From: an uncultured Polyangiaceae bacterium | GTDB taxonomy: Bacteria; Myxococcota_A; Polyangia; Polyangiales; Polyangiaceae | Assembly: GCA_964404725.1 (NCBI GenBank) | Contig: CAYOLF010000025.1 | Span: forward strand, 896 to 64,895 | Length of the DNA stretch: 64,000 bases | Reading direction: 5' to 3' | Shown here: positions 1-64,000 of the stretch, piece after piece | How the letters are laid out: every line of letters starts with the position of its first letter | Position numbering within the stretch: position 1 is the first letter of the stretch | Program-made: the position numbers and the translations under genes | The notes under the pieces: model-generated | What the model was told of the DNA's origin: nothing | Databases searched by the model: none | What the model saw: the letters and a program-made list of their open reading frames with translations, nothing else

Positions 1-2110
1 TCGCCAGCACGTTCTGCCCCAAGAACCAGCCGAACGCTCGCCGCGCGTGCGTCATCCAGGCGTCGTCTCCCGTCACTTCGTGAGCGCGGAGGCACGCAGC
101 CACGCTCGCCCCCGCTTCGAGGGGCTGCTGGTCGTACCTGGCCATCACCCCTCCTCGCTGGAAGAACCCGTTCGAACCGACGGGCGAGAAATCCCCGGAG
201 TCGGCGCGCTGGAGGTCCATGAGCCAGGAGAGGGCGCGAAGACCGACGGCGACCATGCCGTCGTCGCGCTGTCGCGCGCCAGCCGCGATCAGGGCGTGTG
301 GGAGGCGCGCGTTGGCGTACGTCAGCGCCTCCTCGCACCAGGGCCAGGCCGGATCGGTGAAACACCCGAATTGATCGTGCAATCGCCGAGAGGTCGCCTG
401 AAGTGCAGTGGCGAGCTGTTCGTCCCCCGGGAACCTAGCGAGCGCAGCGTCGAGCCCGAGCACGGAGAAGGCCCAGGCGCGTGGGCTCCGGAACTGGGCG
501 ACGGCGCGGAGCGCGGTGCGGAAGAGGTAGTCGGAGGCGATCCAGCGATGCTGGTAGTCGGTGATACCGAGGAGGCTGCCGAGGCTCCAGAGCGCGCGAC
601 CATGGCTGTCCTCGGAGCCGACGTCTTCGAGCCACTGACGATGGTAGGAGAAGAAGTTCCGGAAGCGGCCGCTCCGGCTGTCGAAGGCGCGCTGGACGAA
701 GGAGAGGAAGGTGGCCTCGAGCCGCATGCACAGCTCCTCCTCAACAGAGTGGCGCGTGAGGAGTGCCGTGGTGAGCAGCAGTCCCCGGGCGTTGTCGTCG
801 AGGGTGTACCCTTCCTCGTAGCGGGGGACCGCCAGGATTGCGTGCTGGAGGATCCCCACGCCGTCCGTGAGCACGCGGACCTGGCTCAGGTTCAGCTCCG
901 GAAGGACGTCAACGGCGGCCGGGAGACGTCGGGGTCCGGACGCTAGCTCCGGAGCCGGCGCCACCGCGCCCTCCAGCGCCTTCCAGTAGCCGCGCGCGAC
1001 CCTGGGCCAGCGCATGCTGCGGCCGCGGTCGCGGGCGCGCAGGCACATGTCGGCGTACCTCGCCTCGTCGCTGAAGAGGTCAATCACCGCCCGCGCGATC
1101 CCCGCGGCGCTGCGCCAGGGCACGAGGACCCCGTGCCCTTCGGCCAGGAGCTCCCTCGCATAGCGGTACGGCGTCGAGATGACGGCCTTGCCTGCCCCCA
1201 ACGCGTAGGCGAGGGTCCCGCTGGTGATCTGTTCCGGGTTCAGGTACGGGGTGACGTAGATGTCCGCCGCCGCCAGCGCTTCAACGAGCTCGGCCTGGCT
1301 GACGAAGCGGTCCACGAAGCGGACGTGATCGGTCATGCCCAAGCGCCTCGCGTGCCGTTCCAGCCCTTCGCGATATTGCTCCCCGTCGTGCGCGAGAACG
1401 TGGGGGTGCGTGGCGCCCATGACCAGGTAGGTGAGGTTGGGGAAGCGGGCGGCGATCGAGGGCAGCGCGCCGATCGCGTGCTCGATGCCCTTGTCGGGTG
1501 AGAGGAGGCCGAAGGTCAGGATGACCCGGCGACCGGACAAGCCGAGTCGACCCTTGGCGGCCAGGTCGATCGGCACCTCCGGGATCCCATGAGGCAGGAG
1601 ATCGATGCGCGACGCATCGACCCCGTACCGGCCCCGTAGGATACCCGCGCCCTGTTCGCTCATCGTCACGACGCGGCTGGAGAGTCGGACCAGGTCATCC
1701 ATCGCGGCGCGCTGGGCCTCGCTCGGCGAGGCGAGGATCGTGTGGAGCGTGGTCACGATCGGCGCGCGTACGGCCTGCAACAGCGCGGTGACGTGGCGCC
1801 CCGCGGAGCCCCCGAAGAGCCCGAATTCGTGCTGCACGCTGAGCGCGTCGATGGCGCTGTCGTTGAGGAACTCCGCCGCCGTTCGATAGTCGTCGAGGCG
1901 CTCCTCCTCCACCTGATAGCGGACCTCGGGCGGGTATTCGTGGCGCCTCGCGCCATCGTTCATGGCGACGACGACGCAGTCGAGCCCCGGGATCTCCCCG
2001 AGCAAGGCCGCCCGCAGGTCTCGCGTGAAGGTGGCAACACCGCAGCGGCGCGGCGCGTAGCTCCCCAGCAGCGCGACTCGGCGGATGGACCGCCGGTGAG
2101 TGTCTTTCAT
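1..2110 (-). CDS. Glycosyltransferase family 4 (GT-B) with a long non-GT C-terminal domain; the 3' end runs off the window
   Basis: Absent from the ORF track because it has no stop inside the window. My own minus-strand translation starts at ATG 2110-2108, with SD GGAGGAGG (plus strand cctcctcc) directly upstream. It reads MKDTHRRSIRRVALLGSYAPRRCGVATFTRDL..SVQHEFGLFGG..VILTFGLLSPDKGIEHAI..YVTPYLNPEQITSGTLAYALGAGKAVISTPY.., then about 330 more aa. No complete minus ORF is listed in this frame, which fits an open frame reaching position 1. Confidence 0.7.
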   Translation of the reverse strand, partial: MKDTHRRSIRRVALLGSYAPRRCGVATFTRDLRAALLGEIPGLDCVVVAMNDGARRHEYPPEVRYQVEEERLDDYRTAAEFLNDSAIDALSVQHEFGLFGGSAGRHVTALLQAVRAPIVTTLHTILASPSEAQRAAMDDLVRLSSRVVTMSEQGAGILRGRYGVDASRIDLLPHGIPEVPIDLAAKGRLGLSGRRVILTFGLLSPDKGIEHAIGALPSIAARFPNLTYLVMGATHPHVLAHDGEQYREGLERHARRLGMTDHVRFVDRFVSQAELVEALAAADIYVTPYLNPEQITSGTLAYALGAGKAVISTPYRYARELLAEGHGVLVPWRSAAGIARAVIDLFSDEARYADMCLRARDRGRSMRWPRVARGYWKALEGAVAPAPELASGPRRLPAAVDVLPELNLSQVRVLTDGVGILQHAILAVPRYEEGYTLDDNARGLLLTTALLTRHSVEEELCMRLEATFLSFVQRAFDSRSGRFRNFFSYHRQWLEDVGSEDSHGRALWSLGSLLGITDYQHRWIASDYLFRTALRAVAQFRSPRAWAFSVLGLDAALARFPGDEQLATALQATSRRLHDQFGCFTDPAWPWCEEALTYANARLPHALIAAGARQRDDGMVAVGLRALSWLMDLQRADSGDFSPVGSNGFFQRGGVMARYDQQPLEAGASVAACLRAHEVTGDDAWMTHARRAFGWFLGQNVLA

Positions 2111-2207
2111 CGTTCCTCCTCCCGTGACGCGCAGCACGGACTGCCGGTGCTCGTCGACGAGGACCCTCTCCAACCCGGGGCGGAGCTCCCTTCGGTTCCC
2201 CGCGGCG

Positions 2208-2492
2208 CTACCGCATGAGTCGATGGATGAGCACGTGGGCACGCGCGTCGTCGCTCGCCGAGGGTGGCGAGCGCTGAGTGTCGACGTCCCCATCGTTTCC
2301 GGGTCGGTCGTCGAGGGGCCAATCGTCCCGCGTCTCCTCCCCCGGCGTCGGGTCGGGGAGGGGCGCGGAGACGAAGCCGTCCCGCGAGTGCGGCAGGTCG
2401 CAGTAGGGGGTCCGGTCGGAGTCAGGACCCCGGCAGAGGGTGAATCCATCCGGGCTCGGCGGCGTCCATCCCTGGTTATCTTGGTCGAACAA
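2208..2492 (-). CDS. Small acidic Pro/Asp-rich hypothetical protein (94 aa)
   Basis: TTG start at 2492 with SD GGGAGG 6 nt upstream (minus strand GAAGGGAGGTGCGAT-TTG). Third-position GC is high throughout. It lies co-directionally between groEL and the GT gene. No family recognised. Confidence 0.45.
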   Translation of the reverse strand: MFDQDNQGWTPPSPDGFTLCRGPDSDRTPYCDLPHSRDGFVSAPLPDPTPGEETRDDWPLDDRPGNDGDVDTQRSPPSASDDARAHVLIHRLMR

Positions 2493-2557
2493 ATCGCACC
2501 TCCCTTCGACGACAAGCGGCCGGCGTCGTCACGCCGTGTTCCCAACCGAGGGGGGGA

Positions 2558-2586
2558 GCTCGGGGCGGTTGCCCCGCGCCCCGAGC
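2558..2586 (-). terminator. GC hairpin downstream of groEL (terminator-like, no U tract)
   Basis: Minus strand GCTCGGGGCG-9 nt-CGCCCCGAGC, a 10-bp perfect stem about 35 nt after the groEL stop. Confidence 0.3.
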
Positions 2587-2620
2587 GAAACCGCAGGGCG
2601 AGCGAGGGGGGCCGACCCGC

Positions 2621-4254
<1,634 letters not shown>

Positions 4255-4255
<1 letters not shown>

Positions 4256-4557
4256 TACTTCGTCTCTGCCTGGTCGAAGATGGCGAGGACGTCGTCCTCG
4301 CGCAGGATGAGGTGGTCCTCGCCGTCGAGCTTCACCTCGGCGCCGGTGTACTTGCCGATGAGCACGCGATCGCCGGGCTTGACGGTGAGGGGGTGGATCT
4401 CGCCGTTCTCGAGCTGCTTCCCGGTCCCCACGGCGATCACCACCGCCTCGAGGGGCTTCTCCTTGGCGCTGTCGGGGATGAACAGCCCGCCGGAGGTCTT
4501 GTCCTTCTCTGCGATGCGTCGGGCCAGGATGCGATCATGGAGAGGTCGGAAGGTCAT
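4255..4557 (-). CDS. groES: Co-chaperonin GroES (Hsp10)
   Basis: 100 aa. [33 protein letters not shown]. Its stop overlaps the groEL ATG as TAATG. Confidence 0.97.
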
Positions 4558-4939
4558 TCGGTGGTTCCAGACTGGGAAGACCGCGGCTGCGGGGGCCGAG
4601 GCCGGTCCCGTGGCGCAGCGGCGCCGGGCGCGGCGCGGGGTGTCCTGGCGAGGGAAGCGTCAGGGTCGGTGAGGGACACCGGGCTCGGAGGAGGCTCGAC
4701 ACGGCCTTTCGGCGAGCCTCCGCTCGGTCGTAGGCGTCGACAGACGCACGTCTCGTGCCATCGGCTCGCTTCCCACGATTCCTCGCGCTCACGACGGCGG
4801 CGGGCCCCGTCCATCGATCGGGACCACCCAGAATGATGGGGCGTCCGCGTCAATTCGACGGAGCCGCCGCGGCGACGGTCCGGCTGGGCGCCCTCCGGGA
4901 GCGAAAGGGCCGGTGCGCCGGTGCGAGCCCGAGCCTAAC

Positions 4940-4962
4940 GGTCGCGCGTCGTGACCGCGACC
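4940..4962 (-). terminator. Hairpin just downstream of the subtilase-like gene
   Basis: GGTCGCG-9 nt-CGCGACC (7-bp stem), starting 23 nt after the stop at 4985. An alternative palindrome CGCGACCAGTCGCG overlaps it at 4956-4969. Confidence 0.3.
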
Positions 4963-4984
4963 AGTCGCGAGTTGGTGCCTTGGG

Positions 4985-7900
4985 TCACCGGTGCCGGCCG
5001 CCGCCCCGGGTCGCGCGCCGGCGGCGCCGCGTCGTCGCGCTCGCCACGAGCAGCAGGAGCCACGCGGCCCCGCTCGGCGTGCCCTGTCTTCGATCGCGCC
5101 GACCCGGGGCGCTCGCACAGTCACACCCGCCGCCGCGGGGCAGGAGTTGGGGGGCGGGGGTCGCGGGAAGCTCCCACTCGTCCTCGGGGATGCAGCGGCC
5201 GTCGTCGTCGATGGGGAGCGGGGGCGCGTCGCCGCGCGCACGGCGTCCCGGCAGCTCCGTGGTCATCGAGCCCGTATTCGCCGGGTCGTGCCGCTGGGTG
5301 GGCCAGGGGCTCACCGCGTCGGCGGGGGCGTCGGTGCGCCAGAGATGGACCCAGCCGGCGCGGGTCACGACGGCGACCTCGAGGCGCCCGTCCCCATCGA
5401 GATCGCCGACGGCCGGCGCGGCCGCGACCCACTGGCCCGTGCGCTTGGGCCATCCCTCCGCCTCGCGACCGCAGGCGTCGATGGCATGCACCAGGTTCCC
5501 CTCCGTCCCCACGATCATCTCCGGGTAGTCGTCGCCGGTCAGATCTGCGATCGCCGCGCCTCCGAGCCAGGTCAGGCCCTCGATCGCGGCGGGGCTTCCC
5601 GGCAGCATCTCGCCGGTGCGGCCGCTCCAGAAGGCGAGCAGCTGCGTCGCCGGGCCTTCGCCCCAGCCGCCGCTCGCGACGCGCTCGGCGTCGCTCAGCA
5701 GCGACCCGGTCGCGACGACGTCGAGCACGCCGTCTTGGTCGAGATCCCCGAGCGCAGGGACCGACAGGAGCGGCACCATCGGCGAGCTCGGATCGACGGT
5801 CGCGTCGGCGCCGAAGCGGCCGGTGTATTCGATCCCCCGGGCCCCCGTGCGCGGATCGCGGAGCGGCAGGGCCTCATTGGGGAGATCGCCGGGGAGCTCC
5901 TGGTCGCCGGGCGTCGCGGGGAGGATCCAGGGGGGGGTCGCCGTGGTCTGCAGCACCGCTTCGGGCCGCCCGTCGTCGTCGAAGTCCCCCGCCGCCGAGG
6001 TCGCGCGGGCGCCGGATCCCGCGCCGCGCAGCAGCGACCAGGACGGCGGCTCTACGGGCCAACCGTCGAGCGGCGCGGCCGACGCGCCGTTGCCGCGCCC
6101 GTCGATCAGGAAGAAGCGCGCCGTCCCGTCGTCGATGCGCTCGGCTCCGGTAACGAGATCGGGGATCCCGTCGCCGGTGAAGTCGGCGACCGTCGGCGTG
6201 TCGAAGGGACCGAACGCGGCGAGCTCGTCGGGGCCGACGAGGGTCACCGGCCAGCCCCCCACGGCGGTGCCGTCGCCATGGAGGGCGTGCACCCGCCCGT
6301 CGAAGCCGACCACCAGGATCTCGAGCCCCGGCGAGGGGGCGAGGTCGGCGAGGACCGGGCTCGAGAAGAGGTCGCGTGGTCGATACGCGGGCGGGCCGGC
6401 GCAGGCGCCGGCGCAGGGCCGCTCCACGTCGGGCAGGCGGCGCGGCCACCCCGGCCGGAGCTCGCCCTCGACGTTCACGACGTAGAGCTGCCCGAGTCGG
6501 CTCGCGACGACCAGGTCGGGCGAGCCATCACCGTCGACGTCCCCGATCGCCGGGAGGGTCCCCACGCTCTCCCGCAGCAGCGCGGGGTTGATCCCGGAGG
6601 TGCTCCCGTAAGCGGCGCCGCGCGGCTCGCCGTCGGCGGCGGTCTGGAACGGGAAGCCCGCCAGCGGACGGGCCTCGCCCGAGGCGAAGCTCCACGCGTG
6701 CACGGCGCCGCTTGTCGTCGCGACGACGAGCTCGGGTAGGCCGTCGCCGTCGAGGTCACCGAGCTGCGGCGCCGCGGCGCCGGCGCCCACGACCGCGCGC
6801 GGGAACCCGCGGAACGCGGCGCCGTCGCGCTCGATGGTGAGCGGACGCCGGAGCTCGGCGGTGACGTCGCCCGTGGGATCGCCGTAGTGCGCGGTGGCGG
6901 TGACGCGCAGGGTGATGGTCGTCGCCTCCTCGCCATGCGGGCCGTCCGGGTCGGGTGCGTGCGTGGGGTCGATGGTGCGGGCGTCGAGGCGCGCGAGCGG
7001 GGTCCCGTCGCCGCTCACCGTCGTGGCTGCGAGGCCCGTCCGCTCGGCGACGAGCCGGAACGCCGTCGCCTCTGGCTGCACCCCCGGCGCCCACTCGATG
7101 CGGTAGTCGTAGGTCCGCGCGCGGCGCGCGCTCACCTTTCCGATCACGTCGATCGCGCTCGCGACTCGATCCGCGCCGAGCACGGCGAAGGGCGGGGGCG
7201 ACGTCAGGTCGACCTCGGGCGGGATCCGCCCGGCGATGACCGCAGTCACCGCGCGGCTCGCGTTGACCCGACCGAATCCGAAGCGCTGGTCGAACCCGGG
7301 TTGCGACCAGGCGAGGGCCGCCGCCGCGCTCCGCGATTCGGCCACGTCCACGTCGTCGGCGGTCGTCGTCAAGAGCTGGAGGAGCTCGCCCGGGGTCACG
7401 CGCGGCGCCGTGTCGCCGGCGGCGAGCGCCGCCGAGCGCACGAGCCCCGCGATGCCGGCGACCAGGCCCACCCCATCCGGAGGGCAGGTCCGCGACGGCG
7501 CGGAGAGGAGTCGGCGTCCGCCGAAGTTGCTGCAGGGGCTCACGGCGAGGAAGGTCGTCGCCGTGGTGCTGTCGGCACCGGGCCCCCCGAGGGTGATGGC
7601 GCCGACCGGTAGCGTGCGGGCGAGCGCGCTGGGGTCCGCCGGGCGACGCGTCCCCTCGTCGCCGGGGCTCGTCACCACCAGGGTCCCCACCGCCCAGGCG
7701 TAGTCCACCGCCGCCGCGAGGTGCGGCGAAGTTCCCAGCGTGTCCCGCGCCGCCGCCACCGCGGTGGCGTCCTGGTCGGCGGCGTAGGCGATCGCCTTGC
7801 CGAGGCGCTGCGGCTCGACGGGGCCGGCCGTTCCGACCCGGAGCGGCAGCAGGCGGCAGGCCGGGCAGGCGCCAGCGCGCCCCTGCCCGTCGTTGGTGGA

Positions 7901-8719
7901 GGCCAGCGCGGCCAGCGCCTGAGCCGTCCCCGCGCCGATGCCGTCCGTGTCGAACGGATCGTTGTCGTCGTCGACGAAGTCCCAGCCGATGAGGTCGTCC
8001 CGGTAGCCGTTGGAGTCGTCGTCCTGCCCGTTCGCGATGAAGCGCTGGCTCAGCAGATCCTGCGCGTCGAGGACGCCGTTGCCATTGGCGTCGCCCGGCG
8101 GGTCCGCGGTGCGGGGCGAGAGGTCGGGGTGCTCGCGGTAGTCGTCGACGGTCAGCACGCCATCGCCGTCGCAGTCGAATCGGTCGACGTCGGGGTTCAG
8201 GGGATCGAGCGGCGCGCAGGGGGAGCGATCGGCGTGGAGCGGCGGCGCGGTGGCCGAACGCAGCTCACCGAGGTTGAGGCGCACCCGTCGCACCAGATCG
8301 GGTTCGGACCAGTCGATCCCCGTGTCCGCGATCGCGATCACCGCGCGCGGGCTGCCGACGCTGTCGATCCAGGCTCGGTCCACGCTCGCCCCCGCGGCAA
8401 CCTCGCGGGCGGGGGCCACGGGCACGGGCAGCGATCGCTCCGGGACGAAGGAGTATAGCTCCCATTGTCCCTCCTTGCGCCCCGCCGGATCCGTGTTGTT
8501 CACGTAGCCGAAGTCGGGATCGTTGGGCCAGGTCCCGGGCTGCTCGAGCGACTCGGGCGCCGTCCCCGGCGGTGGCGGCCAGGCCGCGGTGGAGAGCCCC
8601 GCGAGGAGCGCCCCCAGCACGCCGCCGAGGACCCTCGCGCCGCGATGGCCGCCGCGACGCCGCGGGAACCCGCGGGGCGGCCGGGAGCCGGCCAGCGACC
8701 GAACGCGGAAGAGCGACAA
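4985..8719 (-). CDS. Secreted subtilase (S8)-like protein with Ca-binding-type DxDxDG inserts, FG-GAP/VCBS repeats and a MYXO-CTERM-type tail; catalytic His and Ser appear substituted
   Basis: TTG start at 8719 with GAGG 6 nt upstream, followed by a signal peptide. AIADTGID (Asp box) is present. Multiple GDLDGDGxPElVV / GDFTGDGIPDLV FG-GAP repeats follow. The C-terminus is GGGCDCASAPG..AAWLLLLVASATTRRRRR (Cys motif, TM helix, Arg cluster). Confidence 0.85.
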   Translation of the reverse strand: MSLFRVRSLAGSRPPRGFPRRRGGHRGARVLGGVLGALLAGLSTAAWPPPPGTAPESLEQPGTWPNDPDFGYVNNTDPAGRKEGQWELYSFVPERSLPVPVAPAREVAAGASVDRAWIDSVGSPRAVIAIADTGIDWSEPDLVRRVRLNLGELRSATAPPLHADRSPCAPLDPLNPDVDRFDCDGDGVLTVDDYREHPDLSPRTADPPGDANGNGVLDAQDLLSQRFIANGQDDDSNGYRDDLIGWDFVDDDNDPFDTDGIGAGTAQALAALASTNDGQGRAGACPACRLLPLRVGTAGPVEPQRLGKAIAYAADQDATAVAAARDTLGTSPHLAAAVDYAWAVGTLVVTSPGDEGTRRPADPSALARTLPVGAITLGGPGADSTTATTFLAVSPCSNFGGRRLLSAPSRTCPPDGVGLVAGIAGLVRSAALAAGDTAPRVTPGELLQLLTTTADDVDVAESRSAAAALAWSQPGFDQRFGFGRVNASRAVTAVIAGRIPPEVDLTSPPPFAVLGADRVASAIDVIGKVSARRARTYDYRIEWAPGVQPEATAFRLVAERTGLAATTVSGDGTPLARLDARTIDPTHAPDPDGPHGEEATTITLRVTATAHYGDPTGDVTAELRRPLTIERDGAAFRGFPRAVVGAGAAAPQLGDLDGDGLPELVVATTSGAVHAWSFASGEARPLAGFPFQTAADGEPRGAAYGSTSGINPALLRESVGTLPAIGDVDGDGSPDLVVASRLGQLYVVNVEGELRPGWPRRLPDVERPCAGACAGPPAYRPRDLFSSPVLADLAPSPGLEILVVGFDGRVHALHGDGTAVGGWPVTLVGPDELAAFGPFDTPTVADFTGDGIPDLVTGAERIDDGTARFFLIDGRGNGASAAPLDGWPVEPPSWSLLRGAGSGARATSAAGDFDDDGRPEAVLQTTATPPWILPATPGDQELPGDLPNEALPLRDPRTGARGIEYTGRFGADATVDPSSPMVPLLSVPALGDLDQDGVLDVVATGSLLSDAERVASGGWGEGPATQLLAFWSGRTGEMLPGSPAAIEGLTWLGGAAIADLTGDDYPEMIVGTEGNLVHAIDACGREAEGWPKRTGQWVAAAPAVGDLDGDGRLEVAVVTRAGWVHLWRTDAPADAVSPWPTQRHDPANTGSMTTELPGRRARGDAPPLPIDDDGRCIPEDEWELPATPAPQLLPRGGGCDCASAPGRRDRRQGTPSGAAWLLLLVASATTRRRRRATRGGGRHR

Positions 8720-8747
8720 TCGACCTCGGCGGGCGCGCAGGCCGCGA

Positions 8748-9356
8748 TCAGTTGTTGCCGAAGAGCGCCTGGATCGGCGTGTCGAGTGCGAGCGCGATCT
8801 TGTACAGGCTCGAGATGGACGGGCTCGACTCGGCTCGCTCGATCTGGGACAGGAGCGAGATGCTGAGCCCGGTGCGCCGGCTCATCTGCTTGAGCGTCAG
8901 CTCCTTCTCCTTGCGCATGGTGCGGATGGTGTCGCCGATGATGCGGTGGAGTTGCTCCTCCGGCGTGCGAGCGAGCCCTTTCTTCTTCATCACCCGCGCC
9001 AGGACCTCGCGGAACTCGTCCACGTTGAACGGCTTCTTGATGTAGTCGACCGCATCGAGCTTCATCGAGGCCACGGCGGACTCGAGGTTCGGGTGGGCCG
9101 TGAACATCACGACCGCGATGTCGGAGTCGATGCTGCGGATCCGCCGCAGCACCTCGATGCCGTCCATGCGGGGCATCATCAGGTCGAGGATGATGACGTG
9201 GTAATCGCCGCGTCGGACCTCGTCCTCGACGAGGGTCGGATCGCTCACGGTCTGCACGGCGAAGCCGTCCTTCTCGAGCAGCGTCTGCATGTACTCGCAG
9301 ATCGCGCGATCGTCGTCGACGATGAGCAAACGAACGGCAGGAACTTCGATTGCCAC
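8748..9356 (-). CDS. Response regulator: receiver domain fused to an XRE-type HTH
   Basis: I re-set the start to GTG 9356, with SD GAGGAGG 6 nt upstream. RLLIVDDD..ILDLMMPRMDG..DYIKKPF is the REC domain. LTLKQMSRRTGLSISLLSQIERAESSPSISSLYKIALAL is an HTH_3 motif. Confidence 0.9.
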   Translation of the reverse strand: MAIEVPAVRLLIVDDDRAICEYMQTLLEKDGFAVQTVSDPTLVEDEVRRGDYHVIILDLMMPRMDGIEVLRRIRSIDSDIAVVMFTAHPNLESAVASMKLDAVDYIKKPFNVDEFREVLARVMKKKGLARTPEEQLHRIIGDTIRTMRKEKELTLKQMSRRTGLSISLLSQIERAESSPSISSLYKIALALDTPIQALFGNN

Positions 9357-9595
9357 AGGTTGCCTCCTCGGAAGCCAAGGCCCGCGTTCGAGCCGGCAGG
9401 GAAATTCCGGCGGGGACCCGTCCGCCGATTGCAGTGACACTAAAAGATGCACCGGGAAAATGCGACATAATTCGTTGAATTCCCCCGAGGCGCAATCGGA
9501 ATAGAGCGGCCCGCCGGCCCGTTCTCCTCGGGCCGAGGCGGTGCGTTCCTTCGGGCGGGCGCACCCGGTCGGGAGGCGGTGGACCCCGGGCGCTT

Positions 9596-10711
9596 TCAGC
9601 CCCGCATCAGCAGCACCAGCAACAGCGCGAGCGTCACGACCAGTCCCACCGCGAGCACGACCAGGGCGATGGTCATGCGCGCGCGGTCGCGGAGCAGCCG
9701 GCGCGCGGGGGCCGTCAGCTCGTCTGCCCGCTCCGGGGCGTAGTTCCGCCGGGGGCGCTCATTCACGACGGGGGGCCGCGCCGAGCGGCGGGGCGGAGGC
9801 CGCCCCGAGGCACGCTCGGGCGGCGCGCCGGCGGCGGGTCGGATGGACCCGGGCGGCTCGCTGAGCCCGACATGGACCCGGCGCACGTCATTCTCGTCGT
9901 CGTCCGCGTCCATCAGACTCGCGGCCGTGAGCGGCCCGGGTGAGGGCTCGATTGGCAGGAGGACCGAGGGGCTCTGCAGCGGCGATGGCGTCGGCGGGCG
10001 TCGGGGCAGCGGGAGAGGGCCCCGGGGCTCGTCCGGTGCGGGTCCAGGGCGAACGGCCGGGGGCGGAGTGGCTTGCAGGCGGGCACGCCCGGCATCCAGG
10101 GCCAGGGCATGCTCGAAGACCTCCGTGCGCGCGTCGTCCTCCGCCCGGTCCGAGGCCCTCGCGGCGGGCCGCGCGGGCGGCGGGGGTGCGCCGGGCGCCG
10201 CACCCGGCGCGAACGTGCGACCGGGCATCCGCCCCGCTGCCGGTTGTGGGGCCCGTGCCGGTTGCGTCGCGGGCGCGGGCGCCCGGCGCGCGGCCTTCGG
10301 TTGCGGCAGGAGGGCCTCGAGGACCCGGGTTTCGTCGTCGTCGTCGTCGTCGAGGTCCGCGAGTTCGCCGGCCCCGGGAGCGATCCGAGTGACGTCGTCG
10401 TCCTCGTCCGGGCCCGAGGCCCCGGGGGCGATCCGAGTGACGTCTTCGTTCTCGTCCGGGCCCGAGGCCCCGGGTTGTGGAGGCGGTGCGGGGCGCTGCA
10501 GGCCCATGGCGCGGAAGAAAGCGGGGACCGTGGCCAGCGGGCGCCAGATCGTCGTGCCTTCCCGGCAGACCTCCGACTCGAACGGCACCTTGCCGCGCTC
10601 GATCCCGAGGACGACGAGGGCGGTCGGAAAGGGCCCCACGGTCGCGCGGCCGCGCACCCGGACCTTCCAGCTCTCCATCGGGGTGGGGGTACCGGTAGCA
10701 GGCGAAGCCAC
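9596..10711 (-). CDS. GYF_2 (DUF4339)-like domain protein with a Pro-rich acidic repeat region and a C-terminal TM anchor
   Basis: N-terminus WKVRVRGRATVGPFPTALVVLGIERGKVPFESEVCREGTTIWRPLATVPAFF. C-terminus MTIALVVLAVGLVVTLALLLVLLMRG. The start is ambiguous: GTG 10711 or ATG 10678. Confidence 0.7.
   Translation of the reverse strand: MASPATGTPTPMESWKVRVRGRATVGPFPTALVVLGIERGKVPFESEVCREGTTIWRPLATVPAFFRAMGLQRPAPPPQPGASGPDENEDVTRIAPGASGPDEDDDVTRIAPGAGELADLDDDDDDETRVLEALLPQPKAARRAPAPATQPARAPQPAAGRMPGRTFAPGAAPGAPPPPARPAARASDRAEDDARTEVFEHALALDAGRARLQATPPPAVRPGPAPDEPRGPLPLPRRPPTPSPLQSPSVLLPIEPSPGPLTAASLMDADDDENDVRRVHVGLSEPPGSIRPAAGAPPERASGRPPPRRSARPPVVNERPRRNYAPERADELTAPARRLLRDRARMTIALVVLAVGLVVTLALLLVLLMRG
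10372..10467. repeat. 48-bp tandem coding repeat, 2 copies plus a partial third
   Basis: ccccgggRgcgatccgagtgacgtcKtcgtYctcgtccgggcccgagg begins at 10372, 10420 and 10468. It encodes GASGPDE(N/D)(E/D)DVTRIAP twice within the GYF protein. Confidence 0.9.
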
Positions 10712-10832
10712 AGCCGACTTGCCTCGTACCCCGATGGATCGCGCGCTTCAAGCGCCCGGCCCGGCGTCGCGGCGGCCGGGCGGCCTCGCGGCCCCCGCTA
10801 CCCGCTCCGATGGCGGGCTGTCGAAGGAGTTG

Positions 10833-10906
10833 TCGGGGCGGGCAGATTCGAACTGCCGACCTCACGGACCCGAACCGTGCGCGCTACCAAACTGCGCTAC
10901 GCCCCG
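10833..10906 (-). tRNA. tRNA-Pro (anticodon CGG)
   Basis: Hand-folded cloverleaf. Acceptor CGGGGCG/CGCCCCG, D stem GCGC/GCGC, anticodon stem CACGG/CCGTG with loop TTCGGGT. T stem GGCAG/CTGCC with loop TTCGAAT, discriminator A. 74 nt, CCA not encoded. Confidence 0.95.
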
Positions 10907-10929
10907 AATGGCGTCGTGACACCGCGGTG

Positions 10930-10961
10930 CCCCGAGGGCGCGCGAGGATGAAACCTCGGGG
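10930..10961 (-). terminator. Hairpin between etfA and tRNA-Pro
   Basis: CCCCGAGG-16 nt-CCTCGGGG, an 8-bp perfect stem downstream of the etfA stop. Confidence 0.3.
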
Positions 10962-10997
10962 GGCGCCTGTCAAGCTCGCGCCGGGGTTGCTCGCGGG

Positions 10998-11984
10998 TCA
11001 GACGTGGGGGGGGCCGCGACGGGCGGCGAGCGCCCGGGTCAGCTCCGGCACCGCCACTTCGAAGTCGGCGACCAGGCCGTAGTCGGCGATCTCGAAGATG
11101 GGCGCCTCGGGGTCGTGGTCGATGGCCACGATGACGCGCGCGGCGCGGATCCCGGCCAGGTGCTGGATGGCCCCGGAAACCCCGATCGCGACGTAGAGCT
11201 CGGGCGCGACGATCCTGCCTGTCTGTCCCACCTGGAGATCGCCGGGCGCCCAGCCGCCCTCGCAAGCGGCTCGCGTCGCGCCGATGGCGGCGCCGAGCTC
11301 GGCGGCGAGCGGCTCGAGCAGGGGGAAGAAGCGCTCCCGGAGCATCCGTCCTCCTGACACCACGACGCGGGCGTCGGCGAGATCCGGTCGGTCGCTGGCG
11401 TTTCGCTCGAACGCGAGCACGGCCACGCGGGCGTGCGCCGCCCCGGGCGCCACGCGGGGCGCGGGCTCGATCGGGGCGACGCCGTCGCCGCGCGGAGGCC
11501 GCGGGCGTAGCTCGCTGTGGCGCACGGACACCACGCCGTGCGGCGTCTCCACGCGGCATTGCTCCCAGGCCGCCCCCGCGAAGATCGCGCGCTGGAAGAG
11601 CAGGGCCCCGCCCTCGGCGGTCACCTCGCTGCAGTCGGCGACGTAGCCGGCGTCGAGGTGGGCCGCGACGCGCGGGAGCAGGTCCTTGCCGAACGAGGTG
11701 GCGGCGCCCACGGTCAGATCGTGGCCGGACGCCGCGGCGGCGACGGTGGGCGCGAGAACCTCCGCCGTGCCGTCCGCGAGGTCCGGGTGGTCAGCGACCA
11801 GGACGCGGTCCACGCCGAGCCTCGCCGCCTGCTCGGCCGCGGCCACGACGCCGTGTCCCAGGACGAGGACCGTGGTCGCGCCGGGGTCGAGCCGGTGGAC
11901 GCGGTCGGCGAAGGCGACGGCGCTCCCCGTCACGCGGCGCAGTCGGCCCTCGTCGAGCTCGGCGACGACGAGGATGTCCGTCAC
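10998..11984 (-). CDS. etfA: Electron transfer flavoprotein, alpha subunit
   Basis: 328 aa. MTDILVVAELDEG.., C-terminal FAD-binding region ..PELYVAIGVSGAIQHLAGI... Overlaps etfB by 4 nt. Confidence 0.9.
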   Translation of the reverse strand: MTDILVVAELDEGRLRRVTGSAVAFADRVHRLDPGATTVLVLGHGVVAAAEQAARLGVDRVLVADHPDLADGTAEVLAPTVAAAASGHDLTVGAATSFGKDLLPRVAAHLDAGYVADCSEVTAEGGALLFQRAIFAGAAWEQCRVETPHGVVSVRHSELRPRPPRGDGVAPIEPAPRVAPGAAHARVAVLAFERNASDRPDLADARVVVSGGRMLRERFFPLLEPLAAELGAAIGATRAACEGGWAPGDLQVGQTGRIVAPELYVAIGVSGAIQHLAGIRAARVIVAIDHDPEAPIFEIADYGLVADFEVAVPELTRALAARRGPPHV

Positions 11985-12811
11985 CGGAGCACCCTCGCTT
12001 CGTCGGCCAGCCGCGCGACGAGCTCTTCCACGCTCTCCACCCGCTGGCCCCGCGGGCGGGGGGGCGCGACGGCGGCGCGCACGCGCCGGACGCCGAGGTC
12101 GCCGGGGGGCACGAGCTCGTCCAGGTGCCGCACCACGAGCGGCTTGTGTTGCGCCTGGCGCGCGGCGAGGAGCGAGGGGAAGCGGACGCCCTCCCCGTAC
12201 TCGAAGGCGGATCCGGTGGCGCGGGAGCGCACCGCGCCCGGCCCCACGATGGCCAGATCGACCGTGACGACGGCGGGGAGCTGGACGTGCACGCGCAGCA
12301 GGCCGCCGTCGACCTGGCGCTCGACCACGAGCCCGTCGTCGGTCTCGCGGAGGGCCACCGCGAACGACGCCACCGGCCAGTCGAGCAGCGTGCCCAGGCG
12401 CTGCCCGACCTGGCCCGAATCGCCGTCCACCGTCTGCTTGCCGAGGAGCACGAGGTCGGGGCGCTCCTCGGCGACCAGCCGCGCCAGCGCCTTGCTCACC
12501 AGCCGCCCGTCGAGGGCGTCGTCGGTCACGGCCACCCGGACGGCGCGATCGGCGCCGAGCCCGAGCGCGTTGCGCAGGGAGGTGTCGGCCTCCTCGGGGC
12601 CCAGCGTCGCGACGACCACCTCCCCGAGCCGGCGCCGCGGGGTGCGACCGTCCTCGGTCAGGCGGAGCGCTGCCTCCAGGGCGTGCAGGTCGAAGGGGTT
12701 GATCTGCCAGTCGAGGGCGGTCGTGTCGAGGTCGTCGCCGGCCCCCGTCGCGCGGAGCCGGTCCGCGCGGTCGAGATCGGCGACGCGCTTGAGTGAGAGG
12801 AGGATCTTCAC
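11981..12811 (-). CDS. etfB: Electron transfer flavoprotein, beta subunit
   Basis: I re-set the start to GTG 12811 (VKILLSLKRV..INPFDLHALEAALRL..). The track ORF start at 12976 adds an Arg/Pro-rich unlikely extension. Confidence 0.87.
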   Translation of the reverse strand: MKILLSLKRVADLDRADRLRATGAGDDLDTTALDWQINPFDLHALEAALRLTEDGRTPRRRLGEVVVATLGPEEADTSLRNALGLGADRAVRVAVTDDALDGRLVSKALARLVAEERPDLVLLGKQTVDGDSGQVGQRLGTLLDWPVASFAVALRETDDGLVVERQVDGGLLRVHVQLPAVVTVDLAIVGPGAVRSRATGSAFEYGEGVRFPSLLAARQAQHKPLVVRHLDELVPPGDLGVRRVRAAVAPPRPRGQRVESVEELVARLADEARVLR

Positions 12812-13016
12812 GGCCGAAGGCGGGGTGCGGGCGAGGCGCCCGGTGCGGTGCGCGCGAGGCGGAATACCGCGCGGGGTCGGGCGCCGCAACGCTACCTGAA
12901 CGCCGCGGCGGCGAGGTCGCCTCTGCGTCGGGCCGCCCCCGCCGGCGGCCCCGGCGCCGTGGCTCCCGATTGCCAAACCCGGTCCGCGGGTTCAGAGTTC
13001 GGCGCCTTCACCACCG

Positions 13017-14627
13017 ATGCCCATCACGACTGATTTCTTGGTGCTCGGCAGCGGCATCGCCGGGCTCACCTTCGCTCTTCATGCCGCTGCCCACGGCGAG
13101 GTGCTCATCATCACCAAGCGGCTGCTCGACGACTGCGCGACCGCGCGAGCGCAGGGCGGGGTGGCAGCGGTGCTCTCGGAGTGCGACAGCTTCGAGCAGC
13201 ACGTCAAAGACACGCTCGAGGCCGGGGCCGGGCTTTGCCACGACATCGTGGTGGAGGTCTGCGTTCGCGAGGGCCCAGCGGCGGTGCGGTGGCTCGGCAC
13301 GCTCGGGCTCGAGCTGTCGCACGGCGAAGACGGCGAGCTCGACCTCGGTCGCGAGGGTGGTCACTCGCAGCGGCGCGTCGCCCACGCCGGCGACATCACC
13401 GGGCGCGAGATAGAGAACGTCCTGGTCGCTGCGGTGCGCGCCCACCCCCGGATCCGCGTGCTCGAGTGGCACACGGCGATCGATCTGGTCACCTGCACGC
13501 GCTACGGGAACTCCGACCAGTGCGTGGGCGCCTACGTCCTCGACGAGCGCGGCTCGCGGGTGGAGACGATCCTGGCGCGGGCGACGGTGCTGGCCACTGG
13601 CGGCGCTGGCAAGGTCTACCTCTACACCTCCAGCCCGGACGTCTCGAGCGGCGATGGGGTGGCGATGGCGTACCGCGCCGGGGCGGAGGTGGCGAACATG
13701 GAATTTTACCAGTTCCACCCCACCGTGCTCTTCGATCCGCGGGCCAAGAACTTCCTCATCAGCGAGGCGCTCCGCGGCGAGGGCGCCGTGCTGCGCCTCC
13801 AGAGCGGGGAGGCGTTCATGGCGAAGTACCACCCGCGGGCGGATCTGGCGCCGCGTGACGTCGTTGCGCGGGCGATCGATCACGAGATGAAGCGCACGGG
13901 GTCCGATTTCGTGCTGCTGGACATCACCGCCAAGAGCCGGGAGTTCATCGCCGGGCGCTTCCCGAACATCTACGCCGAGTGCCAGCGCTGGGGCTACGAT
14001 CTCGCCGCGGCCCCCATCCCGGTGGTGCCCGCGGCCCACTACATGTGCGGCGGCGTGACCACCGACATGCGGGGTCGCACCAGCGTCCCCGGGCTGTGGG
14101 CGGTGGGAGAGACGGCCTGCACGGGCCTGCATGGGGCGAACCGGCTCGCGTCGAACTCCCTGCTCGAGGGGCTCGTCTTCGCCATCCGGGCCGCCGCCAA
14201 GCTACAGGAGAAGATCGTGGAGCTTCGCGCCACACCTTTCCTCGAGGTGCCGGAGTGGCAGGTCGGGGAGGCGGTGCCCAGCGACGAGGCCGTGATCGTC
14301 TCGCACAACTGGGACGAGCTCCGGCGGCTCATGTGGAACTACGTGGGGATTGTCCGGAGCGACGCCCGGCTGCTCCGCGCGTCCCGGCGCCTCACGGTCC
14401 TACAGGAAGAGATCCGGGACTACTACTGGAAGCACCTGGTCACCCGTGACCTGCTCGAGCTCAGGAACATCGCGACCGTCGCGGATCTCATGGTTTCCTC
14501 GGCGATGGCACGCCGGGAGAGCCGTGGTTTGCACTTCAACCTCGACTGCCCCGCCCTCGCGCCCGAGCTCGCCGTAGACACGGTGGCCAAGCGCGGCGTG
14601 GCCCCGCACCTGCGCGGGCGCGGATGA
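13017..14627 (+). CDS. nadB: L-aspartate oxidase
   Basis: 536 aa. DFLVLGSGIAGLTFAL (FAD fold), ..HYMCGGV..GLWAVGE.ACTGLHGANRLASNSLLE. Confidence 0.93.
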   Translation: MPITTDFLVLGSGIAGLTFALHAAAHGEVLIITKRLLDDCATARAQGGVAAVLSECDSFEQHVKDTLEAGAGLCHDIVVEVCVREGPAAVRWLGTLGLELSHGEDGELDLGREGGHSQRRVAHAGDITGREIENVLVAAVRAHPRIRVLEWHTAIDLVTCTRYGNSDQCVGAYVLDERGSRVETILARATVLATGGAGKVYLYTSSPDVSSGDGVAMAYRAGAEVANMEFYQFHPTVLFDPRAKNFLISEALRGEGAVLRLQSGEAFMAKYHPRADLAPRDVVARAIDHEMKRTGSDFVLLDITAKSREFIAGRFPNIYAECQRWGYDLAAAPIPVVPAAHYMCGGVTTDMRGRTSVPGLWAVGETACTGLHGANRLASNSLLEGLVFAIRAAAKLQEKIVELRATPFLEVPEWQVGEAVPSDEAVIVSHNWDELRRLMWNYVGIVRSDARLLRASRRLTVLQEEIRDYYWKHLVTRDLLELRNIATVADLMVSSAMARRESRGLHFNLDCPALAPELAVDTVAKRGVAPHLRGRG

Positions 14628-15445
14628 CCGACACGCCGCTCTCCGTGGGCGGCGCGGCGCTCTGGTCCGTGGCGGCGGCCGCCCTGCTCGGGCTGGGGCT
14701 GACCGCACTGGTCGCGATCGCCCCCGCCGCGGCGCACGACGCGGTGCTGGTCGGCGCGGTGGAGCTCCTGGCGCTGCTCGCGGTCGCGCTCCTCGCGCTC
14801 CGCGCTCACGCGCCCGAGCGGGGGCTCCGGGATCTCGCCGGCCTCCGCCCCACCGATCCGGCGCTGCCCGCGCTCGGGCTCCTGCTCGGAGCGCTGCTTC
14901 AGCTCCCCGCCGCCGCGCTCCGTGGGCTGGTGGAGCGCCTGGCGCCGACGCCCCCGGACGCCCTGGTGCGGCGGGCGCTCCTGCTCGAGGTGAGCGGTCC
15001 CGCCGACCTGGTGGCGACGGTCGTCATGGTAGCTTGCCTGGTGCCGCTGGCAGAGGAGCTCTGGACGCGCGGCGTGCTCTTCGGGCTCGTCGCCCCGCGG
15101 CGGGGGCGCGTCGTCGCGGCGGCGGTCAGCGTGGGCGCCTTCCTGGTCCTGCACGCCGTCTCCTGGCGCGACCTGCCGACCCTGACCCTGGCCGGCGGCG
15201 TGCTCGGACTGCTGCGGGCCGTGAGCGGATCGCTCTTGCCCGCGCTCGCGCTCCACGTCGCGTTCAACGCCACGGGGGTGCTCTTGCTGGTGACGGGTGC
15301 GGCCTCGGCGACGCGCCCGCTCGCGCCGTCACCCGGCGTCGTCGCCCTCGGCCTGCTGGGGATCCTGGCGGCGCTGCTCGCCGCCGGGTGGGTTGCTCGC
15401 CGGAGCCGCGTCGCGCGGCAGGCGCGCCTGGGGGACGAGCCGTGA
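14624..15445 (+). CDS. CPBP-family (CAAX-type) intramembrane glutamic protease
   Basis: Polytopic membrane protein with motifs EELWTRG (EExxxR), FLVLH (FxxxH) and HVAFN (HxxxN). Its ATG overlaps the nadB stop (ATGA). Confidence 0.85.
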   Translation: MTDTPLSVGGAALWSVAAAALLGLGLTALVAIAPAAAHDAVLVGAVELLALLAVALLALRAHAPERGLRDLAGLRPTDPALPALGLLLGALLQLPAAALRGLVERLAPTPPDALVRRALLLEVSGPADLVATVVMVACLVPLAEELWTRGVLFGLVAPRRGRVVAAAVSVGAFLVLHAVSWRDLPTLTLAGGVLGLLRAVSGSLLPALALHVAFNATGVLLLVTGAASATRPLAPSPGVVALGLLGILAALLAAGWVARRSRVARQARLGDEP

Positions 15446-16572
15446 GCGCACCGGGGCGGGTGGTGCTCTGCCTGCCGGGAGGCGGCGCCACGGGCGCGAT
15501 GTACCAGATCGGCGCGCTGGCGGCGCTCGAGGACGCGCTGGAGGGCTTCGACGCGAACGGGCTACACGCCTACGTCGGGGCGTCGAGCGGCGCCAGCGTC
15601 GCGGCGGCGTTGGCCGGGGGGCGGCGGGTCCAGCGCATCTACCGCGCGTTCCTCGACCCGTCCGACAACTACTTCCCGCTCGAGCGCGACCACCTTTACC
15701 GGACCGACTGGGACGAGTGGCGGCGCGTCATCGCGACGGGGAGCAGCGCGCTCCGCCGGGGGACCCGCAGCATGCTGCTGCGGGCCGCGCCGCCGAGCCC
15801 GGCGGTCCTCTGGGAAGAGCTCGATCGTTTCAACGACTCCCTCCCCGCGGGGGTGTTCTCGCTCGACGCCTACGAGCGGTTCCTCGCCGCCTTCTTCGAG
15901 CGACGGGGCGTCCCCAACACCTTCTCGGCGCTGCCGCGCCCGCTGCGCGTGGTGAGCCACGAGCTCGACTCGGGGGCGCTCACGGTCTTCGGCGCCGAGC
16001 CGCACCACCACGTCCCGGTGAGCCGGGCCTGCATCGCGTCGATGGCGCTGCCCCCCCTGTTCTCGCCCGTTCGCGTCGGGGATCGGCACTACGTGGACGC
16101 GGGCGCGGCCCAGGTCGCTCACCTGGACGTAGCCCTGGGCGAGGGGGCTGACGCGCTCGTCGTGGTAAACCCCATGGTTCCCGTCCGCGCGACCACGGTG
16201 CCGACCGGGCACGGGCACCGCACGAGCGTCCGCGACAAGGGGGCCGTCTGGGTCATGCACCAGGTGCTCCGGATGGGGATCCACGAGGCGATGCGGGAGG
16301 CCTGCCGGCGGATCACCGCGACGGTGCCGGTGCTCCTCGTCGAGCCGGATCCGATGGACGGGATCTTGTTCATGTACAGCCCGGCCAGCTTCGCGGCGCG
16401 GCGGAGCATCCTCGAGCACGCCTACCGGACGACACGGAGCCGCGTCGCCACCTGGGTCGCTGATGGCCATGCCGCCCTGGTCACCGGGGGTTACCGGCTC
16501 CGGGCGACGGAGGCGGAGGGGGGGCGGCGTGGGTCGGAGGTGCCGCCGTCGCGAGGCGGAGGCGAGCGGTGA
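15442..16572 (+). CDS. Patatin-like phospholipase
   Basis: I re-set the start to GTG 15442, overlapping the CPBP stop (GTGA). CLPGGGATGAMYQIGAL (oxyanion Gly loop), GASSG (GxSxG nucleophile) and YVDAGA (catalytic Asp-Gly) are all present. Confidence 0.85.
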   Translation: MSAPGRVVLCLPGGGATGAMYQIGALAALEDALEGFDANGLHAYVGASSGASVAAALAGGRRVQRIYRAFLDPSDNYFPLERDHLYRTDWDEWRRVIATGSSALRRGTRSMLLRAAPPSPAVLWEELDRFNDSLPAGVFSLDAYERFLAAFFERRGVPNTFSALPRPLRVVSHELDSGALTVFGAEPHHHVPVSRACIASMALPPLFSPVRVGDRHYVDAGAAQVAHLDVALGEGADALVVVNPMVPVRATTVPTGHGHRTSVRDKGAVWVMHQVLRMGIHEAMREACRRITATVPVLLVEPDPMDGILFMYSPASFAARRSILEHAYRTTRSRVATWVADGHAALVTGGYRLRATEAEGGRRGSEVPPSRGGGER

Positions 16573-16626
16573 CGGGGTGGGGAGAGCGTTCGGGGCGGGG
16601 TGGCGCGGGGGGGGCCTCGCGTTAGG

Positions 16627-17130
16627 ATGCGCCGCGTGGCGTCGCGCCGGCTCATGACCGCTGCCATCCTGCTCGTCGGGTGGCTCGCGGCCGGCTGTCA
16701 GCGGCCGTACCGGGTGGGGGAGTACGTGCTCGTGCAGTGGGAGGAGGGCGGGCCCGCCTACCCGGCGTACGTCGTCGAGGTGCGGAGCCGGACGCGTTTT
16801 CGCGTTCACTTCGACGGCTACGAGACGCGCTGGGACGAAGAGGTGGGGATCGAGCGCATCGTCGGGCGGGTGCAGGGGCCGGTGGCGCCGCCGCCCCCGC
16901 CGGTGAAGGTCGCCGCCGCCGCGGGGATCCCACCGCATCCGAGCAGCTCCGCCGCGACGGCGGCCCCCTACCGAGTCGGCGACCGGGTGCGGGTGACCTG
17001 GCGCGGCTCGCCGTACGCGGCGACCATCATCGCGGTTGTCGCGCCCGACCGCTTCGTGGTGCACTACGAGGGGCACGAGTCGGCCTGGGACGAGACGATC
17101 CACATCGATCGAATCGTCACCCAGTACTGA
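16627..17130 (+). CDS. Lipoprotein with two tandem Tudor/Agenet-like SH3-barrel repeats
   Basis: MRRVASRRLMTAAILLVGWLAAGC has a lipobox-like end. Repeat 1 is YRVGEYVLVQWEEGGPAYPAYVVEV..FRVHFDGYETRWDEEVGIERIV. Repeat 2 is YRVGDRVRVTWRGSPYAATIIAVV..FVVHYEGHESAWDETIHIDRIV. The start could also be GTG 16600. Confidence 0.7.
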   Translation: MRRVASRRLMTAAILLVGWLAAGCQRPYRVGEYVLVQWEEGGPAYPAYVVEVRSRTRFRVHFDGYETRWDEEVGIERIVGRVQGPVAPPPPPVKVAAAAGIPPHPSSSAATAAPYRVGDRVRVTWRGSPYAATIIAVVAPDRFVVHYEGHESAWDETIHIDRIVTQY

Positions 17131-17174
17131 GGCCCCGCCGCGCGGGGGCGATCGCCGCGACGGCGGCCGCTCGA

Positions 17175-17534
17175 TCAGCGTTCGCCCGGCATGCGCCCGG
17201 TCGCCCGCCAGGCGATGGCGAGCCGGCCGCGCTCCTCGGGCGTGAGCAGGTCCGGGCACGCGTCGACCCAGGCCCAGGCGCGGCGCAGCCAGCGGTCGGC
17301 CGCGGCCAGATCGCCCACGGCGAGGTGGGCGAGGCCGCGCTCGAGGCAGTAGCGGGCGCGCCAGCGGGGAGCGTGCGCGTCGAGGCGGCCCTCGAGCGCC
17401 AGGAGCTCCGCCAGCGCCTCGGGGATGCGGGCCTCCTCGGCGGCGTGCACGGCGCGGCCCAGGCGGGGCCCGCCGCAGGCGGAGAGCCCGGTGGCCAGCG
17501 TCAGGAGCCAGGCGGCCGCCAGGGGGGAGCGCAT
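17175..17534 (-). CDS. Small helical lipoprotein, hypothetical (119 aa)
   Basis: ATG at 17534. MRSPLAAAWLLTLATGLSACGG (lipobox LSAC), followed by a helical-repeat-like sequence. The track ORF 17175..19856 is an antisense over-extension across bipA. Confidence 0.6.
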   Translation of the reverse strand: MRSPLAAAWLLTLATGLSACGGPRLGRAVHAAEEARIPEALAELLALEGRLDAHAPRWRARYCLERGLAHLAVGDLAAADRWLRRAWAWVDACPDLLTPEERGRLAIAWRATGRMPGER

Positions 17535-17639
17535 GAGCCCGGGTCGTCCACGCGGGTCCACCGGTTGCGGGGCGCCACCCCGTAGACCCGGTCGCCCGCG
17601 CTTCCGCAGCGAGCGGCGCTCGCCTACGCTCCTCGCCCG

Positions 17640-18191
17640 ATGGACCCGGCCTCGCAGAACCTGGCGGCGAACGTCCGACGACTGCGCGAGGCGCGCGGGC
17701 TCACTCAGCGGGACCTCGCCGAGCTCTCCGGGGTTCCGCGCCCCACCCTGGCGCACATCGAGTCCGGGGAGGCGAACCCGACGCTGCACGTCCTCGTCAA
17801 GGTCGCGGCGGCCCTCGCGAGTCCCATCGAGGGACTGATCGTCGACCCGGGGGCGCCGGTGCGCCGGATCCCGCGGGGATCGCTGCCCGCGCGGGCCCGC
17901 GGCGGCGTCGTCGTGCGAGACCTCATCCCCGACCCCGTGCCGGGTCTGAGCTTCGACCGGAGCGAGCTCGCGCCGGGCGCCCGGTGCCGCCTGACCCCGG
18001 GCGGGCCCGGGATCCGCCGCTTCATCACCTGCGAGCGCGGCACCCTGGAGGTCGAGGCCGGGGAGGAGCGCTGGGGGCTCGGGAGCGGCGACCTTCTCGT
18101 CGCGGGGGGCGAGGTGGCGCTCACGGTGGCGAACGCGGGGCGCGGCACCGTCGCCGTCTACACCGTGTCCGCGCCGGTCCTCAATCGTTGA
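17640..18191 (+). CDS. XRE-family HTH regulator with a C-terminal cupin domain
   Basis: LREARGLTQRDLAELSGVPRPTLAHIESGEANPTLHVLVKVAAAL, then a beta-rich cupin-like C-terminus. Confidence 0.87.
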   Translation: MDPASQNLAANVRRLREARGLTQRDLAELSGVPRPTLAHIESGEANPTLHVLVKVAAALASPIEGLIVDPGAPVRRIPRGSLPARARGGVVVRDLIPDPVPGLSFDRSELAPGARCRLTPGGPGIRRFITCERGTLEVEAGEERWGLGSGDLLVAGGEVALTVANAGRGTVAVYTVSAPVLNR

Positions 18192-18269
18192 GGCCGCCCC
18201 GGCGCGGATCGTGGCACGGACCGGCGCGACTTGCGTGGGGCCCCCGATCGCGATAGTCCGCGGCGCCCG

Positions 18270-20096
18270 ATGCCGATCAACCCGCGCGAACACATCCGAA
18301 ACGTCGCCATCATCGCCCACGTCGATCACGGTAAGACGACGCTCGTTGACGCCATGCTGCGCCAGACCGGCGTCTTCCGCGACAACGAGATCGTGGAGGA
18401 GCGGGTGATGGACTCGAACGACATCGAGCGCGAACGCGGGATCACCATCCTCGCCAAGCACGCCAGCGTTCGGTACCACGACACCCTCATCAACATCATC
18501 GACACGCCCGGGCACTCCGATTTCGGCGGGGAGGTGGAGCGGACCGTGAAGATGGCCGACGGAGCCATCCTGCTCGTAGACGCGGCGGAGGGACCGCTCC
18601 CGCAGACGCGCTTCGTGCTCAAGAAGGCGATCGAGCTCGGCCTGCCGATCCTGGTCGTGATCAACAAGATCGACCGCAGCGACGCCCGGCCCGACGACGT
18701 CCTGAGCGAGGTCTTCGACCTGTTCTGCGATCTCGAGGCGAGCGACGCGCAGGCGGACTTCCCCGTGCTCTATGCCATCGGCAAGCAGGGCATCGCGCGC
18801 CGGTCGCTCGACGACGGGGGCCAGGACCTCGAGCCGCTCTTCGCCGACATCGTCCGGCGCGTCCCGCCGCCGCGCGGCGAAGCCGAGGGCCCGCTGCAGA
18901 TGCTGGTCCACAACATCGAGCACGACGACTACGTGGGCCGGCTCGGGATCTGCAAGATCACCCGGGGCCAGGTGGCGCACGGGCAGCTGATCACGGTGCT
19001 GGCGGAGTCTGGGGCGACCCCGCAGAAGGTGTCCGCGCTTTTTCAGTTCGAGGCCATGCGGCGCGTGCGCGCCGAGGTCGTGGGGGTGGGGGACATCGTC
19101 GCCGTGGCTGGCATCGCCGACCTGCAGATCGGCGACACCATCGCCGCGCCCGAGGCGCCGGTCGCGCTGCCGCGGATCACCGTGGAGGAGCCGACCATCA
19201 AGGTCAGCTTCCTGGTTAACACCTCGCCCTTCGCGGGCCGGGTGGGCCGGTGGGTCACCTCGCGTCACGTCCGCGACCGGCTCTACCGCGAGTCCCGGCG
19301 AAACCTCGCGCTGCGCGTCGAGGACACCGCCGAGCCCGACGTGTTCGCCGTTTTCGGACGCGGCGAGCTGATGCTCGCGATCCTGGCGGAGACCATGCGC
19401 CGCGAGGGGTACGAGTTCGCGGTCGGGATGCCCGAGGTCGTGACCCGGACGATCGACGGTCAGCGGTGCGAGCCGGTGGAGCGCGTCGTCGTCGACGTCC
19501 CCGAGGAGTACGTCGGCGCCGTGACCACGCGGCTCGGCGAGCGCCGGGGCCAGATGGTCAAGATGAGCAACCTGGGCTTCGGTCGGGCGCGGATCGAGTA
19601 CCGCGTGGCCTCGCGGGGCCTCATCGGGTTCCGCTCGTCGTTCCTGACCGAGACGCGGGGGACGGGCCTGCTGAACACGCTGTTCGACGGCTGGCAGCCC
19701 TACTCGGGGCCGATGCTTCGGCGTACGAACGGCGCCATCGTCGCCGATCGGCAGGGGCGCGCGACCCCCTACGCGCTCTTTCACCTGCAGCCGCGCGGCG
19801 TGCTCTTCATCGACCCGGGGATCGACGTCTATGAGGGCATGATCATCGGCGAGCACAACCGCCAGAACGATCTCGACGTGAACGTGACGCGCGAGAAGAA
19901 GCTCACCAACATCCGCGCGGCGGGTCGGGACGAGAACGTGATCCTGGCGCCCGCGCGGCTGCTCACCATCGAGACCGCGATGGATTTCATCGATCGGGAC
20001 GAGGTGGTGGAGGTGACCCCCGACGCGGTCCGGGTGCGCAAGCGAGTCCTCGACAGTAACCGACGCCCGCGGCGCGACGCCGAGCGGCTCGACTGA
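18270..20096 (+). CDS. typA: Translational GTPase TypA/BipA
   Basis: I re-set the start to ATG 18270. IRNVAIIAHVDHGKTTLVD, DTPGHSDFGGEVER, NKIDR. Confidence 0.95.
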   Translation: MPINPREHIRNVAIIAHVDHGKTTLVDAMLRQTGVFRDNEIVEERVMDSNDIERERGITILAKHASVRYHDTLINIIDTPGHSDFGGEVERTVKMADGAILLVDAAEGPLPQTRFVLKKAIELGLPILVVINKIDRSDARPDDVLSEVFDLFCDLEASDAQADFPVLYAIGKQGIARRSLDDGGQDLEPLFADIVRRVPPPRGEAEGPLQMLVHNIEHDDYVGRLGICKITRGQVAHGQLITVLAESGATPQKVSALFQFEAMRRVRAEVVGVGDIVAVAGIADLQIGDTIAAPEAPVALPRITVEEPTIKVSFLVNTSPFAGRVGRWVTSRHVRDRLYRESRRNLALRVEDTAEPDVFAVFGRGELMLAILAETMRREGYEFAVGMPEVVTRTIDGQRCEPVERVVVDVPEEYVGAVTTRLGERRGQMVKMSNLGFGRARIEYRVASRGLIGFRSSFLTETRGTGLLNTLFDGWQPYSGPMLRRTNGAIVADRQGRATPYALFHLQPRGVLFIDPGIDVYEGMIIGEHNRQNDLDVNVTREKKLTNIRAAGRDENVILAPARLLTIETAMDFIDRDEVVEVTPDAVRVRKRVLDSNRRPRRDAERLD

Positions 20097-20136
20097 CGCC
20101 TGCGGCCCGGCGCGGGCGCGCTGGCGGGGCCGGAAC

Positions 20137-20165
20137 GACCCCGGGCCGACCGGGCGTCCGGGGTC
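20137..20165 (+). terminator. Hairpin downstream of typA
   Basis: GACCCCGG-13 nt-CCGGGGTC, about 40 nt after the stop. No U tract. Confidence 0.3.
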
Positions 20166-20305
20166 CGGTTGAGCGTCGGCTCGCTGGCTGAATCGAATCC
20201 CCTTGTTTCTGGGCTGCCCCGTCGACTAGTCAACCAGGGTTTCTCGCGGTGCGGCGCCGCCACGCTCGCCGCCCCCTTACAGCCCTGGGCTCGTCCCGGT
20301 CCATC

Positions 20306-21355
20306 ATGGTTGGCTTTCGCATCACAGGCTCAGGGCGCTACCTGCCGGGTCGCCCCTACACGAACCAGGACCTCGCGCGCGTAATGGACACCAGCGACGA
20401 CTGGGTCCGCCAGCGCACGGGGATCGAGCAACGGCATTTCTGCCCTGAGGGGCAGGGCGCGTCCGACCTCGCGGTCGAGGCGGCCAAGCTGGCGCTCGCG
20501 GACGCCGGTCGGGTGCCGTCGGACCTGGACTACATCCTGTTCAACACCATGACTCCGGACTATTTCTTTCCGGGGTCGGGGCCGCTGCTCGGCGCCGCGC
20601 TGGGGTGTCCCGGCGTCCCCGCGCTCGATCTCCGGACCCAGTGTGCGGCGACGCTCTTCAGCCTCCAGATCGCCGACAGCCTCATCAGGAGCGGCGTCGC
20701 GCGGACGGTGCTCGTGGTCGGCGCCGAGGCTCAGGCGGGGTTCATGCCGTGGAACGACTGGGCCGCACTCGAGCCGGGCGGGCCAGCGCCGAGCCCGGAG
20801 GACTTCGATCGCGCGACCCGGCACCGCGGCTACGCCGTCATCTTCGGCGACGGGGCCGGGGCGCTGGTGCTAGAGCGGTGCGAGGACGGCCCTGGCCTGC
20901 TCAGCATCGACGTCCATACCGACGGGCGATACCTCGAGCAGCTCTTCATCCCCGCGGGGTACCGGAGCCGGCCCTACGTGAGCGCCGGCACCGTCCAGCG
21001 CGAGGAGTACCTTCCCCGGATGGAGGGGCGCGACGTCTTCAAGCACGCCGTGACCAAGCTCCCGGCGTCGATCCGCAAGGCCTGCGGGGACGCGGGGGTG
21101 ACCCTCGAGCAGGTGGACTGGTTCATCGCCCACCAGGCGAACGATCGCATCAACGACTCCATCCGCGAGCGGGTCGGCGTCCCGGCGGAGAAGGTGCCGT
21201 CGAACATTGCCCGCTACGGCAACACCTCGACCGCGACCATCCCCATCCTGATGGATGAGATGCGGCGGGACGGTCGGCTGAAGCCCGGGCAGATCGTGTG
21301 CGTGCTTGCGCTCGGCGCGGGGCTGCACTGGGGCGCCGCCGTCCTTCGCGTGTAG
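20306..21355 (+). CDS. fabH: 3-oxoacyl-ACP synthase III (FabH-type KAS III)
   Basis: I re-set the start to ATG 20306 (MVGFRITGSGRYLPG). Catalytic Cys (TQCAAT), His (AHQAN) and Asn (GNTSTAT) contexts are present. Confidence 0.88.
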   Translation: MVGFRITGSGRYLPGRPYTNQDLARVMDTSDDWVRQRTGIEQRHFCPEGQGASDLAVEAAKLALADAGRVPSDLDYILFNTMTPDYFFPGSGPLLGAALGCPGVPALDLRTQCAATLFSLQIADSLIRSGVARTVLVVGAEAQAGFMPWNDWAALEPGGPAPSPEDFDRATRHRGYAVIFGDGAGALVLERCEDGPGLLSIDVHTDGRYLEQLFIPAGYRSRPYVSAGTVQREEYLPRMEGRDVFKHAVTKLPASIRKACGDAGVTLEQVDWFIAHQANDRINDSIRERVGVPAEKVPSNIARYGNTSTATIPILMDEMRRDGRLKPGQIVCVLALGAGLHWGAAVLRV

Positions 21356-21417
21356 CCCGGGCGCTTCCGTTCACGCTCGGGGGCGTGAGCGCAAGTGGCG
21401 GAGAGCGGGGGCGCGCG

Positions 21418-23109
21418 TCACCAGCCGGTGGACTCGGCGAGGTCGTCGGCGGCGGGGCGGTCGCGCCGCGCAGCGGCGGCGAGCTCCGTGGCGATGCGGG
21501 ACACGAGCTGCTGGGTGGTCGCACGCTCGAGTGCCGAGATGGCGACCGCGCCGGGCTGCCGCGCCAGCGCCACCCCGCTCGCCAGCGGGAGCCGATCGAT
21601 CTTGTTGTAGACGACCAGCCGCGGCAGCTGGTCGATGTCGAGTCGCTCCAGGATCTCGGCGGTCGTGCGCAGGTGCTCGTCGAACTCGGGGTCCGAGGCG
21701 TCGACGACCTCGAGCAGGAGGTCGGCGTCGGCGGCCTCCTCGAAGGTAGCGCGGAAGGCCGCGAAGAGATCCTTGGGCATGTCGCGGATGAACCCGACCG
21801 TGTCGGTGAGGATGCACTCGGCGCCGCCCCCCAGCCGCAGCCGGCGCGCCCGCGTGTCCAGGGTGGCGAAGAGCCGGTCCTCCGCCAGCACGCCGGCGGA
21901 GGTCAACGTGTTCAGGAGCGTGCTCTTCCCGGCGTTGGTGTAGCCCACGATGGCCACCACGGGGATCGTGTCGCGTGACCGCTGCCGACGTCGCTCCGCG
22001 CGCTGCCGGACGAGGGCCTTCAGCTCCCGCTCCAGGCGGGAGAGCCGCTCGCGGGCGCGGCGGCGGCCGATCTCCAGCGTCGTCTCGCCGGGGCCGCGGC
22101 CGCCGATCCCGCCGGTGAGGCGGCTCAGGGCGTCGTCCTTCGTCCCCAGGCGGGGCAGGGTGTACTTGAGCTGGGCGAGCTCCACCTGCAGCTTCCCGTC
22201 CCGCGTCTCTGCCCGCTGGGCGAAGATGTCGAGGATGAGCTGCGAGCGGTCGAGCACCTTGAGGTCGGTCTGGGTGGCGATCCCGCTCGCCTGCGCCGGA
22301 GTGAGATCGTGGTCGAAGATGAGCGTCTCGGCGCCGAGATCGATGGCATGAAGCACAATCTCGTCGAGCTTGCCCTTGCCCACGACGAGCTTGGGATCCA
22401 GGTGGTCACGGAGCTGGATGATCCGATCGGCGACCTCGACGCCGGCGGTCTCGGCCAGGCTGGCGAGCTCCGTGAGACGGGCCTCGGCGCGGCGCGCGGC
22501 GCCGACGCCACGCTTGGCACCGACGTGGACCAGGATGGCGCGGCCGTCCTTGGCGGTCGCGACGCGCGTGCGCGCGCGTCGCGCGAACTCCGCCTCGAGC
22601 GACGCGATGAGCTCGCCGAAGTTCGGTTGGGGGCGGCCGTGGGGCACGGGGCCCACCACCTCGTGCGAGCTGTCCCCCTCCTCGCGGGAGGGGACGTTGT
22701 ACGCCCAGGTGAGCGACCGCGGGTCGCCGTCGGGGGCCAGGATGATCGCCGCCACCAGATCCAGGCGCAGTCGCGTCAGGTCGACCAGATCGTCGCGGGT
22801 GAGGGGCTCGCCGAAGAGGTGCGTGTGCACCAGTCGCAGGGCGCGGAAGCGTCCCCGCGCGGCGCGCAGGCGCCCGATGTCCGGCAGGAAGACCCGGGTA
22901 GCGTCCCCGACCACGACGTAGTCGACCGCGCCGGATCGGTGCACCAGCGCCCCCACCTGCCGCTTCGTCTCCCGCGAGGCGTCCGCCAGCGACCGGATGA
23001 GCTCCAGCGTCGCGATCTGATCGAGGGGGACCCGGCGACGGTAGATGCGCTCGAGCGTGCGCGCGGCGCTGGGCGAGAGGCCCTGGGTGTTGCCGAAGAG
23101 CTCTGGCAT
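21418..23109 (-). CDS. hflX: GTPase HflX with a long N-terminal extension
   Basis: 563 aa. ..IFAQRAETRDGKLQVELAQLKYTLPRL.., GYTNAGKSTLLN, DTVGFI. Confidence 0.93.
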   Translation of the reverse strand: MPELFGNTQGLSPSAARTLERIYRRRVPLDQIATLELIRSLADASRETKRQVGALVHRSGAVDYVVVGDATRVFLPDIGRLRAARGRFRALRLVHTHLFGEPLTRDDLVDLTRLRLDLVAAIILAPDGDPRSLTWAYNVPSREEGDSSHEVVGPVPHGRPQPNFGELIASLEAEFARRARTRVATAKDGRAILVHVGAKRGVGAARRAEARLTELASLAETAGVEVADRIIQLRDHLDPKLVVGKGKLDEIVLHAIDLGAETLIFDHDLTPAQASGIATQTDLKVLDRSQLILDIFAQRAETRDGKLQVELAQLKYTLPRLGTKDDALSRLTGGIGGRGPGETTLEIGRRRARERLSRLERELKALVRQRAERRRQRSRDTIPVVAIVGYTNAGKSTLLNTLTSAGVLAEDRLFATLDTRARRLRLGGGAECILTDTVGFIRDMPKDLFAAFRATFEEAADADLLLEVVDASDPEFDEHLRTTAEILERLDIDQLPRLVVYNKIDRLPLASGVALARQPGAVAISALERATTQQLVSRIATELAAAARRDRPAADDLAESTGW

Positions 23110-23140
23110 CCGGGTGGCCGTAGTGGCCGGCGCGGGGAGT

Positions 23141-24418
23141 CTAGCCGCCCACCCCTGAGGCGTCGAGCCAGTCTCCTACCCGGACCACCCGCCCCTCGAC
23201 GCGAGCCTGCTCGGCGGCGAACACGGTGAGGTGCGTCTCCAGCGTCTCCGCCGCGCCGGAGGCGAGCCCCGCCGGGTCGCCGTCGCGCACGGCGCCGAGG
23301 AACGCGCGCATCAGGGCCTCGTCGCCGCCGCCGTGGTTCCCCGCCGCCGGCACCACCGCCACGGTGCGCCGATCGGTGACGAAGTCGTGATGCTCCAGGC
23401 GGTCGCCGTCGCCCACCAGCCACCCCCGGCTCCCGAACAGGATCGAGCGCCGCCCGGCGAACGGCGTGAACGCGCTCAGGGTGAAGGTCGCCGTGCGCCC
23501 CCCGCGGTGCTCGAGGGTCACCACCTGCTGGTCGGGGACGTCGTTGTCACAGGCGTAGACGCAGCGCCCGTAGGGACCCTCCCGGAGCGCCCGCTCGACG
23601 CCGGCGACGGTGCGGTCGTGGCCGAGCACGGACACGGGCCAGTCGAGGTCCCCGGCGCGCGCTCTCTCGCGATAGAGCCGGAGCGCAGAGTACGGGCAAG
23701 CGTGCTCGAGCGCGCAGTCGACGCAGCGGTCGGCCGCGCCCGGCGGCCGCGACTCGGGCCGGAAATGGAGCCGAGCCCCGAAGCTCGTGACGCGCTCGCA
23801 GGGGACGCCAATCACATAGCGGATCCAGTCGATGTCGTGGCAGCTCTTCGCCATCAGGACGGAATTGCCGAGCTCGGCGCGGCGCCAGTTGCCGCGGACG
23901 TAGGAGTGAGCGAAGTGCCACCACCCAACCGGCTCGAGGTGGGAGACGCCCACCAGGTCACCGATGGCCCCGTCGGCGACGAGCTGCCGCAGCCGCCGCG
24001 TGTACGGCGTGTAGCGCAGCACGTGGCACACCGCGAAGATCACCCCCGCGCGCTCGACCGCCCGCACGACGGCGCGGCACTCGGCGGCCGTGGGGGCCAT
24101 CGGTTTTTCGAGCAGCACGTGCCATCCCGCTTCGGCGAAGGCGATCGCGGGGGCGGCATGCTCCCGGTCGGGGGTGGCGATCAGCACGGCGTCGGCCGGG
24201 CGCCCGCCGTCGAGCGCGGCGCGCCAATCCGGGAAGCGACGGTTCGCGGGCAGCCCCGCCGCGTCCCCGAGGCGGTCCCGAGCGCGGGGGTCCGGGTCCG
24301 CGACCGCCGCCACGCGCCCCTCGGAGGGGTGCTCCAGGACGTACCGAGCGTAGGCGGCGCCGCGGTCCCCGGCGCCCACGACCAGGACGGACGGCGGCGG
24401 GGCTCCCACGCGGGGCAT
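23141..24418 (-). CDS. Gfo/Idh/MocA-family NAD(P)-dependent oxidoreductase
   Basis: I re-set the start to ATG 24418 (MPRVGAPPPSVLVVGAGDRGAAYARYV, a Rossmann motif). ..HVLLEKPMA... Confidence 0.82.
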   Translation of the reverse strand: MPRVGAPPPSVLVVGAGDRGAAYARYVLEHPSEGRVAAVADPDPRARDRLGDAAGLPANRRFPDWRAALDGGRPADAVLIATPDREHAAPAIAFAEAGWHVLLEKPMAPTAAECRAVVRAVERAGVIFAVCHVLRYTPYTRRLRQLVADGAIGDLVGVSHLEPVGWWHFAHSYVRGNWRRAELGNSVLMAKSCHDIDWIRYVIGVPCERVTSFGARLHFRPESRPPGAADRCVDCALEHACPYSALRLYRERARAGDLDWPVSVLGHDRTVAGVERALREGPYGRCVYACDNDVPDQQVVTLEHRGGRTATFTLSAFTPFAGRRSILFGSRGWLVGDGDRLEHHDFVTDRRTVAVVPAAGNHGGGDEALMRAFLGAVRDGDPAGLASGAAETLETHLTVFAAEQARVEGRVVRVGDWLDASGVGG

Positions 24419-24539
24419 CGAGGTGCACTCTCTGCCGCTTTCCGCGCGGCAAGTCCAGCCCCGGGGCCCGGAGCACTCGACGTAGGCCGCGCCCTCGGTA
24501 TGCTGCGCGCCGCCCCTGCACCCCGGAGGCCATCGATCC

Positions 24540-25136
24540 GTGCCGCTCCTCATCACCCTCGACCTGGAAGGCGTCCTGCTCCCGGAGGTCTGGATCGCGT
24601 TCGCGGAGGCGACGGGCATCGCCGAGCTCCGTCGGACCACGCGGGACGAGCCCGACTACGACCTGTTGATGCGCGGCCGCCTACAGATCCTGGATCGGCA
24701 AGGGCTGAAGCTGGCCGACATCCAGCGCGTCATCGCCACCATCGACCCGCTGCCGGGGGCGATCGAGTTCTTGGACCGGCTGCGCTCGACCACCCAGGTC
24801 GTGATCCTGAGCGACACGTTCGCGGAATTTGCGGCCCCGCTGATGCGCAAGCTCGCACACCCGACCATCTTCTGCCACGAGCTCTTGGTGGAGCCCGACG
24901 GTCGCGTCTCCGGCTATCGGTTGCGCATCCCCGACAGCAAGCGGCGGGCGGTGGAGGCCCTCCGCGGCATCGGCTACCGGGTCCACTCGGCGGGTGACAG
25001 CTACAACGACACCACCATGCTGGCGGCCGCGGATCGGGGCGTGCTGTTCCGCTGCCCCGACACCGTGGCCCAGGAGTTTCCGCAGTTTGCCCGGACCCGC
25101 ACCTACGAGGAGCTGTGGGGGGCACTGATGGACTGA
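24540..25136 (+). CDS. thrH: ThrH-type HAD phosphoserine phosphatase / homoserine phosphotransferase
   Basis: [60 protein letters not shown]. This matches the ThrH family closely, as I remember the Pseudomonas protein. Confidence 0.85.
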
Positions 25137-25218
25137 CCCGACTGGCGCGGCGGGGGGCCGGCGGCTAGCGTCTCCGTCCGGTCGCGGCGCTGCCGAGCGC
25201 GGAAAGGGAGCAGCAGTC

Positions 25219-26607
25219 ATGAGCGTGGCGCGAGGAGGTCGCCTGCCCACCGCCGTCGACGCGGCGATGGCGCGGCTCAACACGAGCGTGGACGTCGACC
25301 GGGAGCTGTGGCGGGAGGACATCGCGGGGTCCATCGCGCATGCGCGAGGGCTGGCGCTCGCGGGCGTCATCACCGAAGGGGAGGCCGGCGAGCTCGCGCG
25401 GGGGCTCGAGCAGGTGGCGGACGAGATCGAGCGCGGCGACTTTCGCTGGGATCCAGGGCTCGAGGACGTCCACATGAACATCGAGGCGCGGCTCACCGCG
25501 ATCGTCGGCCCGGTCGGCGGCAAGCTGCACACGGGGCGCTCGCGGAACGATCAGGTCGCGACGGATCTGCGCCTGTACGTGCGGCGGCGGGGCCGCGAGA
25601 TCGTGGAGGCGATCGGGGGGCTGGCGTCCGTGATCCTGGCGCGCGCGGAGGGGGAGCTGGACACGCTGATGCCGGCGTACACGCACCTGCAGCGCGGGCA
25701 GCCGAGCCGGCTGTCGCACCACCTCCTGGCTTGGCAGGAGATGCTGTGGCGCGACCGGGGGCGGATGCAGGACGCCATCGGGCGCCTCAACGAGTGCCCC
25801 CTCGGCGCGGGGGCCGCGGCGGGGACGGGATTCCCGCTGCAGCGCGAGGCGGTCGCGCGGCTGCTCGGGTTCGACGCGCCGACGAGGAACTCGCTCGACG
25901 CCACCGCGAGCCGCGACTTCTTGATGGAGGTGGCGGCGGCGATCGCCATCCTCGGCGTCCACCTCTCGCGGATCGGCGAGGAGCTGGTGATCTGGTCGAG
26001 CCAGGAATTCGGGTTCGTGGAGCTCTCCGACGCCTTCACGACCAGCTCCTCCATGATGCCTCAGAAGAAGAACCCCGACGTCGCGGAGCTCGTGCGGGGG
26101 CAGAGCGCGCGCACCATCGGCGCGGTGACGGCGCTGCTGGTGCTGGAGAAGGGGCTCTGCCTGGGGTACGGCCGGGACCTGCAGGAGGACAAGCGCCCGA
26201 TCCTCGATGCGTGCGACAGCGCGATCGTCTGCCTGCGTGCCCTCGAGGGCGCGCTCGGCTCGGCGCGCTTCTCGCGCGAGAGGATGCGGGCGGCGCTGCT
26301 GCGGGGCCACCTCTGCGCGACCGACCTCGCAGACTTCCTGGTGGGCGAGGGGATGCCGTTCCGCGAGGCGCACCACGCGGTCGGCGGGCTGGTGCGCCGC
26401 GCGGAACAGCTCGGGGTCGAGCTCGGCGAGCTGCCTCGGGCGGAGCTCGAGGCCGTGCACCCCAGCCTCGGCACGCCGGCCGTGCGCGACGTGCTCGATC
26501 CCACCCGGGCCGTCGAGCGGCGGGATCTGCTCGGGGGTCCGGCCCGAGGCCGCGTCGAGGCGGCCGTCGCGGCGGCGGGGCGCGCCTGGCAGGCCGCGGA
26601 GCGCTGA
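25219..26607 (+). CDS. argH: Argininosuccinate lyase
   Basis: 462 aa. SD AGGGAG upstream. Fumarate-lyase signature [11 protein letters not shown]. Confidence 0.95.
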
Positions 26608-26772
26608 GCGCGCGTCGGGGGGCGCGGCAATCGAACTGATCGCGCCGCAAGGGGGGATGCGCCGCGGGGGTAAGGTGCGATAGGGTTGGAGCGTGGTCCT
26701 CTCTGGCCACGACGGGCGCCGGACCGCGGCCTCGGTGCGCCGGGCCCGCCGCCAGTCCCGTGGAGCCCGAAC

Positions 26773-27504
26773 GTGCAGCTCGACTTCTCCGCTCGTGAGC
26801 TGACCATCAAGCTCGTCTATTACGGCCCCGCGCTCAGCGGGAAGACGACGAACCTGCAGGCGCTGCACGAGGCGGCGGATGACAAGACGGCCGGGCGTCT
26901 GATGACGCTCGAGACGCGGGACGATCGGACCCTCTTCTTCGATCTGCTGCCCCTCGCGTTCCGGGACGCGGGAGGACTGGCGGTGCGTCTCAAGGTGTTC
27001 ACCGTCCCCGGTCAGGTGATCCACGCTTCGACCCGGCGGCTCGTCGTGCAGGGCGCCGACGGCATCGCGTTCATCGCCGACTCCCAGGTGGCCGAGACCC
27101 AGAACAACGCGGCTTCCTTCACGGACTTGAAGGAGAACCTCAAGGCGCACGGCATCAACCTGAAGCACATGCCGGTCGTCATCCAGTTCAACAAGCGGGA
27201 CCTGCCCGGGATCCGCACCGAGGCGGAGATCGCGGAGAGTTCCCGGCAGGGGCGGGAGGCGGTCTTCCTCGCCGTCGCGACCGAGGGGATCGGGGTCGTC
27301 GAGAGCTTCCTCGGGCTGCTCCACCTGACGTGGATGTCCCTGGAACGGGCCCACGGCCTGAGCGGCAAGTTCGGGTTCGACTACGCGCGCTTCATGGCCC
27401 AGGTAGCGCAGAGCCTCGGGCAGGAGCGCCCGGTCGCGGAGATCCTGGCGAGCTGCGTCGGCGGCAGGATCGATCCGTTCGTCGCGGCGGAGGGGGCCCG
27501 ATGA
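26773..27504 (+). CDS. MglA/SofG-family Ras-like small GTPase with a roughly 50-aa C-terminal extension
   Basis: I re-set the start to GTG 26773 (GGAG 7 nt upstream). KLVYYGPALSGKTTNLQAL (P-loop), RTLFFDLLPL, FTVPGQV (MglA-type G3), FIADSQ, QFNKRDLP (G4). Confidence 0.85.
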   Translation: MQLDFSARELTIKLVYYGPALSGKTTNLQALHEAADDKTAGRLMTLETRDDRTLFFDLLPLAFRDAGGLAVRLKVFTVPGQVIHASTRRLVVQGADGIAFIADSQVAETQNNAASFTDLKENLKAHGINLKHMPVVIQFNKRDLPGIRTEAEIAESSRQGREAVFLAVATEGIGVVESFLGLLHLTWMSLERAHGLSGKFGFDYARFMAQVAQSLGQERPVAEILASCVGGRIDPFVAAEGAR

Positions 27505-28919
27505 CCGACGGACTCCGGCTCGAGAGCCTTGACGAGCTGACGCTTGGGCGGGGCGCGACCCTGGAAGTCCTGGTCGACCGGAGCGCCCTGGGCGAGCTCA
27601 CGACGAGCTTCTACGAGCTGTTCCGGGTGCCGCTGCGGCTCTTCAGCGCGGAGGGCCGCATCCTGGCGGACGCGAGCCACCCCGAGCCGCTCTACGTCTA
27701 CCTCGACTCCCTCCCGCAGGCGCGCCGGATCCTCGCGGAGGAGATCTCCACCGTGAAGGCGGCCGACCCTGGGGTGGACGGCGACCTGGTCATCCCCTCG
27801 GTGACCGGCGGCGTCTATCGCGTGGTCGCGATCAGCTACGACGGTCGCCAGCTCGGGCGCATCGTCTTCGGCCCCTTCCTCCCGCTCGCCGTCCGGGAGC
27901 CCCCGGCCTCCCTGCTCGGGATCGATCCGGAGCTCGACGCCGAGCAGGCCGCGAGCCTGCTCGCGAAAATGGCGCGGGCCCGGCAGGAGACGGTGGGGCA
28001 GATCGCGAGCCACCTGCAGCGAACGCTCGATCTCATCCTGTTCAGCGGGCACAAGGCCTTGCTCACCAGCAAGATGCACCTGGCGAGCGTGCGCGAGAGC
28101 TACCGGGAGCTCGAGGCCAAGAGCCTGCACCTGCAGGAGGCCTACGATCGGCTCAAGGAGCTCGACCGCCTGAAAAGCAACTTCCTGGCCACGGTGTCGC
28201 ACGAGCTAAGGACGCCGCTCACCTCGATCATCGGTTACAGCGAGATGCTGGTCGAGGGGATCGGCGGAGAGCTCACGGCGGATCAGCTCGAGTTCGTCAC
28301 CACCATCCGCGAGAAGGGTGACCAGCTCCTGGAGCTCATCAAGGGCCTGCTCGATCTGTCCAAGCTCGAGAGCGGCACGATGCGCTTCCGACGGGAGGCG
28401 GTGGACCTCACCGTGGTGGTGACCGACGTGTTGACGACGCTGGCGCCGACCGCTCGCAAGAAGGCCGTGACGCTCGAGGTGACCGCGACGCCCGGCCCGC
28501 ATGCGGTGTGGGGCGACGACGAGCGACTGCGGCAGGTCTTCATCAACCTCGCCGAGAACGCGATCAAGTTCACTCCGACGGGCGGGACCGTCACCCTTGC
28601 CATCGGCAGCGGGGCGCTCGACGCGGGAGATGGCGAGGAGGGTGGGCACGTCCTCTTCTCCGGGGCGATGCCCGCCGTGGAGGTCCGGGTCATCGACACC
28701 GGGATCGGTATTCCGGAGTCGGAGCGCGCGAAGGTGTTCGAGGCCTTCTACCAGGTCGACTCGAGCTCGACGCGCGAGCAGGGGGGGACGGGGCTCGGGC
28801 TGTCGATCGTCAGGCGCCTGGTCGACAGCCACCAGGGGCGCATCCGGATCGAGGGGAACGTCCCCCAGGGGGCCGTCTTCGTGGTCACGCTGCCGGCGCA
28901 CTCGGCGAGGGTCGGGTGA
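27501..28919 (+). CDS. Cytoplasmic sensor histidine kinase with an N-terminal PocR-like sensory domain
   Basis: ATG 27501 overlaps the GTPase stop (ATGA). The H-box is FLATVSHELRTPL. HATPase motifs NLAENAIKFT, DTGIGI and GGTGLGLSIV are present. No TM segment seen. The N-terminus ..GGVYRVVAISYDGRQLGRIVFGPF.. resembles PocR (inference). Confidence 0.88.
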   Translation: MTDGLRLESLDELTLGRGATLEVLVDRSALGELTTSFYELFRVPLRLFSAEGRILADASHPEPLYVYLDSLPQARRILAEEISTVKAADPGVDGDLVIPSVTGGVYRVVAISYDGRQLGRIVFGPFLPLAVREPPASLLGIDPELDAEQAASLLAKMARARQETVGQIASHLQRTLDLILFSGHKALLTSKMHLASVRESYRELEAKSLHLQEAYDRLKELDRLKSNFLATVSHELRTPLTSIIGYSEMLVEGIGGELTADQLEFVTTIREKGDQLLELIKGLLDLSKLESGTMRFRREAVDLTVVVTDVLTTLAPTARKKAVTLEVTATPGPHAVWGDDERLRQVFINLAENAIKFTPTGGTVTLAIGSGALDAGDGEEGGHVLFSGAMPAVEVRVIDTGIGIPESERAKVFEAFYQVDSSSTREQGGTGLGLSIVRRLVDSHQGRIRIEGNVPQGAVFVVTLPAHSARVG

Positions 28920-29935
28920 CCAGACCGGCGCCCGCTCGGCGGCGCGCCGCTCCCACCAGGGCCGTCGCGGAGCGCGCGGCGATCGCCTGCCTCGAGCGCC
29001 TCTTCGGCGCGACCGGACCGGAGGTTGAGCTCGGGATCGGCGACGACGCCGCCGTCCTCCGGTGGGCGAGCGACCGTATGGTGTGGACCGTGGACGCCAG
29101 CGTCGAGGGCGTCCATTTCGACCGGAACTGGCTCTCCCTCGGCGACGTTGGGTGGCGCTCGTTCCACGCGGCCCTCAGTGACCTGGGGGCGATGGGCGCG
29201 CGTCCGGTCGCCGCGCTGTCGAGCCTCGTGCTCCCCGCCGGGACCACTCGCGCGGAACTCGTCGCGCTCGGCCGCGGTCAGGCCGCGGCCGCGAGGTCGC
29301 TCGGGTGTCCCATCGTGGGCGGGAACGTCTCCAGCGGCGATGTGCTGTCGGTGACCACGACCGCCGTCGGCGCCGCGCGCCGTGGGGTCGCCCGGAGTGG
29401 CGCCCGGCCCGGAGACGGAGTCTGGCTGCTCGGGGACGTCGGCCTGGCCGCGGCCGGGCTCCGGCTCCTACGCGACGGGCCCGAGGCGTGGCGATCCGCT
29501 CGCGCGGGGGCGGCTTGCGTACGGGCCTGGCGCCGCCCGCGCGCCCGGGTAGCGGAGGGTCTCGAGATCGCCCGGGTCGCCACCGCCGCCATCGACGTCT
29601 CCGACGGGCTCGCCGGCGACGTCGGCCAGCTCGCGAGCGCGAGCGGCGTGCGCGTCGTGCTCGACGAGGCGGCGCTCCGCTGCGCGCTCCGCCCGGAGCT
29701 CGTCGCCGTGAGCGCCGGCATCGGCCTCGATCCGCTCGCGCTCGCGCTCGAGGGCGGCGAGGACTACGCGCTGGTCGTCACGACGCGGCGGCGCCGCCCG
29801 CACCCGGCGAGCGTCCGGATCGGGCGCGTCGCCGCGGGCCGGGGGGCCTTCCTTGCCCGCTCCGAGGGCACGCTACGGCGGCTCGGCAATGGCTTCGAGC
29901 ACGGCTCCCGCCCCCGCGCGACGTGCGAGCCCTAA
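28916..29935 (+). CDS. thiL: Thiamine-monophosphate kinase
   Basis: GTG 28916 overlaps the kinase stop (GTGA). IGDDAAVL..WTVDASVEGVHF..GWRSFHAALSDLGAMGA.P.., GGNVS. Confidence 0.87.
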   Translation: MTRPAPARRRAAPTRAVAERAAIACLERLFGATGPEVELGIGDDAAVLRWASDRMVWTVDASVEGVHFDRNWLSLGDVGWRSFHAALSDLGAMGARPVAALSSLVLPAGTTRAELVALGRGQAAAARSLGCPIVGGNVSSGDVLSVTTTAVGAARRGVARSGARPGDGVWLLGDVGLAAAGLRLLRDGPEAWRSARAGAACVRAWRRPRARVAEGLEIARVATAAIDVSDGLAGDVGQLASASGVRVVLDEAALRCALRPELVAVSAGIGLDPLALALEGGEDYALVVTTRRRRPHPASVRIGRVAAGRGAFLARSEGTLRRLGNGFEHGSRPRATCEP

Positions 29936-30003
29936 CGACAGCGCACGGCGCCGAGCGCGCGGGGCGCCGCCGACGTGGCAGGCCCCCACGTTCTGCTACG
30001 TGC

Positions 30004-30420
30004 TCAGAAGCAGGCTGCCGGCAGCGTGCCGCCGCCGAGCGCCGCGCGGATCCCACCCATCGCCGCGCCGCGGTCCGCGCCGGAGGCGACGGCCGCATCG
30101 CAGGCGCCCGCCGCGGCCATCATGTACGCCTTCATCGGATCGGGTGCGCCGGCGGCGTTCTGCTTGAGGGCGGCGCAGCAGTTCTTCAGGCTCTGCGCGG
30201 GCGCCCCGGTGCCCTTGGGCTTCTCGGCGTCGGTGCCAGCGTCCACCTCTTCCTGGAAGGTGAGGACCGTCGGCGCCACCACCGTGGGCTCTGCCGTGGC
30301 AGACGGCATGGGCGGCGGCTCCTCGTCCTTCTTGCACATGCTTCCCATGAGGCCGAAGGAGAGCAGCAGGCCGAACGCGACGTGGGCGGCGGTACTGGTG
30401 AACGGCGAACGATCGATCAT
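30004..30420 (-). CDS. Small Cys-containing lipoprotein, hypothetical (138 aa)
   Basis: ATG 30420. MIDRSPFTSTAAHVAFGLLLSFGLMGSMC, then a Pro/Glu linker and an Ala-rich helical region with CC and two more Cys. Confidence 0.55.
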   Translation of the reverse strand: MIDRSPFTSTAAHVAFGLLLSFGLMGSMCKKDEEPPPMPSATAEPTVVAPTVLTFQEEVDAGTDAEKPKGTGAPAQSLKNCCAALKQNAAGAPDPMKAYMMAAAGACDAAVASGADRGAAMGGIRAALGGGTLPAACF

Positions 30421-30628
30421 CGCGTTTCTCCGAGCGGGCCGAGCCCGCGACGACAGGACGACGAGAATGGGGGTACGGTTGGGTCTTGGCCCTCCGCGGT
30501 CCCGGAACCCCACCCGGTACGGGTCAGGTCCCGCCGCGACCTCGCCCTTCTAGCCGACCCTGCGCGAAAATGCACCGAGGTCGCGAGAATCCCAGGATGA
30601 TGCGAACAAACCGGCCGTTCGGCGTGGG

Positions 30629-33600
30629 TTAGCTGCAGCCCATCGAATTGCCGCAGTTCAGGCACTTGTAGCAGGCGCCGTTGCGGACGGTGATGTGACC
30701 GCAGCCGTCACAGACGGGCGCGTCTCCCATCATCTCCTCGAGGTGCGCGTCGAGCGCGCCCAGGCCCTCCTTGCCGGACGGCGGCGGCACGGTCGTCGTG
30801 GAGAGCATCGGGTCCGGTGGCTCGGGGCGGTCCTCGACGAGGTTACGCTGGTTCGGATCCTCGAGCGGCGTGGGCGCCTCGGTGGGGCGCACCTGCGCGA
30901 AGTCGTAGCGCTGGAGGTACTCCACGCCGAGCACCCGGAAGATGTAATCGACGATCGAGGTCGCGAACTTGATGTTCGGGTGTCCGTTGACCACGCCGTG
31001 CGGCTCGAAGCGGGTGAAGGTGAACTGATCGACGTACTGTTCGAGCGGAACCCCGTACTGGATCCCGATCGACACCGACATCGCGAAGCAGTTCATCAGG
31101 GAGCGGAAGGCCGCGCCCTCCTTGTGCATGTCGATGAAGATCTCGCCGAGGGAGCCGTCGTCGTATTCACCGGTGCGGAGGAAGACCTTGTGGCCGCCGA
31201 CCAGCGCCTCCTGGGTGAACCCGGAGCGCTTCTTGGGCAGGCGGACCCGGGTGCCCGTGGGGGCGGAGGTGAGCCGCGGCTGCGGCGCCGGTGGTGGCAG
31301 CCGCGAGGGCATCTCCGCCGCGGCACTCTCGCTCGAGGCCTCGGCCGCCTCGGCGGGGGCCTCGCTCGAGCTGTCGGCGCCGCTGTTCAACGGCTGGGAG
31401 GCCTTGCACCCGTCGCGGTAGATCGCGACGGCCTTCAGGCCGAGCTTCCACCCCTCCTCGTAGATGCCCCTGACGTCGTCGACCGTGGCGTCGTTGGGGA
31501 GGTTCACCGTCTTGCTGATGGCGCCCGAGAGGAACGGCTGGGCCGCCGCCATCATCTTGACGTGGGCCAGCGGCGCCAGGAACCGGCGGCCGCGCTTCCC
31601 GCAGCGGTTGGCGCAGTCGAAGATCACCTCGTGGTGCGGTTCGAGGTAGGGGGCTCCCTCGATGGTCATGTGACCGACGATCACCTCGTTGGCCTCCTCG
31701 ATCTGCGCCGCCGAGAAGCCGAGGTGGGCGAGCAGGCTGAACCCAGGCTTCGCCATCCGCTCGGCCGTGACGCCGAGGCGCTCGTAAGTCTCCTTGCCGA
31801 CGACCCACGGCGCGAAGGCGAGGCCGAGGTCGAAGACCCCCGGGATGGAGTCCTCGATGCGGTCGAGGGCCTCGTCGTCGAGCCCCTTCTCGCGCAGCGT
31901 GGCGCGGTTGACGTGCGGCGCGCCGAGCAGGGTGTTCGTGCCCGAGACGTAGGCGACGATCTCTTGCACCTGCGCCTCGGAGTAGCCGAGCCGGCGCAGC
32001 GCGAGCGGCACGGACTGGTTGACGATCTTGAAGTAGCCGCCGCCGGCGAGCTTCTTGAACTTCACCAGCGCGAAGTCGGGCTCGATCCCGGTCGTGTCGC
32101 AGTCCATCAAGAGCCCGATCGTCCCCGTGGGGGCGAGCACCGTCGCCTGCGCGTTCCGGTACCCGTGGTCCTCGCCGAGGCGCACGGCCGCGTCCCAGTC
32201 CTCGCAGGCCGCGCGCCAGAGGGGCTCCGGACACTCGTCGCGGTGGATGGCGTAGGCGGCCTCCTGGTGCATCCGCATCACGCGGAGCATCGGCGCCCGG
32301 TTCCGCTCGAAACCCGGGAACGCACCCTTGTGCGCGGCCAGCCGGGCGCTCGTCGCGAAGGCCCGGCCGCACAGGATGGCGGTCAGCGCTCCGGCCATGG
32401 CCCGTGCCCGGTCGGAGTCGTAGGGAATGCCGAGCTGCATCAGCAGGGTGCCGAGGTTGGCGTAACCGAGGCCGAGCGGGCGGTACTCGTGCGAGGTCTG
32501 CGCGATCGGGCGCGTCGGATAGCTGGACAGGTCGACCAGGATCTCCTGGGCGACGAAGAAGATGTCGACCGCCCGGCGATAGGACTCGACGTCGAAGCTG
32601 CCGTCGTCGCGGAGGAACTTGCTGAGGTTGAGCGACGAGAGGTTGCAGGCCGAGTCGTCGAGGAACATGTACTCGGAGCAGGGGTTCGAGGCGTTGATCC
32701 GGCCGCTGTTGGGGCAGGTGTGCCAGCGGTTGATGGTCGAGTCGTACTGCACGCCCGGGTCCGCGCACCACCAGGCTGCCTCCGCGACGTGCTGCCAGAG
32801 CTCGGCCGCGTCGAGCGTCTCGACGACCTCGCCGGTCGTGCGCATCCGCGTCTGCCACTTGCCGTTGCCGAGCGCGGCGCGCATGAACTCGTCGGAGACG
32901 CGGATCGAGTTGTTGGAGTTCTGCCCGCCGACGGTGCGATACGCCTCACCGTTGAAGTCGGCGTCGTAACCGGCGGCGATCAGTGCGCGCGCCTTCTTCT
33001 CCTCGCGCACCTTCCAGGTGACGAAATCCACGATCTCGGGGTGATCCATGTCCAGGCAGACCATCTTGGCGGCCCGTCGCGTGGTCCCGCCGGACTTGGT
33101 CGCCCCTGCGGCGCGGTCGAACACCTCGAGGAAGCTCATGAGGCCGCTCGAGGTGCCCCCGCCGGACAGCTTCTCCTGCTTGCCGCGGATGGCGCTGAAG
33201 TTGCTGCCCGTCCCGGAGCCGTACTTGAACAGCCGGGCCTCGTGCTTGACCAGCTCGTAGATCGACATCAGGTCGTCATCGACCTTCTGGATGAAGCAGG
33301 CCGAGCACTGGGGCCGCTGGTAGGCGTTCTCCGTCTCCACGATGGTGTCGGTCGCCGCGTCCCAGGCCCAGCTGCCGCCGGAGCCCTCGATCCCGTACTC
33401 GTGGAAGAGGCCGCAGTTGAACCAGACCGGGGAGTTGAAAGCGCCGTACTGGTTTACCAGGAGGAAGGCGAGCTCCGCCTCGAACGCATCGGCGTCCCGG
33501 CGGGTGGCGAAATAGGCGCCCATCTCCTCGCCGGCGACGCGGATGGTGTGCGCGACGCGGTGCACGACCTGACGGACGCTGGTCTCGCCCACGTCCTTGT

Positions 33601-34111
33601 CACCGCCGATGCCGGCCTTGCGGAAGTACTTGGAGACGACGATGTCGGTCGCGAGCTGCGACCAGGTCGCCGGGATCTCGGCGCCTTCCATGCGGAAGAC
33701 GATGCTCCCGTCGGAGCTGTAGATGGCGCTCTCGCGCCGCTCCCACTCCACGCTGGCGAAGGGGTCGGCGAGCGGCTGGGAGCCGTCGCCGGTCAGCGTG
33801 AAGTGGCGCTCGATCGCCAGCCCGCGACCGCGACGGTTCTTTCGCTGCGAGGCCGCGCGTCGGGTGCGTGCTCGTTCGCTGACGTCGTCGGACGGCGATG
33901 CGTCCCGCGCCGGGCTCTCCGCGGTGGGCTCGCCGGCAGACCGTGCCGTCGCCGAGAGGGCCGGCTGCGTGTCCGGGGCCCCCTGGGTCTCGAGCGGGGC
34001 GGCCGCCTCGCTTCGGTCCGCCAGGGCGTCAGCGCTGCCCCCTGCCTCGCGCGTGCCATTCCTGTTTCGCTTCACGGACGACTCCTGACCCACGAGCATC
34101 GACTGCGCCAT
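30629..34111 (-). CDS. nrdJ: Class II (adenosylcobalamin-dependent) ribonucleotide reductase
   Basis: I re-set the start to ATG 34111 (SD GGAAGGAAG 9 nt upstream). ..PQCSACFI.., [22 protein letters not shown]-terminal Zn-ribbon-like [22 protein letters not shown] disordered N-terminal extension of about 120 aa. Confidence 0.93.
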
Positions 34112-34399
34112 CCCTGTCCACTTCCTTCCCTGTGGGGCCTTCGGCGTCGCCTTGGCAGGCGATCGCGGCTGCTCCCGCGAAACTCCGGACAAAAAACATC
34201 CCTGGGGCCCGCCGGTGCCCAGTAGAGCCCCTGCGGGAACGCCCCTCTCCTAGCGAAGCCAGCACCCTCCTACGGAGGGACCGAACAGCAAGCCGTCTTG
34301 GTAACTACAGCGACCCGCCTGCCGTCCGGATCGGCGTGCGCCGAGGACCTCGGCTGCACGCCTGCGCACTGGGCGACGCGGCGAGCGAGAACCGGGTGT

Positions 34400-34449
34400 A
34401 CCCCAACAGGTTGTGGTCGGGCAACTAAAAACCACAAGCAGTAGGTGGT
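34400..34449 (-). promoter_or_regulatory. Two NrdR-box-like imperfect palindromes about 31.5 bp apart, flanking an AT-rich TTTTAGT
   Basis: Coding-strand ACCACCTACTGCTTGTGGT (34449-34431) and ACCACAACCTGTTGGGGT (34417-34400). Both have CCAC(A)A..TTGTGG-type arms. Tandem spacing of about three helical turns is typical of NrdR operators. Confidence 0.4.
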
Positions 34450-34582
34450 GAGGGAGGAAGGCTACGAATGGACTGAACTTTCGTCCCCTGAACACAACAT
34501 TGCCCGAGCTTGTCCCGAGGCCTCGCCCACGAGGTCCGCAGCCTGTGCACAGGTTTCGATCCCAGCGTGACCGGCCCGACGT

Positions 34583-36259
34583 TCAGCGGGGTCCGGCGAC
34601 GCTCCGCTGGACGGCCAGATCGGCCGGTGCCCACACATTGAGCGGTCCCAGGCGCGAGAGCCGCGCGACGAGCCCGTCGGGGTCGCCGAGCACGACGAGC
34701 CGCCAGCGGCGCGCGTCGAACAGCGCCGCGCTCGCGCGCGCGACGTCCCCGACGGTGAGCGCCGTCCAGAGGTCGCGCTCGGCGCGGCCCGCGTCCGGCG
34801 CCTCGCCCGTCAGGACCTCGCGCACGAGCTCCTCGGCGAGCGCCCGGCTGCTCGCCCACCGCAGCGGCAGCCGGTCGACGTGCACGCGCACGGCCGCGGC
34901 GACCGTCGCGGCCGAGAGGGCGCGCTCGCCGGGCTCGTCGCTCCACGCCGTGAGCTGCTGGGCCGCAGTAACAGCGGCCTCGGCGGGCACCCGCTGCCCG
35001 GCCACCAGCGACGCCGTGCGATCGCCGTCGACCTCGAGCGCGCACCAGCGGGGGCTCGCCGCGGGCCAGGCCGCACTCCCGGGCGGTGGCTGCAGGCGCA
35101 GGGAAGCGCAGCGGATCGTCGCCGCCGCCTGCAGCGCCACCAGGTCGCGCGGCGCCGTCACGGGCGTGACCGCCACCACGAGCACGTCGGCGTAGGGAAC
35201 GGCGTCACGGGCGAGGAGCTCCACGGCCGCACCTGGCTCGCCCACGCGGGTGAGGGAGGGGCTCGCCGCGGGGGGATCGCTCGCTGCGCGCGGCGGGCTC
35301 GCCGCCTTCCAGTCCAGGAAGGCCTTGCGGAGCTCCTCGCCGGTCGCCGCCGGATCCACGTCTCCGACGACCACGATCGACGCGGCCGAGCGCACGACGT
35401 GGGTCGAATGCCAATCCTGGCACTCCCGCAGCGAGACCAGCCCGAGCTCGTGCGCCGAGGGGTCGAGCCACGAGCCGTCGCCCGAGAGCCCCGGCGGGAG
35501 GCTCGCGCGCCCGGCGACGACCCGGGCGGCGAAGCGCGCGTCGAGCTCGGCGCGGCCACGGACCGCCTCGACCTCGAGGCTTCGGGTCCGCTCGAGCCCC
35601 GTCCCCAGCGAGGTCCGCTGCGTGACCTCCTCCGCGAGCGCCGCGGCTGCGACGCCAAGCCGGGTCGGCGTGACCTGCACCCACCAGGTGACGGCTCCAC
35701 GATCGACCGTCGTCCAGGTGCCGGAGCCGGCGGCGGGCACGCCCTTGCCGACGAGGCGGCGCTCGAGCGCCGCGCCCAGCGTGCGGGCCACGAGGTGAGC
35801 CGCCCCGGGCGAGCTGTTCCGGGGCGCGGCAGGGGCGCCGACCACCAGCGCCAGGGTGACGAGCGGCGCTCCTGGTCGGGGGGCGACCAGCAGTCGCAGT
35901 CCCCCCTCGAGCCGGAGCTCCTCGACCGCGGGGAAATCGACCTCGGCGGGCGGGGCGGGCGGTGGTGGGGGACTGCCGCTGCCGTCCGGTGCCGCCCCGG
36001 ATCGCGTTGCGGACGCCGGGGTCGAGTCCGGGCCGCCCCGGCTCCGCGCGGCGCTCGAGCTCGAGGCGGGATGAGCCACTCCGGCACAGCCGAGCGCGAC
36101 GATCGCTGCCGTCATGGCGGCCACCCCCACGCCAACCCGGGTGCGGGTCGCGGTCAGGGCCAGCGACCAGCGGTTTGGAGCGGCTCGAACGGTGGCGGTT
36201 CGAGCTGAGGCGTCGCCGGGCATCGCCCGTCGAATACCCGCGGAGGGGGCGCGCGACAA
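34583..36259 (-). CDS. Peptidase M16 (pitrilysin)-like lipoprotein with a degenerate zinc motif
   Basis: Signal/lipobox ..AAMTAAIVALGCAG. M16-like N-terminal fold. At the HxxEH position the sequence is GAAHLVARTL (H-L-V-A-R). The start is uncertain (36259 or ATG 36223). Confidence 0.75.
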   Translation of the reverse strand: MSRAPSAGIRRAMPGDASARTATVRAAPNRWSLALTATRTRVGVGVAAMTAAIVALGCAGVAHPASSSSAARSRGGPDSTPASATRSGAAPDGSGSPPPPPAPPAEVDFPAVEELRLEGGLRLLVAPRPGAPLVTLALVVGAPAAPRNSSPGAAHLVARTLGAALERRLVGKGVPAAGSGTWTTVDRGAVTWWVQVTPTRLGVAAAALAEEVTQRTSLGTGLERTRSLEVEAVRGRAELDARFAARVVAGRASLPPGLSGDGSWLDPSAHELGLVSLRECQDWHSTHVVRSAASIVVVGDVDPAATGEELRKAFLDWKAASPPRAASDPPAASPSLTRVGEPGAAVELLARDAVPYADVLVVAVTPVTAPRDLVALQAAATIRCASLRLQPPPGSAAWPAASPRWCALEVDGDRTASLVAGQRVPAEAAVTAAQQLTAWSDEPGERALSAATVAAAVRVHVDRLPLRWASSRALAEELVREVLTGEAPDAGRAERDLWTALTVGDVARASAALFDARRWRLVVLGDPDGLVARLSRLGPLNVWAPADLAVQRSVAGPR

Positions 36260-36305
36260 CGCCCGGACGCCGCCGCGCCGGGCCGGCGGGCTCGCCGCCG
36301 CTCGT

Positions 36306-36336
36306 CCCCCCGGGCACCTGTCAGGGGGCTTTTTTT
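36306..36336 (+). terminator. Intrinsic-terminator-like hairpin plus T7 tract in a divergent intergenic region
   Basis: CCCCCC(36306-11)-12 nt-GGGGG(36324-28)-C-TTTTTTT(36330-36). This is the longest T run I saw in the window. Confidence 0.35.
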
Positions 36337-36383
36337 CGGCCTTCGCTGGGCCCGGTGGTTATGCTTGCCACTTCGGCTCCCTC

Positions 36384-37196
36384 ATGCTCGTCCTGCTCGG
36401 ACCATCCTTCGACGGTTCGCCCGAGGCCTTCGCCAAGCTGGCGGCGGTGACCGGGCTCGTCGCCTACGACCTGCGGTCGCGCATCAAGCCCGGCTCGTGG
36501 GGGGTCATCCGGTCGCTTGCGGACCAGGAGCAGGTCAAGGACATGGTCGCGCGACTGCGCCGCGAGGGGTTCCCGGTGGTGGCCGTCGAGCTCGAGCGGG
36601 CGTGGAGCTCCGACCGGCAATTCGTCAGGGCACAGGCGCTTCGCCTCGAGCCTGGGGGGCTCGTCCTGCGCGTCCGCGATCAGGACATGGAGCTGCCATA
36701 CGCGGCGGTGTTGGCGATCGTGCGCGGCGAGGTCGGCACGGAGTCCCGGCCGCCACCCCGCGTCAAGGGGCCGAGCAGCGCGACCTTTCGTGCCGTGGTC
36801 GGGGGTGTCGAGGCGAACGCTCTCCGCGACACCGCGGCGCGCGCGGTCGACACCCACCAGGCCGCTGATCTGCACTTTTACACCGTGCGCTGGAGCGCCC
36901 GCCTCGACCCCCGCACCACGGATCTCAGCGGCATCCCGGGGACGACCGGCGTGGCTGCGCGCGACCTCGATCGGGTCGCCGCCGAGATCGCCAGCCGCAC
37001 GGGGCTGCGCGTGGAACAGGGATCGCGAATGAGCAGCCTCGCGTCCTACGCCACGCAGGTGCATCGCTCGCCAGCGCCGGGCTCGGCGCCGCCGGACGAG
37101 CCGCGCGACCGCTTCGACGGCTACTCGCGGCTGGTGGCGGAGGCGGAGCTCGCGGAGGCGCGCGCGCGCGGTGTCCCCCAAGACCGCCCAGTTTGA
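36384..37196 (+). CDS. Hypothetical protein (270 aa) upstream of hypA
   Basis: ATG 36384. MLVLLGPSFDGSPEAFAKLAAVTGLVAYDLRSRIKPGSWGVIRSL... Good coding-like composition, no family recognised, no SD seen. Confidence 0.55.
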   Translation: MLVLLGPSFDGSPEAFAKLAAVTGLVAYDLRSRIKPGSWGVIRSLADQEQVKDMVARLRREGFPVVAVELERAWSSDRQFVRAQALRLEPGGLVLRVRDQDMELPYAAVLAIVRGEVGTESRPPPRVKGPSSATFRAVVGGVEANALRDTAARAVDTHQAADLHFYTVRWSARLDPRTTDLSGIPGTTGVAARDLDRVAAEIASRTGLRVEQGSRMSSLASYATQVHRSPAPGSAPPDEPRDRFDGYSRLVAEAELAEARARGVPQDRPV

Positions 37197-37263
37197 GGGC
37201 GGTTCCGGTAATGAACGGGGACCGCTGGCGGGCCTCGCCGAGCCGTGGGAAAGGACGACCAGG

Positions 37264-37605
37264 ATGCACGAGTACTCCCTGGTGCTCGCCCTGCTCGATC
37301 AGGTCGCGGCGCACGTGGCGGCGCACCCCGGGGCGGCCGTGCGCCGCGTCGAGCTGCGCGTGGGGGACCAGGCCGGCGTGGTCCCCGAGCTGCTCGAGAC
37401 GGCGTTTGAGGTCGCTCGCGAGCACACCCCCGCCGCCCACGCCGAGCTGGTGATCGAGCGGGTCCCCGCGCGGTGGGCCTGCCCCCGCTGCACGCGGGAG
37501 GTGGCGGGCGATGGCCCGCTCGTCTGCGGCGCCTGTGGCGAGCCGGCGTGCCTCGTGGCAGGAGATGAGCTCGATCTGCTGCGGCTCGAGCTGGAGGTGC
37601 CCTAG
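37264..37605 (+). CDS. hypA: Hydrogenase nickel insertion protein HypA
   Basis: MHEYSLV.., CPRC..CGAC zinc motif, SD GGAAAGGA upstream. Confidence 0.93.
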   Translation: MHEYSLVLALLDQVAAHVAAHPGAAVRRVELRVGDQAGVVPELLETAFEVAREHTPAAHAELVIERVPARWACPRCTREVAGDGPLVCGACGEPACLVAGDELDLLRLELEVP

Positions 37606-37606
37606 A

Positions 37607-38338
37607 ATGTGCGATACCTGCGGTTGCGGTGACCACGACCTGGTCCCCGTCGAGATCCACCAGCGCCTGCTCGACGCCAACGACCGGCTGGCGCGTCACA
37701 ACCGCGAGCACTTCATCGAGCACGGCGTGCTCGCGGTGAACGTCATGGGCTCGCCCGGGTCGGGCAAGACCGCGCTGCTGGAGGCGACGGCCCGGTCGCT
37801 CCACGGCGCGCGGCGCGTACTGGCGGTGAGCGGGGATCTGGCCACCGACCACGACGCGCAGCGGCTCCAGGCGGCGGGGATCGAGTCGCGCGCCATCACC
37901 ACCGGCACCGCCTGTCACCTCGACGCGCGACTCGTCCACGACGCGCTGCACTCGATGGAGTGGTGGCGGGCTGACGTCCTGTTCGTGGAGAACGTGGGCA
38001 ACCTGGTGTGCCCGGCGATCTACGACCTGGGGCAGGCCGCGAACGTGGTCGTGCTCAGCGTGACCGAGGGCGAGGACAAGCCCCTCAAGTATCCGGTGAT
38101 GTTCCGCAAGGCGGATCTGGTGGTGGTGAGCAAGACGGACCTCGTCGCGCACCTGCCGGGCATGGAGCTCGGGCGGCTGCACGACGCGCTCGCCCGCACC
38201 ATGCCCCGTCCGCGCGCCATCGAGGTTTCGGCGGTGACCGGCCAGGGCATCCCGGAGTGGCTCGCGTGGCTCGAGGAGCAGCGGGCGCGGCTCCCCGCGG
38301 CGACGGCCCATCCCGACGCCCCGCACACGCACGGGTAG
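37607..38338 (+). CDS. hypB: Hydrogenase maturation GTPase HypB
   Basis: MCDTCGCG (CxxCGC Ni site), GSPGSGKT, ENVGNLVCP, SKTDL. Confidence 0.95.
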   Translation: MCDTCGCGDHDLVPVEIHQRLLDANDRLARHNREHFIEHGVLAVNVMGSPGSGKTALLEATARSLHGARRVLAVSGDLATDHDAQRLQAAGIESRAITTGTACHLDARLVHDALHSMEWWRADVLFVENVGNLVCPAIYDLGQAANVVVLSVTEGEDKPLKYPVMFRKADLVVVSKTDLVAHLPGMELGRLHDALARTMPRPRAIEVSAVTGQGIPEWLAWLEEQRARLPAATAHPDAPHTHG

Positions 38339-38512
38339 CCGCCCCCGGGGCCCCGGCCGCGGCGCAGGCGTTCGGCCCGCGTCGTCTCGTCAGTGTTCCG
38401 GTGAGGGTGGAGGGTGAGGCGACCCGGATCGGTGGGGAGCGAGTGTCGTGGGGCCGGGCAGAAACGCACAAGGCTTGATGCCCGGCTCGCGGTCGCTGAG
38501 TACTCGTCCTGT

Positions 38513-39376
38513 ATGCGTCGAGGGCCGGTCGTTTCTGGGATCTTGCTCGCGTGCCTCGGCGGTTGCGGGAGCGACCCGCCCGCACCCGATCCCTTTGGCG
38601 GCTCGGGTGGCAGCGCTCCCGCGGGTACGGGGACGGGGGGCGAGATGGTGGCTGGAGCGACGGGCGGGGCCGCAGGCGCCCTGCCCGGCCGCTTCGAGCT
38701 TGACTGGGAGGACCCGTTCGACACCGTCGATCTCACGCGCTGGGAGCTCATGACCCATTCCTGGGACGGCAATCTCGCGCAGTTCACCGCCGCAAACGCC
38801 CAGGCGAGCGGCGGGCTCCTCCACCTCTCGCTCACCGCGGCGGACGACCCCGAGAAGCCCTTTCGAGGCGTCGAGATGCGCTCTCGCGAGACGCTCACCT
38901 ACGGGAAGGTGGAGGCGTCCGCGCGGTTCGCCGCCGGCTCCGCCGTCGTCTCGTCGCTGGTCCTCATCTACACGCCCTGGCCACCGGACGACTGGAACGA
39001 GCTCGACGTCGAGTTTCTGGGCAAGAACACCGATCGGGTGCAGTTTAACCACATGATCAACGTCCCGCCGGCAGACCCCGCTACGGGGCACCTGCAGTTC
39101 CCGGAGCTCGTGACGCTCGGCTTCGACCCCTCCGCGGACTTTCACACCTACGCGATCGAATGGGTCCCCGGCGAGGCGCGCTTCTACGTCGACGACGCAC
39201 TCCTCCACTCCGCCACCGAGGAGATGGCGCGCATGGTGCTGCCCCAGAACATCCTGCTGACCATCTGGGCGTCGGACGCGGCGGGCTGGGCCGGCCCCGT
39301 CGACTCGAGCACGGCCCCGACGAGCGCCGAGTACGACTGGATCCGCGTCTACCGCTATGTCGGGCCCGGGGGCTGA
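38513..39376 (+). CDS. Glycoside hydrolase family 16 lipoprotein (beta-glucanase type)
   Basis: I re-set the start to ATG 38513. MRRGPVVSGILLACLGGCGS, a Gly-rich linker, catalytic NELDVEFLG (ExDxE), HTYAIEW. Confidence 0.87.
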   Translation: MRRGPVVSGILLACLGGCGSDPPAPDPFGGSGGSAPAGTGTGGEMVAGATGGAAGALPGRFELDWEDPFDTVDLTRWELMTHSWDGNLAQFTAANAQASGGLLHLSLTAADDPEKPFRGVEMRSRETLTYGKVEASARFAAGSAVVSSLVLIYTPWPPDDWNELDVEFLGKNTDRVQFNHMINVPPADPATGHLQFPELVTLGFDPSADFHTYAIEWVPGEARFYVDDALLHSATEEMARMVLPQNILLTIWASDAAGWAGPVDSSTAPTSAEYDWIRVYRYVGPGG

Positions 39377-39452
39377 GCGCGCTCGGCGGCGGCGGACGCC
39401 GGACTGAACCCCGCGCGGCCCAGTCCCCAGGGCCCGACCCCCCCGACTCATT

Positions 39453-40030
39453 TCACGGATCCGTCTCCCGCCGGCCACTCCCCCGGTCCCCGGCCACCAC
39501 GGGCGACCACGTTCGCTGGGCGGACCGCCCGTGCGCGGCGGGACCCAAGCCCCTCTCTCCTCCCCAGCCCGATCGCTCTCCCCCGGCGCGATCAGCCTCC
39601 AGCTGGCGTAGCGAGCCACCGAGCCAGGGTGCGCCTCCGGGGTGAGCTATGGCGTGCTCGGCGAGCGCCTGCGGTGACAGCGGGGCACCGGGCGCCAACG
39701 CGGGCAGTGTTCTCGTGTGCCAGTGCGCGCGCAGCGACCGATCGAGGTAGAGCCTGCCGGGCGCGTTGGTTTCGGTGAACATGTCGTGCCCCGGGAAGAC
39801 CCGGAAGCGCCACTCCGGGCCGCGCCGCCGCGCACCCGCTCGCTGAGCTCTTCGAGCCGCTCGAGGTCGTCGCTGTCCGATCCGGCGAAGTACTCGCGCA
39901 TGACGTCGACGTAGTTGGTCGGCGCGGCTTGCAGGGCGGCGCGGGCGCCCACCGCGCGCGCGGATCCCGCGGCAGCACCGCCGAGCAACCAGAGGTCGAA
40001 GTTGTCCGTCGCCGTGTCGGTGGCGGTCAA
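39453..40030 (-). pseudogene. Frameshifted ORF (two coding-like halves in different frames), function unknown
   Basis: Frame A runs from TTG 40030: TATDTATDNFDLWLLGG..YVDVMREYFAGSDSDDLERLEELSERV. Frame B continues: EWRFRVFPGHDMFTETNAPGRLYLDRSLRAHWHTRTLPALAPG... Third-position GC bias switches frame inside the GC run at about 39815-39835. Confidence 0.4.
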
Positions 40031-40075
40031 GCTGAGGGCGAAGCGCTCCGCACGGGTCTTTGGCTCGGGGCCACG

Positions 40076-40666
40076 CTACGGCGGCTCGCTCGCGTCCTGG
40101 CGCAGCGCCTGCTCGCGTGGACCGAACGGCAGCTCGGGGATGGAGTTCTCGGCCGCGTCGAGGTCGAGCGCCCAGGGCAGCCGGCACCAGGGTGAGAGCG
40201 GCGAGGTGTGCAGGACGTGCAGCGCCAGCGCCAGCGCCCCCGCGTCATGGTCGGGAGTATCGGCCGAGCGGCAGGCGTAGTCGGCGCCAAACTCACGAAA
40301 CGAGTTGAACCTCTGCTGGGCCTCGCGCGCCAAGGGCGTTACGCGCTCCCAGAACCCGGGTTCCGTCATGAAGCCCTCGCGCACTCCCCAGCCCGCTGCG
40401 GCCACGAAGCAGGCGATGCTGAAGCCCCGGTGCTCGCTCGCCCGTTCGATCTTGGCGAGGGTCACTAGCAGGCTTCGACGCGAGGTCACGTCCCAGTCAT
40501 CTTCGAGCGCGGTCCCGCCGACCCGGTCCCGATTGCGGGTGATCGGTGCGCCGCCGATCCACTCGTGGCTGAGCTCGTAGTCCTGGTGCACTGGAGCGGC
40601 GAGCGACAGGATCCAACGCTGGGCGACCGTGAGTTGCATGAGGAACAGCTCTGTTCGATGGGTCAT
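40076..40666 (-). CDS. DUF1266-like protein
   Basis: ..DWDVTSRRSLLVTLAKIE..FSIACFVAAAGWGVREGFMTEPGFWERVTPLAREAQQRFNSFREFGADYA..SPWCRLPW. This fits the DUF1266 pattern as I remember it. Confidence 0.65.
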   Translation of the reverse strand: MTHRTELFLMQLTVAQRWILSLAAPVHQDYELSHEWIGGAPITRNRDRVGGTALEDDWDVTSRRSLLVTLAKIERASEHRGFSIACFVAAAGWGVREGFMTEPGFWERVTPLAREAQQRFNSFREFGADYACRSADTPDHDAGALALALHVLHTSPLSPWCRLPWALDLDAAENSIPELPFGPREQALRQDASEPP

Positions 40667-40804
40667 CCTAGAGGCGCAATCCCCGCTGAATCAACCGAGA
40701 TGCCAGCGTGCGGCCGGGCGAGCCATCCCTCGGAGAGAAGCCGGGTGCAGAGGTGCGGCTCTGTGGGCTTGGCGGTGCTACCGGGATGGCGGCCCGGGAC
40801 GGAA

Positions 40805-42238
40805 TCACGGCCCGGCGCCGATAGGCCCGAACATACGGAAGAGGTCGGGGGGCGTCGCGAACGCGACCGCCGAGAGGACGTAGCCACCCGCGGGGTGATG
40901 CGAGCAGGCACCCGCGAACACGCGCTCGCCCGCGTCAACCCGCGCGACGACGATGGGTGCCCCCTGGCTGTCCCGTTCGATGCCGTCGCCGGCTCGAGGG
41001 AAGACCAGGCACCCTCGGTAGCCCGCTCCCGTGACGCCCCCCGGCAACGATACCGGTCCCGCCGGCGACGCGATGAGGTACCGCTTGCCGCCGCTCTCGA
41101 ACAGGTGCGCGGCGTTCAGCTGAAGGTCCTCGCCTCCGACGCAGGGTGCGTCCGCGGCGTCGAGCAGCGTGCCAGCGTGAGACCAGGAGGCGCCGTGGTC
41201 GAGCGAGCGCAAGAGTCCGATGCGGATCCCGTGCTGCACTCCGGCCGGCGCCACGCAGCCGACCGCGAGCTCGAGCGCGCCCGTCGTCGGATCGAGCGCT
41301 CCCGACGGCTCCGTGAGCGCGACGCAATCCTCGAGCCCGCCGAGCGCGGTGGTCACCTGGGGCGCCTGCAGCGACGATGGCCAGGCCGAGGGCCACCCGA
41401 TGATCGGTGCCGGCGCCGACCACGGCCCGGCGGCGGTAGCCGCGGTGCCCATCCGCAGCTGACCGTACTGGTAACGGAGCCGCGGCGTGTTCGGGTCTTC
41501 GGGATCTGGCGAGAGCACGACGTAGCTGTGTGTGAACAGCTTCCACCGTCCAGAGGGGTCCGGATCCGCAGTATCCTCAACCAGGCCCGAAACCTCGTGC
41601 ACGAGCGTCGCGTTGGGGCAGGTCCCGCCCGGACAGTCCGCGTCGCCGGCTGCTTCGACGAGCAGTCCCTCCTCCGGCGCGTTGGCGATGGCCGCGAAGA
41701 CGAAGCTCAGGCCGCCGTCCGTGGACACGGCGATCCGCGTGTGGAGCTGCCGGCGTGCGAGATCGACGCTGGTGTAGCTCATCGCCAGGGAGCCGTCCGC
41801 CGCGCTGACGATCGAGGGATCGAAGGTGCCGATCTCCGAGCCAGGCGGGTCACCCGCGATGCGGAGGCGTGAGACTTCGCCCTCGGGATCCACCGTGATG
41901 GGGGCGGGAAGCGCGACGGGACACCCAGTGGAAGCACTCTGCCCACCGGGCGCGGCCCCCGCGTCGCCGCCCGCGGCCCCAGCAGCGCCGGCATCGGTTC
42001 CAGGGGCGCCGCTACCCTCGGCTGCGCCCCTGCCCGCGCCTCCGGCGGTGCCGGCGTGGGCTGCGGTGTCGGCACCACCGTTGGCGGAGGGAGACGGTGA
42101 AACCGACGTGCGGCCGCGGTCGCACGCCGCGCCGACGAGCGCCAGCGTGCACGCAGTCGCCCAGCGGCGTCGGCGCTCGATGAACCTCGCGCCCGGTGCC
42201 CCGCGCCGCGCACCGCCCAACCGCGCCTGACCCTGCAT
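40805..42238 (-). CDS. BNR/Asp-box (sialidase-like beta-propeller) lipoprotein
   Basis: I re-set the start to ATG 42238. ..ACTLALVGAACD lipobox, a Gly/Ala linker, Asp-boxes STDGGLSF and SLDHGASW. Confidence 0.72.
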   Translation of the reverse strand: MQGQARLGGARRGAPGARFIERRRRWATACTLALVGAACDRGRTSVSPSPSANGGADTAAHAGTAGGAGRGAAEGSGAPGTDAGAAGAAGGDAGAAPGGQSASTGCPVALPAPITVDPEGEVSRLRIAGDPPGSEIGTFDPSIVSAADGSLAMSYTSVDLARRQLHTRIAVSTDGGLSFVFAAIANAPEEGLLVEAAGDADCPGGTCPNATLVHEVSGLVEDTADPDPSGRWKLFTHSYVVLSPDPEDPNTPRLRYQYGQLRMGTAATAAGPWSAPAPIIGWPSAWPSSLQAPQVTTALGGLEDCVALTEPSGALDPTTGALELAVGCVAPAGVQHGIRIGLLRSLDHGASWSHAGTLLDAADAPCVGGEDLQLNAAHLFESGGKRYLIASPAGPVSLPGGVTGAGYRGCLVFPRAGDGIERDSQGAPIVVARVDAGERVFAGACSHHPAGGYVLSAVAFATPPDLFRMFGPIGAGP

Positions 42239-42273
42239 TCGCCTAGGCTGCCTCAGACAGCGGCGGCTGACCA

Positions 42274-42290
42274 GCTCGGCGCTGCCGAGC
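42274..42290 (-). terminator. Short hairpin between hypE and the BNR gene
   Basis: GCTCGGC-gct-GCCGAGC, a 7-bp stem with a 3-nt loop. Confidence 0.25.
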
Positions 42291-42318
42291 CAGGCGCGTG
42301 GAGCGTGGGGCGCGGGGG

Positions 42319-43377
42319 TCAGCAGATCCGCGGGAGCTGCTCGCCGCTCAGCATGTCCACGATGCGCGACGAGCCGATGCGGCTGCGGAGCACCACGCGA
42401 CCGGACGGTCCCGCGACGACCTTCCCGATCACCGCCGCGTCGCGCCCGAACGGGTGCGCCCGCATCGCCTCCAGGGCGCGATCGACGGAGCCGGGGGCCA
42501 CCAAGGCCAGGCACTTGCCCTCGTTGGCCACGTAGAGCGGGTCGAAGCCGAGCAGCTCACAGGCCCCGCGGACCGCCTCACGGACGGGCAGGCGCGCCTC
42601 GTCGAGCTCGATCCCCACCCCGGCGGCCGTGGCGATCTCGTTGAGGGCGCTGGCGACGCCTCCCCGGGTCGGGTCGCGCAGGACGTGGACGTCGTCGCCG
42701 GCCGCCGCGAGCACGGCGGCGACCAAGCCGTGGAGCGGCGCCGAGTCGCTGGTGAGCGCCGTCTCGAAGCGGAGCCCCTCGCGGACGCTGAGGACGGCGA
42801 TCCCGTGGTCGGCGAGGGTGCCGCTCACCAGCACGACGTCCCCCGGCGCCGCTCGCCGCGGATCGATCGCGATGCCCGGCGGCATCAGGCCGATCCCCGC
42901 CGTGTTGATGTAGACGCCGTCGCCCTTACCCCGGTCCACCACCTTGGTGTCCCCGGTGACGATGGCGACCTCGGCGGCGGCCGCGGCCTCCCGCATCGAC
43001 GCCACGACCCGCTCGAGGTCTGCCATCGGGAAGCCCTCCTCGAGGATGAAGCCGGCGGAGAGGACGAGCGGCCTGGCGCCGCACATCGACAGATCGTTGA
43101 CCGTGCCGTGTACGGCGAGCGAGCCGATGTCGCCGCCCGGGAAGAAGAGGGGGCGGACCACGTACGAGTCCGTGGAGAAGGCGAGGCGCACCCCGGCGAC
43201 GTCGAGCAGGGCGCCGTCGTGCAGCGCCGCCAGCGCCGGGTTGGCGAAGGCGGGCAGGAAGAGCCCCTCGACCAGCTGCTGGGAGAGCCGCCCGCCCCCC
43301 CCGTGCGCGAGCTGCACCGTGGCGTGGCGAGCGATGGGCGCGGGGCAGGTGACGTCGAGGGGGTTCGGCTTGGGCAT
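42319..43377 (-). CDS. hypE: Hydrogenase maturation protein HypE
   Basis: I re-set the start to ATG 43377. AIR-synthase-like fold motifs. C-terminal ..GEQLPRIC. Confidence 0.95.
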   Translation of the reverse strand: MPKPNPLDVTCPAPIARHATVQLAHGGGGRLSQQLVEGLFLPAFANPALAALHDGALLDVAGVRLAFSTDSYVVRPLFFPGGDIGSLAVHGTVNDLSMCGARPLVLSAGFILEEGFPMADLERVVASMREAAAAAEVAIVTGDTKVVDRGKGDGVYINTAGIGLMPPGIAIDPRRAAPGDVVLVSGTLADHGIAVLSVREGLRFETALTSDSAPLHGLVAAVLAAAGDDVHVLRDPTRGGVASALNEIATAAGVGIELDEARLPVREAVRGACELLGFDPLYVANEGKCLALVAPGSVDRALEAMRAHPFGRDAAVIGKVVAGPSGRVVLRSRIGSSRIVDMLSGEQLPRIC

Positions 43378-43412
43378 GTTCGAACTCGGGGAAGCGGCGG
43401 GCCGGGCGGCGG

Positions 43413-44498
43413 CTAGCCGCGGCCGTACTTGAAGTAGGCGGCGCAGGCGCCCTCGCTCGACACCATGGGGGCGCCGAGGGGGTGCTCGGGGGTGCAGCCG
43501 CGACCGAACTCGGGGCAGCTCGGGGGGCGGGCGAGGCCCCGGAGGACGGCGCCGGCGATGCAGGCCTCTGGCTCGGCGGCGACGACGCCCGCGACGTCGA
43601 AGCGCCGCTCGGCGTCGAAGCGGGCGTAACGGGGGCGGAGGCGATAGCCGCTCTGCGGGATGAGACCGATGCCGCGCCACTGTCGATCGCAGGGCTCGAA
43701 GACGTCGGCCAGCAGGCGCTGGGCGTGCAGGTTCCCCTCGCGGGTGACGCACCGCACGTACTGGTTCTCGACGCCGTGCCGCCCTTGCTCGAGCATCGCG
43801 AGGAGCCGGTGCAGCCCCTCCAGCAGATCGAGCGGCTCGAACCCGGTGGGGACGATGGGGACGCGGTACCGCGCCGCGATCGGCTCGTACTCGTGGTAGC
43901 CCATCACTGCGCACACGTGGCCCGCGCCGAGGAAGCCCTGCACCAGGTTGTCCTCGGCGGCGAGGAGCGCCTCCATCGCCGGCGGGACGAGCACATGGCT
44001 CGAGAGGAGCGAGAAGTTGTCGAGCCCCTGGCGATCCGCCATCAGGACCGCCATCGCCGCGCCCGGCGCCGTCGTCTCGAAACCGACCCCGAAGAAGACC
44101 ACCTGCCGGTCGCGGTTGGCCGCGGCGAGCTTGGCCGCGTCCAGGGCCGAGTAGACCATGCGCACGTCGGCGCCCTCGCTCTTGGCACCATAGAGGTCTG
44201 TGGTCGAGCCGGGGACGCGGAGCATGTCGCCGAACGAGGTGAGGATCACGCCGGGGTGGCGGGCGATGGTGATGGCGCGATCGATGAGCTCGACCGGGGT
44301 CACGCACACCGGACAGCCCGGGCCGTGCACGAGCGTCACCTCCGGGGGCAGGAGCTGGTCGAGCCCGTACTTCATGATGGCGTGGGTCTGGCCCCCGCAG
44401 ATCTCCATCACGGTCCACGGCCGGGTCACCTGGCGCCGGATCGCGGCGGCGAAGGCGCGCGCCTCGGCCTCGCCCCGGTACTCGTCGACGTACTTCAC
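43413..44498 (-). CDS. hypD: Hydrogenase maturation protein HypD
   Basis: GTG 44498 (VKYVDEYRG). [20 protein letters not shown]. Confidence 0.95.
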
Positions 44499-44800
44499 GG
44501 AGCCTCGCGGTCGCGGGAGCCGGCGGGAGGACCCTCGGCTCCCGCTGCGTCTCCGGGTCGCGGCTCCGCGGCGAGGCGATCGATCTCGCCGAGGTAGGTA
44601 AACACCTCGGCTGCCTCGGCCTCGCTCAGCTTGCTGATGGAGAACCCGGCGTGCACGAGGACGTAGTCGCCGACCGTGGCGTCGGGAGTGCACGCGAAGC
44701 ACACCTCGCGGACGATGCCACCGAACTCGACCTTGCCCATCGGCAGCTCTGCTCCTGGCTCACCGCCGGCGACCACCTTGCCCGGGACCCCTAGGCACAT
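44495..44800 (-). CDS. hypC: Hydrogenase maturation chaperone HypC
   Basis: [10 protein letters not shown].. Overlaps hypD by 4 nt (GTGA). Has a short Pro/Ala-rich tail. Confidence 0.93.
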
Positions 44801-44835
44801 CGTCTCGTCCTTTCGCTGCCGGCCTTCCGTCGCGC

Positions 44836-47211
44836 TCACCCGGCCGACGCCGCCACCGCTGCCGCGGCGATCACCGCCTGCCCGAGGCTGACGCCTCCGT
44901 CGTTCGCCGGCACCTCCCGGTGCAGGAGCACCCGGAAGCCGGCCTTGGTGAGTAGCACGTTCGCGCGCTCCGTCAGGCAACGATTCTGGAAGCAGCCCCC
45001 GGTGAGCGCCACCGTGGCCGCCCCCACGTGGTGCGCCGCGGTGACCACGGCAGCAGCGAGCCCCTCGTGGAAGCGCGCGGCGATGGTGGCCGGCGCCGCG
45101 CCGTGCTCGAGATCGCCGAGCGTGGCCTCGAGCAGGGGGCCCCAGTCGAGGAGCGCGGGCTCGTCGGGGGGGCCGGCGACCAGCGGGCAGGGATAGGCGC
45201 CCGGCTCTCCGGCGGCCCCGAGCGCGGCGAACTCGAGCGTCATCGCCGCCTGTCCCTCGAAGCGGACGCGCGGTCGACCACCGACCAAGGCGGCGACAGC
45301 GTCGAAGAGCCGCCCGGCGCTGGTGGTCACGGGCGAGTTCAGGCCGCGCTCGAGCATCCCCTCGAGCACGGTGCGCTCCGCGTCCGAGAAGGCGGCGAGC
45401 GGAGCGGCGCCGAGCCGCGCGGCGCGCTCGAGCAGGCCCGCGGCGTGGAGGACGGCGAGCGCGGACCGGCGCGGCTCCAGGGCCGCCGCGTCGCCACCCG
45501 GAAGGCGGAACGGGCGCAGGTGCACCAGGCGCCGGTAGCCCCGCGCGTCCCCGAGCAGGAACTCGCCGCCCCAGAGGGTGCCGTCGGGGCCGAGCCCGGC
45601 GCCGTCCCAGGTGACGCCGAGCGCCGGGCCCTCGTGGCGGTGCTCGGCGAGGCAGGCGGCGAGGTGCGCGTGGTGGTGCTGCACCGCGATCGGGCGCGCC
45701 GCGGCGAGCCGGGCCTGCCACTCGGGGGCGCCGGGGCGAGCGCCGGCGGCGCGTGCGGCGAGGAGCCACGCGGTGGACGCATAGTCAGGGTGCAGATCGT
45801 GGGCCACCGCGACCGGTGCCGCCGCGTACAGCGCGAGGAAGTCCTGCACCACGCGGGCGTGCGCGTCCGCAGCCACCGCGTTGCCGAGATCCCCAACGTG
45901 CTGGCTCAGGAAGGCCTCGTCGCCCACGATCAGCGTGACGGTGTTCTTCAGGTGCGGGCCGACCGCGAGGACAGAGGGGGCCGGGCCCGCCAGGCGCAGG
46001 GGCCGCGGGGCGAAGCCGCGGGAGCGACGGACGAGCTGGGGCGCGCCCGCGACGATGGCGACCACGCTGTCGTCCACCTGCCGGGCGATGGGGCGGTCGT
46101 GGACGAGGAAGCGATCGGCGAGGTGGCCGAGGCGCGCGAGCGCCTCGGCCGGCGCGGTGCAGATGGGCTCCTCGCTGGCGTTGCCACTGGTCGCCACCAC
46201 CGGGAACCCGAGCGCCTCGAGCAGCAGCCGGTGCAGGGGCGTGTACGGGAGCATCACGCCCAGCAGGGGGTTGTCGGGCGCCACCTCGGCGGCCAGGGCG
46301 GCCCCCGGGCGCCGCGGGAGCAGCACGATCGGCGCCTCCGGGCCGGTGAGCAGGGCGCGCGCCGCCGCGTCGACCAGGCAGAGCTCTTCGGCCGCCGCGA
46401 GCGAGGGCGCCATCACGGCGAGCGGCTTCTCCCAGCGGGCCTTGCGCGCGCGGAGCTCGTGCACGGCCGCGGCGCTCCGCGCGTCGACCACCAGGTGGAA
46501 CCCGCCGAGGCCGTGCAGGGCCAGGATCCCGCCGTCGCGGATCAGCGCCGCCGCTTCGGCGAGGGCCTCGCCGCCGCGGGCCAGGGGCGAGCCCGACCGT
46601 TCGAGGAGCGTGAGCGAGGGGCCGCAGTCGGGGCACGCGTTGGGCTGGGCGTGGAACCGCCGGTCCTCCGGGTCGGCGTACTCGGCCGCGCAGCGCGGGC
46701 ACATCGCGAAGCCGCTCATGGTCGTGTGGGGCCGGTCGTAGGGCAGCCGCTCGATGATGCTGAAGCGGGGCCCGCAGCGGGTGCAGTTGGTGAAGGGGTA
46801 GCCGTAGCGGCGATCCGCCGGGTCGGTGAGCTCGCGTGCGCAGTCCGCGCAGGTGGCCAGATCCGGGAGAAGGATCGCGGTGGGTGGGCCCACCCCCAGG
46901 CTGGCTCGGATGGCGAATGCGACTTGTCCCCGAGGCGTGACGCGCGCGCGCGCGACGATCTCGGGCGTGGACGCCGGCGGCTTGTCGCGCAGGAGCCGGC
47001 GCTCGAACTCCGCGAGCGCGGCCGGCGGCCCCTCGACCTCGAGGGAGACCCCGCCTGGGTCGTTGACCACCTCGCCGCCGAGTCCGAGCTCCTTGGCCAG
47101 TCGGTGCACGAACGGTCGGAAGCCGACGCCCTGGACGGCCCCCCGCAGGCGCAGCCGCCGGCGCTCGCGCAAGCTCGGATCGGGGACGGCGGACATCGAC
47201 GCGGGGAGCAT
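44836..47211 (-). CDS. hypF: Carbamoyltransferase HypF
   Basis: 791 aa. Acylphosphatase domain (VQGVGFRPFV), two CxxC..CxxC zinc fingers (CADC..CTRCGPRF; CPRC..CPDCGP), YrdC-like and Kae1-like domains. Confidence 0.95.
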   Translation of the reverse strand: MLPASMSAVPDPSLRERRRLRLRGAVQGVGFRPFVHRLAKELGLGGEVVNDPGGVSLEVEGPPAALAEFERRLLRDKPPASTPEIVARARVTPRGQVAFAIRASLGVGPPTAILLPDLATCADCARELTDPADRRYGYPFTNCTRCGPRFSIIERLPYDRPHTTMSGFAMCPRCAAEYADPEDRRFHAQPNACPDCGPSLTLLERSGSPLARGGEALAEAAALIRDGGILALHGLGGFHLVVDARSAAAVHELRARKARWEKPLAVMAPSLAAAEELCLVDAAARALLTGPEAPIVLLPRRPGAALAAEVAPDNPLLGVMLPYTPLHRLLLEALGFPVVATSGNASEEPICTAPAEALARLGHLADRFLVHDRPIARQVDDSVVAIVAGAPQLVRRSRGFAPRPLRLAGPAPSVLAVGPHLKNTVTLIVGDEAFLSQHVGDLGNAVAADAHARVVQDFLALYAAAPVAVAHDLHPDYASTAWLLAARAAGARPGAPEWQARLAAARPIAVQHHHAHLAACLAEHRHEGPALGVTWDGAGLGPDGTLWGGEFLLGDARGYRRLVHLRPFRLPGGDAAALEPRRSALAVLHAAGLLERAARLGAAPLAAFSDAERTVLEGMLERGLNSPVTTSAGRLFDAVAALVGGRPRVRFEGQAAMTLEFAALGAAGEPGAYPCPLVAGPPDEPALLDWGPLLEATLGDLEHGAAPATIAARFHEGLAAAVVTAAHHVGAATVALTGGCFQNRCLTERANVLLTKAGFRVLLHREVPANDGGVSLGQAVIAAAAVAASAG

Positions 47212-47244
47212 TGGTCAGAACGGGCGCAGCCTCAAGCCGGGGGG

Positions 47245-47274
47245 GGCGCGCCGGGTTTCCCCGGGCCGCGCGCC
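47245..47274 (-). terminator. Strong GC hairpin with a GAAA tetraloop between the hybrid kinase and hypF
   Basis: Minus strand GGCGCGCGGCCCGGG-GAAA-CCCGGCGCGCC. No U tract. Confidence 0.3.
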
Positions 47275-47386
47275 GTTAGACCGAGGAAGCGCCGTCGTGG
47301 CAGGAGCCGGAGGGATTGAGGAGCACCGTTCTCCCGGATCGGAGCGACGGGTCAGCGGCCACCCCGGGGATCCGGCGATCGTCACC

Positions 47387-49849
47387 TCAGATCCGGTCCT
47401 GCAGTACCGCTTCGATCTTGGCGGCGAGGTCGGCAGACGAAAACGGCTTGGCGATGAAGTGCACCCCAGCATCGAGCACGCCGTGGTGCGCGATGACATC
47501 CGCCGTATACCCGGACATGAAGAGCGTCCTCAGGTTCGGGTGGAACGCGACCAAGCGATGAGCGAGCTCACGGCCGTTCATGCCGTGCATGATGACGTCG
47601 GTCAGCAGGAGGTCGAGCTCGTTGTCGTGCTCGGCCCCAATGCGGAAGGCCTCCTCCGGGGTGGACGCCGCCAGCACCGTGAACCCCCGCCGCTCCAGCA
47701 TCGTCTGCACTAGGCTCAGGATCGTCGGCTCGTCCTCGACGACCAGGATCGTGCCCTGCCCCTGGAGCTGCTTCCTGAGCGCGGTCCCCTGGGTCGCAGA
47801 GTCCACGCCGCCCGCGTGCCGCGGGAGGTAGACCCGAAATGCCGAGCCCTGACCCGGCTCGCTGTGGACGTTGATGAAGCCATGGTTCTGTTTGACGATG
47901 CCGTAGATGGTGGCAAGCCCGAGGCCAGTGCCCTTGCCGAGCTCCTTCGTGGTGAAGAACGGCTCGAACAATTGGGCCCGGATATCGGCGTCCATGCCGC
48001 AACCGTCATCGCTCACCGCCAGCATGACGAAGTCGCCGGGGACGAAGCCGGCACTCCCCGAACGGTGGTCGTTGTCGACGGCGACGTTGCTCGTCTCGAT
48101 GGTGATGGTGCCGATCTCTCCGATCGCGTCCCGGGCGTTGACGCAGAGGTTGGCGAGGATCTGATCGAGCTGCGTCGGATCGACCTTCACGGGCCAGAGA
48201 TCCTGGCCAGGGAGCCAGCAGAGACTGACATCCTCACCGATGAGGCGGCGGAGCATCGTGAGCGTGGCCTCGATGACCGCGTTGATGTCCACGACCCGTG
48301 GGGCGACGGTCTGCTTGCGTGCGAAGGCGAGGAGCTGTCGGGTGAGCTCGGCCGAGCGGCTGGCGGCGGCGCGAATGGCCTGCAGCTCCGCGAACGGAGG
48401 CCGATCGGGCTCGAGCCTGGCGAGCGCCAGCTCGGCCTGCCCGAGGATGACCATCAGCATGTTGTTGAAGTCGTGGGCGACTCCGCCGGCGAGTCTACCG
48501 ACCGACTCCATCTTCTGGGCTTGCGCGAGCTGCGCCTGCAGCCTCAACCGCTCGTCCTCGGCCAGCTTCCGATCGGTGATGTCGCGCGCCGCCTCGATGA
48601 CGCTCGTCACGCTCCCGTCGTCAGCGAGGATCGGCAGCGCGCTCAGCTCCCATACCCGACCGTCCGGGGTCCTGCCCTCGCCGGTGAGCGGTGTGCCAGA
48701 GTCGAAGCTCTCCAGCACGAGACACCGTTCGCAGCGTTCCTTGCGTCCGTGACGCGACTCGTAGCAGGGCTTCCCCAGGAACTCCGGCAGGGTCATCCCC
48801 ATGTTGGTCGCGGCCACGTCGTTGGCCCAGATGATCCGAAGATCACGAGAGATCAGGCACATCGCGTCGGGGACCGCGTTCAGGATGCCGCGAAACTGCT
48901 GGGAGAGCGCCCGGTACTCCTGCTCATTGTGCCGTAGCTCGGCTTCGGCGTGCTTGTGCTCGGTGATGTCCACGACGAACCCCGCGAGCAGCGGTGGCTC
49001 GTCACCTCCGGTCGTCGCCGCCCAATGGGTGAGCAGGACCCACACCGGGCTACCGTCCTGGCGGCGCAGTTCCACCTCCGCGCTCCGCGGGCGACCGTCC
49101 ACCAAGATCTGCTCGATCTGTCGCCGGCGAACCTCCGGGTCTGCGTAGACCTGCGTGCCGATGTCGTGAACGCACCGGAGCAGATCGTCGACGGACGGAT
49201 ACCCGAGGATGCGTGCCAGCGCCGGGTTCGCGCGGACGAACTGCCCGTCGGGGGTCGTCTGGAACATTCCCTCCAAGGCGTTCTCGAAGATCTCGCGGTA
49301 GCGCGCCTCGCTGCCACGCAGCGCCTGCTCGACTGCGCTGGCCTCCGCCGCTCCCGGGGGCGGGACCACGCCGCGCACCCGGGCGAGGGTGCGGCCATCC
49401 GACAGCTTCTGTAGCTCTACCGTCGCCTTCCGGACCCCTCCGCCCTTGCACGCGATCCGGCATGGGCCGGTCACGAACGGCTCGGAGCCAACGGCATCCC
49501 GTTGTTCCAAGGTGGCTTGTCCCCCCTCGGCGACAACCCGCTCGGCCAGCGCCGAACCGGAGAGCTCCTCGGCGGAGAAGCCCGAGACTTGGCGGAAGCG
49601 ACGGTTCGCCGCCACCAGACGCCCCTCCGAATCGGTGATGACGAGTCCGTCCGAGGCTCCCTCGAACAGCAGATCCCCGAGCTCGGGAGCAGGGACCGCC
49701 GCCGAGAGTCGAGCGCCACGTCTGCTGCGCTCGCCCAGTGCCGGATCCGTCGAAATCTGTGCGCCGCCAGCACCCGAGGGCCCGGCGTGGAGCCCGCCAG
49801 CCGACGCCTGGCGCGCCGCACCGCCTCCGGTGTCGTCAGAACCCACCAT
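47387..49849 (-). CDS. Hybrid sensor histidine kinase (multiple PAS, HisKA, HATPase, C-terminal receiver)
   Basis: 820 aa. H-box GGVAHDFNNML, GTGLGLATIYGIV, receiver ILVVEDEP..LLLTDVIMHGMNG..AKPF. Confidence 0.9.
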   Translation of the reverse strand: MVGSDDTGGGAARQASAGGLHAGPSGAGGAQISTDPALGERSRRGARLSAAVPAPELGDLLFEGASDGLVITDSEGRLVAANRRFRQVSGFSAEELSGSALAERVVAEGGQATLEQRDAVGSEPFVTGPCRIACKGGGVRKATVELQKLSDGRTLARVRGVVPPPGAAEASAVEQALRGSEARYREIFENALEGMFQTTPDGQFVRANPALARILGYPSVDDLLRCVHDIGTQVYADPEVRRRQIEQILVDGRPRSAEVELRRQDGSPVWVLLTHWAATTGGDEPPLLAGFVVDITEHKHAEAELRHNEQEYRALSQQFRGILNAVPDAMCLISRDLRIIWANDVAATNMGMTLPEFLGKPCYESRHGRKERCERCLVLESFDSGTPLTGEGRTPDGRVWELSALPILADDGSVTSVIEAARDITDRKLAEDERLRLQAQLAQAQKMESVGRLAGGVAHDFNNMLMVILGQAELALARLEPDRPPFAELQAIRAAASRSAELTRQLLAFARKQTVAPRVVDINAVIEATLTMLRRLIGEDVSLCWLPGQDLWPVKVDPTQLDQILANLCVNARDAIGEIGTITIETSNVAVDNDHRSGSAGFVPGDFVMLAVSDDGCGMDADIRAQLFEPFFTTKELGKGTGLGLATIYGIVKQNHGFINVHSEPGQGSAFRVYLPRHAGGVDSATQGTALRKQLQGQGTILVVEDEPTILSLVQTMLERRGFTVLAASTPEEAFRIGAEHDNELDLLLTDVIMHGMNGRELAHRLVAFHPNLRTLFMSGYTADVIAHHGVLDAGVHFIAKPFSSADLAAKIEAVLQDRI

Positions 49850-50192
49850 GGCCCGAGTCTACCCAACGGGATGATGAACCACCATCTCGTTCAGCTTGGA
49901 ACGGGGGTTCTCGAGCGCCTCCTCGAGCCTGGCAAGCTCGGCTCGCAGCGCCTTCTCGCGCGCCGCCGGCGCCCTGTTGACCCTGAGCGCTGCTTCGAGG
50001 CGATCGTAGACCGCAGGGACGCTCCAGAGCGCGCGGCCGTCGACGAGGATCCCATCCTGAGTTCGCAGGCTTGGGAGAGGCAGGTGGAGTACCTGCACGG
50101 CGTCCTGCAGAAGGACGTCGACGACTTCCGGGCCCACCTGCAAGAAGGGTACGTCGTCGAGGAGTGACCGCGGCCGCGGGTCGCCCCACGCG

Positions 50193-51107
50193 TCAGGCCG
50201 CCGGGCGCTCGGCGTCCGAGCCGCGCAGCGCGGCGAGCAGGCCCTCGGCGTCGTTGCAGGAGAGCAGCAGCGAGTGCCCGCGGGTCGTCGGGAGGTAGAG
50301 TACGGGGCGCCGGGTGGTGAGCTGCACCAGCGCCTTTTCCCCGCTGCGCAGGCGGCACCAGCCGGCGACATAGCCGGGCAGCCCGGCCCCCCAGGTGCGG
50401 ATCCGTACGCGCAGCGCGCGCTCGGTGTCGAGATCGACGACCCGAGCCGCGTCCAGGCGGAGCTCGGCAAGCGGGAGGGCCCGGCCGGGGAACATCCCAC
50501 GGATCCGCAGCCCCCGGTCATTCACGACGAAGTCGGTACGGACCATCGCGCGCCAGATGGCGAAGAGCAGCCCGGCGATGGGGAGCACCAGCAGCGCCGT
50601 GAGCCCGATCACAATCGGCAAGAGGCTCCCCGCCGGGGGTGCGATGGCGAAGGAGCCTGTGCCGCCATCGCGGAGCCGTTCCGCGGCCGCCTCGGCCGCC
50701 GCGGCGCTGAAGAGGACGCGGGTGCCGTCCCGAGTAGTCAGCAGGACCACCTTCGATTGGGTGAGGAAGACCAGCGCGGGCCCGCCATCACGGAGCCGGA
50801 ACCAGCCTTCCCCGTAGCTGGGGAGGCCGACGCCGTTGGTGCGCCAGGACGGGGTGAGCGCCGGCTCGTCGCCGAAGGTCGTGACCCGTACGGAGGCCGT
50901 GTCGATGGCATCACGGGGCCAGGCGCGGCCGTACAGGGCGTGGCGGACCGCGACTCGCTCGGGGTCGACCTCGAGGGTGGCGTGGTAGGGGGCGCTCGCG
51001 GCGTAAGACAGCAGGGCGACCAACAGCAGCGGGACGAGCGCCGTCGCGGCGATGAAGACGCGCGGGCCGCGACCGGCGGGGCTCATGGGGAAGACGTGTT
51101 CGCGCAT
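50193..51107 (-). CDS. Membrane protein with two TM-plus-bacterial-PH-like (bPH/DUF304-type) modules
   Basis: An internal duplication. Each half has a hydrophobic segment followed by ..GVGLPSYGEGWFRLRDGGPALVFLT.. or ..GAGLPGYVAGWCRLRSGEKALVQLT... Confidence 0.65.
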   Translation of the reverse strand: MREHVFPMSPAGRGPRVFIAATALVPLLLVALLSYAASAPYHATLEVDPERVAVRHALYGRAWPRDAIDTASVRVTTFGDEPALTPSWRTNGVGLPSYGEGWFRLRDGGPALVFLTQSKVVLLTTRDGTRVLFSAAAAEAAAERLRDGGTGSFAIAPPAGSLLPIVIGLTALLVLPIAGLLFAIWRAMVRTDFVVNDRGLRIRGMFPGRALPLAELRLDAARVVDLDTERALRVRIRTWGAGLPGYVAGWCRLRSGEKALVQLTTRRPVLYLPTTRGHSLLLSCNDAEGLLAALRGSDAERPAA

Positions 51108-51450
51108 GGGACCGCCGGCGCACGGTTGGGGTGGGGGTCGCCGTTGAGACTACCACCTCCGCACGAGGGGGAGGTCGTGGGTTGTGCCGGCGCGCCGGCC
51201 GCGCGCCGGCTCTGAGCGGGCGGCAGTTCGCCTCGGGACTCCGGCGGCAGCGCGGCGATCTCGGCGGTCGTGAAGCAGCGCGCGCGGCCACCTTGACCGA
51301 AGCTCTGGCACTACCGCTCGACCTGGGTCATACGGTGCGATGGGCTTGGCCGTCGAGCTTGAAACCTTCGCCGAACCGGCCGACCTCGAGCCGATCGAGG
51401 GAGCGAGCCGCGATTGACAGGTTGAGAGCGGTCGGACACCCTGACCGCTC

Positions 51451-53880
51451 GTGCCTCGCTGCGGCGACCACCGTCAGGACTCCGACGCGCCGACCTCGTC
51501 GCAGGGCGAGGGGCGTCGCAGCCTGGCGACCGGGAGTCCCTTGGATGTCGTCTACGAGTGGGACTGCCGCGATGGTCGGATCCGGTGGTTCGGCGCGATC
51601 GGCGCGCTCCTGGGGTACGACCCGGGGGAGCTACCTCGTACCCTGGAGGACTTCCTCGCGCACGTTCACCCCGACGATCGGGGAGGTGTGGAGGAGGTCA
51701 CCCGCGCGGGGCTGGCCACCGGCAGCACCTGGGGTGGGCTCTACCGGGTAGTCCGGAAGGACGGCGGTGTGGTGCATTGGCACGGGACGGGCTCGCCCGT
51801 CCTCGACGCGACCGGCAATCCGGTCCGAGTCATCGGTGCCATCTCGGACGTCACGGCGCGGATGCGGTTCGAGGCGAGCCTGGCCGAGGAGCGGGCGCTC
51901 TACCTGGACCTCATGAACGCCCAGCCCGCGGGCACCTACCGCATCCGGGTGGCCTCTCCATCCCGCTGGCGACAGGACTCCTGGCGCAACGCCGAGGCGC
52001 CTCCGTTCCGGTTCGAGCACCTCAGCGCGCGCTTCTGCGAGCTCATTGGCTACGATCGTGAGACCATCGAGGCGCAGCCGGGGGGCATCCTCGAGCTAGT
52101 CCACCCCGATGACCGGGAGGCCTTTGCGCGGCGGAACGAGGAGGCCAACCGCCAGCTGATCCCCTTTCTCTGGGAGGGGCGCCTGCTCTCGGGAGGTCGC
52201 GAGCGCTGGGTCCGGCTCGAGTCGCTACCCCGACCCGGCGAGGACGGCGACGTCGTGTGGACCGGCATCCTCGTGGATGTCACCGCTCAGCGGCTGGCCG
52301 AGGACGCGCTGCGGCAGCGAGAGGATCAGCTCCGCGCGCTGTCCGATAACCTGCCCGCTGGCCTGGTCTTCCAGATCGAGTCGGCCTCGGACGGGAGCCA
52401 ACGGCGGTACAACTACATCAGCGCGCGAGTGGAGCAGCTCCACGGCGTGACCGCGGCGGCGGTTCTCGCCGATCCAGCGACGCTCCATCGCCAGATCCAC
52501 GAGGAGGACCAGTCGCGGGTCGCGGAGCTCGAGGCGCGCGCGGCGGCCGAGATGACGCCCCTGTGCGGCGAGGTGCGCGTCCGTCTTCCCTCGGGCGAGA
52601 CGCGCTGGCGACTGTTCGCGTCCGCGCCGCGCCGTCTGCCCAATGATCGGCTGCTCTGGGACGGCATCGAGCTCGACGTGACCGAGCGGCGGCGTGACGA
52701 GGAGGAGCGCGCGAAGCTCCAGGCCCAGCTCGCCCAAGCCCAGAAGATCGAGGCAATCGGCCGGCTCGCTGGGGGGGTCGCGCACGACTTCAACAACATG
52801 CTGGTGGTGATCCTGGCCAACGCTGAGCTGGCGCAGAAGCGGCTCGATTCGGCGAGTCCGCTCGCCTCCCACCTGGAGCAGATCCACCGGGCGGCGGTGC
52901 ACTCCGCAGAGCTTACCCGCCAGCTGCTGGCCTTCGCCCGTAAGCAGACCATCTCACCCCAGGTGCTGGATCTGAACCAGACGGTGGAGGACACGCTCAG
53001 GATGCTGCGACGGCTCCTGGGCGAAGACATCGAGCTCAGCTGGCGCCCGGGCAGGGGCGTCGGAGCCGTGCGCATGGATCCGGCCCAGCTCGAGCAGATC
53101 CTCACCAACCTCTGCGTCAACGCGCGCGACGCGATTTCGGATGCCGGGGCCGCCGGTCGGATCACCATCGAGACGGGTCGGAGGCGCCTGGTGGAGGACG
53201 ACCGCCGGGAGACCGGGAGTGTGGGGCCCGGCGACTACGCCGTGCTGCGAGTGGGCGACACGGGCTGCGGCATGGATCCGGCGAGCCTCGAGCAGTTGTT
53301 CGAGCCTTTCTTCACCACCAAGGTGCTGGGACGGGGCACGGGGCTGGGTCTGTCCACAGTGCACGGGATCGTGACGCAGAACGGCGGCCAGATCGAGGTT
53401 CGCAGCCAACGCGGCTGCGGATCGACCTTCGAGATCCTCCTCCCGTGTCACACCTTTCCTGCCGAGTCGGAGGACGAAGTGGGAGAGCCGGCGACCGGAG
53501 AGCCCGGCAGCGAGCGCGTGCTCGTGGTGGAGGACGAGCCCTCGGTGCTGAGGGTCACTTCGATCCTGCTCGACTCCCTGGGGTACCGGGTGGTCGCTGC
53601 GGCGGGTCCGGTCGAAGCGCTGCGCCTGGCACGAGAGCATCCCGATGAGCTGGACCTCCTGATGACCGATCTCGTGATGCCGGAGATGAACGGCCGGGAG
53701 CTCGCGAGGCAAGTGCAGGGGCTTCACCCCCGGATTCGGTGCCTCTTCGTCTCCGGGTATACCGCCGACGTGATCGCTCACCGGGGCATCCTGGAGCGGG
53801 GCGTGCACTTCCTGGCCAAGCCCTTCACCCGTGCTGAGCTGGCCGCCAAGGTGCGCGAGGCGCTCGGACCGTCCTCCTGA
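51451..53880 (+). CDS. Hybrid sensor histidine kinase (PAS x3-4, HisKA, HATPase, receiver), paralogue of 47387..49849
   Basis: H-box GGVAHDFNNML, GTGLGLSTVHGIV, receiver VLVVEDEP..LLMTDLVMPEMNG..AKPF. The start is uncertain: GTG 51451, or TTG 51541 with GGGAG 4 nt upstream. Confidence 0.88.
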   Translation: MPRCGDHRQDSDAPTSSQGEGRRSLATGSPLDVVYEWDCRDGRIRWFGAIGALLGYDPGELPRTLEDFLAHVHPDDRGGVEEVTRAGLATGSTWGGLYRVVRKDGGVVHWHGTGSPVLDATGNPVRVIGAISDVTARMRFEASLAEERALYLDLMNAQPAGTYRIRVASPSRWRQDSWRNAEAPPFRFEHLSARFCELIGYDRETIEAQPGGILELVHPDDREAFARRNEEANRQLIPFLWEGRLLSGGRERWVRLESLPRPGEDGDVVWTGILVDVTAQRLAEDALRQREDQLRALSDNLPAGLVFQIESASDGSQRRYNYISARVEQLHGVTAAAVLADPATLHRQIHEEDQSRVAELEARAAAEMTPLCGEVRVRLPSGETRWRLFASAPRRLPNDRLLWDGIELDVTERRRDEEERAKLQAQLAQAQKIEAIGRLAGGVAHDFNNMLVVILANAELAQKRLDSASPLASHLEQIHRAAVHSAELTRQLLAFARKQTISPQVLDLNQTVEDTLRMLRRLLGEDIELSWRPGRGVGAVRMDPAQLEQILTNLCVNARDAISDAGAAGRITIETGRRRLVEDDRRETGSVGPGDYAVLRVGDTGCGMDPASLEQLFEPFFTTKVLGRGTGLGLSTVHGIVTQNGGQIEVRSQRGCGSTFEILLPCHTFPAESEDEVGEPATGEPGSERVLVVEDEPSVLRVTSILLDSLGYRVVAAAGPVEALRLAREHPDELDLLMTDLVMPEMNGRELARQVQGLHPRIRCLFVSGYTADVIAHRGILERGVHFLAKPFTRAELAAKVREALGPSS

Positions 53881-53967
53881 GCTCTCAAAGGCGAGGGCCC
53901 GGGGCCAGTCGAGCACGAGGTAGCTCGGGGTGGGCTGGCCGGGGCTCGCGATCAGGGAAACGGCGGG

Positions 53968-55065
53968 CTACAGCCAGTCGGGCGGAGTGCAGGCGCCCTC
54001 GCGGTCGGTGCACGTGCAGCCGGTCAAGACGAGCTGCTGCTCGACGAGCGCGACGTCGCCGCATTGGCCGAGCGCGGAGGCGGCGCAGGCGTCCTCCTCC
54101 TCGTCCACCGCGCAGTACCTCACCGCTTCGCCCACGCACTTGTAGTAGCAGGCCGTCCGCGAGTACCAGTCGGGGAAGCAGGCGGGGGTCTCGTCCGGCA
54201 GCGTGCAGGAACAGTCCACGACGAAGGCGCTCTCTTCGACGGTGGCGCCCGCGGCGGCGCAGGCCTCGGCCGCCCGTGCGGCGCAGTCGCTCGCGTCCGC
54301 GCCCCCGCCGCAGCGCGAGTGCGCCTCACCGGCGCAGTGGAAGAAACACACGGCGGTGATGACGCGGTAGAAGTCCGGCTCCTGGCAGCCCAAACCGGCG
54401 TCGCCCCCGCAGGCGCAGCCGGGCTGGTGCACGAATGAGCCCACGCCGTTCGCGGTGCAGAGGGTCATCGCCTGTTCGACGCAGGCGGCGCTGCTCGCGC
54501 GTGTCGTGCATTGGCGCAGCGTCACCGCGTCGGGATCGGTGGGCGGCGGGTTGCACTCGACGTAGCAGGCGCCGTCGCCGCCGCCGACCCCGGGCGAGGT
54601 CCCGCCCGTGCCGGTCCCGCCGGTCCCCACGGGCGCCGCGGCGCCGAGCAAGATGGGTCCCCCTTCCCGCTGCCCGCTGAACCCGCGCAGCCAGTCGGAG
54701 TCGGTCCAGATCCCCCACACGGCGCCGTCGAGCCGCACCTGTCCGTCGAACGAGCCGGCGTCGCAGGTCATGAGCAGGCGGCCGTCGGCGTCGAGGAGCC
54801 CGAGGAGTTCGTGGGAGGCGCCGGCCGCGTCCACCACGGTGCCCATCGCCAGGCCGTCCGCGCTCACGGTGAGCTGCCAGGTGCCGCCGCCCTCCAAGGT
54901 GCCGGCGTAGCTGCCCGCGAGGGCCACGAGGCAGCTCGCCTCGCTCGCGCCCGGCGGGCAAGCGAACGGCTCGGCGCGCTCCTCCTCCGCGGCAGGCCGG
55001 CAACCGACGAGCGCCGCGAGCAAGGCGGCGATCGACGTCCACTCGACGAGCCGCGCCCCGATCAC
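53968..55065 (-). CDS. Lipoprotein with an N-terminal beta-rich domain, a Gly/Thr linker and three tandem 8-Cys modules
   Basis: GTG 55065. IAALLAALVGC lipobox. Three roughly 65-aa repeats each show C-x4-C..C..C..C..CxC..C-x2-PD(F/W)(Y/L). Confidence 0.7.
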   Translation of the reverse strand: MIGARLVEWTSIAALLAALVGCRPAAEEERAEPFACPPGASEASCLVALAGSYAGTLEGGGTWQLTVSADGLAMGTVVDAAGASHELLGLLDADGRLLMTCDAGSFDGQVRLDGAVWGIWTDSDWLRGFSGQREGGPILLGAAAPVGTGGTGTGGTSPGVGGGDGACYVECNPPPTDPDAVTLRQCTTRASSAACVEQAMTLCTANGVGSFVHQPGCACGGDAGLGCQEPDFYRVITAVCFFHCAGEAHSRCGGGADASDCAARAAEACAAAGATVEESAFVVDCSCTLPDETPACFPDWYSRTACYYKCVGEAVRYCAVDEEEDACAASALGQCGDVALVEQQLVLTGCTCTDREGACTPPDWL

Positions 55066-55163
55066 GGCTTCAGGTGTACCCGCTCCTCGCTCTGCCGCAA
55101 GCGTGCCGGCTGGCGCTGGCAGCCTCGGTTGCGGGGTCGCTGCGGCTCCGGTATCGAGGGGGG

Positions 55164-56027
55164 GTGGAATCGGCGCGCCCGCGGGTCTGCCTCGGAGCCC
55201 GGCGGCTCGCGGTCGGCGTGGGCTGGCTCGGGGCCCTGCCGCTCGCGGGCTGCGGGGCCTCGCTCTCGAGCTTCCAGCCCGCCCACGTGCCCGAGCCGGG
55301 GCACGTCCAGGGAGAAGCCGGCTTCGACGTCTCCTACCCGGTGCACACCGTCGGCGAGGTCATCGACGCGGCGGAGGCCGTCGAGGACGCCGCGGAGGAG
55401 CGCGTGCTCACCGACGAAGAGATCCGGACCATAGCCGAGGGCGGCGCGGCCCTGGGGCTGAACCCGCCCGCGGTGATCGGGCACGCCGGGGTGGCCTTCG
55501 CTCCCGCCCGGCGCTTCGAGATCGGGGCGCGCCTGGCGACGAGCGGCTGGCGCGGCGGTGTCCGGTACCAGCTGCTCGAGCAGGACGAGCACGGCGTCGA
55601 TCTCAGCGTGGGGATCGGCTTCGGTACCGCGGTGACGAAGCCCGTCATCGAGGAGGCCCTCGACACGCTAACGGTCGATAGCTACTGGCGGTGGAACCTC
55701 GACCTGCCCGTCGCCCTCGGTCGGCACGGCTCCTGGTACCGCTGGTGGGCCGGACCGCGGCTCTTGTTCTCGCGGTCCGCGCAGACCCTCACCGTGGAGC
55801 TGCCCTACGCCGACACGCGGGTGAAGGGCGACATCGGGGGCAGCGTGATCTACGTGGGCGGCCTTGCTGGCGCCGCGCTCGGCTACCGCTCCGTGTTCGT
55901 CGGGCCCGAGCTGACCGTCGCTGGGCTGTTCGGGCGGGTCGACGTCGACCTGCTCGGCCGCCGGGAGCCGGTCGTCCTCGACACGGCCGTGGTGCAGCCG
56001 GCCTTCGCCGTGATGGGGGAGTTCTGA
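55164..56027 (+). CDS. Putative outer-membrane beta-barrel lipoprotein, hypothetical
   Basis: ..GWLGALPLAGCGAS. Alternating-hydrophobic strands. C-terminal ..AFAVMGEF (terminal Phe, OMP-like). The start is uncertain: the track gives 55074, only 8 bp from the divergent gene, and I prefer GTG 55164. Confidence 0.55.
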   Translation: MESARPRVCLGARRLAVGVGWLGALPLAGCGASLSSFQPAHVPEPGHVQGEAGFDVSYPVHTVGEVIDAAEAVEDAAEERVLTDEEIRTIAEGGAALGLNPPAVIGHAGVAFAPARRFEIGARLATSGWRGGVRYQLLEQDEHGVDLSVGIGFGTAVTKPVIEEALDTLTVDSYWRWNLDLPVALGRHGSWYRWWAGPRLLFSRSAQTLTVELPYADTRVKGDIGGSVIYVGGLAGAALGYRSVFVGPELTVAGLFGRVDVDLLGRREPVVLDTAVVQPAFAVMGEF

Positions 56028-56761
56028 TGCAGCTCTCTCCGGGCCTCAAGCTCGCGGCGATGGCGCTCGCCACTTCGCAGCTCCACGCGGCGTGCTTCTA
56101 CTCGCCGCCCCCCATGCTCAGCCACGCGCAGGCGGCCGACACGCTGGGGCCGGGCGCGGTGGCGGTGACGGGTGAGGTCGGCTATGCCGCGTCCGGATCC
56201 TGGTGGAACTCCTCCAACCTCAGCGACGTCAACGTGACCGATGGCGCCGTGGGCGCCGGTCGGCTGCGCGTCGGGGTGGGCAAGGACGTCGATCTCGGCC
56301 TCGTCAACGGCTACGGGCCGAACCGCGGCTTCGTCCTTGGGCCGGAGGTCAAGTGGCGATGGCTGCACCTGACGCCGGACGACGTGGCGAACCCGCCCGC
56401 GTTCCACGCCGCGTGGCTCACTGGGGTGGCCTTCGGCGCTGCCGACTTCCGGCTCGACGAGGCCGAGCGAGGGCGGCGCCACGCCTTTGTCGCGCCGTAC
56501 ACGGGGCTGCTCGCCTCGGGCGGTGTCCACGCGGTACAGATGTACACGGGGTTCCGCTTCGCGGCGAGCGAGACTCTGGGTGACGAGCACGGCGACTTGA
56601 CCTTGTTCCCCGCGCTGAGCTTCGGCGTGCACCTCCAGCCGTTCGATCCGCTCTCGTTCTTCGCGGAGGGGATCATGGCCGGGGGCCTCACCACCACCGA
56701 CTTCGGCGACTCGGCCATCCTCGTCTACCCGAGCGCCGGCGCGACGGTTCGCTTCGACTGA
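56027..56761 (+). CDS. Putative beta-barrel outer-membrane protein, hypothetical
   Basis: ATG 56027 shares a base with the upstream stop (TGATG). MQLSPGLKLAAMALATSQLHAA signal. Strand-like repeats, ends ..GATVRFD. Confidence 0.55.
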   Translation: MQLSPGLKLAAMALATSQLHAACFYSPPPMLSHAQAADTLGPGAVAVTGEVGYAASGSWWNSSNLSDVNVTDGAVGAGRLRVGVGKDVDLGLVNGYGPNRGFVLGPEVKWRWLHLTPDDVANPPAFHAAWLTGVAFGAADFRLDEAERGRRHAFVAPYTGLLASGGVHAVQMYTGFRFAASETLGDEHGDLTLFPALSFGVHLQPFDPLSFFAEGIMAGGLTTTDFGDSAILVYPSAGATVRFD

Positions 56762-56869
56762 AGCGGGGGCGCCCGGCGCGCCTGCGACGGCCGGCGTCGC
56801 AGGGTCGTGGCAAGCTCCGCTCCACGGGTGGCGGCCGCTCCGGGAGTGTTCCCCGGCCCGCGGCGGCAC

Positions 56870-57004
56870 CCTAGAGCACCGATCAGGTTGCCGACAGCCA
56901 CGGAGGCCTGGAGAACGTCTCCCTGGCACCACTGGTTGCCAGGGGCGAGGAGACGTTCTCCAGGCCTCCTCTGGCGAGATCTGCTCCCGGTTCGGTGCTC
57001 TAGG
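56870..57004. repeat. Nested perfect inverted repeats (13-bp outer, 21-bp inner, 6-bp innermost arms)
   Basis: CCTAGAGCACCGA (56870-82) pairs with TCGGTGCTCTAGG (56992-57004). GGAGGCCTGGAGAACGTCTCC (56902-22) pairs with GGAGACGTTCTCCAGGCCTCC (56949-69). CTGGCA (56923-28) pairs with TGCCAG (56937-42). All were checked by hand reverse-complementing. Confidence 0.9.
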
Positions 57005-57007
57005 TCG

Positions 57008-57048
57008 TTGATTTGTCGCAGCAATCAACCTGATTGCTGCTCTAGAAT
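57008..57048 (+). promoter_or_regulatory. AT-rich dyad region and -10-like TAGAAT immediately upstream of sbcD
   Basis: GCAGCAATCA-acc-TGATTGCTGC (57018-57040, perfect 10-bp arms). An overlapping TTGATT(57008-13)/AATCAA(57023-28) pair. TAGAAT at 57043-48, 7 nt before the sbcD ATG. The sequence features are certain; their function is inferred. Confidence 0.4.
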
Positions 57049-57055
57049 CCTGGCG

Positions 57056-58339
57056 ATGCTCCTGCTGCACACCTCCGACTGGCACCTCGGGCTCGACCTC
57101 GCCGGTCACGACCGGCTCGCGGAGCAGGCGCGCATCCTCGACTGGCTGCGCGGGCAGTGCCAGGAGCTCGGCGTTGATGCGCTGCTGGTCGCCGGCGACG
57201 TGTTCGACGTCGCCAACCCATCGAGCGCCGCCCAGCGCTTGCTGGCGGACTTCCTCGTCGACCTCCGTCGTGACTGCCCGCGCATCACCGTCATCCTGAC
57301 GGGGGGCAACCACGACTCCGCGCTGCGGCTCGAGATCGCACGCCCCTACGGCCAGGCGCTCGGGCGGATCCACCTGGTCGGCGGGCTCGACGAGCGGGCG
57401 CCGGACGTGGAGGACAAGGCGGTGATCGTGCTCCGCGACGGCGTTGGCGCGGCGCTCGGCGCCTGTCTGGCGGTGCCGTTCATGCGGGTCGGCGACCTCG
57501 ACTGCCGGCCCGCCGAGGGCGAGCCGCTCGCGCGGGCCTACGAGCGCAGCCTCGCCGCCTTCTACGGGCGTCTGCGCCGGCGGGCCCGGGAGCTCGCCCC
57601 CGGCAAGCCCGTCGTGGGCATGGGGCACCTCACGCTGAGCCGGGGCGAGAAGTGCGGGAGCGAGCAACTCCTCGTCGGCGGCATCGACGGGATCGGCGCG
57701 GACGCGATCGCCGAGGGGCTGGACTACCTCGCCCTCGGGCACCTGCACCGGGGCCAGCAGGTCGGCTCGCCACGGATCCGCTACAGCGGCAGCCCCCTGA
57801 GCATCGACTTCGACGAGCGCCGGTACCCGCACCAGGTGCTCTTGGTGCGGCTCGAGGGGCCGGCGGCGGAGGGAGCTGCCGCGGAGCTCACGGTGACGGC
57901 GCTCGCGGTGCCCCAGGCGGTCCCGCTGCTGCGCCTCCCCGAGGCGGCGGGGACCTGGGAGGACCTCGAGCGTGCCGTCGCGGAGGTGCCCTGGCAGGAC
58001 CACGCCGCGCTCCCGAGCGCGCTCCAGCCACTCGTGGAGCTGCAGGTCATCGATGACGGGACCGTCGGGGATCTGCCGGCCCGGGTGGAGGCGCTCTGCC
58101 GCGACAAGCCACTGCGCCTGGTGCGCTCGCTCCGACTGCTGCGTCCGGGCGGGGACGCTCCCGCCGGGGAGGCTGGCGCGGAGAGCACGCTGGCGCTCAC
58201 GCTCGGCTCGGACACGGCGCCCTTCCAGCTCTTCTCGACCGCGTGGGCGCGCAAGTACGGCTCGTCCCCGCCGCCGGAGCTCGCGGCCGCCTTCGAGGAG
58301 GTCGTGGCCCAGGTCCGGACGGGGGGGGAGCGCTCGTGA
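57056..58339 (+). CDS. sbcD: Nuclease SbcCD, subunit D (Mre11-like)
   Basis: I re-set the start to ATG 57056. MLLLHTSDWHLG, LVAGDVFD, GGNHD, GHLH. Confidence 0.92.
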   Translation: MLLLHTSDWHLGLDLAGHDRLAEQARILDWLRGQCQELGVDALLVAGDVFDVANPSSAAQRLLADFLVDLRRDCPRITVILTGGNHDSALRLEIARPYGQALGRIHLVGGLDERAPDVEDKAVIVLRDGVGAALGACLAVPFMRVGDLDCRPAEGEPLARAYERSLAAFYGRLRRRARELAPGKPVVGMGHLTLSRGEKCGSEQLLVGGIDGIGADAIAEGLDYLALGHLHRGQQVGSPRIRYSGSPLSIDFDERRYPHQVLLVRLEGPAAEGAAAELTVTALAVPQAVPLLRLPEAAGTWEDLERAVAEVPWQDHAALPSALQPLVELQVIDDGTVGDLPARVEALCRDKPLRLVRSLRLLRPGGDAPAGEAGAESTLALTLGSDTAPFQLFSTAWARKYGSSPPPELAAAFEEVVAQVRTGGERS

Positions 58340-61300
58340 GGATCCTGTCCATCAGCGGCGAGAACGTCGCCTCGCTCGGTCGCTTCACGGTGCGGCTGGA
58401 CCAGGAGCCGCTGCGGTCGGCCGGCATCTTTGCCATCGTCGGGCCCACCGGGGCGGGGAAGAGCTCGCTGCTCGACGCCCTGTGCCTGGCGCTCTATCAC
58501 CAGGTCCCCCGGCTCGCGGACGCCGTCGCGCAGGGGGTCACCTTTCAGAGCGCCCTCGGCGCGGTCAGCATCAAGGACGCGGCGCACCTGGTTCGGCGCG
58601 GCACCCGCACCGCCTTCGCCGAGGTCGAGTTCGTCGCCGGCGACGGGGCGACCTACCGGGCTCGCTGGGGCTACCGGGCCCCGAGGCGCAAGGGGGCGGC
58701 CCCACAGGAGGAGACCTGGCTCGCCGACGCCGTGTCCGGCGAGGTCCTCTGCGATCGCAAGAAGGAGTGCGCGGAGCGCATCCAGGGGCTCCTGGGGCTC
58801 GACTTCGCCCAGTTCACCCGGACCGTGCTCCTCGCCCAGGGGCAGTTCGCGGCGTTCCTCAAGAGTAACGTCGCCGAAGAGCGCGCCACGATCCTGGAGC
58901 AGCTCACCGGGACCGAGCTCTACACCCGGATCGGCAAGGCCATCTCCGAGCGCAAGGGAGCGGAGACGCACCGCCTCGGCGAGCTCCGCGAACGGCGCTT
59001 CGCGATCCCGCTGCTCGGAACGGAGGAGCGCACGGAGGCCCAGGCCGCGCGCGCGCGCGTCGCGGCGGAGCTCCTCGCCATCGCCGGCCCCGCCGAGCGG
59101 GTTGAGGGCGCGCGCCAGCTCGCGGTCGAGCGGCAGCGCGCCGAGGCCGAGGAGGCCAGCGTCAGACCCGCGCTGGACGAGGCAGCAGCGCAGATCGCGG
59201 CGCTCGCTCCCCAGGGGGCGGCGCTCGCGGGGGCGCAGGCGGTGCTCGAGCAGCGCTGGCAGGCGCTGCAGCCTGAGCTCGATCGCGCCATCGGGCTCGA
59301 CACCCGGATCGCCACCCTGAGCGCGGAGCTCGCCGCCCAGAGGGACGCGCTCGCCCGGCAGCGCCAGGCGCAGCTCGCGCGGGAGGAGCAGCTCGCGCGG
59401 GCGCGCGAGGACCTCGGGCGGCGTGAACGCGAGCACGGCGAGCTCGAGGAATGGCTTGCCGCTCGGGCCCACCTCGCGCCGCTGGCGCGCGAGCGCCGGT
59501 TCGTCGCCGAGCAGCTCGGGTGCTACCTCGCGCTGCACCGCCTTCGGCTCGAGCTCGGGGAGCGCCTCGAGCAGGCCCGGGCCGCGCTGCCCGCGGCGGT
59601 CGCCGCCGAGGACGGCGTGCGCCTGCGGATCGCGGAGGTCGCGGGCCGGCTCGTCGGAGTCGAGGTCGCGCGGCTACCGGGGAGGCTGGAGGAGCTCGCG
59701 CGGCGCGAGCGGCAGCTCGATCTCGGCGGCGCCATCGACGCGGCTCGCCAGCGGCGGGACGACGCCGAGCGCGTGGCCGCCGGGCTGGCCCCCGACCTCG
59801 CCGCGGCGAACGGGCGCGTCGAGCGTGCCGAGCAGGCCTACGGCGCGGGGGTGGGGGTCACGGAGGGCGCGGTTGCGCTGCTGCGCGCGCGGCTCGAGGA
59901 GGGTCAGCCCTGCCCCGTGTGCGGCGCGACGGGCCACCCGTACCGGGCGTTCACCGAGGCGGCGCTGCGGGAGCAGGTGGAGGCGCTGCGGGGCGAGCGC
60001 GACGCGGCGGTCGCCGAGCGCGACGCCCTCCGGGAGCAGGAGCAGCGCGCGCGCGCCGGGCAAGGCCAGGCGGACGAGGAGCTCGCGCGCCTCGAGCCCG
60101 CCCGGCAGGCCGTCCGGGTCGAGGAGCCGGAGGCGCTCGCGTGCGCGTCGCCGGACGCCGTCGCGGAACTCCGCGCGCAGCTCCAGGCCTGGCTCCAGGC
60201 GAGCCAGGCGCTGCCGGCGCTCGAGCTCGAGCTCGAGCAGCGCTCCGGGGAGCTCCGGCGGCTCCGGGAGTCGATCGCGCACCTGGAGGATGACGCCCGG
60301 TCGAGCGAGGAGGGACGGGGGGAGGCGGAGCGGAAGCTCGCACCGCTCTGGGCCGTCGCCGCGTGGAGGGCGGAGCTCGAGGCGCGGGGGGAGCCGTTTT
60401 TCGAGGAGCAGCGCGCGGCGCTGGAGCAGCACGCGGCCACCGAGCAGGCCGCCGGCGAGCTCCGCCTCGCCCTCGAGCCGCTCGCGCGCGCCGTCGAGGG
60501 CCAGGTCGCCGAGGTGAAGGCCGTGGCCGCCGAGCTCGCGCGCCAGGACGAGCAGCACGCGGCGCGGGCGACCGAGGTCGCGGCCGTGGAGGCGGAGCGG
60601 CGGCAGGTGCTCGAGGGCGAGGCGGTCGCGCTCGTTCGCGCGCGCTGGCAGGGCGAGCTCGAGGCGGCGCGCCAGTCACGGAACGAGCTCGAGACGGCGC
60701 TCGGTCAGGCCCGGGAGGCGCGCACAGGGCTCGCGACCCGGTCGGCGGCGGCGCAGGCCGCCGCCGCGCAGGCGACCCGGTCGCTCGCGGAGCTTGGACC
60801 CGACTGCGCGCGGGCGCTCGAGCCGCTCGCGCTCGAGGTGGGGCCGGCACCGGTCGACTTCGCCGCGACGCCGGGCGCGGAGCTGCTCGCGTGGCTGACG
60901 CGCGCCCAGCAGGGGCTCGACGCCTGGCGCGAGGCCCTGCAGAGCGAGGCCGGCGCGCTCGCCGAGCGGCTCCGGCAGGACGACGAGCGGCGCGCCGAGG
61001 GGACCCGCCTCGAGGGCGAGATCGCAGCCCAGCAGGAGGTGACCGGGCGGTGGGAACAGCTCTACCAGCTCCTCGGGGTCGGTGAGGGCAAGGCGTTCCG
61101 CACCCTCGCGCAGCAGCTCTCGCTCGAGCTGCTCCTGGTGCAGACCAACCGGCACCTCACCGCCATCACCCCTCGCTACGAGCTCCGGCAGCTCCCGGCG
61201 TCGATGCACTTCGTGGTGGTGGACCACGACAGCTACGACGCGGAGCGCCCCGTGCACACCCTGTCCGGCGGCGAGACCTTCGTTGTCTCCCTCGCGCTCG

Positions 61301-61545
61301 CGCTCGGCCTGAGCGCGCTGGTGAGCGGCGACCACGCGATCGAGACGCTCTTCATCGACGAGGGGTTCGGCAGCCTCGACGGCGACACCCTGCGCCACGT
61401 GATGCGGGCGCTCGACGCCCTGCACAGCCAGGGGCGCAAGGTCGGGCTCGTCACCCACGTGGAGGAGATGAAGGAGCGCATCCCGGTGCGCATCGAGATC
61501 CGCCGGGTGGGGCCGGGTCTGAGCGAGGTCTGCCTGGTCGGCTAG
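58336..61545 (+). CDS. sbcC: Nuclease SbcCD, subunit C (Rad50-like ATPase)
   Basis: GTG 58336 overlaps the sbcD stop (GTGA). Walker A GPTGAGKSS, long coiled coil, zinc hook CPVCG, signature LSGGETF, Walker B LFIDEGFG. Confidence 0.92.
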   Translation: MRILSISGENVASLGRFTVRLDQEPLRSAGIFAIVGPTGAGKSSLLDALCLALYHQVPRLADAVAQGVTFQSALGAVSIKDAAHLVRRGTRTAFAEVEFVAGDGATYRARWGYRAPRRKGAAPQEETWLADAVSGEVLCDRKKECAERIQGLLGLDFAQFTRTVLLAQGQFAAFLKSNVAEERATILEQLTGTELYTRIGKAISERKGAETHRLGELRERRFAIPLLGTEERTEAQAARARVAAELLAIAGPAERVEGARQLAVERQRAEAEEASVRPALDEAAAQIAALAPQGAALAGAQAVLEQRWQALQPELDRAIGLDTRIATLSAELAAQRDALARQRQAQLAREEQLARAREDLGRREREHGELEEWLAARAHLAPLARERRFVAEQLGCYLALHRLRLELGERLEQARAALPAAVAAEDGVRLRIAEVAGRLVGVEVARLPGRLEELARRERQLDLGGAIDAARQRRDDAERVAAGLAPDLAAANGRVERAEQAYGAGVGVTEGAVALLRARLEEGQPCPVCGATGHPYRAFTEAALREQVEALRGERDAAVAERDALREQEQRARAGQGQADEELARLEPARQAVRVEEPEALACASPDAVAELRAQLQAWLQASQALPALELELEQRSGELRRLRESIAHLEDDARSSEEGRGEAERKLAPLWAVAAWRAELEARGEPFFEEQRAALEQHAATEQAAGELRLALEPLARAVEGQVAEVKAVAAELARQDEQHAARATEVAAVEAERRQVLEGEAVALVRARWQGELEAARQSRNELETALGQAREARTGLATRSAAAQAAAAQATRSLAELGPDCARALEPLALEVGPAPVDFAATPGAELLAWLTRAQQGLDAWREALQSEAGALAERLRQDDERRAEGTRLEGEIAAQQEVTGRWEQLYQLLGVGEGKAFRTLAQQLSLELLLVQTNRHLTAITPRYELRQLPASMHFVVVDHDSYDAERPVHTLSGGETFVVSLALALGLSALVSGDHAIETLFIDEGFGSLDGDTLRHVMRALDALHSQGRKVGLVTHVEEMKERIPVRIEIRRVGPGLSEVCLVG

Positions 61546-61573
61546 CGCGCGCCGCGCTCGTGCCCGTCGTTCC

Positions 61574-63007
61574 TCAGGCGGCGGTCGCCTGCGGGCGGAG
61601 GAGCCAGGCGATCCAGCCGACGGTGAGGACCGCCCCGAGCGCCTTGAGCGGCAACGGCGGCGCGATGATGACCAGGACCATCAGGGCGAGCACCGGGACC
61701 AGGTAGCGCAGCGCCCACAGGACGTAGCCGCCGAAGCTTGGCATGGTGACGCCGCTCGCGTCCGCGATCGATTTGACCATGAAGTTCGGCCCGTTGCCGA
61801 TGTAGGTGAGGGCCCCGCAGAACACCGCGCCCAGGCTGATGGACGTGAGGTAGAGCTCGCGCACCCCCGCCACCGCCGGCTCGCCACCCAGGCTCCGGGC
61901 CATCTCGAAGAAGGTCGCGTAGGTGGGCGCGTTGTCGAGCACCGCGCTCAGCGAACCGGTGAAGACGAAAAAGGTGTACTCGTTGAGCGGCAGGGTGGGC
62001 GCCACCTGCCCGAGGTAGGAGAGGGCCGGCACCATGGCGAGGAAGATGCCGATGAAGAGCGCGGCCACCTCGAGGATGGGGCCCCAGCCGAACTCGTTCT
62101 TCCCGTAGCGGACCTCGCGGTCGCTGGTGGCGAGGGAGATCCCCGCCAGCGAGAGCATCACCAGCTCCCGCACCGGGATCCAGGCGGAGACATCGGCGTG
62201 CCCCTCGCCGATGGCGTGCAGATCCACCGACGGCGCCAGCGCCACCGCGAGCACCACGCCGAGGAGCCAGACGAGGTGGAGCGCGCCCTTAATCCGGATC
62301 GGCGCGATCTCGCGCGCGTCGCGGGCGAGGGCCGCCGCGGGCTCCGTGGCGTGGATGCGGCGGTCGAGGACGTAGTACGAGAGCAAGAGCAGCCCGTTGA
62401 CGAAGAGCCACGCCGGGAACAGCTTCAGCGTCCACAGGAACGGCACCCCCCGCAGCATCCCGAGGAAGAGCGGCGGATCACCGAGGGGCGTGAGCAGGCC
62501 GCCGCAGTTGGCGACGACGAAGACCGCGAACACCACCGTGTGCACGCGGTGCGTGCGTTCGCGGTTCACGTTGAGGATGGGGCGAATGAGTGACATCGCG
62601 GCGCCCGTCGTGCCGATGATCGAGGCGAGCACGGCGCCGATGCCGAGGAAGATCGTGTTCGTGCGCGGGGTCGCCTCGATGTCGCCGTCGACGAAGATGC
62701 CGCCGCTGATCACGAAGAGGCACAAGAGCAGCGTGATGAACTGCGCGTACTCGACCAGCGCATGCACCACCGCCGCGGGGTCCCCGAGCGCCCACATGAA
62801 GATCGCCATCGGCACGCCGAAGGCGAGGGCCACCGCGAGCTGGAACCAGAGCTTGTGCCAGAGGTGCCGGGTGGCGGACAGGAGCGGGAAGGTGGCGATG
62901 CAGGCGAGGAGCCCGGCGAAGGGCAACACGCCCCACCAGGGGACCAGGATCTCGTGCTCGGGCAACGGCCGCGGCTCCGTTTCGGGGGGGTGGCGCGGGT
63001 CGTACAT
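61574..63007 (-). CDS. ArsB/NhaD-superfamily ion transporter (Na+/H+ antiporter NhaD-like)
   Basis: I re-set the start to ATG 63007. About 11-12 TM segments. ..IGTTGAAMSLIRP..VANCGGLLTPLGDPPLFLG... Confidence 0.75.
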   Translation of the reverse strand: MYDPRHPPETEPRPLPEHEILVPWWGVLPFAGLLACIATFPLLSATRHLWHKLWFQLAVALAFGVPMAIFMWALGDPAAVVHALVEYAQFITLLLCLFVISGGIFVDGDIEATPRTNTIFLGIGAVLASIIGTTGAAMSLIRPILNVNRERTHRVHTVVFAVFVVANCGGLLTPLGDPPLFLGMLRGVPFLWTLKLFPAWLFVNGLLLLSYYVLDRRIHATEPAAALARDAREIAPIRIKGALHLVWLLGVVLAVALAPSVDLHAIGEGHADVSAWIPVRELVMLSLAGISLATSDREVRYGKNEFGWGPILEVAALFIGIFLAMVPALSYLGQVAPTLPLNEYTFFVFTGSLSAVLDNAPTYATFFEMARSLGGEPAVAGVRELYLTSISLGAVFCGALTYIGNGPNFMVKSIADASGVTMPSFGGYVLWALRYLVPVLALMVLVIIAPPLPLKALGAVLTVGWIAWLLRPQATAA

Positions 63008-63172
63008 CGACGGCGCGGCGTGCGCCAGCCGGTCCGGTCCTGGCCGCGCACCCCGGCGCCCGGCGTCGCGCGAAGGGCAGAAATCCCGCACGATCCGGGG
63101 CTTCGGGTCGCCTCGGGCGCGGGCGGCGCACCGCCGAGGCCCACGCTCGGTGGCGCCGTGCGGGTCCGCCCG

Positions 63173-64000
63173 TCAGCGCACGGCGGCCACGCAGCGGCCG
63201 AGCGGTGGGTCACCGTAGTAGCCGCAGGCCGGGATCAGCAGCTGGTTCGAGCAGGGCGGGCAGTCCACCGTGCTGCAGTCCGCGCAGGTGGCGTCCGCCG
63301 GCGGCGGCGCTCCCCCCTCGGTGACGCAGGGATCGGTCGCGACGACCGCGTGCGGGAGCACCTCGGGGCAGGCGCAGCAGTGGTTGTGGTCGGTCGCCAC
63401 CAGGCAGTCGATGTCCGAGGGGTCGCACTCGTCGACGAACTCGCAGACCCCCGCCTCGTCAGGTGCCACGACGCGGCTCGGTGGATCGAGCCAGGTGCAG
63501 TCGAGCATCATGCATGCCTCCGCCGCGGGGCAGCCCGCGAGATCCTCCCGCACGAAGAAGTCCTGGTACGGGACCACGCAGGGGCCGGGACCGGCGAGCG
63601 CGCTGGCCGCGAACGGCGCCGAGCAGCAGTCGTCGAGGCGCACCGCGACGTAGCAGCCCGTCATTCCCCCGGCGACGCCGCCGGCGCCCCCGAGGCTCCC
63701 GCCGGCGCCGCCGAGCGCCGCGCCCGCGGCCCCGGCCGTAGCTGCACCACCCTCCCCGGTGCCCCCGGTGGGCGCGCCCCCGGGGCTCGTGCCGCCCGGC
63801 ACCTCGCCACCGGTGGTGGCGCCGCCGCTCTCGCTCCCCCCGCCGGTGGTGGCGCCGCCGCTCTCGCTCCCCCCGCCGGTGGTGGCGCCGCCGGTGGTGG
63901 CGCCACCGCTCTCGCTCCCGCCGTCGGCGTGGCCGCCGGTGGTGGCGCCGCCGCTCTCGCTCCCGCCGGTACTGGCCTGGGAACCAGCGGTCCCAGCGGT
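63173..64000 (-). CDS. Secreted Cys-rich protein with a Gly/Ser/Thr/Glu repeat linker; the 5' end lies beyond the window
   Basis: The frame stays open upstream of the track start (GTG 63802) through ..GGSESGGATTGG.. repeats to the window edge. The C-terminal roughly 165 aa contain about 20 Cys (..DDCCSAP..DHNHCCACPE..CADCSTVDCPPCS..). Confidence 0.6.
   Translation of the reverse strand, partial: TAGTAGSQASTGGSESGGATTGGHADGGSESGGATTGGATTGGGSESGGATTGGGSESGGATTGGEVPGGTSPGGAPTGGTGEGGAATAGAAGAALGGAGGSLGGAGGVAGGMTGCYVAVRLDDCCSAPFAASALAGPGPCVVPYQDFFVREDLAGCPAAEACMMLDCTWLDPPSRVVAPDEAGVCEFVDECDPSDIDCLVATDHNHCCACPEVLPHAVVATDPCVTEGGAPPPADATCADCSTVDCPPCSNQLLIPACGYYGDPPLGRCVAAVR
63810..63968. repeat. 33-bp tandem coding repeat array (2 perfect copies plus about 2-3 degenerate)
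   Basis: ccggtggtggcgccgccgctctcgctccccccg at 63810-63842 and 63843-63875 is identical. Degenerate copies continue to about 63968. It encodes GGSESGGATTG units on the minus strand. Confidence 0.9.

Follow-up and report, generated by a model that had tools for sequence, protein, structure and literature searches.

A nested palindrome is located directly upstream of sbcDC, the genes for the nuclease of hairpins and cruciforms, in the DNA of an uncultured Polyangiaceae bacterium, and the question raised by this locus is whether such a structure controls, or is sensed by, the enzyme encoded next to it. The preliminary description, made from the sequence of the window (the whole stretch of 64 kb analyzed herein), had placed the palindrome at 56870-57004 and had proposed a structured leader or RNA, an operator array, a REP/MITE-like element or a self-sensing substrate of SbcCD.

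Structure and limits of the palindrome

The repeat search of the window recovered a perfect inverted repeat of 21 nt, with 100% complementarity between 56902-56922 and 56949-56969, and outer perfect arms of 13 nt (56870-56882 and 56992-57004), the latter being the core of a 25-nt repeat of 80% (56870-94 and 56980-57004); both pairs of arms therefore lie where they had been placed. The innermost arms are also present, with a length of 8 nt (56921-28 and 56937-44) instead of the 6 bp originally given, and overlap the 21-nt arm by 2 nt. Although the arms are real, the extent of 135 bp was too small. The same structure continues beyond the edge at 57004 with a 10-bp hairpin (57018-27 and 57031-40) and one more end repeat, the third, at 57026-57045, which is complementary to 56871-56890 at 18 of 20 positions. 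The unit as a whole covers 56871-57045, measures 175 bp including the CTAG on both sides, and carries no gene of its own (for the parts see Table 1).

The dyad was considered to be far beyond chance, and this view holds: the 21-mer, with up to three mismatches allowed, occurs at only two places in the 64 kb against a chance expectation of 0.01, and two matches were reached in none of 100 shuffles. Upon folding of both strands, as had been suggested as a check, the z-scores were better than those of shuffles, with -9.5 for RNA of the plus strand, -8.4 for RNA of the minus strand and -10.8 for DNA. The motif CTAGAGCA was found in exactly three copies in the window, all inside the element region, and CTAG is depleted, with 20 sites in the window against 69 expected from dinucleotide-preserving shuffles, in agreement with the earlier remark that the rare CTAG occurs three times within this motif. 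Among the 20 CTAG sites, three belong to the element and one forms the stop codon of sbcC at 61542-45.

The search of the region against Rfam 15 gave no family at the gathering score; the best match, mir-3150 with 33.7 bits against 100, was of the generic miRNA-hairpin type on both strands and is regarded as spurious. The scan for intrinsic terminators detected no site on either strand, no stem is followed by a T-run, and the promoter scan of the region detected no promoter-like site. The statement that no coding feature explains the palindrome is correct, and the ORFs over the element are only an antisense shadow and an in-frame upstream extension of sbcD; the latter is the plus-strand ORF from 56807, which had also been taken for a shadow. 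The start of sbcD at 57056 was fixed by alignment, its N-terminus MLLLHTSDWHLG lining up with those of the relatives.

Table 1. Parts of the element upstream of sbcD and the neighboring genes, in positions of the window
Feature	Position	Strand	Evidence or remark
Left CTAG target-site copy (target-site duplication)	56871..56874		Single CTAG/CTGG at the empty sites of relatives
Left terminal inverted repeat (IRL) TAGAGCACCGATCAGGTTGC	56872..56891	+	19/20 match to the ends of IS1182-type elements of about 1.7 kb, TAGAGCACCGATCAGGTTGA
Central hairpin (21-bp perfect stem, 26-nt loop)	56902..56969		Repeat search, folds, family covariation
15-nt hairpin-tip insertion	56926..56940		Alignment columns 62-76, filled in the window row only
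Internal end-like repeat (IRR type) CCCGGTTCGGTGCT	56986..56999	-	CTAGAGCACCGAACCGG (its reverse complement plus the neighboring CTAG) agrees with the IS right ends, TAGAGCACCGAACAGGTTGA
Internal CTAG, junction of units A and B	57000..57003		Extra DNA inserted exactly here in other copies
Unit B, 38-bp mini-element (hairpin 57018-27 / 57031-40 and right terminal repeat 57026-57041)	57004..57041		Kept in all full-length copies
Right CTAG target-site copy	57042..57045		10 nt before the ATG of sbcD
sbcD, neighbor gene outside the element	57056..58339	+	Pfam Metallophos and SbcD_C
sbcC, downstream of sbcD	58336-61545		Pfam, tblastn

Empty sites and dispersed copies

The protein search with SbcD gave close relatives of 86-87% identity and more distant ones of 61-62%. 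The two closest are L001 (GCA_964480725.1, an uncultured Polyangiaceae MAG with 86% SbcD identity) and L004 (a JGI metagenome contig with 87%). Upon alignment of the sbcD upstream regions of these two with that of the window, a clean insertion of 171 bp, bounded by CTAGA, was observed in the window, with both flanks aligned to L004 and L001: the window reads ...GGCGGCACCCTAGA before and ATCCTGGCGATG after the insertion, where L004 reads ...GGGACCCTAGACTGCTCGGCATG and L001 ...GGCACCCTGGGATCCTCACGATG. The empty site has a single CCCTAGA in L004 and a single CCCTGGG in L001, and the window has CTAG on both sides. In L004, about 100 bp upstream of the insertion point is conserved with the window and the element is missing; in L001, sbcD begins 36 bp after the upstream gene. 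Since both flanks are syntenic, a chimeric assembly is ruled out. The element is also missing at the orthologous site of the more distant L005 and L006. The locus is thus polymorphic for the insertion, and the absence of the element before sbcD in both L001 and L004 speaks against a conserved role linked to sbcD.

Three side observations were made on these alignments. The stretch of about 87 bp just upstream of the element (56773-56860), which is bounded by CCCGGCG and CCCGCGGCG and includes a 9-bp perfect hairpin (56781-89 and 56795-803), is present also in L004 and absent from L001; as judged from the alignment, this difference may reflect another indel or, alternatively, the loss of the stretch from L001 by deletion between short repeats. 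The gene call for sbcD in L004 (6001-7362) gives 453 aa, 26 aa longer than those of the relatives, and is probably over-extended, the alignment putting the real start at 6079. L005, of 62% SbcD identity, carries a 111-bp copy of the element lacking the hairpin at 3607-3717, in another intergenic region 2.3 kb upstream of its sbcD, and this proximity is probably due to chance, as copies of the element are dense in that MAG.

Copies of the element are dispersed over many loci. The scan with the end motif TARAGCASCRATCAGGTTG, performed on one genome per species, identified at least 89 genome blocks, mostly from Polyangiaceae MAGs; among the matches listed, more than 60 blocks were from GCA_016933275.1 and six from CAYZQO01, the genome of the 86% relative with the empty sbcD site. 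Many of the end-motif matches are no more than about 100 bp away from a contig end, as is the case for repeats that break assemblies. By nhmmer with one canonical copy, 94 non-overlapping family matches, 52 of them full length, were detected in the DNA fetched for analysis, and the window copy (56872-57044) aligned end to end with the full 158-nt query (E = 3e-23). The window copy is 90% identical to L026, which is at another locus of CAYZQO01; its identity to the median copy is about 80%. The window of 64 kb itself has this one MITE copy and no transposase. Of the 183 loci derived from the pattern among the matches listed, none has sbcC or sbcD, and with the dispersal at so many loci the proposed link to sbcDC finds no support.

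The copies have a common architecture. In the alignment of 46 copies, the canonical element is 158 bp from TA to TA and is ordered as the left end TAGAGCACCGATCAGGTTGCC, the central hairpin, the internal repeat GGTTCGGTGCTCTAG, a small hairpin (GCAGCAATCA-ACC-TGATTGCTGC) and the right end. The terminal inverted repeats of about 20 nt are conserved among the 46 copies, the left one being nearly invariant. CTAG is on the left flank in 34, on the right flank in 33 and on both sides in 23 of these copies, and the other flanks are mostly single-base variants. As judged from this alignment, the palindromes described in the window are features of the family except for the innermost one. The 15-nt insertion at the hairpin tip is private to the window copy (1/46), with an exact placement in the loop that is ambiguous by a few bases, and the innermost 8-bp arms exist because this insertion created them. 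The insertion is palindromic with its surroundings (CCCTGGCA...TGCCAGGG).

The internal IRR-type repeat and the following CTAG form the right arm of the outer palindrome, and close unit A (56871-57003). Unit A alone, with exact ends and flanked by CTAG, was found at L039, L069 and L049, and unit B alone, of about 40 bp, at L095 and L015. Extra DNA of about 150 bp is located exactly at the internal CTAG between A and B in L025, L074, L077, L020 and L068, and tandem copies with one common CTAG were found in L036 (4798-5111). The element is thus a composite, in which unit A with a left-type and a right-type end is followed by unit B, and the CTAG sequences of the element itself serve as targets for further insertions.

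RNAalifold recovered the central stem, the closure between left end and internal repeat, and the hairpin of unit B. Within the family alignment, 17 of the 19 pairs of the central stem have pairing-preserving changes on both sides, with 90.7% of the cells in pairs, a share that falls to 37-50% when the partners are slid; the observed values were unmatched by shuffles. The stems of subfamilies, such as GGCAGCGCTGGAAACGCGTCC, GGAGGCCTGGAGAACGTCTCC and GGCGCCGCTGAAGACGCACCC, each have their own complement, and unrelated MITE subfamilies with the same ends have their own near-perfect hairpins of 20-35 bp. The covariation, as read from the alignment, shows some constraint on the element beyond its ends, and pairing of the stems could be maintained either by selection acting on the element or mechanically, for instance through correction of one arm by the other. 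Upon informal inspection of G-U versus A-C mismatches in the stem, both kinds were found to occur, and the folding strand is not indicated. Derivatives of 111 bp without the hairpin are present at at least four loci and suggest that the stem may be dispensable for movement; alternatively, recurrent deletion between short CTGGA repeats could have given rise to these copies. That the long central hairpin is a selected functional structure of DNA or RNA, aiding the spread or persistence of the element, and that a hairpin unit in front of sbcD couples expression of the nuclease to the structure it cuts, or SbcCD polices such elements, is decidedly unlikely.

The transposase-bearing partner

Among the matches listed, the ORFs beside solo ends in the genome blocks included no transposase, and a fuzzy search of the genome blocks for end pairs 0.6-2.6 kb apart yielded no transposase element; the IS-like ends in L031, L062 and L091 stop at contig ends. 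The ends in L028, 1,037 bp apart, were considered as a candidate autonomous element and rejected, as each end belongs to a MITE copy of its own, with a small gene between the two. The pattern GAGCACCGATCAGGTTGATKCCRTA gave no match in the metagenome scan, and the more general TAGAGCACCGATCAGGTTGA gave 94 contigs. These metagenome contigs fall into two groups, one with many MITE subfamilies of unrelated interiors and the other with four elements of about 1.7 kb (L148, L168, L161 and L182).

Elements L148, L168 and L161 are 1699-1735 bp in length and carry the same 20-nt left end, an inverted right end of the TAGAGCACCGAACAGGTTGA type and flanking CTAG, together with a single ORF each of 521, 540 and 528 aa, respectively; L182 has a full-length match to the protein of L161. 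Against the NCBIfam model NF033551, 'IS1182 family transposase', the partner ORF scored 262.1 bits, just below the curated cutoff of 270, with E = 1e-77 over model positions 24-487 of 488, and it also matched DDE_Tnp_1_6, DDE_Tnp_1 and DUF772 of Pfam. Homologues of 79-81% identity, named IS1182 family transposase by NCBI, are encoded in several Sorangium genomes. Sorangium sp. So ce295 (CP150324.1) has two copies (L190 and L191) with CTAG flanks and the end AGGACCGATCAGGTTGA, and the partner therefore exists within Polyangiaceae. All five IS copies checked are flanked by CTAG, and their right-end type matches the internal repeat of the MITE, so that unit A has one left-type and one right-type end. 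The ends and flanks of the MITE are thus found on elements that bear a transposase.

The transposase clade includes 7381 proteins at E <= 1e-60. An 85%-identical transposase was found in an Acidimicrobiales MAG, the clade thus crossing phyla, which suggests that horizontal transfer of the IS may be frequent. In both L190 and L191, a MITE from another subfamily, with a hairpin of the GGGAGGCGGGG type, abuts the right CTAG of the IS from about position 2030, the downstream sequence being identical in both, and the IS and the abutting MITE may move as one composite in So ce295.

Origin of the element and its rival readings

The best explanation of these observations, to which we assign a probability of about 0.9, is that 56871-57045 is a copy of an IS1182-related MITE that was moved in trans and inserted in front of sbcD. 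An IS of the IS1182 family would provide the DDE transposase, which would recognize the common 20-nt terminal repeats (TAGAGCACCGATCAGGTTG...) and move the MITE in trans, inserting it at the palindromic CTAG, after which CTAG would stand on both sides of the element. The copy would have landed in a CTAG 10 bp before the start of sbcD after the split from the relatives with 86-87% SbcD identity. The outer arms of the palindrome would then represent the left end and the internal right-end-type repeat of unit A of about 118 bp, the 21-bp arms the central hairpin of the family, and the innermost arms the private 15-nt insertion, and unit B of 38 bp, with its own small hairpin, would supply the actual right end. 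Among the options proposed at the outset, the MITE part of the REP/MITE-like one is thus supported, and it can be specified as an IS1182-related MITE by the ends, the empty sites and the dispersal.

Within this scheme, mobilization in trans is what we infer from the ends and flanks in common with the transposase-bearing elements. A duplication of 4 bp rather than 2 bp is also presumed, and as CTAG is palindromic and overlaps the repeat, the sequence alone would be the same for a duplication of 4 bp and of 2 bp (TA). The position of the insertion would be owing to target availability, CTAG being rare here, and not to function; the location beside the genes for a hairpin nuclease is most likely a coincidence, and the element is presumably neutral toward sbcDC.

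A cis-regulatory structure specific to sbcDC, be it a leader, an sRNA, an operator array of CTAGAGCA, or a hairpin or cruciform sensed by SbcCD, would agree with the location of the element 10 nt before the start codon of sbcD and with its very stable fold as both RNA and DNA, but is very improbable, because the element is absent at the orthologous sites of L001 and L004, and also of L005 and L006, and because the same sequence is present at dozens of unrelated loci, none with sbcCD. Further points against it are that the CTAGAGCA motifs are the terminal repeats of the element, and that only spurious miRNA-hairpin matches were found, with no Rfam family at threshold. With respect to a substrate of SbcCD, the palindromes employed in the in vivo studies in E. 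coli were a 246-bp interrupted and a 460-bp perfect one (PMC3315005, PMC4245961), and the 21-bp stem with a 26-nt spacer is several-fold shorter than these lengths, which are the lengths used rather than an established minimum. The empty orthologous sites and the dispersal altogether leave the structured leader, the operator array and the self-sensing substrate without support. Co-option of the MITE at this locus, by which the expression of sbcD would be altered through a block of read-through, processing of an RNA hairpin or supply of a promoter part, is unlikely. The distance of 36 bp between the upstream gene and sbcD in L001 makes read-through plausible, and such transcripts would now cross a very stable hairpin; MITE stem-loops were in fact proposed to affect transcript stability (PMC11578231). 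The right junction makes TAGAAT (57043-48) 7 nt before the ATG, and the empty site of L004 has TAGACT (6067-6072) at the same distance; TAGAAT, which was not called by the promoter scan, might serve as the -10 box of a leaderless sbcD transcript, restored when CTAG was duplicated. Against co-option, however, are the absence of a T-run after the hairpins, the empty terminator and promoter scans, and the lineage-specific insertion, so that there is no sign of selection at the site.

The identity of the mobile element has to be weighed as well. Duplication of TA with a preference for CTAG is the signature of IS630, and an element of the IS630/Tc1 type was the initial suspicion, which was dropped upon finding that the transposase-bearing elements with the same ends are of the IS1182 type. 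A few copies with a base other than C before TA or other than G after it (GTAG, ATAG, CTAC, CTAA) fit the 2-bp duplication expected for a Stowaway-like MITE of the IS630/Tc1-mariner type, for which CTAG would be merely preferred, but these odd flanks can be later mutations, since a similar number of copies has TA itself mutated (CCAG, CTCG, CTGG). As every transposase-bearing element found with these ends encodes a DDE protein of the IS1182 type, and the models hit by the partner ORFs are all of IS1182 or IS5-type DDE transposases, an origin from IS630 is hardly to be expected. The element is intergenic, GC-rich and a repeated palindrome, as would be a REP/BIME unit spread by RAYT, an IS200/IS605-like tyrosine transposase. 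To our knowledge, however, REPs have neither terminal inverted repeats nor target duplication, and a REP unit is about 20-40 bp long; the element here has 20-nt terminal inverted repeats, a duplicated CTAG and a unit length of 118-158 bp, and the autonomous element corresponding to it is an IS with a DDE transposase, leaving the REP/BIME assignment a negligible probability.

The assignment to an IS1182-related MITE is in line with known elements. ISPse1 of the IS1182 family is 1653 bp in length, with inverted repeats of 16/16 and a direct repeat of 4 bp (PMC3281130), and ISPsy36 of the same family is 1666 bp, with the palindromic tetranucleotide GGCC as the target (PMC8027508). The autonomous elements described above are similar to these two, with 1.70-1.74 kb, one DDE transposase of 521-540 aa, terminal inverted repeats and, presumably, a palindrome of 4 nt as the target; the window element differs from the IS1182-family ISs in lacking a transposase and in being a tenth of the size, and its target is CTAG instead of the GGCC of ISPsy36. 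A close parallel in form is MITEPye1 of Paracoccus yeei, an IS1182-derived MITE whose 18-bp ends are flanked by 4-bp repeats, for which a long stem-loop was predicted, and which is present in 1-3 copies per chromosome (PMC11578231). Both MITEPye1 and the window element are small, non-coding and intergenic, with IS1182-like terminal inverted repeats, a predicted long hairpin and flanking repeats that would be of 4 bp in the window element as well, but the window element is different in sequence, host phylum (Myxococcota) and target (CTAG), and its family is a composite of unit A and the 38-bp unit B, has a covarying hairpin, and accounts, among the matches listed, for upwards of 60 genome blocks of a single MAG.

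Structured MITEs of about 100-160 bp are also represented by the Correia elements of Neisseria, RUP of Streptococcus pneumoniae and ERIC of enterobacteria, which are non-coding, have terminal inverted repeats and long hairpins, are located beside genes and can affect transcripts. The window element resembles these as a hairpin-folding repeat of that size with terminal inverted repeats beside a gene, but the sequences and the partner transposases are unrelated.

For the sbcDC locus the meaning of these results is mainly negative, in that the palindrome is recently arrived mobile DNA and not a conserved control element, and it should therefore not be treated as a regulator of sbcDC without expression data. 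A literature search for MITEs in myxobacteria found nothing relevant, and the copies collected herein represent an abundant MITE superfamily, apparently not described before, which occurs in Polyangiaceae and in many metagenomes and is linked to a very widespread transposase of the IS1182 type. The traits of this superfamily are the targeting of CTAG where CTAG is rare, a modular A plus B organization with nested insertions at the internal CTAG, and covarying hairpins. Such elements break MAG assemblies, many copies being located at contig ends, and a genome scan may misread them as riboswitch-like leaders, operators or terminators.
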